Shown here: piece after piece, positions 1 to 64,000 of the stretch | Layout: the number at the start of each line of letters is the position of its first letter | Position numbering within the stretch: the first letter of the stretch is position 1 | Assembly: GCA_025558095.1 (NCBI GenBank) | Contig: JAIVFI010000011.1 | Span: 434,001 to 498,000, forward strand | Origin: Hyaloraphidium curvatum SAG 235-1 | Lineage: Eukaryota > Fungi > Monoblepharomycota | Direction: 5' to 3' | Length of the DNA stretch: 64,000 nucleotides | Program-made: the position numbers and the translations under genes | Notes under the pieces: model-generated | What the model was told of the DNA's origin: nothing | Databases searched by the model: none | Seen by the model: the letters and a program-made list of their open reading frames with translations, nothing else

Positions 1-120
1 GTACAATACACCTCAAATCTGAACCGAAGACTCAATCTCGGGTATCGCGATAAGTGCCGACGAATCAGCCGGCTCCATGTCCATCCTCTGTCCCTCGGAA
101 CGTCCATGAAGGAAGGCAAC

Positions 121-1358
121 TCAAGACGACGGTTGGCTTCCCGCCTCCACGCTGTTTCTGACAGGGGCGTCGTGGGAATGGCTGTGTCCATTTGCACCGT
201 CATGGTCGTGGTCCAACTCGCGCGCCTTGCCGGCCGCCATCGTTTGAGGCGAGGGATTCTCGCGTGTCGGTGATCCCTGCGACGGCACAGCGGCGCCAGA
301 ATCGTGAGAGTGGTCCCCATGTGAATGTCCGCCGTGGTCGTGACCCCCGTGCAGATGCTCCGCGTGCGCGTGATCCCCGTGCGAATGATCCGCGTGGGTG
401 TGATCCCCATGATCCGCATATGCGTGATCCCCGTGGCTGTGATCTCCGTGCAGATGATCGGCGTGCGTGTGCTCGCCGTGGCTGTGATCCCCGTGCGAAT
501 GATCCGCATGTGCGAGATCTGGTCGCACGGTGGCGGGGAGGTCTATCGGTGGAGGCACCGCTGGAAGGTTCATGTACGAATCGGAGGCTTTTGGAGGGTC
601 GGAGTAGTGCCGCTGGGGCGGAATCTGGTGTAGCAATCCGAATCTGCGTGACTTTTGGGTTAGGAAACGGCCAGACCGATGGAAGCGGAACAGCCCACCC
701 CAACGAACAGCCAAGGGCGCCTTCGCCTCCCCACGAGCGCGTCGGAAAGATGACGACCTGGAGACAAGCACGAACACGGCGCCAGGGACGGCGTCAATTG
801 TCTCGGCGAGTCAGAACAGCCAAATGAGTTCACCTCGCGGCAGGTCTCGGTATCCTTGGCATAAACGGCAAGGTGGACGGCCGAGCGATCCACGTTCTCC
901 TCGATGAGATCAAAGAGGTCCTCCTTGTCGCGCAGCACGCCCTGGCGCGACCCAATGATGTAGTCCTCCTCGGCCCGCAGGCCGGCCATGTCCGCCGGGC
1001 TCCCGGGCACCACGTCGATCACGTGCCAGCTCTTGAGGGCATCCACGTAGTTGCATGCGCGCACCGAGATGCCGAGAAGCCCCTCGTCCGAGCCCCACGT
1101 GACGGAGGGCACGACGTGCACGGCGCGGAAGTCGCGGTTCACGGCCGAGTACACCTCGAGCACCACCTCGGTCCCTATCGACGACGCGAGCACCGTGGCC
1201 AGCGCGTTGACGTCCGCACCCAGCATGGCGCCGTTGACGCCGACCACGTAGTCCATAATTGGGGTGATTCCCGCGGCGGCCGCCGGCGAGTTGGGCAGCA
1301 CGCGGACGACGTGCAGCGCCTCGCCGGCGGCGACCGGGCGCGACTGCTCGGACCCCAT
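121..1358 (-). CDS. GRH1: GRASP55/65 (Grh1) Golgi reassembly-stacking protein with His-rich C-terminal tail; at least 2 introns
   Basis: Starts MGSEQS (myristoylation-type Gly2). Two PDZ-like GRASP units: LHVVRVLPNSPAAAAG...WGSDEGLLGISVR and WHVIDVVPGSPADMAGL. Spliced ...WGGEGALGCSLG|FGLLHQIP. Stop at 121. Confidence 0.9.
302..513 (-). repeat. Coding 15-bp tandem repeat encoding (H-G/A-D/E-H-x)n
   Basis: Repeated gtgatccccgtg-type units on the + strand; translation HADHSHGDHSHGEHTHADHLHGDHSHGDH... Confidence 0.9.
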
Positions 1359-1523
1359 GCGCTGCGACGCGGGAGAGCGCACCCAGGCGGGATTGCGCGG
1401 GGCCTTTGGGAGGGGCGGGCGTGATGGAACAACCCCTTTTCCCACCCCCTAGGGTTGTCACCGCGCGCATTCTGGTAGCCCGATCGACGACTGAAGCGGT
1501 CTCGGACCTCGCAGCGAGCCAGG

Positions 1524-3213
1524 ATGGCGAGTGTCTGCTGTTTCGGGCCGCGTTGCTGCTGTTTCTCATCGTCGCGCTCCCCTCCTCACGCTTTTGCCCT
1601 GCTTCTCGCCCTGGACGCTGTGGAACGCGACGCCGCTCTGTTGGTGCCCTTCTCCGACCCGGTCTCCCACCCCGAATCGCGGCCATTCGTCTCCGTTTCT
1701 GCCTTTGGGATTGCTTCATGCTTTGCCTGTGCCGTGCTGTCTGTTGCCCGGACACTGGAATGCACGCTGTCGTCGATTTGTCTCGGCACCAACTCTCCGA
1801 CTTTGAACTGGCCTGCGGACGCTGCTTCTCGCGATTCCCCAACGTCCCCGCCTGGATTGCATCGCTCATCTTATTGCCTCCTGGCTGCCACGCTCGCTGG
1901 ACTGCCGTGGACGTGCCCGGATCCCGAACAGCCGTTCATCAAGCAGCAGAAGAACAAGGCCTACTTCAAGCGGTACCAGGTCAAGTACCGCCGCCGGCGA
2001 GGTGAATATCGACGCTGTGTTTGGGTTTCTATGGCGGGCTTGGCATGCCCCGGCTGCCGATGGCACGACTCCGCCCGTGTGGGCACGACGCTCCGGTCGA
2101 CGATGATTTCATAGTTCACCCGAACGACGTGATGAAGAGAAACTTTGTCTTTCGCTCCTATCTGAGACCGGGAGCGAGGCGGGTGGACGAATGGCGGCGC
2201 CGCTGGGGCAGCGGGTCGCCGGGGCCGACGGGCTGGCTTTATTGGAACCGTGTCTCACCATGCTTCTGCCGTCAGAGGGCAAGACCGACTACTACGCCCG
2301 CAAGCGGCTCGTGACCCAGGCCAAGAACAAGTACAACAGCCCCAAGTACCGTTTCGTGGTCCGCATCACGAACCACGACATCATCGTCCAGGTCATCTAC
2401 GCCAAGCTGCAGGGCGATGTCGTGCTCACCGCTGCCTACTCGCACGAGCTCCCCCGCTACGGCGTGAAGGTCGGCCTGACCAACTGGGCCGCTGGTGCGT
2501 TTTGCTGTCGTCCGGGTATTGGGCTCGTTCTGACTCGATATCTGCAGCGTACTGCACCGGTCTCCTTGCCGCCCGCCGTGTCCTCACCCAGCTCGGTCTG
2601 GCGGACAAGTACGAGGGCGTTACGGATGCGAATGGCGAGGCCTTCCAGGTCGAGGCCATCGACGACGGTCCGCGCCCCTTCAAGGCCTTCCTTGACGTCG
2701 GTCTGCGCCGCACCACCACCGGCAACCGCGTCTTTGGTGCCCTGAAGGGCGCCGTCGACGGCGGCGTTTTCATCCCGCACGGCCAGAACCGTTTCCCCGG
2801 CTTCGACCGCGAAAAGAAGGAGGTCGACACCGAGGTGCTCCGCAAGTACATCTTTGGCGGCCACGTCAAGGAGTACATGGAGTTTTTGGAGGATGACGAC
2901 GAGGAGCAGTACAAGAAGCACTTCTCCAAGTTCATTGAGGAGGAGATTACCGCCGACGACCTCGAGGAGATGTACAAGGAGGCGCACGGCAAGATCCGCG
3001 AGAACCCGCTGCCGGAGAAGAAGGAGCGCGAGCCTTTGACCGACGAGGCCAAGGCCAAGCTCAAGAAGTTCCGGCAACAGAGGCTCAACCTCAAGCAGAG
3101 GCGGGACCGCGTCAAGCAGAAGAAGGTTCGTGCCTCGAACCAAATGCAGGTCGCAGTGTCTGATTCTATTGCTTCATCAGGAGGCAATTCTGCGCAAGAT
3201 CAACGCCGAGTAA
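1524..3213 (+). CDS. RPL5: 60S ribosomal protein L5 (uL18); exons about 1524-1526, 1932-2001, 2276-2494, 2548-3125, 3181-3213
   Basis: [36 protein letters not shown]...SHELPRYG...[14 protein letters not shown]...[18 protein letters not shown]. The ATG-only first exon is inferred. Confidence 0.97.
2091..2174 (+). ncRNA. Box C/D snoRNA snR60/SNORD80-like (dual guide for LSU rRNA 2'-O-methylation) in RPL5 intron 2
   Basis: Terminal stem CTCCGGTC/GACCGGGAG, C-box-like ACGATGA, D' CCGA, C' GTGATGA, D CTGA (2162-2165). Guides CATAGTTCACC and GTCTTTCGCTCCTAT are complementary to the conserved LSU rRNA segments GGTGAACTATG and ATAGGGGCGAAAGAC. Confidence 0.9.
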
Positions 3214-3308
3214 TTCTTGTACAATATCGTGGCACCTGGCCGGGAATACAGGAATCTCGAGGATATCGATGCCGCAGTCCGGCTTCCGTTCCATCCGCCC
3301 CATCCAAC

Positions 3309-6300
3309 CTACGCCGTGATCGCCGCCGACGGGAGCTTGATCTTCGCAATCCCCAACAGCGAAAGGCCGCTGAAGAGATCCCTCAAGTTCACGTAGTTCC
3401 GGTCGTTTTTGGAGAGGTATGCCATGACCTCCCTCTTCAGCTCCGCCAGCGGCTCCTTGAACCGGGCGGCAACGGCGAGCTGGTTCTCTGATGAAAAATG
3501 CGTCAGAAACAGTTGAGCCCGGCAAATGCTGTGAGGCAACGCACCGCGATCGTCCTTGCCCTCGAGCTTCGCCGCCAAACGATCCACGTCCACCAGGCTG
3601 GCGTAATAGGACAGCTGCGTGAAGAGCTTGGTATCGGAGTACTCGAGCTTCATGACGCCCTTGCATCCGCGAACCAAGCACCGCTTTCCGTAGACCGACA
3701 CCTGCCGCGTGCGGTTGCCGCAAGAAAGGTCGTCGCAGACCAGCCAGCTCTGCTGGTAGCGCTCCACATGCGACCGACAGGCTGCGTTGAGTTGGGCCTG
3801 CAGCGACGGAAGAGGCATCCGCTGCTTGCATTCCGGATTCGGGCAGAAAATGCCGCACTGGGGGAGGTCGCCAGGCTGTTGCGCGGGGTCAGGTAACAAC
3901 ACCGGCAAGACAAGGCAAGCCCCTTTACCTGATGCCGCAACAGCTCGAACTCGCTGTGCTGGTTGCAGTGTCGGCACCGGGGGTTCCACCGATCGACGTC
4001 CCGGAAGCGCTCCTCGTCGGAAATCTGCGAGTCCAGCGTCTTGACCTCGTCGGTGTCGAACTCCTGCATGGCCACGGATGCGCGGTACTTGGTCGAATCC
4101 AGGCCGAGGCAATCGGCGATCCGACCCGAGTCCGTGCCCTCGATGGGGTCACAGAGACGCTGAACAGGTCCAACGATCTGGTTCTGCAGGTACCACTCGT
4201 AGTCTGATGGGCATGCGATCAGTGCCCGATCGTCTGCATCTGGCGGCCTCTCACTCACCGATGACAAGTCCGGAGCCTTCCTTCATGACCTCGTCCGGGT
4301 GGAATGCCCTGTTGGCGATCGACTGGTCCCGGGCATCCCCGGGTGCGACGCAGATCACGTAAGGAATGGTGTCGCCGACCCTCGCGCTCTGGCCGCGCGC
4401 CTCCATCCGGATGGCCACCTGCACGTGCGGCTGCACCTTGGCGTCGTTGTACTCCTTGACATTCTTGGTCAACGACTTGTTGATGACCATCTTCTCGATC
4501 GGGATCAGGCCTGCGCGGGTCTCCTCGCCGACCTTGCGCAGGTAGGTGTGGATCTTTTCTACGATCTCCTCCTTGCCGGCTTCGTCACCGGAGAGGATCT
4601 GGTCGAGCACAAAGCTGCGAAATAGAGATGAGCTGGTAGGCAGCATGCACGCCAGATGACCTTACGCCGAGACGTCCTGCGACAGCCCGCACCAGTCGCG
4701 GCGCACCATGTCGAGACCCTTGCTCTCCACCGCAGTCTCGAGCGTCCCGCTGTTCTCCGTCACCACCAGAGCTGCGTACTTCTTCTTCTTGAGGAGCAGC
4801 ATGCGCCGGTAGAAGCCGTCGACCTCGATCTCGAGGAGCTTGTACCGCTGGTTGACGATCTTCTTGAACTCGTTGCCCATCTTCTTGACCTCGCCCAGGT
4901 CGTCCGTGTTGGTGTAGATCATGATCGAGTCTGTGTCGCCGTAGATGACCTCGAGCTTGGCAGTCTCGGCGAGGTCCACGGTGGACTGCAGGATCTCGCG
5001 ACCCTTGGCCGTCGTCAACATGGCCAGGGGCTTGCAGTAGAACCGCGAGTTGGAGAAGCCGAGGCAGCCGTACATCGAGTTGGCCGTGAGCTTGAGCGCC
5101 TTCTGGCGGATCTCGTACTGCCCGGCCTCGGCAGGGGTAATGTCCTTGGCCTTCATCAGGTTCTTGACCTGCCGGCGCCGCTCGACCAGGGTCTTGAGCA
5201 GCTTGGGCAGCACACCCTGTGGCAGCGACTGGTCGGGGATGTCGGGCAGCTGGTCGTCCGCGTCGGGCTCGCTGCTCCGCTGCACGGTGGTGAAGTCGAG
5301 GTTGAACTCCTGGATGATGGAGGGGTACAGCGAGTTGAAGTCGAGGAGGAGGACGTATTTGTCGTAGAGGCCCTTCTTGGGCTCCAGCACAAGACCGCCC
5401 GAGTAGGCCGGCTTGCGGCGCCCAGTGGTGCCCGATCGGCGCGCATCCGCCTGGGGCTCGTCGTCGTCGTCGTCGTCCCCCTTGATGGCGACGGCCTTCT
5501 TGGCCATCTGGCCCTTGTCGGGGAGGATGAAGCCGAGCTTGTGGAACTCGTGGAGGAGCAGCATCTCGTTGCGCTCGGCACGGCCGCCGATCAGCGTGCG
5601 GGACCAGAGATTCCCGGCCAGGTTGGTAATCTGCTTGGAGAGCGGGAGCACCTGGATCTTGAACATGATCATGGCCGCGAGGTATGCATCCGTTTCGGTG
5701 TGCTTGACGAGCGTGAGCAGGTCGCCGGCGCGGTGGTAGTACTGCGGGACCGTGTCCGGGTCGACCGTCTCCCGCGACGTCTTGAGCAGCATCAGCGCGA
5801 GGTTGCTCAGGCTGTACGACTTGGCGCGGATGTGCTCCTTGGCGGTGAGCCAGGTGTCGCACATGAGGCGGCCCGAGGCGATCTGCTTCTCGGCGAACGT
5901 GGATTCGGACCCGCCGCCGGCGCCGGCCTGGAGCTTGGGCCATTGCGAGCGCCGAAGCCGGCCGATGCGGCTCCAGTTCTCGACCTTGTGCGCCTTCATG
6001 CGGTGCAGAAGAACGTCCAGGTCGAAGCCGATGAAGTTGTGCCCGACGATCACGTCGGGGTCGTGACGGTAGATTTGCGCTGGAGAAAAATCAACGTCAG
6101 TCGATCGCCGTCCTTGCACGCATTCCGCGCGCGTTCCCACCGATGAGGTAGTTGAGCAGCGCGCGCTCGCTCCCGCACACCTCGATCTTCTGGCTCTGCT
6201 GCCCCGCCAGCTCCGCGAACCCCATTGGCATCGGCATCGCATCCAGCTTGCGCACGACCGTGAACCTGACGTGCTCCGTCTTGGCGTCCGCGCGCGGATC

Positions 6301-8289
6301 GTCGATGTCCAGGTTCGGGTAGATGACGGCCGACGCCATGACGACCTCGTTTGCATGCTGCTTGTGGTTCATGAAGGTCTTCATGCTCAGGCACATGACG
6401 CTCAGCGGGGGCGCGGGCACTTTGTTCTGGTCCTTGTCGTCGGGGATGAGCTGCTTCGGGTTGGCGACCGAGACCTCGAGCTTGCACCACGACATGGGCC
6501 GGTTCTCGAACACGGGGTTCTTGACGGTGATCCACGACGGGCCCCAGATCTCGCGCTCCAGGATGAGCAGCTCGAGGGCCGTGGTGCGAGTGCCGAAGAT
6601 GCGACCGAAGGTGCGGCCCGAGGTGTTCTCCTCGAGCTCCGGCTCCGTGAACGAGTACGAGACCTCGAGGTAGTCGCTCTGCGCGGGCACGCCGGCGATC
6701 TCGAAAGCGTACTTCTTCTCGATCGGCTTGGACCTCCACGACTTGATGTTCTTCTTGCGCCGCAGGGCGTCGAACTCGTCGTAGACGTCCTTGATCTCGA
6801 TCTCGACGTCCGTCTCTGCGCCGCTGGCATCCAGCTTCACCGCCCGGGGGAGCACGAAAAGCTTGCGGCTGATGCCGTTGACGGTCACGCAGCACGAGAT
6901 GTGCCGGCCGGAGGCGCGGTCGAGGACCTTGCCAAAGAGGTATACGACGCCCTTATCGCGCACCTCGTACGCATCCAGGAAGAAGATGCGGAGGGAACCG
7001 TCAGGCTCGAGCACGTTCTCGGCCACGGCAGGGGCAGCCGGGCCCGCGGCGTCGGCGGTCGACGTCTCGCCCGCCGCCATCTCGTCCCGGATCGAGTGCC
7101 AGTTGGCGGCGCCGGCGGTGAGAGGCGCCTGCACCACCGACGCCGTTGCCGGGGCGGCGGGGGCGGCAAAGGTGGGGAGGAAGGCCGATGCGGACTTGGT
7201 GGTGCCCGCGCGGGCGGTCTGCACCTGGCGGACCTTGACCTCGGCGGTGGCGGTCGGGTCCTCGGCGCCGTCGGCCATGGGTTCGTCGCCGTCAGCCGCG
7301 GCCTCGGGGTCGCCGGGGGCGGGGTCGGCCGGGGCAGGATGGTCGTCGAAACCGGGGTCGAAGCCGGCGTCGTCGAAGTGCATGTTGGCCTCGTGCTGCG
7401 GTGACAAGCGCGTGAGGGCCTGCAAAGCGAGAACAGCCATGCGACGCACCTCCTTGTCCTTGCCCGACGTCAGCTCCGCGACGATGCCCGTGGCCACGTT
7501 GCTGACCGCCGTCCTCGTGTCGGCCGACTTGCCAAACAGCGCAATCTGCTCGAGACGCTTGACGTCCATCTTGGCCGCCGGCTTGGGCGCCGGGGGCGCC
7601 TCGCGGGACAGCAACGGCTTGGGTCTGCTCGCGTACGAATAGGACGGGTGGTCCGTCTTGGCCTTTTCCACCGGCACCGCGTCGAGGTCGGCAAAGATGT
7701 CGGCCATCAGGTTCTCGTCGTCCTTGGTGGTCGGGGCGGCCTTGGGCGCGGACGGGCGCGAGGGCGCCTTCTTGGCCTGGTTCTTGAAGAGGGCGTCGAG
7801 CTGGTGCTCGGGCTTGACCCTTTTGGAGGACTTGTCCTTCTTGTTCTTCTTGCGCTTGCCTGGCCGACCGCGGAAAGGGAGGCGGGTCAATGCGGTGCTC
7901 GCAGCCCGCAAGCCAGCAGGTGCCCACCGCCGCCCGCATCCTCCTCTTCCGAGTCCGACTCCGAGCCGTACTTGTGCGGCCGGTCCCACTCGTCCTCCCC
8001 GTTGTCGACGTAGCCCTTCCCGTCGTCGTCCACCACAAAGTCGTCCTCCTGCAGCCGCCTCCTCTGGATGGAGTCGAACTCATCCTGCGTCACCTCGTCG
8101 TAGATCCTGTCGTCGTCGGACTGGAGGCGCGTCAGGGGCGCGTGGAGCGTGGGGGCGGCCCGGGCCCACGCTGTCGCCCTCGTCCAGCAGCGACGTGCCC
8201 TCCTGCTTGCGCTTCTTGAGGTTCTTGAGCGCGCTCGACCGCGATTCCTTGCCCCGGTTCGCGCCGGTGCGCTTCTGGCGCTCGGACAT
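3309..8289 (-). CDS. POL1: DNA polymerase alpha catalytic subunit (family B), multi-exon
   Basis: N-terminal IYDEV...DDFVVDDDGKGYVDNGEDEW; LLDFNSLYPSIIQEFN, KLTANSMYGCLG, YGDTDS; C-terminal Cys zinc fingers CRHC...CPNPEC and CDDLSC...CLVRGC. Confidence 0.97.
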
Positions 8290-8591
8290 TGCGGGGAGCG
8301 GTCCGCGAGAGGGAGCTGGGACCTGGGGCCCCGAGGGGATTGGCTGCCCGACGGCTCGTTCTGCGGCCCGGCCCCGCGGGGATTCGGCAGCAGCGGAGCA
8401 CGAAAGACCTGTGCGGCCCCCTGAAGCGCGTCCGGGGCTGCAGGCGCGCCGAAAGTGCGGGAGGTTGGCGGTTGAGGTTTTTTTGGGTTGTCTAGCCGTC
8501 TTTTTTCCGGTATCAACTCAGTGAGCAACTGACCTGCCTCGGTCTGTTCGCCCCCCGAATTCTGCATTGCCGTTCCCGGCGTCCACCCGGC

Positions 8592-11500
8592 ATGGCGTCG
8601 CGCGGGGCGGGCGAGCTGCTCGGCGGGCTCGAGTTCGGCACGCCCGTGCCGCCCACGCCGTCGCGCCGCGCGCCGCGCGTGTCGCCCGACCGCGGCACGG
8701 ACTTCTACGCGGACGGCGACGCGGGCGCGTTCTCGCCGCTCGGGTCCGCCTCGCTCGCCGACTCGCCGTCGTCCGCGTCGGCCGACGGCGCCGACCTCAC
8801 CGCCGACGTGTCGGACTACGTGCGCTTCCTGCTCAGCGGCACCGGCGCAGAGCGCTCAGTCGACTTTGCCGCGCTGCGCAAGGAGCTCGAGGGCACAACA
8901 GGCGGCCAGCTGCCGAAGGCCGCGGCAAAGCCGGCCCCCGCAGAGGCCCGCTCGCCGCCGCACGGGCCGGACGACTCGTTCGCCGACTTTGTGCCGCGCG
9001 CCTCGGCCTCGTCGCGCCGCTCGGACAATAATGCGGCAACCATGCCGGCCGCCATGCAAACTGCCTCTTCGCGAGACCGGCTGTCGTCGGAGCGCGGAGC
9101 CTCGGTGGAACGCAGGGCCTCGGTCGAGCGCCGGCCAGCGGGCGACCGCCTGCACCCTGCGGACCGCCTCTCGGCCGGGCGCCGCCAGCCCTCCCTCGAG
9201 CGGCCACTCTCGGCAGATCGTCGAAACGCAGCGCCCCAGTCCGACGCCGCACGTGCGCTGGAGGAGGAGCTGCAGCGCTGGCGCGATGAAAAGCGCCGCT
9301 GGCAGGCAGACATCCAGCGGCGCCGGCAGTCGCTCGACGAGATCCACCGCATGGTGCACGACGAGGAGACCTTTGCCGGCGGCATGACGCAGATGCTGGA
9401 GGGGATCGCGGACCTCGTCAATATCCGCGGCAGGACCGCCATCCGCGAGGAAGAGGAGGAGGTGCAGGAGGACCGCCGGCCAGCCGAGCAGCGCGACACC
9501 GCCGCCAACAGGCCCGCCTCGCGCCCCGCCTCGGCCCACCCGAGCCCTAAGCCTGCGGCTTCCGCACCCGCACCCAAGACGCCGAGGAACCCGTCCCTGG
9601 CCAGGGTCAGCGAGGTTGCCGCAGCGTCGTCCAAGAGCACTCCGTACGGCAGCAGGGCCCCCGCAGTCGATTCGGTGCGTCCTTCGTGCGCCATCTCCGA
9701 TCGTGCATTAAAACTCCCACCCTTCAAGCCCTCCACGACAGGCTACCTCCCCGTGCTCAACGAGCTCTCGGACCGCCTCCTCCAGCACGGTTTCCCCGCC
9801 CTCCCCGCCCCGCCCCTGAACCTCACCCCTCGCCAGGCCGCCCAGCTCGCACAGTGCGCCAACGCCGTGCTGGACGACTGGCTCGGCCGCGGCGAGGTGA
9901 TCCAGCGGCTGCTGCGCCGCGCGGACGAGCTCGAGAACGGCAGGGCGGCGGTGGAGCTCGAGGTCGACGAGGCGCGCAAGATGATGGAGGTGGCCGAGGG
10001 GATGGTGGAGGGGATGAGGAGGGAGAGGGAACAGGCGAGGAGGGAGGTGGAGGAAAGGGTGGAGGAGGCGAGGGTGGACTTCGAGGTGCGCATCCGCGCT
10101 CGATCGTCGTGCGGGATTCTGACCTCGCCGATAGTCCCAGCGCGGGGAGCTCGATGCTCGCAACAAGGACCTCGAAGCCGACAATGCCCGGCTGCACGCG
10201 CTCGTGTCGCAGCTCCGCGACAGGTGCGCCTCGCTCGACGGCGCCGCGGACGACCGCGCCCGCACCCTCGACGAAGCCCGCCGCATCAACGGCGAGCTCG
10301 CGGCCCGCGCGGAGCGGGCCGAATCTGACCGGCACGAGGCCGCCGCCGCACTCGAGGCTTCCCGGAGGGAGGCGGCACGGCTGGAAGCGGAGCTGGCGAT
10401 CGCCCGCCGCGAGCTCGAGGCCGAGAAGCGCGCGGCGGCCGCTGCCGCGCAGGAGGCGGCCGCCCGCGAAGCCGCGGCCCGGGAAGCCGGCGCCGCCGAG
10501 GCCAAGGCCCGGGCGGTGCAGTCGCCGCGGCCTGCCGCCCAATCCAGGGAGGTGCAGGGGCTGCACGAGGAGCTGGAGGCGCTCAGGGAGGAGCTGGAGG
10601 TGCGCCGCGCCGCGGATGCGGCGAGGCGGGCGTCCGACGGGCCGGCGGAGCGCGAGGAACGGAGGGCCTGGTCGCGGGCCGAGTCGCGCTCGGCGGAGCC
10701 GCCCGCGAGATGGGAAGAGGAGATCGACGTGGGTTCCACTGTGGCCGGCCACCGATTGGATGCTGACTCCGAGGACCGCAGCAACTCCGCCGTATGCTAA
10801 ACAGGGCCGAGAAGGAGCTCGAGAGCCAGCGCGAGCAGACCGAGTTGCTCAAGCTGCAGGTCCTCGCGACCAAGCGCGCCGAATGGGTGTCCCGCGCGCA
10901 GCCCGAAACGCGGGTCGCTCCCCAGAGCTGTGAGTTTTGCGCACCCGGTTGTCCATGGAGCGCATTTTTGACCTCGCGTGCGCAGCGGCCCGGCCCAAGA
11001 CCCGAGATCTGATCCGGAGGGACAAGATGGCGTACAAGCTCAAGCTGTTCAAAATTGATCTCCTGGAGACGGAAGAGTGCCAGGAGATCCTCAAGGACGT
11101 GTGCCTCAAACTGGACGTCGACGACGTCTCCAAAATCCTTCCGACGCTCAACGAGGTCGAGGCGGCGCTCAAGCTCCTCCCGCAGATCCAGGCCTTTGTC
11201 GGGCACGTCGATTCGCTCGTGTGGGACGAAGGCCGCGGCACCGCGGCGAAGTTCTCGGAATTGGGGCGTCTCGGTGCGCCCCTGCCGGCCCGGAAACTGG
11301 CCGACACGCTGGCGGCGCTGGCGGATTGGTCCGAGCTCGTGCGCGAGGCCAAGCAGCTGCGGAGCTTCAGGGCCGACGTGCACGAGATCGCCGGGCTTCC
11401 CGAGTCGTCCAAGAGCGACAGGCTGTGCATCGAGGAGCTGCGGCAGCACCGGGCTGCTGCCGACCGCAAGGGACGAGCGCCGGAGCGGATCGACGTGGGT

Positions 11501-11809
11501 CCAAATGTCTCTGCGAGTGCAATCGCCCCTGACCGCGCGTCCCAGCCTGTCGACCAGGGCTTCGCGCGCATGATCAAGCACTTCAGGAACCTGTTCGACA
11601 TACCGAGCCTTGACGCCGTCATCCCGCGCATCAACCAGCTTTACGTCTTTGAGGCCGAGGTCGAGAGCGGCCTGCGGCGGCTGCGGTCCATGCTGCGCCT
11701 CCAGACCAAGAAACCCAGCGAGATCCTCGCCGAATCCATCCGCTTCGTCTCGCAGCGGCTGACGGACGCGCCGAGGTCGCGGCATCGCAGCCAAGAGTAC
11801 TCGTACTAG
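8592..11809 (+). CDS. Coiled-coil centrosomal protein, CEP70-like
   Basis: Long coiled coils and an LLQHGFPAL segment; C-terminal MIKHFRNLFDIPSLDAVIPRINQLY resembles the conserved CEP70 C-terminal motif. Exon boundaries are approximate. Confidence 0.7.
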
Positions 11810-11893
11810 TGCGCGCAGGCCCCTCTCTTGTCTAGTGCATATGAAGGTGTGCGAGAGTAATGTAATTGAATTGGATACAGATTTGAGACTGCA

Positions 11894-14245
11894 TCACCGC
11901 TTGTGAGGTGCACGCGTGGAGCGCAAGGTCCGCGTCTTTGCGCGCACGTCCAGAATCCGGCGCTGCTTCCTCGCCCAAAGGCCCAGCTGCTTGGTGGTCA
12001 TTGTCGGTATGCCGCAGATGGTGGCGACGCGGGACAGTTGGCCATCGTCCGTCACCAGCGCACCGCGGAAGTCGCCCGTATCCGCGAAGTCCCCTGCCGA
12101 ATCGCCGAAGAAGTAAAGGCTGCAGCTGAGCACCGACTTGTCCCTCTGAGGCACGTGATCGATCCCGGCCAGCGCCAGCGCATCCTCGACGGGCGAAGCT
12201 TCCTCTGGAAGCTGCCGCCGCAAATGTCCCCCGGCCGAACCGTCGCGAAGAACACGTTCCGCGGCCGCCACCCCGTCCCCGTCCAAATGCGAGTCCAGAG
12301 CGTCGATCGCGGAGAGCGGGACGACGATTTGGCACGTCCGACTGTCGACCCAGGCCTTCAAAGAGTCCAAGTCGTCCACAAGCACGTCCGAGCCGACTAC
12401 GACTCTCGGACCTTCGTCGTCCTCCACCTCCTCGGGCAGGTTGGGATTGCGAAGAGGGCGATCTCGAGTGGAAACGACGAAGGTTTCCTTTGACAAATCG
12501 AAGAAGAGCAGGTCCCGCTCGACGAAGCTCCGGCCGAGCAGAAGTGCCCGCGACATGAGTTTCTCGATGTTCTGCGACACACGCAAGTTCTTTGGATAGG
12601 AAAGAAAAGCGTCCAGGATCGAGTCCTGATCCAGGAGGGTGTAGAATGCCCGGCAGGCCTGGATGCCCAGAAGCTCAACGTCATCAGGTAAGCACTCCAG
12701 CGTCTCCAAAACATAGCCTTCCAGAGCGGTGTTGCACAGATCACAAACGGACCGACATAACCGAGTCGATCGCTATCAGAGCAAAGCTGAGGGTCAGATG
12801 TACTTGCAGGCGGGACCCAGCCTACCTCTTTCACGAACTCGCTCACAAAGAACCCTTCTTCGGCGTACCACGACGCGTACTCGCCGAATGTTCGCACAGC
12901 TTCGTCGAGATGCTTGGAGAGCCACGGCACGATTGCGAGGGCTTCAAACGGCCTAGAGTCCGAGAGTCGGGGAGTGGCATCGCCTTCGAAAGACGACCAA
13001 CCACCGAGCGTGAGCTCTCGTAGAATGGCGTCTCCGCAAAAGCAAAAGAGATCGATGATGACGGCAAAGATAAACGACTGCATATGGCGTGTTGCTTCCT
13101 TCATTGGTGGCAACGCTTGGGCAGTGCGAGTTAGACAGAAGGCCCAAGTGAAGCAGCCGGCCACGCGATACGCACTAGCAGCTCGGAACCGAGTGTTGAG
13201 GTCTTCATGAACAACCACCAAGCACACCATGATGTGACGGAGATCTCCTTGGCTCGCATGGCGAACCATCGCGGGAACGCTCTCCTTGACACCCGTATAC
13301 ATGTCACGAAGGTTTTCCGAGCCCATGGAATCGAAGAACAGCGCGTGTCGTATAGCGAGCAGCAGTCGGGCAACGGCGACTTCGCAGGACGACTCGTCGT
13401 CCACCTCGAGTATTCGCTTCGAAGCCGAATGAAGCCTCCCCGCCAAACGAACAAACATCGACCTCAAATTCGCCAGCGCGCTCACGAAGGGCTGCGTGCT
13501 CGCCATCGAAAGGCAATACCAGTAAGTCATTGCGAAGGGATGGTCGTCCGAGATCGCCAGCGGAAGCTGCGACTGTGGCCGTCCCGAGATAGGATTAACC
13601 ACAAAGGCTCTCTGGTACAGGGAGTGCGCGACCGCAGTGTCCCGCGGAGACTCCGGAAGAAGGGCGTTGCTCGCTCGCGAACGATATCGTGCTGGACTCT
13701 CGTCAACTTCGGGGCCGGACCGTAGAGCAACCAGGAATTGACCCACCAATATCGCCCAGGCGAATCAATGCCCGATGGACGCCGGTCAGCGTGTTCTCTG
13801 GGTCACCCGGGACGCCGGTCTCGCCCTCGAGGAATCGCTTCACGCCCAGCCGCACCAGACCCTCGAAATCGAGTCCCTCGCGGAGCCGCAACTCCAGTAT
13901 GAGATTGCTGTAGATCGCCTCCGCCTCATCCAGCGCGATCGTTAGGTCGCGCGATTTGAGATGTAGGTCCGCGCTGGACGTTTCCTGGGCACGCCTCACG
14001 TGGCCCCGGAGCTCCTCGATCACCGGGTAGATGACCCGGATCCAAAGTTTATCTTCAATGGCGTTGTTCTCCGCAAACGAGACACTCGTGAGCATGAGCG
14101 ACTCGTACAGAAGAAGCAGCATTGCGCGACTCCCGCGGATAGCATTTGGGTCGCGATTCTCCTTTTCGAGCTCCTTCAAGCGATGCTCGGCCAGCTGCGC
14201 ATCCGCGTAGAGACGCTCGATCTCGGCATCCTCCGCCTCGTCCAT
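11894..14245 (-). CDS. Est1/SMG5-7 family protein (14-3-3-like Est1 domain plus degenerate C-terminal PIN domain)
   Basis: IEDKLWIRVIYPVIEELR, HRALIRLGD|..ARYR, YQRAFVVNPISGRPQSQL; PIN-like VVVGSDVLVDDL...IVVPLSAIDALD. Confidence 0.8.
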
Positions 14246-14347
14246 TTCCGTTGGTTCCGTCGTCGTTCTGATTCGACACGATCGGGCACGCACGTCGTCG
14301 ATCGGCCGGGTCGATTATATCGATCCCTCCGCCGGAAACGCGCAGCT

Positions 14348-16098
14348 ATGCTTCGACGTGCCGCGGGAGCTCTGACATGTGCCGCTGTTGTCATTTGCTC
14401 CCTCCGAGGAGCTGAGGCTGCAGCGATGCGGGTGCAGCCGGCGCGGGAGGGCGGCATCTCCGGGTCGGGTCAGACTTCTGCTCCGGTCCCCCAACACGGT
14501 CCGCACGGGGTGAGAAAGAACATTGCTCTCCCTTTCTCCGTGGTCACTGATGCTCCGACGTCCGTCGTTGGGTTGGACATTGATGCCGACTCCGTTTCGT
14601 TTTCCGTACCGTCCCCCATAACGTGCCGGGCTACGGATCATCGCTGTGCCCTTCTTTTGAAACGGTTCTAGCCCGTCTGGGATCGCATCGAGAAGTGGCA
14701 TTCATACTTGAACGAGCACGACAAGTTCACGAAGTACTGCGCCTTATCGGAGAACTCCTGGCGTTTCTATCGCGGGACAAACTTCCTTTTCTATGAGGAG
14801 CACCAGACCCCGATCGATCCGCGGTTGGAGATGTTTGGCGGCGAGGACGAGGACCTTGTCTGGGTGACTGGGGACCTTCATCCCGAGAACCTTGGCGCCT
14901 ACAGCGATTCCAGGGGCGTCGTTGTCTATAATATGAATGATTTTGATGATGGCACCGTCGAGGACTACCAAATGGAGCTCCTCCGGATGGCCACCGGCCT
15001 GATCCTCATGTCCAGAGCCAACGGCTTCATCGAGGATCTGCTGTACTGGATCGTGTCTCCCTTCCTGGACGCTTACGTGGGTCGCATGCGGGATCTCAAC
15101 AAGTTGAATGGGACGTATCCGGAGAAGGACTGCGATATCAACGCCAAGACGGCCAAAGGCCTGCTGAAGGATTTCCTGAAGAACGTCGAGCGGAACGATG
15201 GGCGGGAGGAAATGCTGCGGAAACATGTCAAGAAGGGCAAATTCGACTATGATAGCAACAAGTTTGAGAAGATCAACGATCCTGCGGAAGAGAAAGATCT
15301 TAGGAGGGCGTACGCTGACGTCTACAGCGAGACGCTCCAGGGAGGCCTCAAGTGGGATCCCGAGGTGAGCTAACCGAAATCGACAACGGCCAACGTTTGC
15401 TCGACTGATTCGCCTTTCGCAGTACTTCAAAATCAAGGATGTCGCCCGCCGCGTCAACTCGGGGACGGGATCCCTCGGGTTATCCCGCTACTACGTCCTG
15501 ATCGAGGGACCGACGGAGAGCGATTCGGACGACCGCATCCTCGACGTCAAGGGCGAGATCATCCCCACACCCGTGCTGTGAGTGCCGGCGGAGAATTGCG
15601 TTATGAGGCACTGCTGAAGACCCGACCAGTTTCTGGCAATGGGATCGCCGCGAGCTCTACGAGATTCGGTATGCCGGGAATCATGCGATGGCCTACGTGG
15701 AGGCGGCCAGGGCGCTCCAGTCGAACGAGGACGATCATCTCGGATGGCTTCGGACCAGAAAGGGAACATTTGTCGTTCGAGAGCGGTCGCCGTTCAAGGA
15801 AACGTTCGACACTCGGATGCTGCGCGGAAAAGAGGACTACATGGAGATGTCGAAGCAGTGGGGGTACATCGTGGCCAACTCCCACGCCCGCGGAAGAGGC
15901 CGTTGGATCGCGAGCAAGGACTTTGTGCGGCACTTTTGGGAGAAGCGGTTGCACAAGGGGGAGAAGTGGAAGGACTTTACCGCGCTCATCTGGGACGTTG
16001 CCGTGGACTTTAACGCCCAGGTGATGAAGGATTTCTCGGGCTTCCTCCAAGTGTTCGGTCCGCGCATGAAGGACTGCCCCGCACCTGACAGGGTTTGA
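14348..16098 (+). CDS. DUF2252 family (bacterial-type kinase-like fold) protein with predicted signal peptide; 3 introns
   Basis: [69 protein letters not shown]; hydrophobic N-terminus [24 protein letters not shown]. Confidence 0.85.
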
Positions 16099-16297
16099 AC
16101 GGATTGGCGCAGGAAGGACTGCCCCGCGTCTGGCAAGGGGTGATTGCTCATGGTGCCGATGTTTGGGTGCATTTCATGGACTCGACTTCGAGCCTGGACT
16201 CGAGGAGGGTAGTGGAAGCTTGACGCAGTGACGAATGATCATATTTCCCCAAGGCTTTGTAATGCCAAGATTGAAGATCTGCTATTTGCTGTTCCCC

Positions 16298-17101
16298 TCA
16301 GATCTTGCCGACCCGGCGCGCAGCCCCGAGATCCTCCTCGTCGAGCTCGCGGACGTTGTGCGGGACCGCAGGCTGCTTCGTGACGGCCCTGAAGGCCTTG
16401 TCAGACAATGCCACTGCATTTCGAACCAGCACGGCAACATACCCCTTCAGGTACTCGAACAGCACTGCCGGGGTGGACTTGTCCTGGATGGAGTAGTGCA
16501 CGGTGTGCGCCTCAACCGCGATCACGGTGAGGCGCGGGTCGCTCGGGCTCCCGTCGCGCACGTTGTCCTTCTGTTCAAACCACAGCTGCAATCACTTCGT
16601 CAGGGGCCCTCTCCGGCAAGGAACTACGTCGCAACCTTGCCTTGATCGAGGGATTCCAAGCGGCAGCCTTCGTGGCCTCGTCGTTCCGGATCTGTGCGAT
16701 GCCGCTGACGGACACCCATTCGCCGCTAGACTTGTCGAAGAACGAGACGTTGACGTGCGGATCGAAGAGGATGTCGTCGAACTGGGGCGCCGTGGAGGGT
16801 ATAGTGATCGAACAGGGTGCAGCAGCCCAGCAGAGGCGTCTGCTCACCTTGTGCGTTTCCTGGTTGCCGATGAACCAAAGGTCCGCTCCGGCAAGCCGTT
16901 TCTGCACCTGCATCGCCCGCGAGACGAGGTCGCCGTGCTCGTTGCGCGTCGTGAGCATGCAGTCTGTTCGCGACGACGTAGTGAGCAGCAATCGGCGGCC
17001 AAAGACGCGAACCAACAAGGCAGGTGGTCGATGAGCTTGTACAGATCATCGATCTTCTTGGGCGTTGCGGGCTGGTTCTGGCGCGGAGTGGCGTCGCTCA
17101 T
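16298..17101 (-). CDS. BLI-3 / general stress protein 26-like FMN-binding split-barrel protein
   Basis: KIDDLYKLID...CMLTTR..GDLVSRAM...DPHVNVSF...WVSVSG...DGSPSDPRLTVIAVEA. Confidence 0.85.
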
Positions 17102-17432
17102 CGTGGGTGCGTGTCGGAGCGCGTGGGCGGCGCGGGAGCGAAAGTTGCGGGCCGGACAGACGGCGACTGGCTTGATGGCAAAGAAGCGTCCACCGAGCAG
17201 AGAAGACCTCGGGAACCGCGACGGGATGTGGGCGACGGGCGCGCGAAGCATGCGGTGGCAGGTGACGTGTCGACTCGACATGCCCATCGTGCGCAAACAT
17301 CTGCCTTGAAGCTCGCTTCAACTCACAACGGGAGGATCAGAGAAAAAGGCACAGGAGCCCGGCAACGGAAGACACCGATACAAATAAGCGTGAAATGTGG
17401 AGAGGACAGGGGAACAGAAGTGCGCGAAGTAG

Positions 17433-18857
<1,425 letters not shown>

Positions 18858-19304
18858 TAAACGCCAACCTCCTAGTCATGGCCGTGTTGAAAGGTCGTTT
18901 GAATTGGATTCGGATTTGGTTCCATATCGCTGTTCCGCTCCCCGTCCAGAGTCCAGAGTCCGTCTTCCCGGGCACGAGAGTGCAGCGTTCGCCTCGCGCT
19001 CTGCCCTCGTGCGGCGAGAGAACCGATGGGCAGCGCGGCAGGAAGGCCGGGCGGCGGATGGGGGCGGCCGAGAGGCGTCCCCCCTCGCTCGGCCGCGCAC
19101 GGCTCCATGCCCGGCCGCGCCACCGCACGCTTTGCTAATGGCGCCGGTGGCCTTTGGCGGCGTGTGGCCCTGCGGGTCGGGGTGCGGGCGAAGGCAATTC
19201 AGAGTCGAAGGTAATGACGGGGCGTTCGCGCGAGTCCATCGCTTCGGTCTCTTCGTTTCCATGTCCGCGACACGTACAGCCACTACAGCGCATCGAGATC
19301 TACT

Positions 19305-20833
19305 CTAGTCGTCGTCCAGGTCGATGGTCTCGATGGGTTTCTTTGCCTTCTCGATCGCCGGCGGGAGCTTGTGCGAGTAGCCCGCCAGGGACCGCCCGCT
19401 GAAGCAGAAAAAGTTGTTGATCGGCGCGTCCTTGCCCGAGATGACCTTGAGGATGTCCTGGGCAAGCTGGCCGCCGATGATCGCCGCGACGGGGTTGATT
19501 TCCGTGCCGGCGCCGTGCGCCATCGTCCTGTTCGCCCGGATGTCAGCCGATGGCAGGCCCGCACCAACGGTTCTCGAAACCAACCGGACGAGCTCCTCGG
19601 GCACGTAGTTTTCCGGTACGCCCGACAACTTCAGGTACTCCTTGCTCTCCGCCACCAGTCCGTTGTCGTCGTCTTCCGATTCGGGGTTCGGATACCGTCC
19701 GTGCTTTTGACGAAACCGGAGGAGGGCTGCTCAAACGTGAGACAAGGAAAGACCTCCTCCACGACCGAAACCCACTCATGATGGCAAAGAATAGCGGTGA
19801 CGCCGCAAACCGCAGCTTGCCAAACTTCCTGTCGTTCCTGTCGGCCAGCCCCTCGAACGAAGCTTCAAGAGCATCCTGGAGGGGCACGTAGCTCTCGGAG
19901 ATCGTCTCCTTCGTCACGATCTCGGTTCCGTAGGCCAGCTCCTTGTTCTCCCTGGGGATCGGTGAGCTCGGTCTCGTCGCTGAAGCGAAATCCGACGCAC
20001 CTGGTGTACTGGTGCTCAATCAGGTCGCAGAAGTAGTAGCCGTGGAATCCCAACTGATCCGCGGCGTAGAACTTGATGCCCTTATCCCGGCAGATCTTGT
20101 TCACTCGTTTCTGTGCCGGCCGCGTGACGCGAGCGTCTTCCCGAGGACGGCGACGCGCTTACCAGGGTCTCCATGTCCAGTCCGGTGGCGCACACGACCG
20201 AGAAGCTGTCGAAAAACTCGTCGCCTAACTTCGAGATCGGCTCCGTGACCGCTTCGATCTTGACCCGGGGATTGAGCGCGCTTACGCGTTCCGCGACGGC
20301 CTCGGCGCGCTGCTCCGAGCGTGAGTCCACATCCAGCAACATCAGGCCGTGCTTAACCAACGTTCCAGCCAATGTCAGACTCCCTCAGAAAGAATTGGGC
20401 CCCGAGATCGTGCGGCTCGACGTTTTCCGGGTCGAGGATGGTGATCCCGCCCACGCCGGCGAGCACCGTGTTCTTGACCACCTCGTTGCTCAGAGCCTTC
20501 ATGCCAATCACCAGGATCTTGACGTTCCTCATTCTGCAGGAACCATGCCCCATGTGCACGTTCGGGAGCGCCGTCGGCAAGGTGGTGAGCCCACTCGGAA
20601 AGCAGGAGCCCGAGCCGACCCAATGACCACCTTTGCTGCCCGTCCAAGCCCCACAACCTCATCTGCCTGTCGTACAGCTGGGCCTCCTCGTCGTCTATCC
20701 TCTTGGCGCCGGGCGCATTGGTTGTCCCAGCTCGCTCCGCACCGTCCTCCGCGACCTTGGAGCGCTTCGGCGCGTCGTCCTCGTCTCCATCGGACTCTCT
20801 CGCCCTTTTCTTCGAGGCATCCTGGGTATCCAT
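19305..20833 (-). CDS. AOS1: SUMO-activating enzyme E1 subunit 1 (Aos1/SAE1)
   Basis: EEAQLYDRQMRLWG, NEVVKNTVLAGVG, LNPRVKI, GFHGYYFCDL, PVAAIIGGQLAQDILKVISGKDAPINNFFCF. Confidence 0.92.
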
Positions 20834-21024
20834 GTCCGCGCTCCCCCGAAGTTCCTCTGCACGCGTCTTCTCAGTCGTAGTCCGCCCGCCCAGCAGCGCG
20901 CAGTGCATAAACACCGCTGAGCGCAATTGCACTGTCGAATCTGCTGCTACGCGCGATAGTCTCCTCCTACTTGCATCGGCTTTCTACTATCCGGTCGGAC
21001 TGTTTAGACCTTGCCGAGATTGCG

Positions 21025-23171
21025 ATGCCCGGGGTAGGAAGGGGGGCCTCGCCGCCGAACGAGTGGGCCACCCCGGTTGCCGCCAAGACGTACCCATCTG
21101 CGAGGACTACTGACGCGGGGATCACCGACTCGACTGCGAATTTGATACTGGCCGACATGGGAATGCTGCCGCGGCCGCAGTGGCACGTGCAACCTTCGCA
21201 CCGGGGATTGCCGCTCTCCCCTTCTTCGGCGTTCCTGGAGACACCGAGGCCGGCAAACACCGCAAGTTTTGACGATGCGGACGCTTTGGAGCGGAAGTTG
21301 GCCAGGGAAACGAGATTGCGCCAGCAGTGAGTCCGTGTCTCCGCCGACTAGACGAGACGGTTCCTGAGCTGCGGCATCGTAGGCGGACTGCCAAGTTGGA
21401 GCAGCAATTGACGCAGGAGGAAGAGAAGCGCCGGGCAGAAATCTTGAGGAAAAGGCGGAACCGCCTGGACGACCAGGTGCGCAAGTTCAGGGATCTGCTT
21501 GCGGAACAGCGAAGGAGGCGCGAGACCCCTACGGCTTCCACGACGGTGCTCGATGCCGACGAGTCGCGGCGATTCACTGCGTCAGACATTACTGTTGATC
21601 ACCGTCACGTGGAGCTGGTCGAAAAGTTGAACAGCAAGCGAATTCGGCGGGACCGTGGCCTCACGCAGAATGGTGCGGAAGCCCCGTCCAGCACCAAGGA
21701 GCAACAGCGAAGCAAGCCTTGGGTTCTTCCTCCAGTGAAGCAAGTTGTGCGCATTTCGCCGTCGTCGTCAACATGGAAGCTATGCTCCACTGCGGAAGGC
21801 ATTCGGACGCCTTCGACCCCGTCGCTCTTGTCAGCCGGCGGAGCCGTTGAGCCGGTATCGCTTTCGACCCTCGTTCGCAAGGAGGAACAGCACGGAAGTC
21901 GTCCCTCCACGCCGTACCTCATGTTCCTGGCTGCAATCGACGCAGCACATGGAGGGCCGAACAGGGACCAATCGCCAATGCACGAGCAAGCATCTCGTCC
22001 TCGGCTCGTTCCGAAAGGAGGAGCAGCTATCGACCAGGAATGCCGCCCAACCTCGGACAAAGCTCCCATCCTCCCGGCACCGCGGCCGGCCGCGGCGACC
22101 GAGTCGAAAGCCCATGGTCCAGCTCCGGACATGCTTCTGTCACCGGGGACTGCTTCAAGGAGATTGCCGGCTCCAACGCCGCTAGGACGAAAGTCGCCGC
22201 GCCCATCGAGGCTACCGAGGCTGAGGTTCGTCGACACCGACAACGGGGAAGATCAATCGCGACCGAACGAGTTGAGTGAAGCGATCCATTCATGTAGGTT
22301 TCAGGTCACACGGTGCTACGAAGCTCGCTGACTCGCTCGACTCAATCCAGTTCCTCCGGAGCTTTTCGAAGTGCTGGAAGACCTGTGCCAGGACCGGCGG
22401 TCGAACAGGTCGGTCGACCAGATCCTTGGCATCCTGGAGCGAACGCCGCGGGCGACGCCATCAATGAGGCTGCGAGACATGCCAGGCTCGACCCAGACCC
22501 CTTCGTCGCCAATCCAAACTGTACGCCCAGCAGGCCTTGATCCGCGGGATCACCGGTGGCCCGCGAGTCCCCGCTCTCCAGCTTCCCGAACCGGTGCTGT
22601 TGCGCTGTCGGCGAGAGAACCACAGACCTTGCTCTCCGCCACTACGAGGATCAGCCACAGTGCTAACAACGTCGTCTACGGCGAGGTGCCCTTGATCGCT
22701 GGCCACCGGGGACTTGACAACCTGGATCAGGCTGTGCTGTCGTCGAGATCGCCCGCGCTGGAACCGCGGCATAAGGAGCCTTGGAACTTCCCATCCAGCA
22801 TCCCAGTCGAGCAATCTCCTCCGCCACCGCGTGCGAGGAGGCGGCCCAAGCCTAAGCCGTTAACGCAGCCGGAGATGCGTTTTGACAGCACGCCAGTGCG
22901 CAAGGAACCGCGCGCCAAGGAGGCAAAGAGGCAGACGAACAGCGACGCGACGAATCAGGCCGCCGCGGCAGAGCCTCCCCCGAGAGAGCAGGGGGCGATG
23001 GGCGGATCCGGGGCCGCGGAAACCTCCCCGGGCGGGCAGGGCGTCGTAGTGGTCGTTCCGGCGGGGGCCGTGCCCGGGGGAGGGCAGCTAGACCCGGCGC
23101 AGCTGCAGGCGCTGTCTGTGCTGCTGGGCCAGATGCGCATCAGTGGTGTACCGGGGTTTTCGGGGCATTGA
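21025..23171 (+). CDS. Largely disordered protein with N-terminal coiled coil, possibly CEP126-like
   Basis: Spliced RKLARETRLRQQ|RTAKLEQQLTQEEEKRRAEILRKRRNRLDDQVRKFR; the rest is Pro/Ser-rich. Family assignment is tentative. Confidence 0.45.
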
Positions 23172-23463
23172 TCTGTTCGGGAGACGCCGGGTGTGTTCGG
23201 GATGCCGTGCCGATGCCCCAGCCCAGCCAGCGTCACCGGCGCGAAGGCAGTTTCGCCCCAAATCGACTTTCCGCTGTTCTCCACAACCGATTGCCGGCGG
23301 ACGTCTTGTGGAGGGCGAAGCGAACGTACGGCCTCGTGTGCCGAGCCCAGTCCCGACGCCCCTCACTTCGTTTGCCCTCCGGTACCGGGGTTGCAACGCC
23401 ACGGCGTCACGGCTCTTCAGTGGCTCGAGCGGCGCCCACTTCCCACATCGCGTCTGACCAACG

Positions 23464-26400
23464 ATGACGGTCGAGAGCGACGTTACGCCGCCGAGTGAGT
23501 GCCTTCCGGGGCTCGGGACCCGTCGCGATGTCGCCGGAATGCTGAATGCCGCGGAATCGCAGCGATGTCGCGGTGGAGCTCTTCCTCCGACTCCGTCAAG
23601 GAGTACGTTCAGAGGCTTGGAGGACATACCCCGATCACAAAGGTCCTCATCGGTAAGCTTGCGGCCTGGGCCGGAGCGGCCGATGGCGGCGGACGGGTCG
23701 CTGAGCTGTCTCCGGATCCCGCCAGCCAACAACGGTATCGCCGCCGTCAAGGAGATCAGATCTGTTCGGAAATGGGCCTACACGGAGTTCGGCGAGGAGA
23801 GGGCTATTCAGTTCGTGGCCATGGCCACGGTGGGTTCGGCTGCGGACGGGGCGGCGAATGGAATCTGATCCGGTCCTCGCCGGCCCGCAGTCGGAGGACC
23901 TCGCGGCCAACGCCGAGTACATTCGGCTGGCCGACCAGTACGTTGAGGTGCCCGGAGGCAGCAACAACAACAACTACGCCAACATCGACCTGATTACGGA
24001 CATTGCCGAGCGGGTCGGTGCCCAGGTGGGTACCGGCGGGTGGCGTTTTTCGCAAGCGACGACTGACGCTCCGTTCCCGCGCTGCAGGCCGTCTGGGCTG
24101 GCTGGGGTCATGCTTCGGAGAACCCGAAGCTCGTGGAGAAGCTCAAGTCCGTCGGGATCATCTTCATTGGACCTCCGGCCAACGCCATGCGGACCCTGGG
24201 CGACAAGATCGCCTCGACCATCGTCGCCCAGTCGGCCGACGTGCCCTGCATCGACTGGAACGGCAATACCGTGACCCTCAGCGCGGAGGACCGCGATGAG
24301 CAGGGTGTGGTCATCATCCCGGACGAGGTGCTCCGCAAGGCTTGGGTGATGGACGCCGAGGAGGGCCTGAAGCACGCTGAGCGCATCGGATACCCGGTCA
24401 TGATCAAGGCCTCGGAAGGTGGTGGCGGCAAGGGCATCCGCAAGGTCACGGATGGGAAGGGCTTCAAGGGCCTTTACGAGCAGGTGGCGCGCGAGGTGCC
24501 GGGCAGCCCGATCTTCGTCATGAAGGTTCGCTTCGGTCGAGTCCTTCAGTGGGGGAGTACCTGACAGAGCGATCCCCAGATGATGGCCGGTGCTCGCCAC
24601 TTGGAGGTCCAGCTACTCGCCGATCAGTACGGCAACGCCATCTCCCTCTTCGGTCGCGACTGCTCCGTGCAGCGCCGCCACCAGAAGATCATCGAGGAAG
24701 CACCTGTCACCGCCGCGCCCCCGGAAGTGCTGGAGAAGATGGAGAAGGCCGCCGTGCGTCTCGCTCGCCTCGCCGGCTACGTCAACGCCGGCACCGTCGA
24801 GTATCTCTACGACGCCGAGACCAAGACGTTCTCCTTCCTCGAACTCAACCCGCGGCTGCAAGTCGAGCACCCGACGACCGAGATGGTTTCTGGTGTCAAC
24901 ATTCCGGCCGCCCAGCTGCAGGTCGCAATGGGCATCCCGTTGAGTGGAATCAAGGACATCCGGACGCTCTACGGGTGAGTTGTTACGCGCTCTTGCTCAT
25001 CGGTGGTGGAAACTTACCCATCCGATTCGCCAGTTTGAACCCTTACGAGACCTCGCCCATCGACTTTGACTTTGTCAAGCCGATTTCGTACGAGATCCAG
25101 CGCAAGCCCGCTCCCAAGGGCCACGTCATCGCCTGCCGCATCACTGCCGAGAATCCCGAGGCCGGCTTCAAGCCCAACTCGGGCAAGGTCCTCGAGCTCA
25201 ACTTCAGGTCGTCGACCAACGTCTGGGGCTACTTCTCCGTCATCTCGACCAGTGGCATCCACGACTTTGCCGACTCGCAGTTCGGACACATCTTCGCCTA
25301 CGGCGAGACGCGCCAGATCGCCCGCAAGAACATGATCGTCGCCCTCAAGGAGCTCTCGATTCGCGGTGATTTCCGCACCACCATCGAGTACCTCGTCACG
25401 CTGCTCGAGATGAAGGACTTTGCCGAGAACAACTTCGACACCGCGTGGCTCGACGGTCTCATCGCCAAGAAGATCGAGATCCAGAAGCCCGAGCTGCTTG
25501 TCGTCGTCGTCTGCGCGGCCGTTAGCAAGGCCCTCACGTCGTTCGAAGAGAACGTCGCCGAGTACCGCAAGGTGCTGGAGAAGGGCCGCATTCCCGAGCG
25601 CAACCTGCTCAAGACCAGCACCGTCATCGAGTTCGTGTACGAGGACATCAAGTTCCGCTTCACGGTCGCGCGGTCCGGGCCCGAGACCTTCCGCGTCATC
25701 TACGGCGGCACCATCGTCGAGGTCATCTGCAGGCGGCTGGCCGACGGCGGCATGCTCATCCTACTCGACGGCAAGAGCCACGTGGCCTACCTCAAGGAAG
25801 AAGCGGTCTCGACCGTCTTGACGCTCGATAGCCGCACCATCAACCTCGAGAAGGAGTCGGACCCGACAAAGATGCGCAGCCCTTCGTCCGGCAAGCTCGT
25901 TAGGTTCCTCGTCGAGGACGGCGGCCACGTCAACGCCGGCGACCAATTCGCCGAGATCGAGGTCATGAAGATGGTCATGGCGCTGTCCGCCTCGGCGGCC
26001 GGCGTTGTGACGCACCAGAAGCAGCCCGGCGTGGCACTGCAGGCCGGCGACGTTCTTGCCAGCTTGGACCTCGACGACCCCAGCGCAGTCAAGCAGTCGA
26101 AGCCGTTTGAAGGCCAGATCTCCTTTGGGTGAGTTGCCGCGCCGATCAACGTCGCATGTGAGGCTGACGCATTTGGCCACGCAGCGCGCCGCAGGTCGGC
26201 GGCAGCAAGGCGCATCAGCGCGCCAGGGAGCTGCGTAAGAACCTCGAGCTCGTCCTCGATGGCTACGAAAGCTACGACGGCGTCGCGGCGGACATCCGCA
26301 AGCTCTCGGACGTTCTCAAGGATCCGGAGGTTCCCCGCCTTCAGCTCCTCGAGGTGCTCTCGTCGCTCACGGGACGCATCCCGTCGAACGTCGAGGACGC

Positions 26401-29400
26401 CCTGCGCGACGTCACTGCCGAGCCTTGGGACGTCGATGGGGTCTCGGGCAAGATCTCCGCCGCGGAAGCCGCCGTCGCTTCCCACGCTCCCAAGGGCGTG
26501 GACGAGCGAGCCGCCTACGACACGCAGCTCGCTCCTGTGACCGCGCTGCTCAAGGAGTACCACAACGGCCTCCTCGCGCACGAGCGCTCCGTCATGACCG
26601 AGCTCCTGGAGCGGTACTACGCCGTGGAGAAGCTCTTTGACCGTGAGCACGCCGAGAGCGACGTCTTGGACAAGATCCGGCAGGAGAACAAGGGCGATTT
26701 CGACATTGCTATCTCGCTGGCCCGGGCGCACGGCAAGATGTCGACCCGCAACGAGCTGATGCTCAACCTGCTTGCCCACGTCCGCTCCGACTACGACGGC
26801 GAGCAGTGGAAGGGAGCCTACTCTCCCATCCTCAAGAAGCTTGCCGCGCTCGACTCCAACGTTTCCGTCAAGGTCGCCGTGCGCGCCCGGGAGCTCCTCA
26901 TCTACACCACCCTGCCGACGTACTCCGAGCGGTACTCCGAGATCGAGAAGTCGCTGCGGGATGCGCTTCAGGGCGCCCCGGCCAAGAAGATTGTTGCCAA
27001 CGGCAAGGCCTCCACCACCGTTCCGGTCGAGGACATTGTGGCGCACGACCGCCTCGTCGACCTCATCAGCGCCAACCACTCGATCATCGACGTCCTGACG
27101 CAGTTCTTCTACCACCCGGAGGTCCCGATCCGGATGGCCGCGCTGCACACCTACGTCGCGCACACTTATGTCAACGCGTACGAGATCGCCGGCGCCGAGT
27201 TCGAGAACCTGCTCAACAAGGTCCCGGTCTTCAAGTGGGACTTCAAGCTCAAGGAAATCTCCCGCGACCAAGACGCTCTCGAGCCGATCGCCCGCGACAG
27301 GACCCCCAGCGCGGCCGACGGACCCGCCTCCGCGCGGAAGGGCGTCATGGGCGCATTTCAGTCGCTCGACGAACTCGAGGAGGCCTTCCCCATCCTCATT
27401 AGCGAGCTGGCCTCTGTCTCGGGCACGGCGGCCAAGCGCACGGACTCGGTCTCGGACCTCGTCTCCATGAGCAGGCAGGCTGCCCTGTCGCCCGCAGTTG
27501 CCGCCGCGTCTGGTAGCGTCAACGTCGTCAACCTCGCCATCGATTCCAGCAAGATCAAGCACATCGACGACGAGGCTCTGGCGGCGCGGGGCAGCAAGAT
27601 GCTTCACAAGCATAAGCAGCTGCTCCTCGACCATGGCGTCCGCCGCGTCACCTTCACGGTCACGCAGCAGGGCCAGTTCCCCAAGTACTTCACATTCAAG
27701 CAGTTCCTCGACTACCGCGAGGACGGCATTATCAGGCACATCGAGCCGGCCCTGGCGTACCAGCTCGAGCTCCGCCGCATGGCCAACTTCAACATCCGCG
27801 CGTGCTTCGGCGACAACCGCCGCGTGCACGTCTACCTCGGCACCGGCAAGGAGAACCCGACCGACAACAGGTTCTTCGTGCGTGCCCTCGTGCAGCCGGG
27901 TGCGCTGGCGGAGAACGTGCGCACGCACGACTTCCTGGCTTCCGAGGGCGAGCGCATCCTGAGCGACATCATGGACGCCCTCGACGTGCTCAACTCGGAG
28001 CAGTCGAGCCAGACCCAGACGGACTGCAACCACCTCTTCATCAACTTCATCCCGACGTTCCAGCTCGATGAAGACGAGGTCGAGAAGGAGCTGCGCGGCA
28101 TCATCATCCGCAATGGCATCAGGCTCTTCCGCCTGCGGGTCACGGATGCCGAGGTCCGCTTCGTCATCCAAAAAGGGTCCAACCCGCCCCAGGCAATCCG
28201 GTTCATGATCTCGAACGTCACCGGCTACATCATAAAGATCGAGCGTTACGCCGAGGTCAAGAACGCCGAGGGCTTCTACGTCCTGAACTCGAGCACCAAC
28301 CCGCCCGGCCACCTCCACCGCACTCCCGTGCTCGCGCTGCACGGCACCAAGGAGTATCTCGCTCCGAGGCGGTACAAGGCCCACTTGCTGGGCACGACCT
28401 TTGTCTACGACTTCCCCAACCTCTTCCGCCAGGCGGTCCAGGGCATGTGGGCGCGCTTCGTCAAGAAGAACCCGTCGGCTGCGGTTCCGACCAACGCCAT
28501 GACGTACACGGAGCTCGCCTTGGACGAGACCAAGCAGCTGCGCGAGGTGTTCCGCGAGCCCGGCAGCAACAACATCGGCATGGTCGCGTGGCTCTTCGAG
28601 ATGTTCACCCCGGAGTGTCCCGAGGGGAGGAAGCTCGTCGTGATCGCCAACGATATCACCGTCAACACCGGCTCGTTCGGTACCGAGGAGGACCTGCTCT
28701 TCAAGAAGGCCTCGGAGCTCGCACGCAAGCACGGCTACCCGCGCGCCTTCCTGTCGGCCAACTCGGGCGCCAGGATCGGGCTCGCCGACGAAGTCAAGGC
28801 CAGGTTCAAGATCGCGTGGAACGATCCCAAGGACCCCGCCAAGGGCTTCAAGTACATCTACCTCACGCAGGCGGACATGAACGCCCTCCGCGACCCGACC
28901 TCGGGCAACGTTCCCGCCATCACCGAGATGATCCAGGACGAGGGTGAGGTCCGCTACAAGATCACCGACATCATCGGCAAGCAGGACGGCCTCGGCGTCG
29001 AGAACCTGCGCGGTTCGGGCATGATCGCCGGCGAGACTTCGCTCGCCTACAAGGATATCTTCACCATCACCCTTGTGACTGGCCGTTCCGTCGGTGGGTT
29101 TCCGCGCCTGATGTATCGCATGAGCTCCGTGACACTGTCTCGCGCAGGTATCGGAGCCTACCTCGTCCGTCTGGGGCAGCGAGCCATCCAGGTCGAAGGC
29201 CAGCCCATTATCCTCACCGGCTCGTCCGCCCTCAACAAGGTGCTCGGCCGCGAGGTCTACAGCTCCAACCTCCAGCTCGGCGGGACCCAGATCATGTACA
29301 AGAACGGCATTTCGCACATGACCGCCAAGAACGACATGGAGGGCGTCACCCACATCGTCAAGTGGCTCTCGTACGTCCCCAAGGCGCGCGGCTTCGACCT

Positions 29401-30847
29401 GCCCAGCCTCAGCATGGTGCCGGATCCGGTCGAGAGGCCCGTGGAGTTCAAGATCCCGAACACGCCGTACGACCCGCGCAACTTCCTGGCGGGTGTGCAG
29501 GAGGGCAACAAGTGGATTTCGGGCATCTTTGACCGCGACTCGTGGGTCGAGGCCATGGGCGGATGGGCACCTGGCGTCGTCACTGGCAGAGCTCGTCTTG
29601 GCGGTGCGTATTCGTCTGCGAAGTCTGGCGCTTGGGCTTATTCGATTCCGCCGGCAGGTATCCCGATCGGCATCGTTTCGGTCGAAATGCGCACGATCCG
29701 GGAGACTTGGCCCGCCGACCCCGGCAATCCCGAGTCGAGCGAGCAGATCCTCACCAGCGCGCCTCAGGTGTGGATGCCGGAATCGGCTTTCAAGACGGCG
29801 CAGGCGATCCGCGATTTTAACCACGGCGAGAGTCTCCCGCTCGTCATCTTTGCCAACTGGCGTGGTTTCTCGGGCGGACAGAACGATCTCTTGAAGGGCA
29901 TCCTTAAGTTCGGTTCGTACATAGTCGACGCACTTGTGGACTACCGCCAGCCCGTGTTTGTTTACGTCATGGGCGAGCTCCGCGGCGGTGCATGGGTCGT
30001 GCTCGACCCCACGATCAACCCCGACTACATGGAGATGTACGCGGAGACCAACGCCCGCGGCGGCGTGCTCGAACCCGAGGGCACGGTGGAAATCAAGTAC
30101 CGGAAGAACCAGATCCAGGCGACCATGGAGCGGCTCGACGAGGAGTACAAGGCGCTCAAGGTGGCCGAGAAGGATCTGACCGCGCCCAAATCCGGGGCAG
30201 GCAGCCAGGCCAACGGCGTCGGGGTCAGCTCCAAGGTCACGGACGCGCTCAAGTCGAAGGAGCTGCTGGCAAAGATCTCTGCGCGCGAAAAGAAGCTGAT
30301 CCCGATCTACCACCAAGTCGCCCTGCACTTTGCCGACCTGCATGACACCCCGCGCCGCATGCTGGCCAAGGGCGTCATCCGCGGCATCGTCGACTGGAGC
30401 GACTCGCGTCGGCTCTTCTTCTGGAGGCTCAAGAGGCGGCTTCTCGAGGAGCGCCTCGTGAAGGACATTGCAAAGGCGCGGCCCGATCTGGACCGGCCGG
30501 CGGCGTTCGACGTGCTCGGCAAATGGTACCGGGAAGATGCGGGCCGGGTGCACACCGTCGACGGCTCGGTGGGCTACGCGGAGGTGGCCGACACGGACGC
30601 CGTGTCCTGGCTGGAGGCGTTCAAGGCGAAGCTGGAGGACAAGATGCTGGTGCTGAAGAAGGAGGCGATCAAGGCGGAGATGAAGGAGCTCATGAAGAAG
30701 GACAGGGCGGCATTGCTGGAGGGGATCAGCAACCTGATGCGCCAGCTGTCGGCGGAGGAGCGCGAGCAACTGCTCCAGGTACGTCTCGGAGGGCGGCTTC
30801 TTGTGCATCCCAGCTCACCCTTTTTGTTTCAGGTGTCTCTGTACTAG
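23464..30847 (+). CDS. ACC1: Acetyl-CoA carboxylase (BC-BCCP-central-CT), multi-exon
   Basis: ITKVLI|[47 protein letters not shown], biotinylation motif [39 protein letters not shown]. Confidence 0.98.
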
Positions 30848-30960
30848 TTGGACGGCGGACGGTCTTGGGTGTGCTTGCTCGCCAGCGTGGCTCGGCTCGA
30901 ACTTGGAACTTGGTTGCTGATGATGTACTGTTCATCACGATAGACTGCGCGTTCGATGCG

Positions 30961-31978
30961 CTACAGTTTGGAGAACACGGGCGTCTTCTTGGCAGCCATG
31001 GCCGCATTCACCCTCTGCCCGTCTTCCCCGCCTGCGATTCCGGCGACATAGTTGGCCGTGTATTGGATCCCAGCGGCAACCGACTTGTTCAGGGCAATGA
31101 GACGATCGGCATGTGAAACTGGCGGCGCCCCAACTCACAGAATCACGAGAGAAGTGCAGGATGTCCTTCGTAGCTGTCACTGCTATGGGCGACTGAGCAG
31201 CGATTTCCTTGGCCATGTCGAGTGCAGCAGCTGATGGAACAAGGTGCCGCGTAAACTTCGCGAAGAATGCAGACCATGCCAGGAACGCACCCATGGCCTG
31301 GTCCTTGGTGTCGAAAACCCTGTTTACGAAACCCCACTGCAGAGCTTCGCTGCTCGAAAAGTGACGAGCCGAGAAGGCGAGCTCGCGGACGAAGCTGTCC
31401 GACCCGCAGATCCTTGGGAGGCGCTGGAGCGCACCGACGTCGGCAGCGATGCCGATCGCAGTTTCCTTGAGGCAGTAGCTAGCGTCCTTGGTGCAGTAAC
31501 GAATATCTGTGGCGCAAAGAAGCTCGATCCCTGGAGGGAACCCTGTTAGTCGGCACGGAGATGCGCCCAGGGTTTCCTTACCTGCTCCAAAGGTCGCTCC
31601 GTGGCTCACGGCGATCGTAGGCTTCTCGCATTGTTCGATCGCATTGAACGCCCCGTTCGCCTCATTGATGACCCGGCGTCTGTGCCGGAAGTGCTTCCTC
31701 CCCTGCTCCGTCGGAACGCTCCGGGTCGATCGCTCCTTCAAATTTATCCCCGCGCAGAACAGAGGGCCGTCTCCGCTGATGAGCACGACCCGGACGTCGC
31801 CATCTTCTGCGACAGCCTCAAAAACACGGCGAGTTTCGGACCAGAAAAGATCGTCAATCGCGTTCCGAATCTTCGGCCGGCTTAGGGCGACCTCCAGTAC
31901 CCAGGGCGCAACGAATCCGACCCGCAGAGTTTGAAGGGGCGCCGGAGTGTGATAACGCGAAAGGTCGGTCGACGACAT
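30961..31978 (-). CDS. ECH1: Delta(3,5)-Delta(2,4)-dienoyl-CoA isomerase (crotonase family), peroxisomal
   Basis: LFCAGINL, AIEQCEKPTIAVSHG, CATDIRYC, IGIAADVGALQRLPRI; spliced C-terminus KKTPVFSKL* (PTS1). Confidence 0.88.
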
Positions 31979-32184
31979 GGCAGGTTCCGGGAGCAGCTTC
32001 GGCGCCAAAAGTCCGTCGGTACGCGCAAATTGTACAAAGATAGGTGTAAGGAGAGAACGAAGGGACGGGAGGTGACGATGCGGGCCGTGGACGGTGTGGC
32101 CTCGTGGTGGGAGACGACCAAGAGACGACTGTGATCGACTCGCCGGCGCACTTGCGTTGCCACCTTCCCGTGCCAGAACGGGCC

Positions 32185-33253
32185 ATGTCGGACGACAACG
32201 GCGGCCCCAGTGGCGGGGGCTTCATCGCTTCGGGCTCCCCGCCGGCCACGGCGCCGGACGGCTCCTCCCGCGCCGAGGCGAACCGCGAACGCGCTCTCCG
32301 CTTGCTGGAGGAACGGCGGCGGGCCGCTGGCCCGGGACCGGCCGCGGGACCTCCCGATGGATCTGCACCTTCCGCATCGTCGGCCTCGGGAGCCCCGGCG
32401 GGGCAGGCCGCGGCCGAGGGAGGCGCACAGGGACCGGAGCCCCAGGGGAGGCCAAACTTCCGGCGGAGCAAGCGGGGCTATCTGGACGGGTACTACGAGT
32501 ACAATTTGAGCGAGATCAGGGATACCAAGGGCGGGTTCATGGCGGTGGAGGCCGACGCGCAGGCGGAAGGGCCCCAGGGGAAGGAGAAGGCCCGGCCAGT
32601 GGAGAAGCGCCTCCGGACAGATCCCCGTGCGTTCCCCGTTCCTTTCTTCCGACTTCCAATCTGAAGCCCTCGATCCAGCCGTCTTGCTGCCGCTCGAGGA
32701 CAACCCGCACTGCCGGCACTGCCGCTCCATCAACATCGACCCCGTGCTGCACGAGCACTTCAAGGTCGACGTCTGCCGCGCGTGCCGCGACGAGCGCCCG
32801 GAAAAGTACAGCCTGCTGACCAAGACCGAGTGCAAGGAGGACTATTTGCTGACGGAGAGCGAGCTTCGGGACGAGGAGGTGCTGCCGCACTGGCTGCGGC
32901 CGAATCCTCAGTGGGTTCGCCTTGCCGCGAGGTAAGGCAACCGCTGACGACCCGCCAGCAAATCGACGTGGAGCAACATGATGCTGTACCTGCGGGAGCA
33001 GGTCGAGGAGTTTGCGTGGAAGAAGTGGGGCGGCGAGGAGAAGCTGGACGAGGAGTTTGAGCGGCGCGACTCGGAAAAGAAGGCCAAGAAGGAGAAGGCG
33101 CACAAGGACAAGATGGCGGAGCTGCGCCGCAAGACCCGGACGTCGACGTGGGTCAAGAAGGAAGCGAAGCACGAGCACTCGTTCGAGGTGGAGGAGGAGG
33201 GGATCGAGGTGTGCAAGTTGTGCGGGCTGACGGTCGAGGTGGACCAGTTCTGA
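32185..33253 (+). CDS. RAD14: Nucleotide excision repair protein XPA/Rad14
   Basis: YNLSEIRDTKGGFM, CRHC...CRAC zinc finger, EKYSLLTKTECKEDYLLT, MMLYLREQVEEFAWKKWG, HEHSF...CKLCG. Confidence 0.95.
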
Positions 33254-33376
33254 GGCGTCCGATCGGAGCGGACGGCTGCTCTGTGCATGGCACGTTCTTT
33301 GTCAATCTCAATGAAGTAGACAATACTACAGCCAGGACCATCCCTCAAATCAGTCAGTCCGAAAAAGAAGGCCAAC

Positions 33377-35446
33377 TCAAATCCTCAGGTCGCCCTCGGC
33401 GTTCCGCCCCCAACACGCCCCGACGGCGTTGACCGCGTTCTTCGTCCCGTGCACCACGCCGGCGCCGACGCGCCAGCATCCCGTGGCGACGAGCGCGACG
33501 CCCTTGACGCACCCGCTGCGCACGCGCGACGCGATGGCCGCCAGCTCGCCGAGCGGGGCCGCGCTCGGGGGTTCGATGTTGACGTCGAAGCCGTACAGCT
33601 CGGCGATCTCGCAGAGGAAGGGCTGGTCGTAGCGCGGGTGCAGGCCCATCTGGGCGTAGTCCTGCGGGCGCACCGTCGGCTCGGGGCGCTTCGAGACGTC
33701 GAGGAAGTGCTGGAAGATGCGCGAGTTGAGGGTCGCGAAGTACCTGCGGGTTCGCCCTCGCAATGAGCACGGAATGGCGCTCTCCCGACGCCCGAACCCA
33801 CTTTGCTATCCGCGTGTCCGTCGTCCTCTCCATCTCCTGCGCCAGCTGCCTGTCCGCCGCCACCATCCTCTCCCTCTCCGCCTCCTCTTCCGCCGTCCCC
33901 TCCTCGGCCCTCGCGCTCGTCCCGCTGTCCTTCCTCCCCTCGGAGAACCCGGAGTCCGTCTGGCTCGCCACGTCGGCGTTGGACGCCGGGCTGGGGTCCG
34001 GCAAAAGGAACGCGCCCGAATCCGACGCCGACGGCGCGCCCGCGGCGGCCCCGACCCGCGGGCGCTCCGCCTCGCGCGCGGCCTCGGAGATGATCTTGCG
34101 GAGCTCCCGGTACCGCGATTTGTCCAGCTCCGTGACGAAGAACTTGGGCGCGGGCGCGACGTTTGAGCCCAGGCCGCCCACGGGGGGGCCGCCAGAGACC
34201 GGGATGCCGTGGTCGAGGAAGAGGTCGTAGTACTGGGGTTTGCTGAGGATGATGGAGTCGGTCGTGCCTGCGGTGGAGGGTCAGGGGCCGACGAGAATTG
34301 AGGAGACGATTGCTCACAGCCGATGTAGTGGGGTTTGTGGGAGACTTCGATGATGTCGTTCAGGTTCACGTAAAAAACAGGGTCAGTCGGGACCTCCGGA
34401 CCGGATTCGAGGTGGTGGGCGCCCAGGGTCAGCGCCGAGAGGACTGATGGGATGGGAGATTAGTTGAGCCCGACGACACGCAAGCCAAACCAACCGTGAT
34501 GGGTCAGGGAGAGGACGGGAGGGGGTGCGAAAAAGAGGATGCGCTTCTGGGCGAGCACGTTCTTCCATATCTGAGGGCGTGATGGGGCGGTGGGGTCAGT
34601 CCGGGTCCGGTGGGGCGGCAAGGCTTTTCCCACCAGGAAGATGTACGGCCCAAAGTAGTCGACGAAGGTGGCGAGCTGGCCCGGCGGCATCTCCTGCAGG
34701 ATCTGCGCTGCCGTGGGCCGCTGTACGCGCTGCAGCGCACCCGACGACGACGACGCCGAGGCCGGCGAGTCCCCCGCGCTTTCCGGGGTGCCGATGGCCT
34801 CGCCCCCGTCCGCCGACGCGCGCACGTGCTGCGGCATGTCCCACGGCGACCGCGTCGCCTCGTAGTACGGCACGAGTTCGGAGTAGTCGCCCGGGTTGCG
34901 CAGCGCGTGGCGCACGCGCGAGCGGAGGAAGGGGATGTGTGCGGCGAGGCCGAGGTAGTCGGGGGACAGCACGCCGACGGCGCGCAGGCGCGCGCCGCGC
35001 TCCATGTCGACAGCGCCAGCGGCGCGGCCGAAAGCGGCGACGCCGTAGAACAGGCCGTTCTTGAAGCAGATCACGTCCTCGTGGATGTTGTGCGAGCCCG
35101 ACGGCAGGCACGAGAACTCCGCGCCGGCGACGTCCGCGCCCTCGGGGTGCACCCACTCGAGCGTGTTGCCGTGCTTCGTGTCGAAGCGCACGACGAACAC
35201 GCACAGCGTGGGCGCTGCGCCGAGCGGGGGCAGCGCGGCGGCGAGGTCCGACGACGACGACACGACGAGCCCCGGGCCGACCGGCACCAGGCCGCCCGCG
35301 CCGGGCGCCAGCTGCACCGGCGAGTCGGCGGCATCCGCGGGGCGCCCCTTGCCCTTGTCGCGCGGCAGCGGGATCTCGACCAGGCTGTCCTCGGGCAGCG
35401 GGGCGACCCGCCCCCCACTCCCGCCCGCGCCCACGCTCGCCGCCAT
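33377..35446 (-). CDS. DENN-domain protein DENND11/LCHN (DUF2347, Anr2-like)
   Basis: FVVRFDTKHGNTLEW, EFSCLPSGSH, ERGARLRAVGVL, FGPYIFL|IWKNVLAQKRILFF, MGLHPRYD. Confidence 0.85.
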
Positions 35447-35826
35447 CGCCGCGTCCGCCCGCGTGCGGGTCGTGCTCAGCGGGTGCGGCAAGGTCCGGCG
35501 TGCCGCGGCGCCCGGCAGAGGCCGCTCATCAGCAGGGGTTCTATCTGTCGGTGTCAACGGGGGAGCGAAGCCCCGCGGAGGCGAGAACACGCGCCTCGCC
35601 GCACACCCGCACACCACAGCAGATCCTATTTGGCGGCCGGCGTGCCGATCGTTTGGTCAAGGTAGTCTGTCGGACATCACTCCGCGCGCGATGGCCGCGG
35701 CGGACCGCACAGGCCTCGCCGACGCGTCGCACCGCGCCCCCCCCCCTGCTCCACCGCGGAAGACGGCATCTGACCCGGCATGCACCCCGTTTCCTCCCCG
35801 ACGCGCGCGCCATGATTGCAGGCGCC

Positions 35827-36446
35827 ATGGCCTCGAAGGTGCCGCGGAACTTTAGGCTGCTGGAGGAGCTGGAGAAGGGCGAGAAGGTGGGAAGCACGCT
35901 GCACGGTCGCACGACCTCGGAAATTCCAACCTTCGCCTTTTGTCCCCGTCTGCGGCTCCTTGGGCCCCTACGTAACTAGGGCTACGGCGATGGGACGTGC
36001 TCGTACGGCCTGCAGGACCCGGAGGACATCACCCTGACCCACTGGAACGGCACCATCATCGGCCCCCTCCACGTGAGCCCCGCCGCCCGTTCCCTCGCCG
36101 GATCCGGCCCGCCGACGCGTCTCCGCGCCCAGACCGTGCACGAGAACCGGATCTACTCCCTGCGCATCAGCTGCGGCGAGCAGTACCCCGACCGGCCGCC
36201 GATAGTCCACTTCTACTCGAAGATCAACATGCCGTCGACCGTGAACCCGCAGAACGGGCGGGTGGAGCACCTCCCCTGCCTGGACCGGTGGGCGCGGAAT
36301 TACAGCCTCGAGACGGTGCTCACGGAGCTTAGACGGTGGGTCGTCCGGGCTTCGCACCACTTGGGGGCTGACGCGCGGACCGCAGCGAGATGGCATCGCC
36401 GGCCAACAAGAAGCTGCCGCAACCGCCCGAGGGCACCCACTTCTGA
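35827..36446 (+). CDS. MMS2: Ubiquitin-conjugating enzyme variant Mms2/Uev1
   Basis: [20 protein letters not shown]|[11 protein letters not shown]...WNGTIIGP..|[10 protein letters not shown]...[12 protein letters not shown]. Confidence 0.96.
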
Positions 36447-36580
36447 ACACCCTGACTCCTTTCTCTATCCTCGGCACGCGGCAGAAATGTAGAACTCAAT
36501 CGGAAAAGACCAGAAACGGCCATTCATTGACTCAGAGTCCAGGGTATACCAGATCTGCTACATGCGGGGTTGGTATCTGT

Positions 36581-37968
36581 CTAGGGATGAGGATGGGGAT
36601 GGGAATGCGCGTGGGCCTCCTGCGGCGCCTCCTCGAGCGGACGGTTGAAGAGCAGGTCCTTCGGCACCGTCAGCCCCCAACCCCGGTAAAACCGCAACCG
36701 AACCCACTTTGAGCACCTGCGAAATCAACCCGTGCACCGCCTCGGAGGTGATCTTGGAGCTGTCCCGCGCGACCTTTGCCAGCGGCCCCTCGGCGTCCTT
36801 CTTCTTGCCGCCCTCGCCCGGCCCGCCGAACCCGCCCGCGCGACCGCCCTGCGAGATGGTCCCGTCCGCCTGCTCGATCTTGTCCGCGAGATCGAGGATC
36901 TGGCGCGCCGAGTACTCCCGGTTCTGCGCGGTCAAGGGCGGTACGTCGGTGAGCAGCTGTCCGCTGACCGCGCGCCCGACGAGACCGCACGGTGAGCAGC
37001 GGCGACTGCGACAGCGTGTTGACCCAGTACTTGTTCCACAGCAGCTCCAGCAGCCCCGTGTCCAGCCCCGACTTGAAGGTCGAGATCTCGAGCTGGTAGT
37101 ACTGCTTGGCGTGCACGCCAAAGTCCTCGATCTTGCTCAGCGGGATGGTCTGGTACTCGGAGGGACCCTCGTCGGGGGGCTTGTAGCCGGCGGGGTAGGT
37201 GCGGAAGGCGCCGATTTCGACCTTGCCGGCCGAGATGGTTCGGTTCGGGTCGATCTGAGGACGGCGGAGTCACGACGCGTCCCCGGGTCCGCGGCGCGCG
37301 GGAGAAACGCACGACGATGGCGAGCCACGGCTCTTGGTACTGCTGGTTCAGCATCTGCGTGCTCACGTCGATCCCCGAGAGCCAGCACCCGTACCCGGGA
37401 TGGCTGTGGTACCACCCGATAGCGTTCTCGAGCCTCCCGACCTGCCCCCGGAATCAGCGCCCCTCCCGGCACATGCGGCGGGCCGCGCACCTCCCGGATC
37501 TTCTGCAGGTACTCGACCATGTACTCGTACCCCTCCGCCGCCGCGTTCACGCGCGTCTCCGTGCCCTCGACGGGGAGCGCGAACGAGTCCATGACCACCA
37601 TCGTGTCGTCCATGATCTTGCCCTGCATGAGGCCCATGACCTCGATGTTGCCCCCCGAGCGCGCGTGCATGACCTGCGGCGGCGGGCGGGGTCAGCTCCG
37701 GCGCGGCAGGGCGGGGAGGCGTCCGCACCATCTTGATCAGCGCGACCGCCGATATCCGGACCTTCTTGAAATGATGCGGGCTGCCGGCGCGTCACGACGC
37801 GTCCCCCGGGGGGCGGAGGGGGGCCTACTCGGTGGACCACTTCTTGGCCGACAGCTGGCGCTGCTGCTCCGCGTTGTCGAAGCGGTAGATCGCGTCCGTG
37901 GCCGCGTCGATCTCCATGACGTTGTTCTCATGCTGCCAGTTCTTCAGGGCGGTCTTGCTGTCCGCCAT
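36581..37968 (-). CDS. RRI1: COP9 signalosome subunit 5 (JAMM isopeptidase)
   Basis: [61 protein letters not shown]; last exon DLLFNRP...[11 protein letters not shown]. Confidence 0.96.
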
Positions 37969-38164
37969 CGCGGCGCGCTGTCGGGCCGCCGGGGCCACGA
38001 ATCGAGCGCGAGTGGGGGAAAAGGGAACGGACACATGAGGAAGGGCGACAGCGTTCGAATTCCCTCCTTGTCCCTCCATTCTTCCGGAGTCTCCTTTCTT
38101 GATTCAGAATTAGGTTTCCCGTGCCTCTTTTCCGGCGGGCCGGGCTCGTGTCCTCGGCGCGGCC

Positions 38165-40667
38165 ATGATCCACGAGCTCCTCCTCGCCCTCTCGGGCATT
38201 CCGGGCGACGTCTTTGTCGCGGACGACGAGACCGGGTGCTACCGCATTCCGGACGAAATCGACTTTCTCCACTCTTCGGAGCGCTCCCTGCTCGAGGCCG
38301 TGGCGAAGCTGGGCTACGTGTACTGCCGGATCCGCGCGGTGCTCGAATCCTGGAGCAGCTCCGGGTCGGCGGCCCCCGCACGCGCCGACGCGCGCGTACC
38401 GAAGGACAGACGGCTGCAGAGCGCGGATGCCGGCGCGGAGAGGGAGCTGCCGTCGGCGTACCGGACGGCGCTGGCCAACGCGATCGAGGCCGAGGTGCTG
38501 GAAGGATACCGCGGGCTGATCGTGGAGAACGAGAAGCTGCTGCTTTCTGCGACGGCCCCGGACGACGAGGAGGTGCTCACGTCCATCGCCATGGTTTCGC
38601 ACACCTTTTCCAAGGTGAGGGCCGGCGGAGCCGCATAGACGGCACGCACGAGATGACCGGGCGGATCCCGCAGTACACAATCACCCTCCCTTACGTCTAC
38701 GACGTCGTCTCGGAAGTCCGAGCAGCCGGCATCGACATGCATGGCACCCGGCTTCTCTCATTCCTGCACTCGCGGAGCCACGTGGGCATCCCGCAGGTCC
38801 GCGACATGATGCGGGTCCTGCTGCGGCGCTGCGAGGACGTACTGCTCAAGCAGCTGTCGAGCTGGATGGTGCACGGGACCAACTTTGACCCCCACTCGGA
38901 CTGGTTCATCAAGGGGCAGGACGAAGAGGTTGCGGGACGGGGGGTCGGCGCCAACACGAGGCGCAGGGACAAGTCCAAGTGGTGGGCACTGTCGGGATCG
39001 CCGCCCATGGCTGTAGCAAACGGCGCACCTCTTCTTTCGCAGGCACACCGAGTTCACGCTGGAACCGGCTATGGTCCCCTCGTACGTTTCCGCCGAGACG
39101 GCGGAAGCCATCCTCTTTGTCGGCCGCGCGATGAACACGATGAGGACGTCGGGCTCCAATGATGGTAGGCGCAGTCGAAACTGACAAGGGCACATCATTG
39201 ACTCGAGGCAGCCGAGCTCGAATCGAGCATCCAGTCTCGCATCGCGGACCTCGAGGCGGGGGATGCCCCTTTGAGCTCCATCCAGTTCGACGCCGCCGTC
39301 GCCAGCATCCGGAAGGATGTCTCGGTCAAGATCTGGGACGTTGTCATGCGGGTCGGCGAGCTGGAGGCGATCATGAACGTCGGTCACCGTTCCGGCTGCC
39401 ATTTGTGGTATTGATCTGCTCCTGCCCACAAAGCTCTTCCGCACCGTCTTTCTGCTCGGCAACGGCCAGCTCTTTACCGCATTCATCGATGGCACCAACG
39501 AAGTGCTGGCCAAGGCGCATGCTCGGAAATCAGCGGTCAGGGAGCAAGGTTCGAATGGCAAATCCCTCGTCCCCTTCGAAACTCATGAGTAGCTTCCTAG
39601 ATATAATCCAGCTCTGGGGCGTCGTTGCGCGGGCGTTGCTATCTACGGACGACAACCTCGTGGAGTCGTTTCATTTCAGGGTTTTGGACAGGGCACAGAA
39701 CCCAGGTGAGCAAACGAGTGCGCCCGTTCTTCTGCTCTGCCCTAACAAGGGAGGCGACAGAACACTTGCCGTTTGACGACTTTCTCTTCGCCGTCCCGCT
39801 TCGCTTTTGCTACGATCTCAAGTGGCCGATGGACTTGATCTTCACGGACCGCGAGATGCAGAGGTGATTCTGATTCGACGACTTGGAAGCCTTTCCGACT
39901 CACTGGCGCCTTTGGTATCGCAGCTATTCGGTCGTGTTCACATTTCTCCTTGCAGTGAAGCAAACCCAGATGCAGCTGCAGCACGTCTTCCGCCTGATTG
40001 GGCGACAGACTGCTGATGCGGACATTGATGCTGGCGTGCGGCGCACAATGCAGAGCACCCGGACTTCGATGCAGTTCTTCCTGGACTCCCTCCTGCATTA
40101 CACGCAGTACGACATCCTGGAACCGGCCTTTGAGCAGCTCCTGCACGTCGTTCGGAGCCAGAAGGAGTTTGAGAACATCCAGAAGCACCACCGGGCCTTC
40201 CTCACTACCGTCATGACGGGCTGCTTCGTGGATGCGGAAATGTACAAGGGGGTGGGAAAGACGGTGCGGGAGACGCTGGAGCTTTGCCGGAAGTTCTGCG
40301 GCATTGCGGAGCGGCATGCCAGGGGCTCGCCGGAGTCTGTGGAAGCCGCGATCGGGGAGCTGGACGAGGTTCGCGCACGCGCTTCATCGCGGCGGCCCTT
40401 CAGGTTGACCTTCTCTGCAGGCATTTTGGCTCAAGATGTCGTCCATTTTTGAGTCGTTCTCAAGCCTTTCGAGCACGCTACGGCAGAACCAGTGCCTCGA
40501 CCAGCTGGTGCTTCGCCTCGACTTCAATGGTTTCCTCAGGTGAGCCGAATCTCGCCGTGTCGGTGCAATGCTCGACTGATCCGCACAACTATTCCAGCAC
40601 CGGGCGTGGAACGTCGTTAATCGAGAAGCGAGAGACAGAGCTTCGAGATTTGATGGCGTGGCAGTGA
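38165..40667 (+). CDS. TUBGCP4: Gamma-tubulin complex component 4
   Basis: MIHELLLALSG, QLSSWMVHG...DWFI, AEAILFVGRA, FLLGNGQLF, LKWPMDLIF, LDQLVLRLDFNGF. Confidence 0.9.
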
Positions 40668-40712
40668 AGACGCAGTCAAACTCCGACCCACACACACCCA
40701 TCATTCTGTGTC

Positions 40713-42076
40713 ATGGAGGACGCGAAGCGAAAAGAGGCATTAGGTTTCTGCAGGCGCGCTTTATGATTTCCAGGATTCCGGTCTCATTCGCGTCGGTCCC
40801 GTCTCGGTGCTTCACGCGTTCAGGGTTCCTCAAGGAGGCCGACAAGGCGTGCGTTTCCCGCTTCTGCGGTCCGGTACCGCGACAATAGAACTGATTGGAG
40901 TTTGCGGCTATTGCATCGACGGTGCCGTTGGCGTTCGTCATGGTTTTGCCGCCAGCATGAAGCCGTCGAGCATGTTCGGCATGTTCAAGGGGAAGCCGGA
41001 CTACGACGCCGCAGCGGCCAACTACGACCGTGCGGGCGAGTATTGAATTGTCAACCGTGGGACAAGGACGTGGATCTGATGCGAAATGGACCCCAGCCGG
41101 GGCGTGGAAGCAGGCTAAGTCGTTCGAGGAGGCGGCCGAGACGTACATAAAGGCGGCCGAGTGCTATAGGCAACTCGACTCGTGCGGCAAGCAGCTCGTT
41201 CTTTCTTTCTCCAGTGTGTCATGACCTGTCTCCTAGCATGTTCATGGCCGCGAAAGCGACCGAGAACGCCGCTTCGATCTACGTCAACAACCTTAAGCTT
41301 CCCGCGAAGGCCTCTGCAGCCTACAAGATCACGAGCGAGTACTATGCAGCCAACGGTTTGTGGCCCGTGAGTCCTGGAGCTTGGGATTGACGTAGCGTCT
41401 GCAGGTACACCGGACAAGGCAGCGGATGCCCTGGAGAAGGCTGCGAAGCAGGTCGAGGGAACATCGTTCGACACGGCGATCGGCTACTACCAGGAGGCGT
41501 GCGAACTGCTAGAGACGGAAGACAAGGGGCGCTTCGCGACGGATGTTTACCGCCGCGCCATCTCCCTTTTGCTGAAGAACGGGCGATTGCCGGAGGCCGC
41601 GGAGTTCATGGGGAGGTTGGGTGGCAATCTGAGGGGATTGGGAAACCGCACGCAATTGCACAAGACCGCGTTGGGGCTTGTTGTTGTCCGGCTAGCTATG
41701 GGGGACGAGATCGGCGCGCAAAAGGCGATCAACGAGTTTGAGTGGGTGCACGCATGTACCGACGCCGGCGCTGGCTGACGGTTTGCTGACCATTCGTAGC
41801 GGTGATGGCTTCTCCAACAGCGAGGAAGGCGCTGCGGCGAACGATCTTCTCGCGGCACTGACGACGGCAGACGCGGATAAGCTGCAATCGGTGCTCTCGC
41901 GCCACGTTGTTTCGTACCTGGGTAATGAGGTTACACGCCTTTCGCGGACACTGAAGGTGCCCGAGGGCCGCACTGCGCCGCCTGCCGCGCCCGCGCCCTC
42001 GGCCGACGAGCTCCAAAGAGCGACTGGTGCCATCACGGACCTGCAGGACGAGATCGAAGAAGAAGGGATCATGTAG
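40713..42076 (+). CDS. NAPG: Gamma-soluble NSF attachment protein
   Basis: MEDAKRKEALG|FLKEADKA|MKPSSMFGMFKGKPDYDAAAANYDRA|A..., GTPDKAADALEKAAK, SYLGNEVTRL, acidic C-terminus EEEGIM*. Confidence 0.85.
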
Positions 42077-42145
42077 CGAGGACTGGGTATTCTCCTTCAG
42101 CATGGGAACCGGCTACAGTGACTCGTCGTGATGTGTCCCTCTTCG

Positions 42146-43205
<1,060 letters not shown>

Positions 43206-43278
43206 GGTTTGTGAGCTGATCACCCCCATTCGCGACGCTAGCGCGCCCTCACCACCCCGCGTCGTCGGGGACTGAAGG

Positions 43279-46200
43279 ATGGTCGCCGGCCGCGGACTGC
43301 CGCCGGTCCCGCCGGAAGGTATGTTTCTATCCAGGCGGAGCGTTCAAGGCCCGGAAGCCGTTCTCTCGAGCCGTTTGGATCCCCCGCGGTCCTCCGACGG
43401 CAATCTGGCCGCCCTCCAACCGTCGCACAGCCTCTGACCCTCCGTCTCCTCATCGCCCCTCTGCACACGTTTGCTACCCTGCTCACCTCTTTGCGCTGCA
43501 GTCCAGGAGCGCCTGGACGAACTGCGGGCGCAATGGCAGTTTGCAGCCGTCTGCCAGGTGGGATCCCGCGTCCCGGGCTCCCGGCGGCCGCGATTTCGGC
43601 TGACACCGTGTGCGAATGAATTGCCGCGCCGCTCGGATCGCCAACGTACTGGCTCTGGCAGTTCTTTCACCTGTTCCACACCGCCTACGGCTGGGACAGC
43701 TTCGACACCGACGTGGGACCAGGGCATCCCTCTTGCTCCGGATCCCGCTGTTGGCTGACTGTGGCTTTGTTGCCGGCTGTCCAGACTTTCGAGCAAGAGA
43801 TGATTGCGGACGGGTTGAACTCGCACATTGTCGACATCGTAATCAAGCTTCTCCGCACACTCTCCGGCAACCCTCGGGGGATCGGGCAAGTGTCGCGCTG
43901 CCCGCCAGCCGCACCCTTGCACATCATTGACCTTTCGGTCGTGCCGTCTTGCAGAATCCATAACTGGGAGCATCACGTCCGGGAGCAGCACCTGCTGCAC
44001 GGCATCGAGGACAACCCGTTCGGAGAGGACGAGGTTGCCTTCTTCGACCTCCCACTTCTCAAAAGAGTATGTGGTCGACTTTCCGGCGCGAGATCTATTC
44101 CTATCGCCATGGTTAACGACCTTCTCGCTTTCTCCGCCTTCCGCCTTTGTCCCCCGCGCTGACTTGCCGCGGACACCGTTCGCAGCTCTTTGTCATCCAC
44201 AACTTGACAGAATGGCAATGGGACAACCCGCACAAGTTCCGCGCCATGCTTCGGATGGACGAAGACAGCGACACTGAAGAGGAATGGGTGGGTCCCATCT
44301 GGGCTGCTCGACCTCCTTCGATCTCGCTGACTCGTCCCGACAGCGCATCCAACCAATCGGCATAGACTCCTCTGGGCATTACTACTGGTTGTTCGATGGT
44401 CAGTTTTGTCTCAATACTTTTTGTGCTGCCGAGCTTGTTGTCAACTTACGCGTGCACGATCCAGACAACCGCCTGTACAAAGAGACGCTTCCTGCGCGGA
44501 AGAAGAAGGCCGCGCGTCGAAAGGGGAAGGATGAGGATGAGGAGCCGGAAGAGGAGGCCAAATGGGAGCTCGTCTGCCTGACCAAGGACGACTGGGTCGA
44601 GTTTCCGAAGCAGTTTGCGGAATCGACCAATTCGGGCGACAAGAACCTCGTCAAGTACGTCACGGAGAACGTTTTGCCGAAGGTGGTGGAGGTGCTTTCG
44701 GTGGGTCCTGCACGTCGCAATGGTCTCGTTGCCTGGGCTAAAGTCGGCATCAGGAAATCGAGCAGGAACGCAGGCGGCAGGAAGCGATCATGAACGCCCG
44801 GCGATCGACCCGTGTGCAGGCCAAGGAACTCCACAAATTGGAACAGGATCGGGTCGATTCGATCAAGAGGGAGTCGGAGGCACAGCGCCGTGCCGAGGAG
44901 GAGAAGCAGCACCAGGAGCGGATGCGCAACACGGCCGAGTCGCGAGCGGCGCGTGCCCTCGAGAGGGAGCTCAAGATGCAGATGCAGTGGGCCCAGGAGC
45001 AGGCGGAAAAGGACGAGGAGGAGCGCCAGCGCCTGCGGAAGGAGCGCCAGGCCGAAGCGCGCAAGGCTGCGGCCGCTGCGCCGGGCGGGCACAAGCGCAA
45101 GCGTGCGCCGGGGGAGCTGCCGCCGGACGACTTCGAGGACGAAGAGTACTGGTGGTTCAACTGCGGCTGCGGTGCCGAGGGCGAGAACTACGACGACGGC
45201 ACCGAAATGATCGAGTGCGACCGCTGCCACGTGTGGCAGCACACGGCGTGCTTGGGCGTGGACAGCTCCAAGTTCCGCGGGAAGGAATTCTTCTGCCCCG
45301 CATGTGAGCACGGGAAGCGCGCCAAGGTGCGGAAGGCGCCCCGCAGAACCGCGGACGAGGACGAGCGTGCCGGAGCCAGCGACTTTAGCGACCACCCCAC
45401 GGACGAGGACGATGATGGCGACGGGCGGTCGGACCCCGGCGATGGGACGGACGTTTCGGACTTTGGCGAAGGACGCCGGCGGAGGCCTGCAAGGGCGAAA
45501 CCGAAGCCGAGACCGTCGGCTTCTGCTGTGCCCGCTTCGCGCCCTCGGGCGCCGCCCAAGCAGCGCACCGCGCCTCCGCGAGCCCCGCCACAGCAGTCGC
45601 TCTTCAGGGGCCCGGCTCGCCCACCTGGGCCCGGGCCGCAAGCTGGCACGTTCAGGCCGGCCATGAACAGGCCTCCGAGCTCTTTGCCACCTGCCACCCG
45701 GCTGCCGAACGGAATGGCCGCGATCGGACCGTACCAGAACTCGCAGTCGGCGCCGCCCGGAGTGCCCTTCTCCTACATGCCCAACGGAGCGCATCCGATG
45801 GCCATTGGTGGCATGTTCCCACCCCAGTACCGCATGCCCTACGGTCTACCGCCCTCAGGCGCCTTCCCGCAGCAGGCATGGAGGCCCCAACAACCGATGC
45901 GACCCGGTGCTCCCACTGGATTCCCTTCGCTGCCCATGCCGCTTCCTGTGGGACCCGCGCAGCAGCAGCAACAGCAGCAGCAATACCGGCCGACGCAATA
46001 CCCGCAACTACCTCGGCCCCAGCAGTTTGCGCCCAATACCCAGGGGCTGTCGCCGATGCCCGGAATGAACCCGAACGCGGCGCCGGCGACGGCGGCGCCT
46101 TTCTTCCCCAGTTTCCCGCTGCCTTCGGGTGTGAGCTACGGATCGCGGCCCCAGCAGAACGCGCCTCTTCTTGCGCCGATGCAGTACAACCCGGGCAAGG

Positions 46201-46376
46201 TCTCTCAGGGCCCCGGCTTGCCGTCTGCATCTTCGGCGACGACGCTGCTCAACGGCGATCCTGCACAAAGCCACGCGGCGCAGAAGTTGCCGGCGCCGCC
46301 CCAGGTCCCTCCGCTGCCCGCGCAGTTCGCGCCCGAACAGCCCCGTTTCAACGGGAACATGAATCCCCTAGCCTAG
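43279..46376 (+). CDS. ISWI-associated chromatin protein (RSF1/CECR2-like WHIM motifs plus PHD finger, Pro/Gln-rich tail)
   Basis: LRAQWQFAAVCQ|FFHLF, W|RIQPIGIDSSGHYYWLFD|DNRLYKE, WELVC; PHD finger FNCGCG...DDGTEMIECDRCHVWQHTAC...FFCPAC. Confidence 0.75.
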
Positions 46377-46446
46377 CTCTTCCACCTGTAGATTTGATTA
46401 TCTATCTCGATTTTCCTCGAAGCAATCTTGGACCGGAAGTGTCGCG

Positions 46447-47822
46447 ATCTTTCAAAGTGGGAGCAATCACAGGTATGTTCTCTGCTTTGGGCCTTGCCAC
46501 TCTTCACTAATCATCCTACATCTTCGTTGAAAAGATACCATGCTCATGATTATTTTAAGGTGGACCCGATGCTGGGTGGTGATGCGTCCTTCCTGGCCCT
46601 CCTGGAGGCGGCTCATGCTCGGGGCATAAAGGTTGTCCTGGACGGCGTGTTCAACCATGCTTCTCGCGGCTTTCTCCAATTCCACGACGTCGCAGAGAAC
46701 GGACAACACAGTCCCTACCGGGACTGGTTCATAACCCGCGACTTTCCCCTTGCACCATACCCGTGCCCCAGCAAGCTCCACACTTCCCCCGTGGATTGCA
46801 ACTACGCCTGCTGGTGGGGGCTTCCTGCGCTGCCCAAGTTCAACACGGACACGCCCGCGGTCAGGGAGTTCCTCTATGGCGTCGCATGCCACTACATCCG
46901 CTTGGGGATTGACGGCTGGAGGCTAGATGTGCCGAACGAGATAGCTGACGACTCTTTTTGGCAAGAGTTCCGGACATGCGTGAAGGCGCTGAACCCGGAG
47001 GCGTACATCGTGGGAGAAATTTGGGACGATGCGACACGGTGGCTCCAGGGCGACCAGTTCGACGCCACGATGAACTATGCATTCACGAGGTTCTGCCTCG
47101 GCTGCTTCGGCAAGGAGACCCTGGATGAGGATTCGTTGAAGGGGACCGGCATGGGCGTCGTGAAGCGCTATAAGAGCGGCATGCAAGCGCTTGGCGACCT
47201 TGATGCAGAGCTCGATCGCTACGACTGGAACATCACCCAGGTCCAGCTCAACTTGCTCGGATCGCACGACACGCCCCGCTTCCTCACGTGCGTCCAGGGC
47301 GATGCATCGGCGTACAGCCTCTCCGTCCTCCTCGGGGTGTCCCTGCCGGGTGCTTTCTGCGTGTACTACGGTGACGAGGTCGGCATGGAGGGCGGACGCG
47401 ACCCCGACTGCAGACGTTCGATGATCTGGGACGACAAGAGCCTTTGGGACGAAGAGCAGCTGGCTTTCGTCAAGAGGATGCTCGCGATCCGCCACGCCCA
47501 TCCGGTTCTCAGGAGGGGACGCTTCAAACCTCTCTGCGGCGACATGCATCACCTAGCGTTTGCTTTTGAACGGCGCATCCAGCGCGGGGAGGACAAGCGG
47601 TTCGAACCGGCAACGGCGATCGTGGTGATGAATGCGGACCACCGGCAAGTGGACGTACACTTGGAAGAGTGTGAGCCGGGGACGTACTTCGATCTCGTCG
47701 GCGGAACTGGGCCGGTGGGCGAGGGCGCGATCCAAGTCGTCGTGGAAGGTGATGGGCGGGTGCAGATCACCGTTGCGGAGAGGACGGGCCTTGTGCTCTT
47801 GCGCTCACAGAGTTCTTTGTGA
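46447..47822 (+). CDS. GH13 alpha-glycosidase (neopullulanase/cyclomaltodextrinase-like), bacterial type, apparently 5'-truncated
   Basis: IFQSGSNHR|YHAHDYFKVDPMLGG, VLDGVFNH, catalytic GIDGWRLDV / YIVGEIW / LLGSHDTPR, YYGDEVGMEGGRDPDCRR. No in-frame ATG lies between the upstream gene's stop and these motifs. Confidence 0.85.
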
Positions 47823-47972
47823 TTTGATTCGAAGGCCCTTATTGCCGGCTTGGGCGGAATATTGCCTCTTTGTGCGCGAAACGCGAAGTCGCAGATTGAA
47901 GTAGTGACTAGAGAAGGATGAAAGGGCGCTGTGCGGTCCCCATTTTGATTCTGCGGGCCGCAAGCACCCGCG

Positions 47973-48462
47973 ATGTCCTCCTCATTGAGAACGAAAGTTC
48001 AGTCTTCGTATTCTTCGTCCTATTCGTCGGCAACGCGCCGACGCGGCGATGTGGACCCCTCGCAACCGGACACTGTGCCTTTGCTCCCCACGGACAATGC
48101 CTCGCTCGCGGCGATGAGCCTCGAGGAACGACGGCGGCTTATCGAGAAGCTCGAGGCGCGGGAGAAATCGATGTGCTGCATGGGCCTGATTCGCCTGCCA
48201 ACGACCGTCTGGGGAAACCTGGCCGTCGCCGCGGCGCTCTTTGTCGGGTTCATCCTCGTCGTTCTCGCCTTCCAGGAGGCAATGGATATTCAGAGGGTGG
48301 GTCAAGAACTGCCCTTTGGGCCGTACCGCTGCTGAATTGTTCGTGCAGGCGAACATGGACGAGGCGAAGCTAGCCAAGGCCCGTGAGAACATCCAGCACC
48401 TGGGCAACGCGACGGTGAACGCTTCGGAGCTCGCCGCGCGTTTCCATTCCGACTCGACGTGA
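47973..48462 (+). CDS. Small hypothetical single-pass membrane protein, 1 intron
   Basis: ORF with a hydrophobic segment (LAVAAALFVGFILVVLAF) and a GT-AG intron at about 48297-48348. Confidence 0.55.
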
Positions 48463-48493
48463 TACCACACAAAGACATGTGAACTACACAAGA

Positions 48494-49627
48494 TCAGGCG
48501 CCTGACGACCGCGGGTCGGAGCTTTCATCGATTGCGGCCACAAGGATTGTATCGCCGGGCTTATCGTGGTGTTGCTCTGCCCCGGCGATGCCCGCGATCG
48601 GCGCCGGCGGCGGCAGGGGCGGGAGCGGCGGGATGCCGGAGTTGTCCGTCCCGCTGCCCAGGACGTGCCGGAGCACGTAATCGTGGAGCACCCAGGTCAT
48701 CGTCCGGATGGGCAGCAGCCAGAACTTCTGGATGAAATACGTCCCACGCCCTCCGGGTTCCAGCTGGAGGCGGGACGTGAGCAGGAAGGCGGGGATGACG
48801 AGGGTGCTGCAGGGAAGCGAAGCGGGGTCAGACTACCGCCGGAAAGTGTCATGCACGAGCAACCTACCCCATGATTGCAATGGAGATGAGTCGGCCAATC
48901 TTGCGGCCCCAAGTGGCGGACGAGTCGTAGTGTGGGATCGATTCGAGATAGCTGACGTAGCTCGGATCGACGCCGCCCTGTTTCGCCCCGTCCACGACCA
49001 GCTCCTTGTAGCGCGCAGAGCAGAGGAGGTTGAACCAGACTTTCGACCCCGCTCCGAGGCTGAGAACGCGGTGGAAGGTCCTCGGGGTCCCGGAAGTGCT
49101 CTCCGCTGTCACTTCCACAATCGAATAGCCCATCGACGGCTGGCCGCCGCCTCCTTCCTGGAAGAAATGAGGCGAAATCAGGCAACCGTCGTATGCCAAC
49201 TGCAGCGAGAACCTACGGTCGCAACAATCTTCAGAAATTCGTCGCTAGTGATGCGATGGCACACCCCGTGGCAGTCCGGCTCGCTCTCCGGGGCATCCGC
49301 CGGTCGCGGTATAAGGACACCAAAGGCAGGTTCTAGGAACGGGGCTCCGCGGGCGGCATACCGCATTACCCATCCAGGGACCTTCACCGGAACCGACTCC
49401 TTCGGGAACACCTTCCGGCGGCCAGAGAGCACCTTGCTGTTGTTGTTGGAGCCATAGGATAGGTACCAGCAGTGCCCAGTCTCATCGGCCGCAGCCACTG
49501 ACTCGACGTAGGCTCTGAGCTTCCGAGCCACGGCTTCCGGCGGGTCGTCCACGGTGGGGAGCGAAGGTGCCGGCGCTGCCGTGGTCCCCACGGTAACCGC
49601 GGTTGCCTCCACCGAAGGCGTAGCCAT
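48494..49627 (-). CDS. Gamma-glutamylcyclotransferase-like (GliK-like) protein
   Basis: WYLSYGSN, LSGRRKVFP, APFLEPAF, HGVCHRIT..EF..IVAT|EGGG, SARYKELVVDGA...YVSYL. Confidence 0.8.
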
Positions 49628-49907
49628 CGAGATCCGAGTTATCGGACGTCACACGTAATCGTTTCACAGCTCCAGATGGTCACGTTCGCGGGCGGGCGGG
49701 GATCGGCACGTCAAGCCACGAGCGAGTCCGCGCGTGCCCGCGCGTGTAGAGAATCCCGTTGCGATTGGGCCTTCGATGTCGCCAAAATCTGCCACGGAAC
49801 GGATTTGGGCCCGATCAAGAGGCACGCACTGGAGTTCTGCCACGCAATCTGCGCGCGCGCGCGGGCCGCGTCCCCCGCTCGCGGGCGACGCGTCCCCAAA
49901 CAAGTTG

Positions 49908-52050
49908 ATGCGGGGCGCGTCCCCAACGATATTGGCCCGATTTCTCCTTCCCAACGTTCTCCGTACTTTCCCGCGGGCGCATGCGATAGCGCGTCGCGGG
50001 ATCCATCGCGGGCGGCTCATGTCGGACGGGCTTGACAACGCAGACGCGACCGTGCCACCCTGGGGGTCGCTGAAGCGTGCGAGGCCGGAATCGCCTCCGT
50101 GCATCCCCGGAAGATCTGGTGGAGACCCAACGATGGGTATCGAGGCGCCGGAGGGGCATTTGGAGGGCCAGAAATCCGTGCGCGGAGCCAGGCCTCCGAA
50201 GCTCCGGAAGGACAGCATCGACCTCCGCGTTGGACAGGAGCTCGACCTGCCACGAACGCCGGCGACCCTTGCTGTGGCATTGACCGAGAAGGAGCGCAGG
50301 ATTTGTGATCTCCTGGCGGACGTCACGAAGCACCTGGCCGAGGAGCATCCCGATCTTGAACCTGTCACGCTGCGTATTGCCGGGGGTTGGGTCCGGGACA
50401 AAGTGGGCCCCATTCACGTCTCCATAAAGTGCATTTGAGTGATGCGTACCCGTTGTCCAGCTCCTTGGGATCGAGTCGCACGACATTGACGTGGCAATCG
50501 ACACCATGAAGGGTTTTGATTTCGCCGAGCACGTCAACGCCTACTTGTCAAAGAAGGGATACGAAGCGAAGCACATCGGAAAGATTGCCGCGAATCCCGA
50601 CAAGTCGAAGCACCTGGAGACGGCCACCGTGAGGATCTTTGACTACGATCTCGACTTCGTCAACCTGCGGTCCGAGACTTACACCGAGCACAGTCGAGTG
50701 CCGATCATTGTCCGTGCGATGCCGCCCTTGCACTCTTGCTTTGTCTGACCAACGTTCCCCTCACTTAGGACCACGCCACTCCCGAGGAGGACGCGCTGCG
50801 CCGCGACATCACCATTAACGCCCTGTTCTACAACATTCACACGCGGGAGATCGAAGACCTGACCGGCAAGGGTCTTATGGACCTCGCCGAGGGCAGGATC
50901 CGGACTCCGCTTCCGGCCATTCAGACCTTCGTTGACGACCCGCTGCGGGTGCTGCGCGTCATCCGGTTCGCGTCCCGGTACAATTACTCGATGGCAGACG
51001 ATATTCCCGAGGCAATCCACGACGAGAGCATTCGGGTGCGTTGCAACCGCCAACAGCTTGTTTGTCGGCAGAGGTGCTCACGGATTCGGCAGAGAGCACT
51101 CAAGGTCAAGATCAGCAAGGAGCGGATCGGGGAGGAGATGCGGAAGATGCTGAAGACGAAGCATCCGCTCCGGGCTATCCGCTTCTTCCATCGGCTCGAC
51201 CTCTTTCCGATCATCTTTTTACCGCCTCCAGAAGTTGCTGATCCGGCGCCGGACAACGGCCTGCTCGCGGCCGAGTACCTCTACACCTTCCTCTCCAGCC
51301 GCGCGTCGCTTTCGGACGAGCTCAAGAAAGTGCGCGATTCCATCGACGTCACCGAGGCGGCGCACCTCTTCCTCGCCGCGGAGCTCCTGCCCTTTGCCGG
51401 TCTCACTTACCTCGAGAAGAAGAAGGAGGTGGCGGCGGTGCGGTTCGTCGTCAAGGACTCGCTGAAGCTGAGCAACGTGGAAGCGGACATGGTCTGTGCG
51501 CTCCAAGAAAACACAGGGCGCGTGGCCGATGTGGCCAATGCCGTTGCAGCCGGCGACGACGATCGTGTCAAGATCGGTGAGGCCATTTGCTCTACATTGA
51601 AATCCGATCCTCTCACCGACCTATCCCCCCCCAGGATCGCTGGTCCGCGAGCTCGGCACGCGTCCTCTGATGGACCGGTGGCCCATTGCGGTTGTCATGG
51701 CCATGATTGCGGAGTGTGTGCGAGTCCATCCCGAGGGCGACGACGCCTTCGATTTCGCGGTGCCGGTATTGGCCAAGTACGAGCACCTGTTGGCAACGGT
51801 GGAACGACTCGGACTCGGCGGCGCATGGGAGTTGAAACCCATCGTTGACGTGAGCTCTCATGCGCGGGAGCAGTCCGGTAGCTGACTTTCGATTCAGGGC
51901 CAGAAGGTGCTGTTGGCGCTGCAGATGAAGCCGGGGCCCAGGCTCAAGGCCATCCTCGATGACCTCATCAAGTGGCAGCTCGCGAACCCAGCGGCAGACG
52001 AGGAGGCCGCAACATCTTGGCTCGTGGAAACCTTTGCGGAGAAGGGCTGA
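49908..52050 (+). CDS. CCA1: CCA-adding tRNA nucleotidyltransferase
   Basis: LRIAGGWVRDK|LLGIESHDIDVAI, NPDKSKHLETAT, DFVNLRSETY, EDALRRDITINALFYN, DDPLRVLRVIRFASR. Confidence 0.95.
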
Positions 52051-52063
52051 GTCGCATAGGCAG

Positions 52064-52494
52064 TTACGACTCTGGGTCGGATTCCGCCTCCGCAAGTTCC
52101 AAGAGCTTGCTGGCCAGCTCGCCGGCAAACCGCTGCCTGAACATCGGGCTTGCAGTCTGCATGAGGGCCTCGATCGACTCGAAGGTCCGCAGCACGGTTC
52201 CTTCGGCGGCCTTGCGCGCTTCCGGATCCGTAATCGCGTCGGCGTCGCGGATCGCCGCCACCTGCGGCGGCGCGTCATGTAGCTGCCTTATATGCATGTA
52301 TCTGGAATGTGACCCACCGAAAGACCGGCCTTGGTGATAAACACGTCCAGTTCGGCGCCTTCGAGGAGGCGGACGCTGAACTCGACGGGCGGGTCCTCTT
52401 TCGTGACCGTCAGGCCCCCGAAAGCAAAGCCGTACGATCTGATAAAGTCCTCTATCTCTGCTCGCTCGTCGGAGGCCTGATCCTCGTGGGGCAT
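52064..52494 (-). CDS. GSK3-beta interaction protein (GSKIP/DUF727)-like
   Basis: VRLLEGAELDVFITKAG...FESIEALMQTASPMFRQRFAGELASKL. Confidence 0.75.
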
Positions 52495-52564
52495 TTGGTG
52501 GTCTGCGCGGTGACTTCTCAGAACCGCAAGAACCAACTCTTGTTCGAATTCAGACGCGCCAGCC

Positions 52565-53567
52565 ATGCTCACCGCGAGCGAGGAGGTCGCCGTGCCCGCC
52601 GAAACGGCGGCGTCCATGGAGGACGTCGCCGAGGCCTCGTCGGCCGCACCTGGGGAGCCGGCGGACGCGACGGAAACGGACACCGAGGGAATCAACCTGA
52701 GCGTTTACGCCGAGGTGGAGACCATTGGCCGAGCACAAGGGCTGAAGAAGGCCGCGGGACACGCTCTGGAGCAAACGTTGAAGAAGTGCAGGTCTGTTTT
52801 GGCGGGAATCTTGCGGCGGTCCGTCCTTCACCGAAAGGAACCTCAGCGCGGAGGAGGTCGCGAAGTGCTTCCCATGGCTGGCAAAGCAGTCACCGGAGGC
52901 TCTGGAGGAGAAAGTGGCGGAAATTCGAGAGGGTATCAGACTGCGGACCATGGTTTGTTGGTTCTTTGTCAGTCTGTCGCTGGCTCTGAGTGGAGTTTGC
53001 GGCGGCGCGGCACAGGACGAGTTCAACCGCATTGTCGACAGCAGAGATCTTATTCGGAAGCTGGAAGAGCTGGACCAGATGGTTGACCGGGCTATTGAGA
53101 GGCAAACAGAGGGGGCAACCGCGCAACCACACAGGTCAAGGGCGGACGGGTGAACGTCGTTGTCCCCAACCTGATCGAAGCTTCCACGCAGAATAGCACC
53201 GGATTCGGCGATTCGTGCGTCTTGCGTCCCGCTCAAGCGGATTGAAGCCGAGCGACTACGGAATCAGATTCTTGAGGTGTGTGTCCTTCCACCAGTAGGT
53301 AGCATCCAAGCTAACCACGTCTTTTATAGATGGAGGCCACAAACAAAGGCTTGATCAACGAGGTGAACGAGGCAGAGGCATTTTTGAAGGAGACGCAGGA
53401 GGAGTTCGAATTGGTCCGAGGGCAAATCTCTCAGGTTGGTAACGATGGTGGGAGTTGGGTTGAAGTTAAACTTATCCGCGGTTTCGCAGCTCGTGGATGC
53501 TCTGCAGTCCGTCGATACCGGCAAGATGCAGAACTTGATTGAGGAACTCACGGGGACCACGGAATGA
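52565..53567 (+). CDS. NNF1: Kinetochore MIND/Mis12 complex subunit Nnf1/PMF1
   Basis: ALEQTLKKC|SAEEVAKCFPWLA...|DEFNRIVDSRDLIRKLEELDQMV, followed by a coiled-coil C-terminus. Confidence 0.75.
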
Positions 53568-53629
53568 GGAAACACGTTTTATTTGGTATTGCGTCACCAA
53601 TTGTGACAACGAGTGAAGACATAATCAAA

Positions 53630-56600
53630 TCAATCAATCGCAAACATCATCCCTTGGACGAGGTCGTCCTCCGTGGCGCCTTCTAGGGTATCCAGCATGT
53701 CCCTGGCTGTGTAGCGGTCATCCGGCTTGGGCGACAGCGCCCGAAACAACGTGGACGTCCACAAACGCGAGCTCCCGTGTCCGGCGAGAAGCGCGCTCAT
53801 ACGGTCGACCCCGACGCCGGGGAAAGTCGCGCGAATCGCTTCCTCAAAGATTGTCCGCATAGGACGCTTGTCACTGAAGCGGCACGTCGGGAACAAGACG
53901 TTGAACAACGTGCCACCCCACTGGTACATGTCCACCGCTTGCCCGTCGACGACGATGATAGGTATGTCCTTGGACACATCCTTGGCCACTGCCACGGCCT
54001 GCACAGCTTTCCGCCGTGTCTCCGGCGGTCGCTTGTCGTCGTGGCCGAACCGCTTCCTCGTGCGCACGATCGAGGAATCGAGCTCGGCCTCGGATGGCGA
54101 TTCCTCGCCAAAATTGGACAGGTAAGCTGCATGAGACCCGCGGTCCGTGGTCCGTGCAGCACCGAAGTCAATCAAGATCCAGTCGTTCTTCCTCGCGCCG
54201 GGATTGTGCCGGAGCATCACGTTCGACTCGTCCAGATCAAAGTGGAAAATGCGCAAGTCGTGGAGATCCTGCAGAGCGCGCGTGATGTCCTTGACGCCCT
54301 GCACCACCTCCCGAAGCTCATTTTGCGTGAAGAACGGATGCATGTTCGGCCCGGGCTTGTGGCGGCCATGCTCACAAGCCTGGATGACAGTCAGCGTAAG
54401 CCGCAAGTGAGGTGGAAGGAAACCTACGTCGTTCAGAAAGTGCCGCAACGACTGCCTGTACTCGGGAAGGACGAGACCAACGATGCCGTTGTCGCTGCCG
54501 AGGATGATTTGAATCGGAGCAACCGAAGGGATGTGCTGACCCGCAAGCTGACACAGGGCCTCCTTGACCTTCAGGCATGTAGGCCGCCCGGTCACATCCG
54601 CAACAAGCCTCTTCACCACCCATTTGCTCTTGGTGCTATTGTGTCGGAAGATGTCCGTCTTGTCAATCCTTCTCCTCATGTCAAAATCGCCAAGCGTGAA
54701 ATCTTTGGACACAGCTGAAAGGGAGAAGGCGTTAAGAGAAGATATTGTCACCGGAGGACGCAAACGAGATCACCTTTTGCTATCTGCAGCAAGCCCAAGC
54801 GTAAGTGCTCATTCTTCTCGGGGTCATCGTCCGGGTACGTAGCCGGCTCCTCAGGGGGAGCCTGAAGCCGAGGTGAAATCGCCGCCACAGCTGCCTGAGG
54901 GTCCTTCTTCTCCCGTTGAGCGGATGAAGCAGCCGCAGTCCGCGGCTGCGCCGGGACGGCCGGCGATGCCTCTGTGAGCACCGAGGCCGCACGTGCTCGC
55001 GGAGCTGCAGGGACGGGCAGCGGGGCATCGGGAAACAAGAGCCGAAGCACGTTGTTCCGGGAGAGCTTGCTCGCCGTCAAGGCCGGGAGCTTGTTGACGA
55101 GCTTCTGGTCCGCCGGACCAACTAGAATGCTCTTGCATTCGCCGATCCCCACCCAGAACCGGCTGGCAAATAGGCCGCCCAGCTCAAGCGTGAGGCGCTA
55201 AGGCGGCGGTATCAGCAGTCACGAGGATGGACGGGACGCTGAACTCACATCGGAGCAAAGATGAAGGAATGCAACGTCAAAGACCACGTCGTTGCCTTTC
55301 GATTGTCGTTCGAGGAGGAGGAAAAGTGGATTCTTTTCGTAATCCCTGCAGCGATTCGTGTGAAAAGGCACCCAGTTTGATTTCAAGTTACCCACTTGCA
55401 GGTCTTGATGATTCTGAAGGGATTTGAACTATCCCCCGGCTTGACCACCAGCGGAAAGACCCCAGTGCTTGATTGCGCAGAGGACCCAGAGTCGCAACGC
55501 AGCTTTACTGCCCTCACGAGGGGCGACATGCAACGCTTGATCCCGCCAGAATCCTCCGAGTCGTAGCGCACTAGCACGGGATCGCATCTTGAAACAGAAT
55601 GATTAGACACGAATGGACGCGCTCGGGCTCTTGACTATACTTCGATGTTCCGTCGCCAAGAAGCTGGCCGAACGTACCCTTGGTCCTTGTGAGCTCCGCA
55701 CGGGTCGATTGCCAGACGCCTAGAGCCTTTCCGTAGGTGCTACCTTCCTTTGCATAGTCGGCGGGGTCATGAAGCGCTTCGAAGTAAGCCCTTGTCGGGG
55801 CGTCGATGTCCTCGTCGTCTGCAGAGTCGCCTCTCTGGCGCTTCAGCGGGGGCGGACGCGGTGGTGCTTCCGACACCGATGTGTCGTCATCTCCGCCACT
55901 GGAGCCATGCCGATCCCCCTTGCGCTTCCGCCCGAATGTCCTTCGGCGGATGACCGGCGCGGTCGGGGTTCGAGCTCTCCAGGCAGGTCCGTACTCGCTG
56001 TCCTCCTCCGATGACGACGAATCCTCCGTTCCGGCGCCCTCCGAATGCACCTTGTCCGCGCCACTGCCCTCAGTCACTCCGTCCCCGGCGTCGCCTTCCA
56101 TCGGATCCCAGTCCTGTAGTCCCAGACCGACAACGGATGCCGCCGGTGCCTGGTCCTCCTCAGTCGCCGGCTGTCCCAAGTGGTCCCTTTCATCGTCAGT
56201 CCTCCATTCTGCCACGTCTTCTTTCTCGCCCTCCTCTTCCTCGGTCGGTTCGTCCTCTTCGGCGGCCCCGTCGCCGCTCAGCGAATTCGCTTGGTCGCCA
56301 CTCGCTTCACTCCTGCCATCTTCGTCCTCGGACGGCACGTGCCTTTCGGCTGCCAGTCCAAGAAAAGGCTTCGACGCTTGCGAGAAATCGAGTCCCAGAA
56401 CAGACGCCCCGATGTTTAGGTCCTTTTGGCGCAGTGGGGAGGCAGAACTCTTCGGTGTTCCCTTCGCAGGGGTCCCGCAAGACTGGCTTCCGGGGCCCGA
56501 GTTTCGAAGCAAGGCACTGAAAGAAGGGGACGGGAGGGGAGAAGAACCCGGCTCCGAGTCCGACTCTGGCCAGTCCGCATTGGCCGGCCCGTCCCCCGGG

Positions 56601-56878
56601 AACTGGTCCGAGTCGGAGCTCTCCAAATCGGGCGCTCGAGTCTCCGGCTGCTCGCGCTCCTCCTCCGAGTCACTTTCCAGCTTCACCGTGACGCCGTCCA
56701 CAGGTTCATTGCCGTTGCCGGAAGCGCGAGGGTTTCCCGGACCGTGGGCCCGAGCAGCTTCGGCAATCGCGCGGAGCGGAGAGGTCAACCCGTGAACCCG
56801 CGCGGGACCCTCGTAGGTAATCTGCACGTCGTCCTCATCGTCCGGATTGTCCGTCGCGCCCGTCAGGTCCAAACCCAT
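53630..56878 (-). CDS. Divergent protein kinase with long acidic disordered N-terminus (joins ORFs 55571-56878, 55383-55610, 54748-55152 and 53630-54763 by splicing)
   Basis: Kinase motifs WVVKRL, HFDLDESN, LIDFGAA, RPPE, VDMYQWG, PDDRYTA. Plausible GT-AG introns link the upstream ORFs; the 5'-most junction is uncertain. Confidence 0.7.
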
Positions 56879-57036
56879 GAGAGTATTAATGGAACCGAAG
56901 GGGGACCATGGGCCCGATCACGCGCAACGCCGCCACGACTCTTTTCGACCGCGTCGTGCCGATCCACGCCTCGATGAGCGCGCTCGGAGACCGCTACGTT
57001 GCGCCCTAGGATTGTTTCTGTGGTCAGGAGGTCGCG

Positions 57037-60000
57037 ATGGACTTCGGGGAGGCGTTGAAGGCCGTCGCCGCGGCGAGTTCCCAGCTTCAGGTTCGATTTG
57101 CTTCCGCCATCGTGCGACCCGGCAACCCCATAACCGCCTTCCTTGGGGCCTCAATCAGCAACCGGCCACACGCTCGCATGCCGAGCAGGTTTTGCTCGCG
57201 TTCCGTCGCGCGCCCAACGTCCTGCCGGTGTGCCGGTACATCCTGGACCACACGGAGGACTCGGGCATCCAGTTCCAGGTCGGCCTGGCCATTCGGGAGG
57301 CGGCGGTGCGGGAATATGCGCTGTTGGGCCCGGAAGAGCTCGATGGCCTCCAGTCATATCTCTTGGGCTACGTTTACGAGCGGCCGACGTGGGTCCCGAA
57401 GTAAAGGGGAGTCGCGCGAGCCTGACGGTCTTTTGGGCACCTTCCAGGCTAGAGAAGTACGTGAGGGACACTCTGTTCTCCTGCATTACTGTCATCATCA
57501 AGCGGGGTTGGCTCGATGACTCGGAGGAGAAACGGCAGGCCATCCTCCACCGGATCACGGACCTCCTCAACGGGGACTTGTACGGGGTTGGTCTGGGCGA
57601 CTCCTCATCGCGCTGCGTGGCTGACGACCGTTGCCCAGAAACGCCTTTCCTTGGGCCTGCTTCACGCCTTGCTGGGAGAGTTTTCTTCGGAGAAAAGTTC
57701 TTCGGTCGGGCTGACGTGGGACTTTCACAACCGGTGCAAGGCCGCGTTCGAGAAGGAGGAGCTGCGGCATGTCTTCGATATTGCTCTTCAGGTTGTGCGC
57801 GCAGCGTTGGGGTCCGACTCCTGGTGGTATCCGTACGCGGACGGCCAGAACCTGGTTGGTTCTGCGCTGGCGGCGCTCGCTGCTTGCCTTTCGTGGGACT
57901 TTTCCAAAAAGGACACTGCCCTTGGGACCACGATTTCGAAGCGGCCGCAGGAGATTGACGAGGTCGTTGGCACTCCGGACTTCCCCGAGACATGGAGGGA
58001 CGTCCTCGTTCGTCCTGACGTGCTCGACGCGTTCTTTACGGTGGGAGCTTCGGTTCTGCGGAATCGCCATACGGCGCCTAAACTCGATGCACAGGCCTAC
58101 AACAAGTTTTCGGAAAACGAAGATTTCCTCGGCAAGTGCGAGGAGTGCCTCATTGAGCTTTCGGGGCTGAGGGGCCGGGTGTTTGGCGACGAGGGCAGCC
58201 GAAAGGCCTACGCGGAGCACTTTATGAAGAGCATGCTTCCGCTCTTGTCGAGGTGGGCGTCTTGCTCCCTCGGACGCCTGGCCATGCCTCATTTGGCATT
58301 CAACAGCTACATCGCCTCGTCGTCGACCGACCGCGATGACCTTGGTCCCGTGCTGCTGGCTCAGTCGCAGATGATCAAGCGCTTCCTGAGCACGTTCAAA
58401 TTGCCGCTCCTGCACGACCTCCCGAGCTTCCTGCCTTTTCTGCAACACGCTGGCCGCCTCACCGAGATTTCGCTGAAGAACATGGTGGACATGAACGAAG
58501 ACACCTGGGACGAGGAGGCGTTTGATGAGCTGCTGGCAACTTGGTCCACTCTCGGTGAGCTGATTCCATCGATTCTGCATGACGCCGCTGACATATTTGC
58601 GCCGTAGTCTCGGACACTGTCTCACTGGAACTGTCGTCCACGGACACGGGAACGACGGGCGTATCTTTTGATCCCGCCGCTTTCCTCACTGTACTCCGCG
58701 ATGTGGCAGTGACCATGTTCACACAGTACGTCGACACGAGGCTGCAGATCGCAACACGGAACGTCGACGATGATGTTCTGGAGGGGGCTTACAAGGACTA
58801 CGACGCCTACTGTGACCAGCTTGTCAGCCTTTCCATGCTTGCACGGCTCGATTCCCAGCACAGCATCTCCACCATTCACGGGCAACTCCTTGCTCGCCTC
58901 AACATGCTCAAGCAGTGGTTTTCCGCTCCGAATCAAGACCGTAAGCCTTGTGCCATTGCTGATTGCCAGCACTGTTCTGAGCGGTTTCCACAGCCATGTA
59001 CCTCTCCGCCATCCACGAGCACACTCATTGGCTCATTCTCATATGCTCCTTCCTACTCGCGGACACCGGGCGCGCCGAGAAACCGCTCCTTCCGGACGAG
59101 CTGCTGCGGCTCGCTGCTGCAGAAGACGGGCGGTCGGCCCTGTCGCCCGAAACCGACTCGGTCGGTGCCCTCGCCAAGCTCGTCTTTGACGTACTGGACT
59201 ACACCTGCGTGGATCCGAACGACGTTCGTGCCCATGACCTCAGCCCGACGGTTGCGGAGACGTCCATGTTCTTCCTTTCCCGCTGGATCACGACCTACCT
59301 CTTTATCGAGGCATCCGACTACCGGAATCTGCCGTGGGTATGCTGGGGGGAGCTAGCCGCTCCAATCTAATGCTTCGGCTGGATTCAGGCACACCTTTAT
59401 TGCTTCGTATGGTCGTCCGGATCACGGAGGCGGCGGGGGCCACGTTCTGGAGTTCATCCTCGATATCATGCTGCGGACCTTCCGCCTGTGGTCGGCCGAG
59501 CCTGACGTTCTCATCCAGGCCATCACGGTGCTGGAGAGCTTTTCGAAGAACAAGTTCCTGGAGAACGCGGCCCTGATGTCGCCGAAGTTCCGCGAACTAG
59601 TTTCTTTCTTCCTCGGGAACCTTGCCAACCTCCCGGAGGACACGCATGCCCTTCTCATCGAAACGGTGGCGAGGATCGTGTCCGGGGCCCCGGACGAGAA
59701 CCTGCGCAGCACGTACCTCGAGAGCCTCGGTCAGGCCATCGATGTGGGTCTCTCTTGGACGCCGGTCCGCCTGGAACTTACTTCATTCCGAATCAAAAAC
59801 AGAAACGGCTGCAGCAAGTCCTTGGCAGACCGGACTTCCAAGCGGTCTACCAGCAGCCGGACGTCCTGTCAGACGTCGACAGCGTGCTGGAGATGTTTAC
59901 AGGCCTGGCGCTCGCAGCCGACCCTTCCAACTCGAAGCAGATCTTCAAGTTCTGTTCGGGCTACCTGCCATCGTTCGTCAAGCTTTTCAACATCTACGCC

Positions 60001-61081
60001 ACCCGCGCCGAAGTGATCGTCGTCATCCTCCAATTCTACGAGTCCTTCGTTCGCAACCAGGCAAGTCGCCTTGGCTGCAATTCCGCGAATGAACCCTGAC
60101 GGCTGGCGAACAGGACTTTGAGCAGCTGACCCCGGAGGACAAGCAGCTCGTCTACTCCTCGGTCATCGACATCCTCAAGGTCTACGCTGCGCACAATGCT
60201 GGGAAGAAGTCCGGCGTCGACCGCTCGTCCGAGGACGAGGCGCACCAGGACGTCTCGGCAATGCTCGAGATACTCACCAACCTCATGGCCGCCGAGTTCC
60301 AGGGCTTGGCAAAGGACGAGCTTTCCGAGCGGAAGGGCGCCGCCGCCAAGGCCAAGGAAGGAAGCGTGGACGTCGCCGACGTTGTCTACTACGGCGTCAA
60401 CATCGTACTTCCGCTCATCACGGACGACATGCTCAAATATCCCCGCTTGTGCCGGCTCTATACGCACCTCACGTCGGATCTCCTCGAGTTCTTCCCCGAG
60501 AAGCTCGCACAGCTGCCGCCCGAGCTCCTGGGGAGCCTCCTCAAGACCCTCAACTACGGCATCGAGAGCACCCTTCCAGAAGTCGCCGAAACCACGTATG
60601 CCGCGATTACGGCGCTGGCGGTGTACGTGAAGGCGACCGAGTCGGCATCGCCGGCCTCGGTCTCTTTCCTGCTGCCGCACATCGATGGGTTGCTGCAGCT
60701 CGTCCTCAACCTCCTCCTCCTCCGGGACTTTGATCCCGAGCTCGTCGATTGCGCGGGCGAAGCGCTCTTGGCTTTGGTTTACTGCAGACACGTTGGTCCT
60801 TGCGCGCTGCTCGTGCTTCGCTCATTCCTGACTAGGCGTTTCTTCAGGGAACCTATACCCAGATGATTACCAGCATCGTTTCTCCTCAACCCCCGGCGGC
60901 GCAGGCTCGCCTTATGGGTGGTTTCGCGAAGCTCGGGACGGCAATGGAGCGCGCGCTTGCTCGGGCCAACCCCGGTGACGCGAGCGGCGGACTTGGTATT
61001 CCCAACAAGGCTTTCGGGGAATACCTGCGCGTGTTCGAGGCCGTCCTGGCGGAGGCCCGTGGGCTTTTGCGGGTCAAATGA
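57037..61081 (+). CDS. XPO4: Exportin-4-like importin-beta family protein
   Basis: AEQVLLAFRRAPNVLPVCRYIL, VIIKRGW, VGLTWDFHNRCKAAFE, VVYYGVNIVLPLITDDMLKYPRLCRLY. Confidence 0.88.
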
Positions 61082-61136
61082 TCGGCTGCAGAATCGTATT
61101 TCGATCCAGAATACGATCGGCATCGTTGGCCCGTGG

Positions 61137-62503
61137 CTATTCCCCGTCCAGATACGCCCCTTCCTCGGCTTCCGCTTCCGCGAGAGCCTCCTCGATCGCG
61201 CCTTCTTCACCGGCGCCGTCATCGTAAAAGACCTCGTCCTGGTTCGCCTCCGCCTGCATGTCCTGCTCTTCCCTTCGCGCCTCCTCGGCGCTTCTCTGTT
61301 GTTCGCCGCTCTCACCTCGCGGTTCGCTGCTCGCCCGCTCCTGGCGGTCGTCGCGGAAATCGCCGGCTTCCTGCACACGCTCCTCGTCCCGCATGTCGTC
61401 GGCACGGTCGTCGTCCTCCCGCGGAGCACCCTCGGCGTTCTCCCCATCTGCGCCAAACTCGTAGTCCGGTTCCCCCTCGTCGCCCTCCCTCTCGTCCTCC
61501 CCTTCGCCGGCATCGTGGTACGTCCCCTCGTTTTCGCGGAACTCCCCGCCGTCCCTCGCGTCCCGGTATTCCCCTTCGTTCCGGTTGTACTCCTCGCCGC
61601 CGTCCGACCCGTAACGGTATCCGCCCTCGCCTTCGTAGTACGGCTCGGGCTCCGGTTCCTCGGTCTGCGTCCCGGCGTCGGCCACGAGCGACGACCGCGG
61701 TCCGAACCGGCGGCGGTACCAACGCAGCTCCGCGCGGGCGTTGTAGAGGTGCGGCTGGAGGGTTTCGAGATCCGCGTCCAAGTCCACTATGAGCGAGTTG
61801 GCGTCTGCAGCCCCACCAGGACAAACGAGTAAATAATTCGTGGTCAAAAGCCATGAGCGGAGGTAGATGAACCCACCGACAAGGCCCTGCTTGGCCTCGG
61901 CGGCGATTTTCTTCGCCAATCCGAGCTCCACCTCCAGCGCCTCCATCCTCCCCCCGTAGACCAGCTTCCCCAGTTCCTCGTTCTCGCTCTGCACGGCCTT
62001 CAGCTTCCCGATGAGCCGCTTCCCCACGATTCCCTGGGGAGTAAACTCCCGCGCGGCCAGCTCCTCAGTGAGCCGCGCGATTTTTGCGTCCTTTTCCGCG
62101 AGCTGCGCGCGCATCGCGACGTGCAGCGTCAGAAGCGCCGGGTCCAGCAGCTTCGAGGTCAAATTTGTCGAATCCGGGTGCAAGAGAGGCGCGAGCGACT
62201 GCAGCTCCGACTGTACGACGCGTCAGACGCGTCCCCTCCGCGGGCCTCCCGACGCACCAGCAGGTTCTGCACCTCGGCCTCCTTCCTGCTCAGACGGATC
62301 AGCAGGTTCGCCTCCCTGCCCTGGTACTGCTTCTTGAGCGCCGCGATTTCGCGCCGCAGCTCTTCGGCGTCGGCGGGACTGCCCGGCGCGGCCTTGGGCG
62401 TCGTCGCCTGCGCGGGCGTCGGCGCGGCGCGCTTCGCGGGGCCGCCGGGCTGCGGCGGGTCGGCAGGCCGCTTGAACGCCGCCGGCGCGGGCGCGGACGC
62501 CAT
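61137..62503 (-). CDS. WTAP: WTAP/Mum2/FIP37 m6A-methyltransferase complex subunit, with acidic tail
   Basis: REANLLIRLSRKEAEVQNL, LLDPA, EELAAREFTPQGIVGKRLIGKLKAVQSENEELGK, GRMEALEVELGL. Confidence 0.88.
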
Positions 62504-62617
62504 GATGCGGGCGGGTCGTGGTCCGAAGGGTGGCCGGGAACCGCCACCACCTGCCTTCCACCAAATTGGTGTGTGCGCTTAGAACATCTCTCCTCTTCCT
62601 CTCCCCCACCACGGTAG

Positions 62618-63599
62618 GAAAGAGCGCGGGACTTTCGCTCTCGAATTCGGCGAAGAAGAACTGTTAATATTTCGGATCCCGGACCTTTGCTGCCTTTGTC
62701 AGAGGTGTGGTCGGCCCGGATGCTCGTCGCGATGCACAGGACGACGCTCGTAGGGAGAAAGCACAGTCGTTGATGAAGCGGACTAGGACTAGGACATTGC
62801 AGTTTTGTAGTCGAGATGCAGGCCGGCGATGCAAGGGTGGATGGGCGCGTCCTAATTGGAAGTGGCGAACTGGCTGGATGACGGCGCCGCAATCCAGCCA
62901 ATCAGCAGACGCTGCTATGGAAATCAGCGGACGCTGCTATGGAGTCAGGAATGGTTCCACCATCTGTAGACTAGATTTGGACTGGCGCCGGAGATGGAGC
63001 GGGTGCTCGACGAGGCTGATCGCGCAGCAGGGGCAGAACAGGCGGCCGCAGAGGAGCAGGCACAGCAAGGCGGACCAGCAGCTGATGGGCAGCACGAGGA
63101 GGACAAGGAGCGCGCGCGGCGCGAGCAGCGCAACGCCTTCATCGCCGGCAAGGTCAAGGAGGCGGTCGAGAGCCTCAGGGCTGAGCTTGCCGACGGCCGC
63201 AAGGAGCACTACAACCCGATCGTGCTCATCGGCGACGGCGGCCATGGCGGGCGAACCCCGGATCCTGACTCCCTCGCCGGGTTCCTGATGCGGCTGTTCC
63301 TCGTGATCTTGCTCGTTGAGTGGGGCACTTCTCAGGTAGGCTGGAGCGTTCTGCACCTGCGTGACTTTGGCTGACGCATTTCCCAGCGCTGCCCTTCGTG
63401 CTATTCGCAGCTACTCCCTACCGATTACCTCCACATCAAGCTCTGCCCCTCGTGCCCCGGGCATGACAGTACCGGGAAACTTAAGGTCGAGAAGAACGTT
63501 TCGGCGACTCTATGCTTTTATCGAATCTTTCTACACATCCTGGCAACGGGCACGCGGCCTCCGGCCTTCCGTGACCCGACTGCCAAACTCAATACCTGA
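62618..63599 (+). pseudogene. Degenerate Fanzor (eukaryotic TnpB-like RNA-guided RuvC nuclease) remnant with a spliceosomal intron at 63336-63386
   Basis: The spliced product reads PIVLIGDG...FLVILLVEWGTSQ|RCPSC-x14-CPSC...VEKNVSATLCFYRIFLHILATGTRPPAFR, i.e. RuvC-II Glu, Cys4 zinc finger, RuvC-III region and an RP-x-x-F tail. A candidate RuvC-I (TVNISDPG) lies at about 62660-62683 in another frame. Confidence 0.75.
62900..62943 (+). repeat. 22-bp tandem duplication
   Basis: AATCAGCAGACGCTGCTATGGA followed by AATCAGCGGACGCTGCTATGGA (1 mismatch). Confidence 0.9.
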
Positions 63600-63780
63600 C
63601 AAACGAACCAGGTACTTTAGCTGAATGCGTGAGTGCACTGTGGTCGTGCATCGTGGATAGTTTACTCATGCGATAAGCTGTTTCGTGGAATTTGGTGTCC
63701 ACCGTTGTGTTTGGTGGCGGTTCCCGGATTCCGTAGGTCCGAACGATTCACGACCTGCTGCCAGCCAGCAGGCATCAGCG
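63600..63780 (+). ncRNA. Candidate Fanzor omega-RNA scaffold (structured non-coding segment)
   Basis: Nested stems ACGAA/TTCGT, AGCT/AGCT, GCGTGAGT/ACTCATGC and TGCAC/GTGCA, plus hairpins CCACC/GGTGG, CGGATT/GGTCCG and CCTGCTG/CAGCAGG, directly after the Fanzor-like stop. Confidence 0.4.
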
Positions 63781-64000
63781 GGATCAGTCAATCACAGAAC
63801 CATTCGAGATTCAGCAATGTTCGCAACGTCATGCGCTAAGCTACCTTCCGGTACATTGCAACGCGCACGGCGGTCCCCAACGAGATTTGAGCCGGTCGGG
63901 GCCGCGATCGTCAAGCGCCTGCCACATTGCACTTTCCGGGTCGTCGGCGTCCATAGGCCGCTGTCTGGCGATGGAGACCTGGTCGGTTTGCTTCTCGACG

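Follow-up and report, generated by a model that had tools for sequence, protein, structure and literature searches.

A predicted Fanzor1-type C-terminal module in a probable deleted copy of a low-copy mobile element of the fungus Hyaloraphidium curvatum

Fanzors are the only RNA-guided DNA nucleases known from eukaryotes, and their natural role is open (PMC10432273). Near the end of a stretch of 64,000 nt from contig JAIVFI010000011.1 of H. curvatum SAG 235-1 (the whole stretch is called the window below), an initial annotation placed an intron-split, Fanzor/TnpB-like locus that would belong to an RNA-guided nuclease family. The question raised by this locus is what it derives from, and whether the protein family to which it belongs would still act as a nuclease. 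The reading preferred here, to which we give a probability of about three in four, is that the locus derives from an 8.9-kb low-copy mobile element of H. curvatum with a Fanzor1-type tail, as a non-autonomous copy with an internal deletion. Contigs of H. curvatum are abbreviated by C and a number, the window copy being the one on C11.

The open reading frame at 62994-63374 (plus strand, 126 amino acids) runs as far as ...WGTSQ and then continues in frame into an intron. Paralogues in the same genome fall into subfamily A, to which the window copy belongs, and a sister subfamily B. The gene structure in the window is as follows:

62994-63335, plus strand: remnant of a large exon, 114 codons, 97-98% identical to residues 411-529 of the exon in the C2 copy
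63336-63386, plus strand: spliceosomal intron of 51 nt, with GT at 63336-37, the branch site CTGAC at 63371-75 and AG at 63385-86
63387-63599, plus strand: last exon, 70 codons (63387-63596) followed by TGA (63597-99), encoding the zinc ribbon (TNB) and the RuvC-III helix

In the full-length gene the ATG at 62994 encodes a Met inside the large exon, which comprises 529 codons there, and the 126-amino-acid ORF is therefore a mere leftover of that exon. The part that remains encodes a helical linker, a Gly-rich stretch in place of the old RuvC-II site and a relocated Glu. The last exon is 88-96% identical to that of the other subfamily A copies and 52-57% identical to that of subfamily B, and it aligns with the C-terminus of PpFanzor1. 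The splice model is supported by four intron-less paralogues that read ...TSQ and (R/I/L)CPTC... without a break at the window junction in the family alignment (A1), and by L061, a Logan contig of SRR26194948 from another organism (GC 53%), in which the same codon marks the position of an intron. In L061 the product of the first exon ends in ...TSQ, after which GTAGGT follows, and a separate product of 86 amino acids opens with the zinc ribbon. All subfamily B copies have an uninterrupted frame at the position of the subfamily A intron. The ORF, the intron and the second exon had thus been placed correctly, as was found by re-reading the sequence and by comparison with the paralogues and L061.

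Assigning the spliced peptide to a protein family required the use of its relatives, the intron-less paralogues and the public protein KAI9027716.1 (P0001, see below) taking the place of the joined exons. When the two window exons were searched separately against Pfam, only sub-threshold matches were obtained (Zn_ribbon_TFIIB, E 0.15), and the full subfamily A exon and the other long subfamily A ORFs gave no Pfam match at all. Neither a single-sequence search of the PDB nor a word-indexed protein search with the subfamily A exon and the canonical Fanzor of this genome produced a match, and tblastx of subfamily A against subfamily B yielded noise only in this GC-rich DNA. Since the window exons by themselves lack a Pfam match, the case for homology rests on paralogues and profiles. 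A profile of the C-terminal region of the family (A1), searched against 1.84 billion representatives, retrieved 237 proteins at E <= 1e-3 and 81 at <= 1e-10, with the matched domain almost always at the extreme C-terminus. Sampled matches carry PF07282 (Cas12f1-like TNB), one of them above the cut-off (28.3 vs 26.3 bits), and one subfamily B ORF scores 16.9 bits on the same family. The top match was KAI9027716.1 (P0001), a subfamily B protein of H. curvatum itself, encoded on C8. With a 50-sequence alignment of the last ~410 residues (A4), a search of PDB sequences gave Fanzor1 of Parasitella (PpFanzor1, E 5.1e-12), Guillardia (GtFanzor1, E 3.9e-11) and Spizellomyces (SpuFanzor1, E 9.8e-9), followed by LaTranC (E 4e-7), ISDra2 TnpB (E 2e-4) and mimivirus L79 (E 2.8e-3).

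The predicted fold leads to the same group of proteins. An AlphaFold model built with A4 covers residues 2040-2449 of P0001, thus the sister subfamily B and not the window fragment itself (pLDDT 78, pTM 0.77), and it has a RuvC-like fold with a zinc ribbon (TNB) inserted before RuvC-III. Its significant Foldseek matches were Fanzor and Cas12 proteins only. By VIA-align this sister-subfamily model matched SpuFz1 best (Z 13.1 over 241 residues at 4.2 A, chain residues 363-633), followed by PpFz (Z 12.0), CasPhi (Z 11.3) and TnpB (Z 9.0). A better match to an unrelated zinc-finger family, which would have spoken against the proposed assignment, was not seen. The sub-threshold Pfam scores of the window exons could have meant that the resemblance arose by chance, in an ORF with an unrelated zinc finger; this explanation is refuted, since the profile, Pfam on the relatives and the fold all point to Fanzor/TnpB/Cas12. 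Membership of the TnpB/Fanzor superfamily, with Fanzor1 as the closest group, is thereby borne out, and the window peptide is, as judged from aligned sequences and the model, the C-terminal end of a Fanzor1-type RuvC and zinc-ribbon module.

Fanzor1 proteins are the best matches of the H. curvatum family in sequence as well as in structure, and the resemblance extends to many details. Shared with SpuFz1 (8GKH), PpFz1 (9CF0) and GtFz1 (9CER) are the RuvC fold with an inserted helical region, the CxxC..CxxC zinc ribbon between RuvC-II and RuvC-III, the C-terminal R-P-x-x-F, Gly at the old RuvC-II position with Glu downstream, spliceosomal introns, a fungal host and a conserved non-coding tail that reaches the end of the element. 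The differences are a RuvC-III Asn in the H. curvatum clade instead of Asp, the size (2,449 amino acids in P0001 as compared to 400-700 in Fanzor1; PMC10432273), a WED/REC half that is not recognised, and flanking repeats that are long and variable, unlike those of Fanzor1-linked DNA transposons. Canonical Fanzor1-like genes occur in the same genome at C2:397554 (an ORF of 599 amino acids), C2:426655 and C5:336026; the first scores 32.4 bits on PF07282, above the cut-off, and the zinc ribbon of the last 24.7 bits. The ORFs at C2:397554 and C2:426655 read ...EHGSS.xC..C...C..C...NRD.NSA...RP..(F/Y), with the motifs in the same order as in the window family, and a BLASTP alignment of C2:397554 with a subfamily B ORF (E 0.001, ~27% over 89 residues) is colinear over these motifs. 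Both keep the RuvC-III Asp, and C2:397554 is compact with its 599 amino acids, whereas the window family has Asn. Since Fanzor1 in fungi has already been described (PMC10432273, PMC10530073), the family is to be regarded as a variant and not as a new system, and the suggestion that it could be an undescribed eukaryotic OMEGA system is not supported. A literature search on Fanzor in connection with Hyaloraphidium, or on inactive Fanzors, gave nothing specific.

The initial annotation had also supposed that an intact family exists elsewhere in the genome, and full-length paralogues were indeed found. Subfamily A consists of copies on C2, C30, C13 and C11 (the window) and an older fragment at C2:508k. 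Only the copy at C2:944780-953668 is full length (8,889 bp), those on C30 and C13 carrying other deletions, and C6 holds a 160-bp solo 3' end of the element. Subfamily B has about seven copies, of which two are on C8 and others on C31, C14 and C5, with fragments on C15 and C17. Alignment of the flanks, as had been proposed, revealed that all subfamily A copies and the C6 piece stop at one and the same base (...CCCGGATTCC, followed by GTA in four copies). Direct repeats flank four copies exactly at their ends, with lengths of 10 nt (C2), 14 nt (C30), 16 nt (C13) and 17 nt (C6). The 5' start point varies between subfamily A copies, and in C2, C13, C30 and C6 a C/T-rich stretch of 19-57 nt lies between the repeat and the first homologous base. 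The gene is thus located inside a repeated element with defined ends, as expected for a transposon-borne gene.

How the element moves is less evident from its coding content. No terminal inverted repeats occur in the full C2 copy, and no transposase, reverse transcriptase, integrase or endonuclease domain was detected in the long ORFs of the element or in P0001 (reverse transcriptase and endonuclease at E <= 1), and hence not the reverse transcriptase by which a non-LTR or Penelope-like retroelement would be recognised. Rfam gave no match with the tails or the full element, hammerhead and other ribozymes included, and target duplications were not found around the 5'-truncated subfamily B fragment on C15. 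Given the lack of transposase, reverse transcriptase and integrase domains, the term mobile element is based on copy structure and flanking repeats. The low copy number (five A, about seven B), the lack of a recognised transposase and the at least 13.4 kb shared by the subfamily B copies on C8 and C31 would also suit a small family of host genes that multiplied through segmental duplications, of which the window locus is a decayed duplicate. Such an origin is very improbable in view of the common 3' base of all A copies, four of them with unrelated flanks and direct repeats of 10-17 nt, of the solo 3' end on C6 with its 17-nt duplication, and of the variable 5' start points. A mobile element is the better description, and its long variable duplications, 5' truncation, constant 3' end and retained intron recall target-primed insertion, which may be its mode of mobility. 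Borrowing of the 3' tail from an abundant LINE was ruled out, as the terminal 20-mer occurs in the five A copies only.

The window copy itself can be described as a sequence of retained pieces and junctions:

62521-62528, plus strand: possible left target-site duplication GGTCCGAA; the same 8-mer lies at 63736-63743, directly past the 3' end
62534-62549, plus strand: left arm of a perfect 16-nt inverted repeat, 100% complementary to 63712-63727
62588-62612, plus strand: C/T-rich tract at the 5' junction, as read from the sequence; similar tracts in the C2, C13, C30 and C6 copies
62664-62983, plus strand: retained 5' terminal region (~320 bp), 84% identical to C13:271342-271709
62900-62943, plus strand: two tandem 22-nt repeats in the 5' region, from a repeat search; also present in the C13 copy
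62983/62984, no strand: internal deletion junction; the left side matches C13 up to L045:5710, the right side C2 from L044:8220
62984-63735, plus strand: last 750 bp of the element, retained, with 95.5% identity to C2 over 751 bp
63736-63743, plus strand: possible right target-site duplication GGTCCGAA, matching 62521-62528

By homology this copy measures 1,069 bp, or ~1.2 kb when the junction repeats are counted, and it holds only the last 184 codons of the Fanzor1-type protein module. About 7.9 kb of the element is missing at 62983/62984, where there is 1 nt of microhomology. Splicing as the origin of this deletion was ruled out because the junction has no GT/AG or CT/AC ends in either orientation. 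The 3' end of the retained terminal piece is common to C2, C13, C30 and C6. Within the 5' region, 62745-62848 also matches the 5' end of C2 (90% identity), and a 15-nt palindrome (62871-62900), again present in the C13 copy, precedes the tandem 22-nt repeats. The outer junction is less clear: the 8-nt repeat is weaker than the 10-17-nt duplications at the other four copies. The segment at 62534-62549 belongs to a stretch of ~45 nt that repeats the 3' terminus of the element in inverted orientation and that a pattern search recovered as a reverse copy of the 3'-terminal 20-mer with three mismatches, and 62505-62680 is otherwise unique in the genome. The start that had been given for the locus (62618) is no definable boundary, as homology to other copies begins at 62664 and the possible insertion junction lies at 62521-62549. 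In terms of dS the exon-1 piece is nearest to C2 (0.012) and exon 2 nearest to C30 (0.038), a mosaic that suggests that exchange between copies may have occurred.

Having lost RuvC-I together with all that precedes it, the window copy is unable to encode a functional protein, and the assumed loss of the N-terminal part is correct. Transcription from the 5' end that it retains may still take place. The window copy is by itself a dead remnant of an ordinary kind, and its value lies in the intact copies to which it leads, at C2:944780-953668 and in the gene for KAI9027716.1 on C8.

Beyond the stop codon the copies share one more conserved part:

63600-63735, plus strand: conserved non-coding 3' tail of 136 nt, 92-99% conserved among copies and reaching the end of the element

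In subfamily A this tail is conserved to the level of coding sequence. The region 63560-63760 has a predicted fold with z = -4.25, none of 200 shuffled sequences being as stable, and the copies are too alike for covariation to be used; subfamily B tails are not unusually stable. The omegaRNAs of Fanzor loci occupy a position like that of this tail (PMC10432273). In both subfamilies and in L061 a motif resembling a 5' splice site (GTGAGT, GTACGT or GTGGGT) is found 8-35 nt past the stop, and AG forms the end of the five A copies (the C11 window copy, C2, C13, C30 and C6), so the tail could also be an intron in the 3'-UTR. The tail is therefore a candidate for the scaffold of a guide RNA, with a 3'-UTR intron as the other possibility, and by analogy with Fanzor loci the protein would be guided by RNA.

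An important difference from known Fanzors concerns the protein in which the module resides. P0001 has 2,449 amino acids and aligns along its whole length with the second C8 copy, from which it follows that the Fanzor module of subfamily B is formed by the last ~400 residues of a giant protein. As far as can be derived from the sequences, the module thus does not form a compact Fanzor but closes a very large protein at its C-terminus (2,449 amino acids in the annotated sister subfamily). Residues ~150-560 of P0001 are FEN/XPG-like by motif reading and language-model look-alikes (Pox_G5, XPG_I; score 0.85). This is a lead only: a PDB profile search with the region gave nothing and its AF2 model (pLDDT 43) was too poor to search. 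Similarity between subfamilies A and B is detectable in the last ~120 residues only, and the first ORF of subfamily A resembles the B N-terminus weakly (hhalign E 1e-3, probability 20%). The subfamily A element is filled with long ORFs on the same strand, which are colinear with the L061 genes over at least 3.7 kb. Pfam recognised no family in the upstream ORFs of the subfamily A element and only PF00172 (Zn2Cys6) upstream in P0001.

The latter match comes from two CX2CX6CX6CX2CX6C motifs directly upstream of the P0001 module (25.7 bits as compared to a cut-off of 21), and it raises the possibility that RNA guidance has been lost. In that case the module would bind DNA or serve as a scaffold as protein alone, at the end of a giant transposon protein that is targeted by its Zn2Cys6 domains. 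The structural match begins at SpuFz1 residue 363, and the WED/REC half, which holds the guide in SpuFz1, is not recognised upstream; together with the ordinary RNA stability of the subfamily B tails this would fit such a role. In subfamily A, however, the 200 residues that precede RuvC-I contain no Zn2Cys6 motif, and the 3' tail is conserved like coding sequence and folds well. We consider a protein-only role doubtful and keep to RNA-guided targeting in what follows.

Whether the module would also cut DNA depends on its catalytic residues, of which two are encoded in the window:

63318-63320, plus strand: codon of the relocated RuvC-II Glu (...VEWGTSQ), in the invariant Glu column of A4 and present in 144 of 145 homologues
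63495-63497, plus strand: Asn codon AAC at the RuvC-III Asp position, where 134 of 141 aligned homologues have Asp

The motif list of the initial annotation was right with respect to the CxxC pairs of the last exon (63390-63401 and 63444-63455), but the (R/K)D-x-x-A that it contained actually reads K-N-V-S-A, with Asn at AAC. Fanzors have a rearranged RuvC-II, in which Gly or Pro replaces the canonical Glu and a conserved Glu follows further downstream (PMC10530073), and the H. curvatum family has the same arrangement. Its Gly (...IGDGG...) and Glu (...VEWGTSQ) are separated by about 30-45 residues (30 columns in A4), and both align to the corresponding Gly and Glu of PpFz1. In A4 the columns of the RuvC-I Asp, the Gly and the Glu are invariant and the RuvC-III Asp is near-invariant. 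For residue counts, the best 150 of the 237 A1 matches were aligned to the family model. Among the 141 sequences aligned at RuvC-III, Asp occurs 134 times, Asn six times and His once, and the six with Asn (P0001, P0002, P0004, P0009, P0025 and P0049) are the nearest relatives of the family. All copies of subfamilies A and B have K-N at this position. The Asp-Glu-Asp triad is thus incomplete, with Asn at RuvC-III, and the window copy has no RuvC-I either. Since subfamilies A and B are ~50% identical and other organisms share the Asn, the change from Asp must be old, and the copies have remained under purifying selection (dN/dS between copies 0.19-0.51).

It is still conceivable that the intact family cuts DNA like any other Fanzor1, the Asn being tolerated or compensated, and that guide-directed cutting serves homing as with TnpB. 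Even the Asn clade keeps the RuvC-I Asp and the relocated Glu without exception, the purifying selection just mentioned extends over the copies, and the conserved, stably folding 3' tail ends exactly at the end of the element, like Fanzor omegaRNAs (PMC10432273). Against this, the Asp present in 134 of 141 homologues was lost only in the Asn clade, and the Asn has no conserved acidic neighbour, Glu being found two residues upstream in A and Asn at that place in B. Fanzors, moreover, already depend on one relocated residue (PMC10530073). An active nuclease of this kind therefore appears unlikely. In the Asn clade little or no cutting by RuvC is the more likely reading of the residue pattern. 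Asn is sometimes able to bind metal. The site should not be called certainly dead since Asp and Glu have not decayed, and their strict retention disfavours a fully dead site. With Asn at RuvC-III throughout the clade and hence an incomplete catalytic signature, the label RNA-guided nuclease is doubtful.

For the intact relatives it can thus be envisaged that the module acts as a DNA-targeting domain, with an RNA from the conserved 3' tail as guide and with little or no RuvC cutting, and that other parts of the protein or the host would do the chemistry. We favour such an RNA-guided DNA-targeting module tentatively, at somewhat less than even odds. That in the giant proteins of over 2,000 amino acids the Asn module is an RNA-guided targeting domain fused to Zn2Cys6 and to a cutting FEN/XPG-like nuclease is improbable. 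Insertion at the staggered or primed breaks that such a fusion would leave could then account for duplications that are long and variable and for copies truncated at the 5' end.

Prokaryotic examples of modules with a comparable fate exist. Cas12k is compact and nuclease-deficient, and acts together with Tn7 proteins. As in Cas12k and the TldR transcription factors (PMC10705468), a TnpB-family module with a damaged RuvC triad has been kept under selection in H. curvatum, and this likeness suggests that targeting without cutting may occur here as well. TldR is prokaryotic, compact and located outside transposons, whereas the H. curvatum module is fungal, has one residue changed and still resides in a repeated element.

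The Asn clade combines two retained catalytic residues and a third that is fixed as Asn with purifying selection, very large proteins and signatures of insertion. It thereby offers a natural case for what a Fanzor module does without cutting, or when it cuts differently. If the giant proteins indeed turn out to be targeting fusions, they would parallel, in a eukaryote, the way in which prokaryotes have repeatedly re-used nuclease-poor modules of the TnpB/Cas12 kind.

Upstream of its C-terminal module of Fanzor1-type RuvC and zinc ribbon, the 2,449-aa protein of subfamily B (P0001, KAI9027716.1), the sister of the window's own subfamily A, carries one further feature and a possible second one:

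P0001 residues ~1977-2045, C8:~88-89 kb: a pair of fungal binuclear-cluster motifs of the Zn2Cys6 type (25.7 bits on PF00172), immediately upstream of the module
P0001 residues ~150-560, and L044:618-1400 in the full-length subfamily A copy on C2: candidate FEN/XPG-type (PIN-like) nuclease domain

It is possible that the N-terminus carries such a nuclease domain, as suggested by the motifs YVDG, YLES, EADGH and SSDRDLLYM and by the ESM look-alikes Pox_G5 and XPG_I (score 0.85). A profile search against the PDB did not confirm the FEN/XPG-type identity, nor did a fold model of the candidate domain (pLDDT 43). A near-identical pair of subfamily B copies, at C8:319108-332501 and on the minus strand of C31, has at least 13.4 kb in common, with 95.6% identity over 12.4 kb. 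This common stretch exceeds the giant gene by about 5 kb, and the additional ORFs present there gave no Pfam matches. In the subfamily A copy on C13, the 5' terminal region contains a tandem duplication of ~62 nt (C13:271426-271573; L045:5427-5574).

In all lineages, a motif resembling a 5' splice site (GTGAGT, GTACGT or GTGGGT) occurs 8-35 nt past the stop codon:

window 63609-63632
pieces L018, L021 and L022, directly past the stop
L061:6275

The motif CTGAATGNGTGAGT is common to subfamily A and, among the three B lineages, to the C8:332k/C31 and C14/C5 groups; it is absent from the third, the B copy at C8:89k.

An A-type element was also found in another organism, on L061 (a Logan SRR26194948 contig of 106 kb, GC 53%), where its neighbours are a Zn_clus, a PAS_13 and a GST gene. 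Its intron position and K-N motif (Asn for the RuvC-III Asp) are identical to those of the A family.

The H. curvatum genome also holds canonical Fanzor1-like genes, with the RuvC-III motif N-R-D intact in both C2 genes:

C2:397554 (L028:1183-2979), minus strand: single 599-aa ORF, PF07282 32.4 bits
C2:426655 (L030)
C5:336026 (L029)

Moreover, the genome has at least 10 near-equal-scoring copies of a 199-aa frame that matches PF07282 below threshold (22.6 bits in nine of them, 23.2 in another), located at C5:5540, C3:632898, C6:426117, C6:603866, C7:383875, C7:469872, C11:292854 and elsewhere; the frame may represent another repeat family bearing a zinc ribbon.

Beside the internally deleted remnant in the window lies a gene of the WTAP/Mum2 family:

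window 61137-62503, minus strand: WTAP/Mum2 family gene (PF17098, 79.7 bits)

Since only 18 nt separate its ATG, at 62503, from the left junction repeat of the remnant, the latter is situated in the promoter or 5' UTR of this gene.
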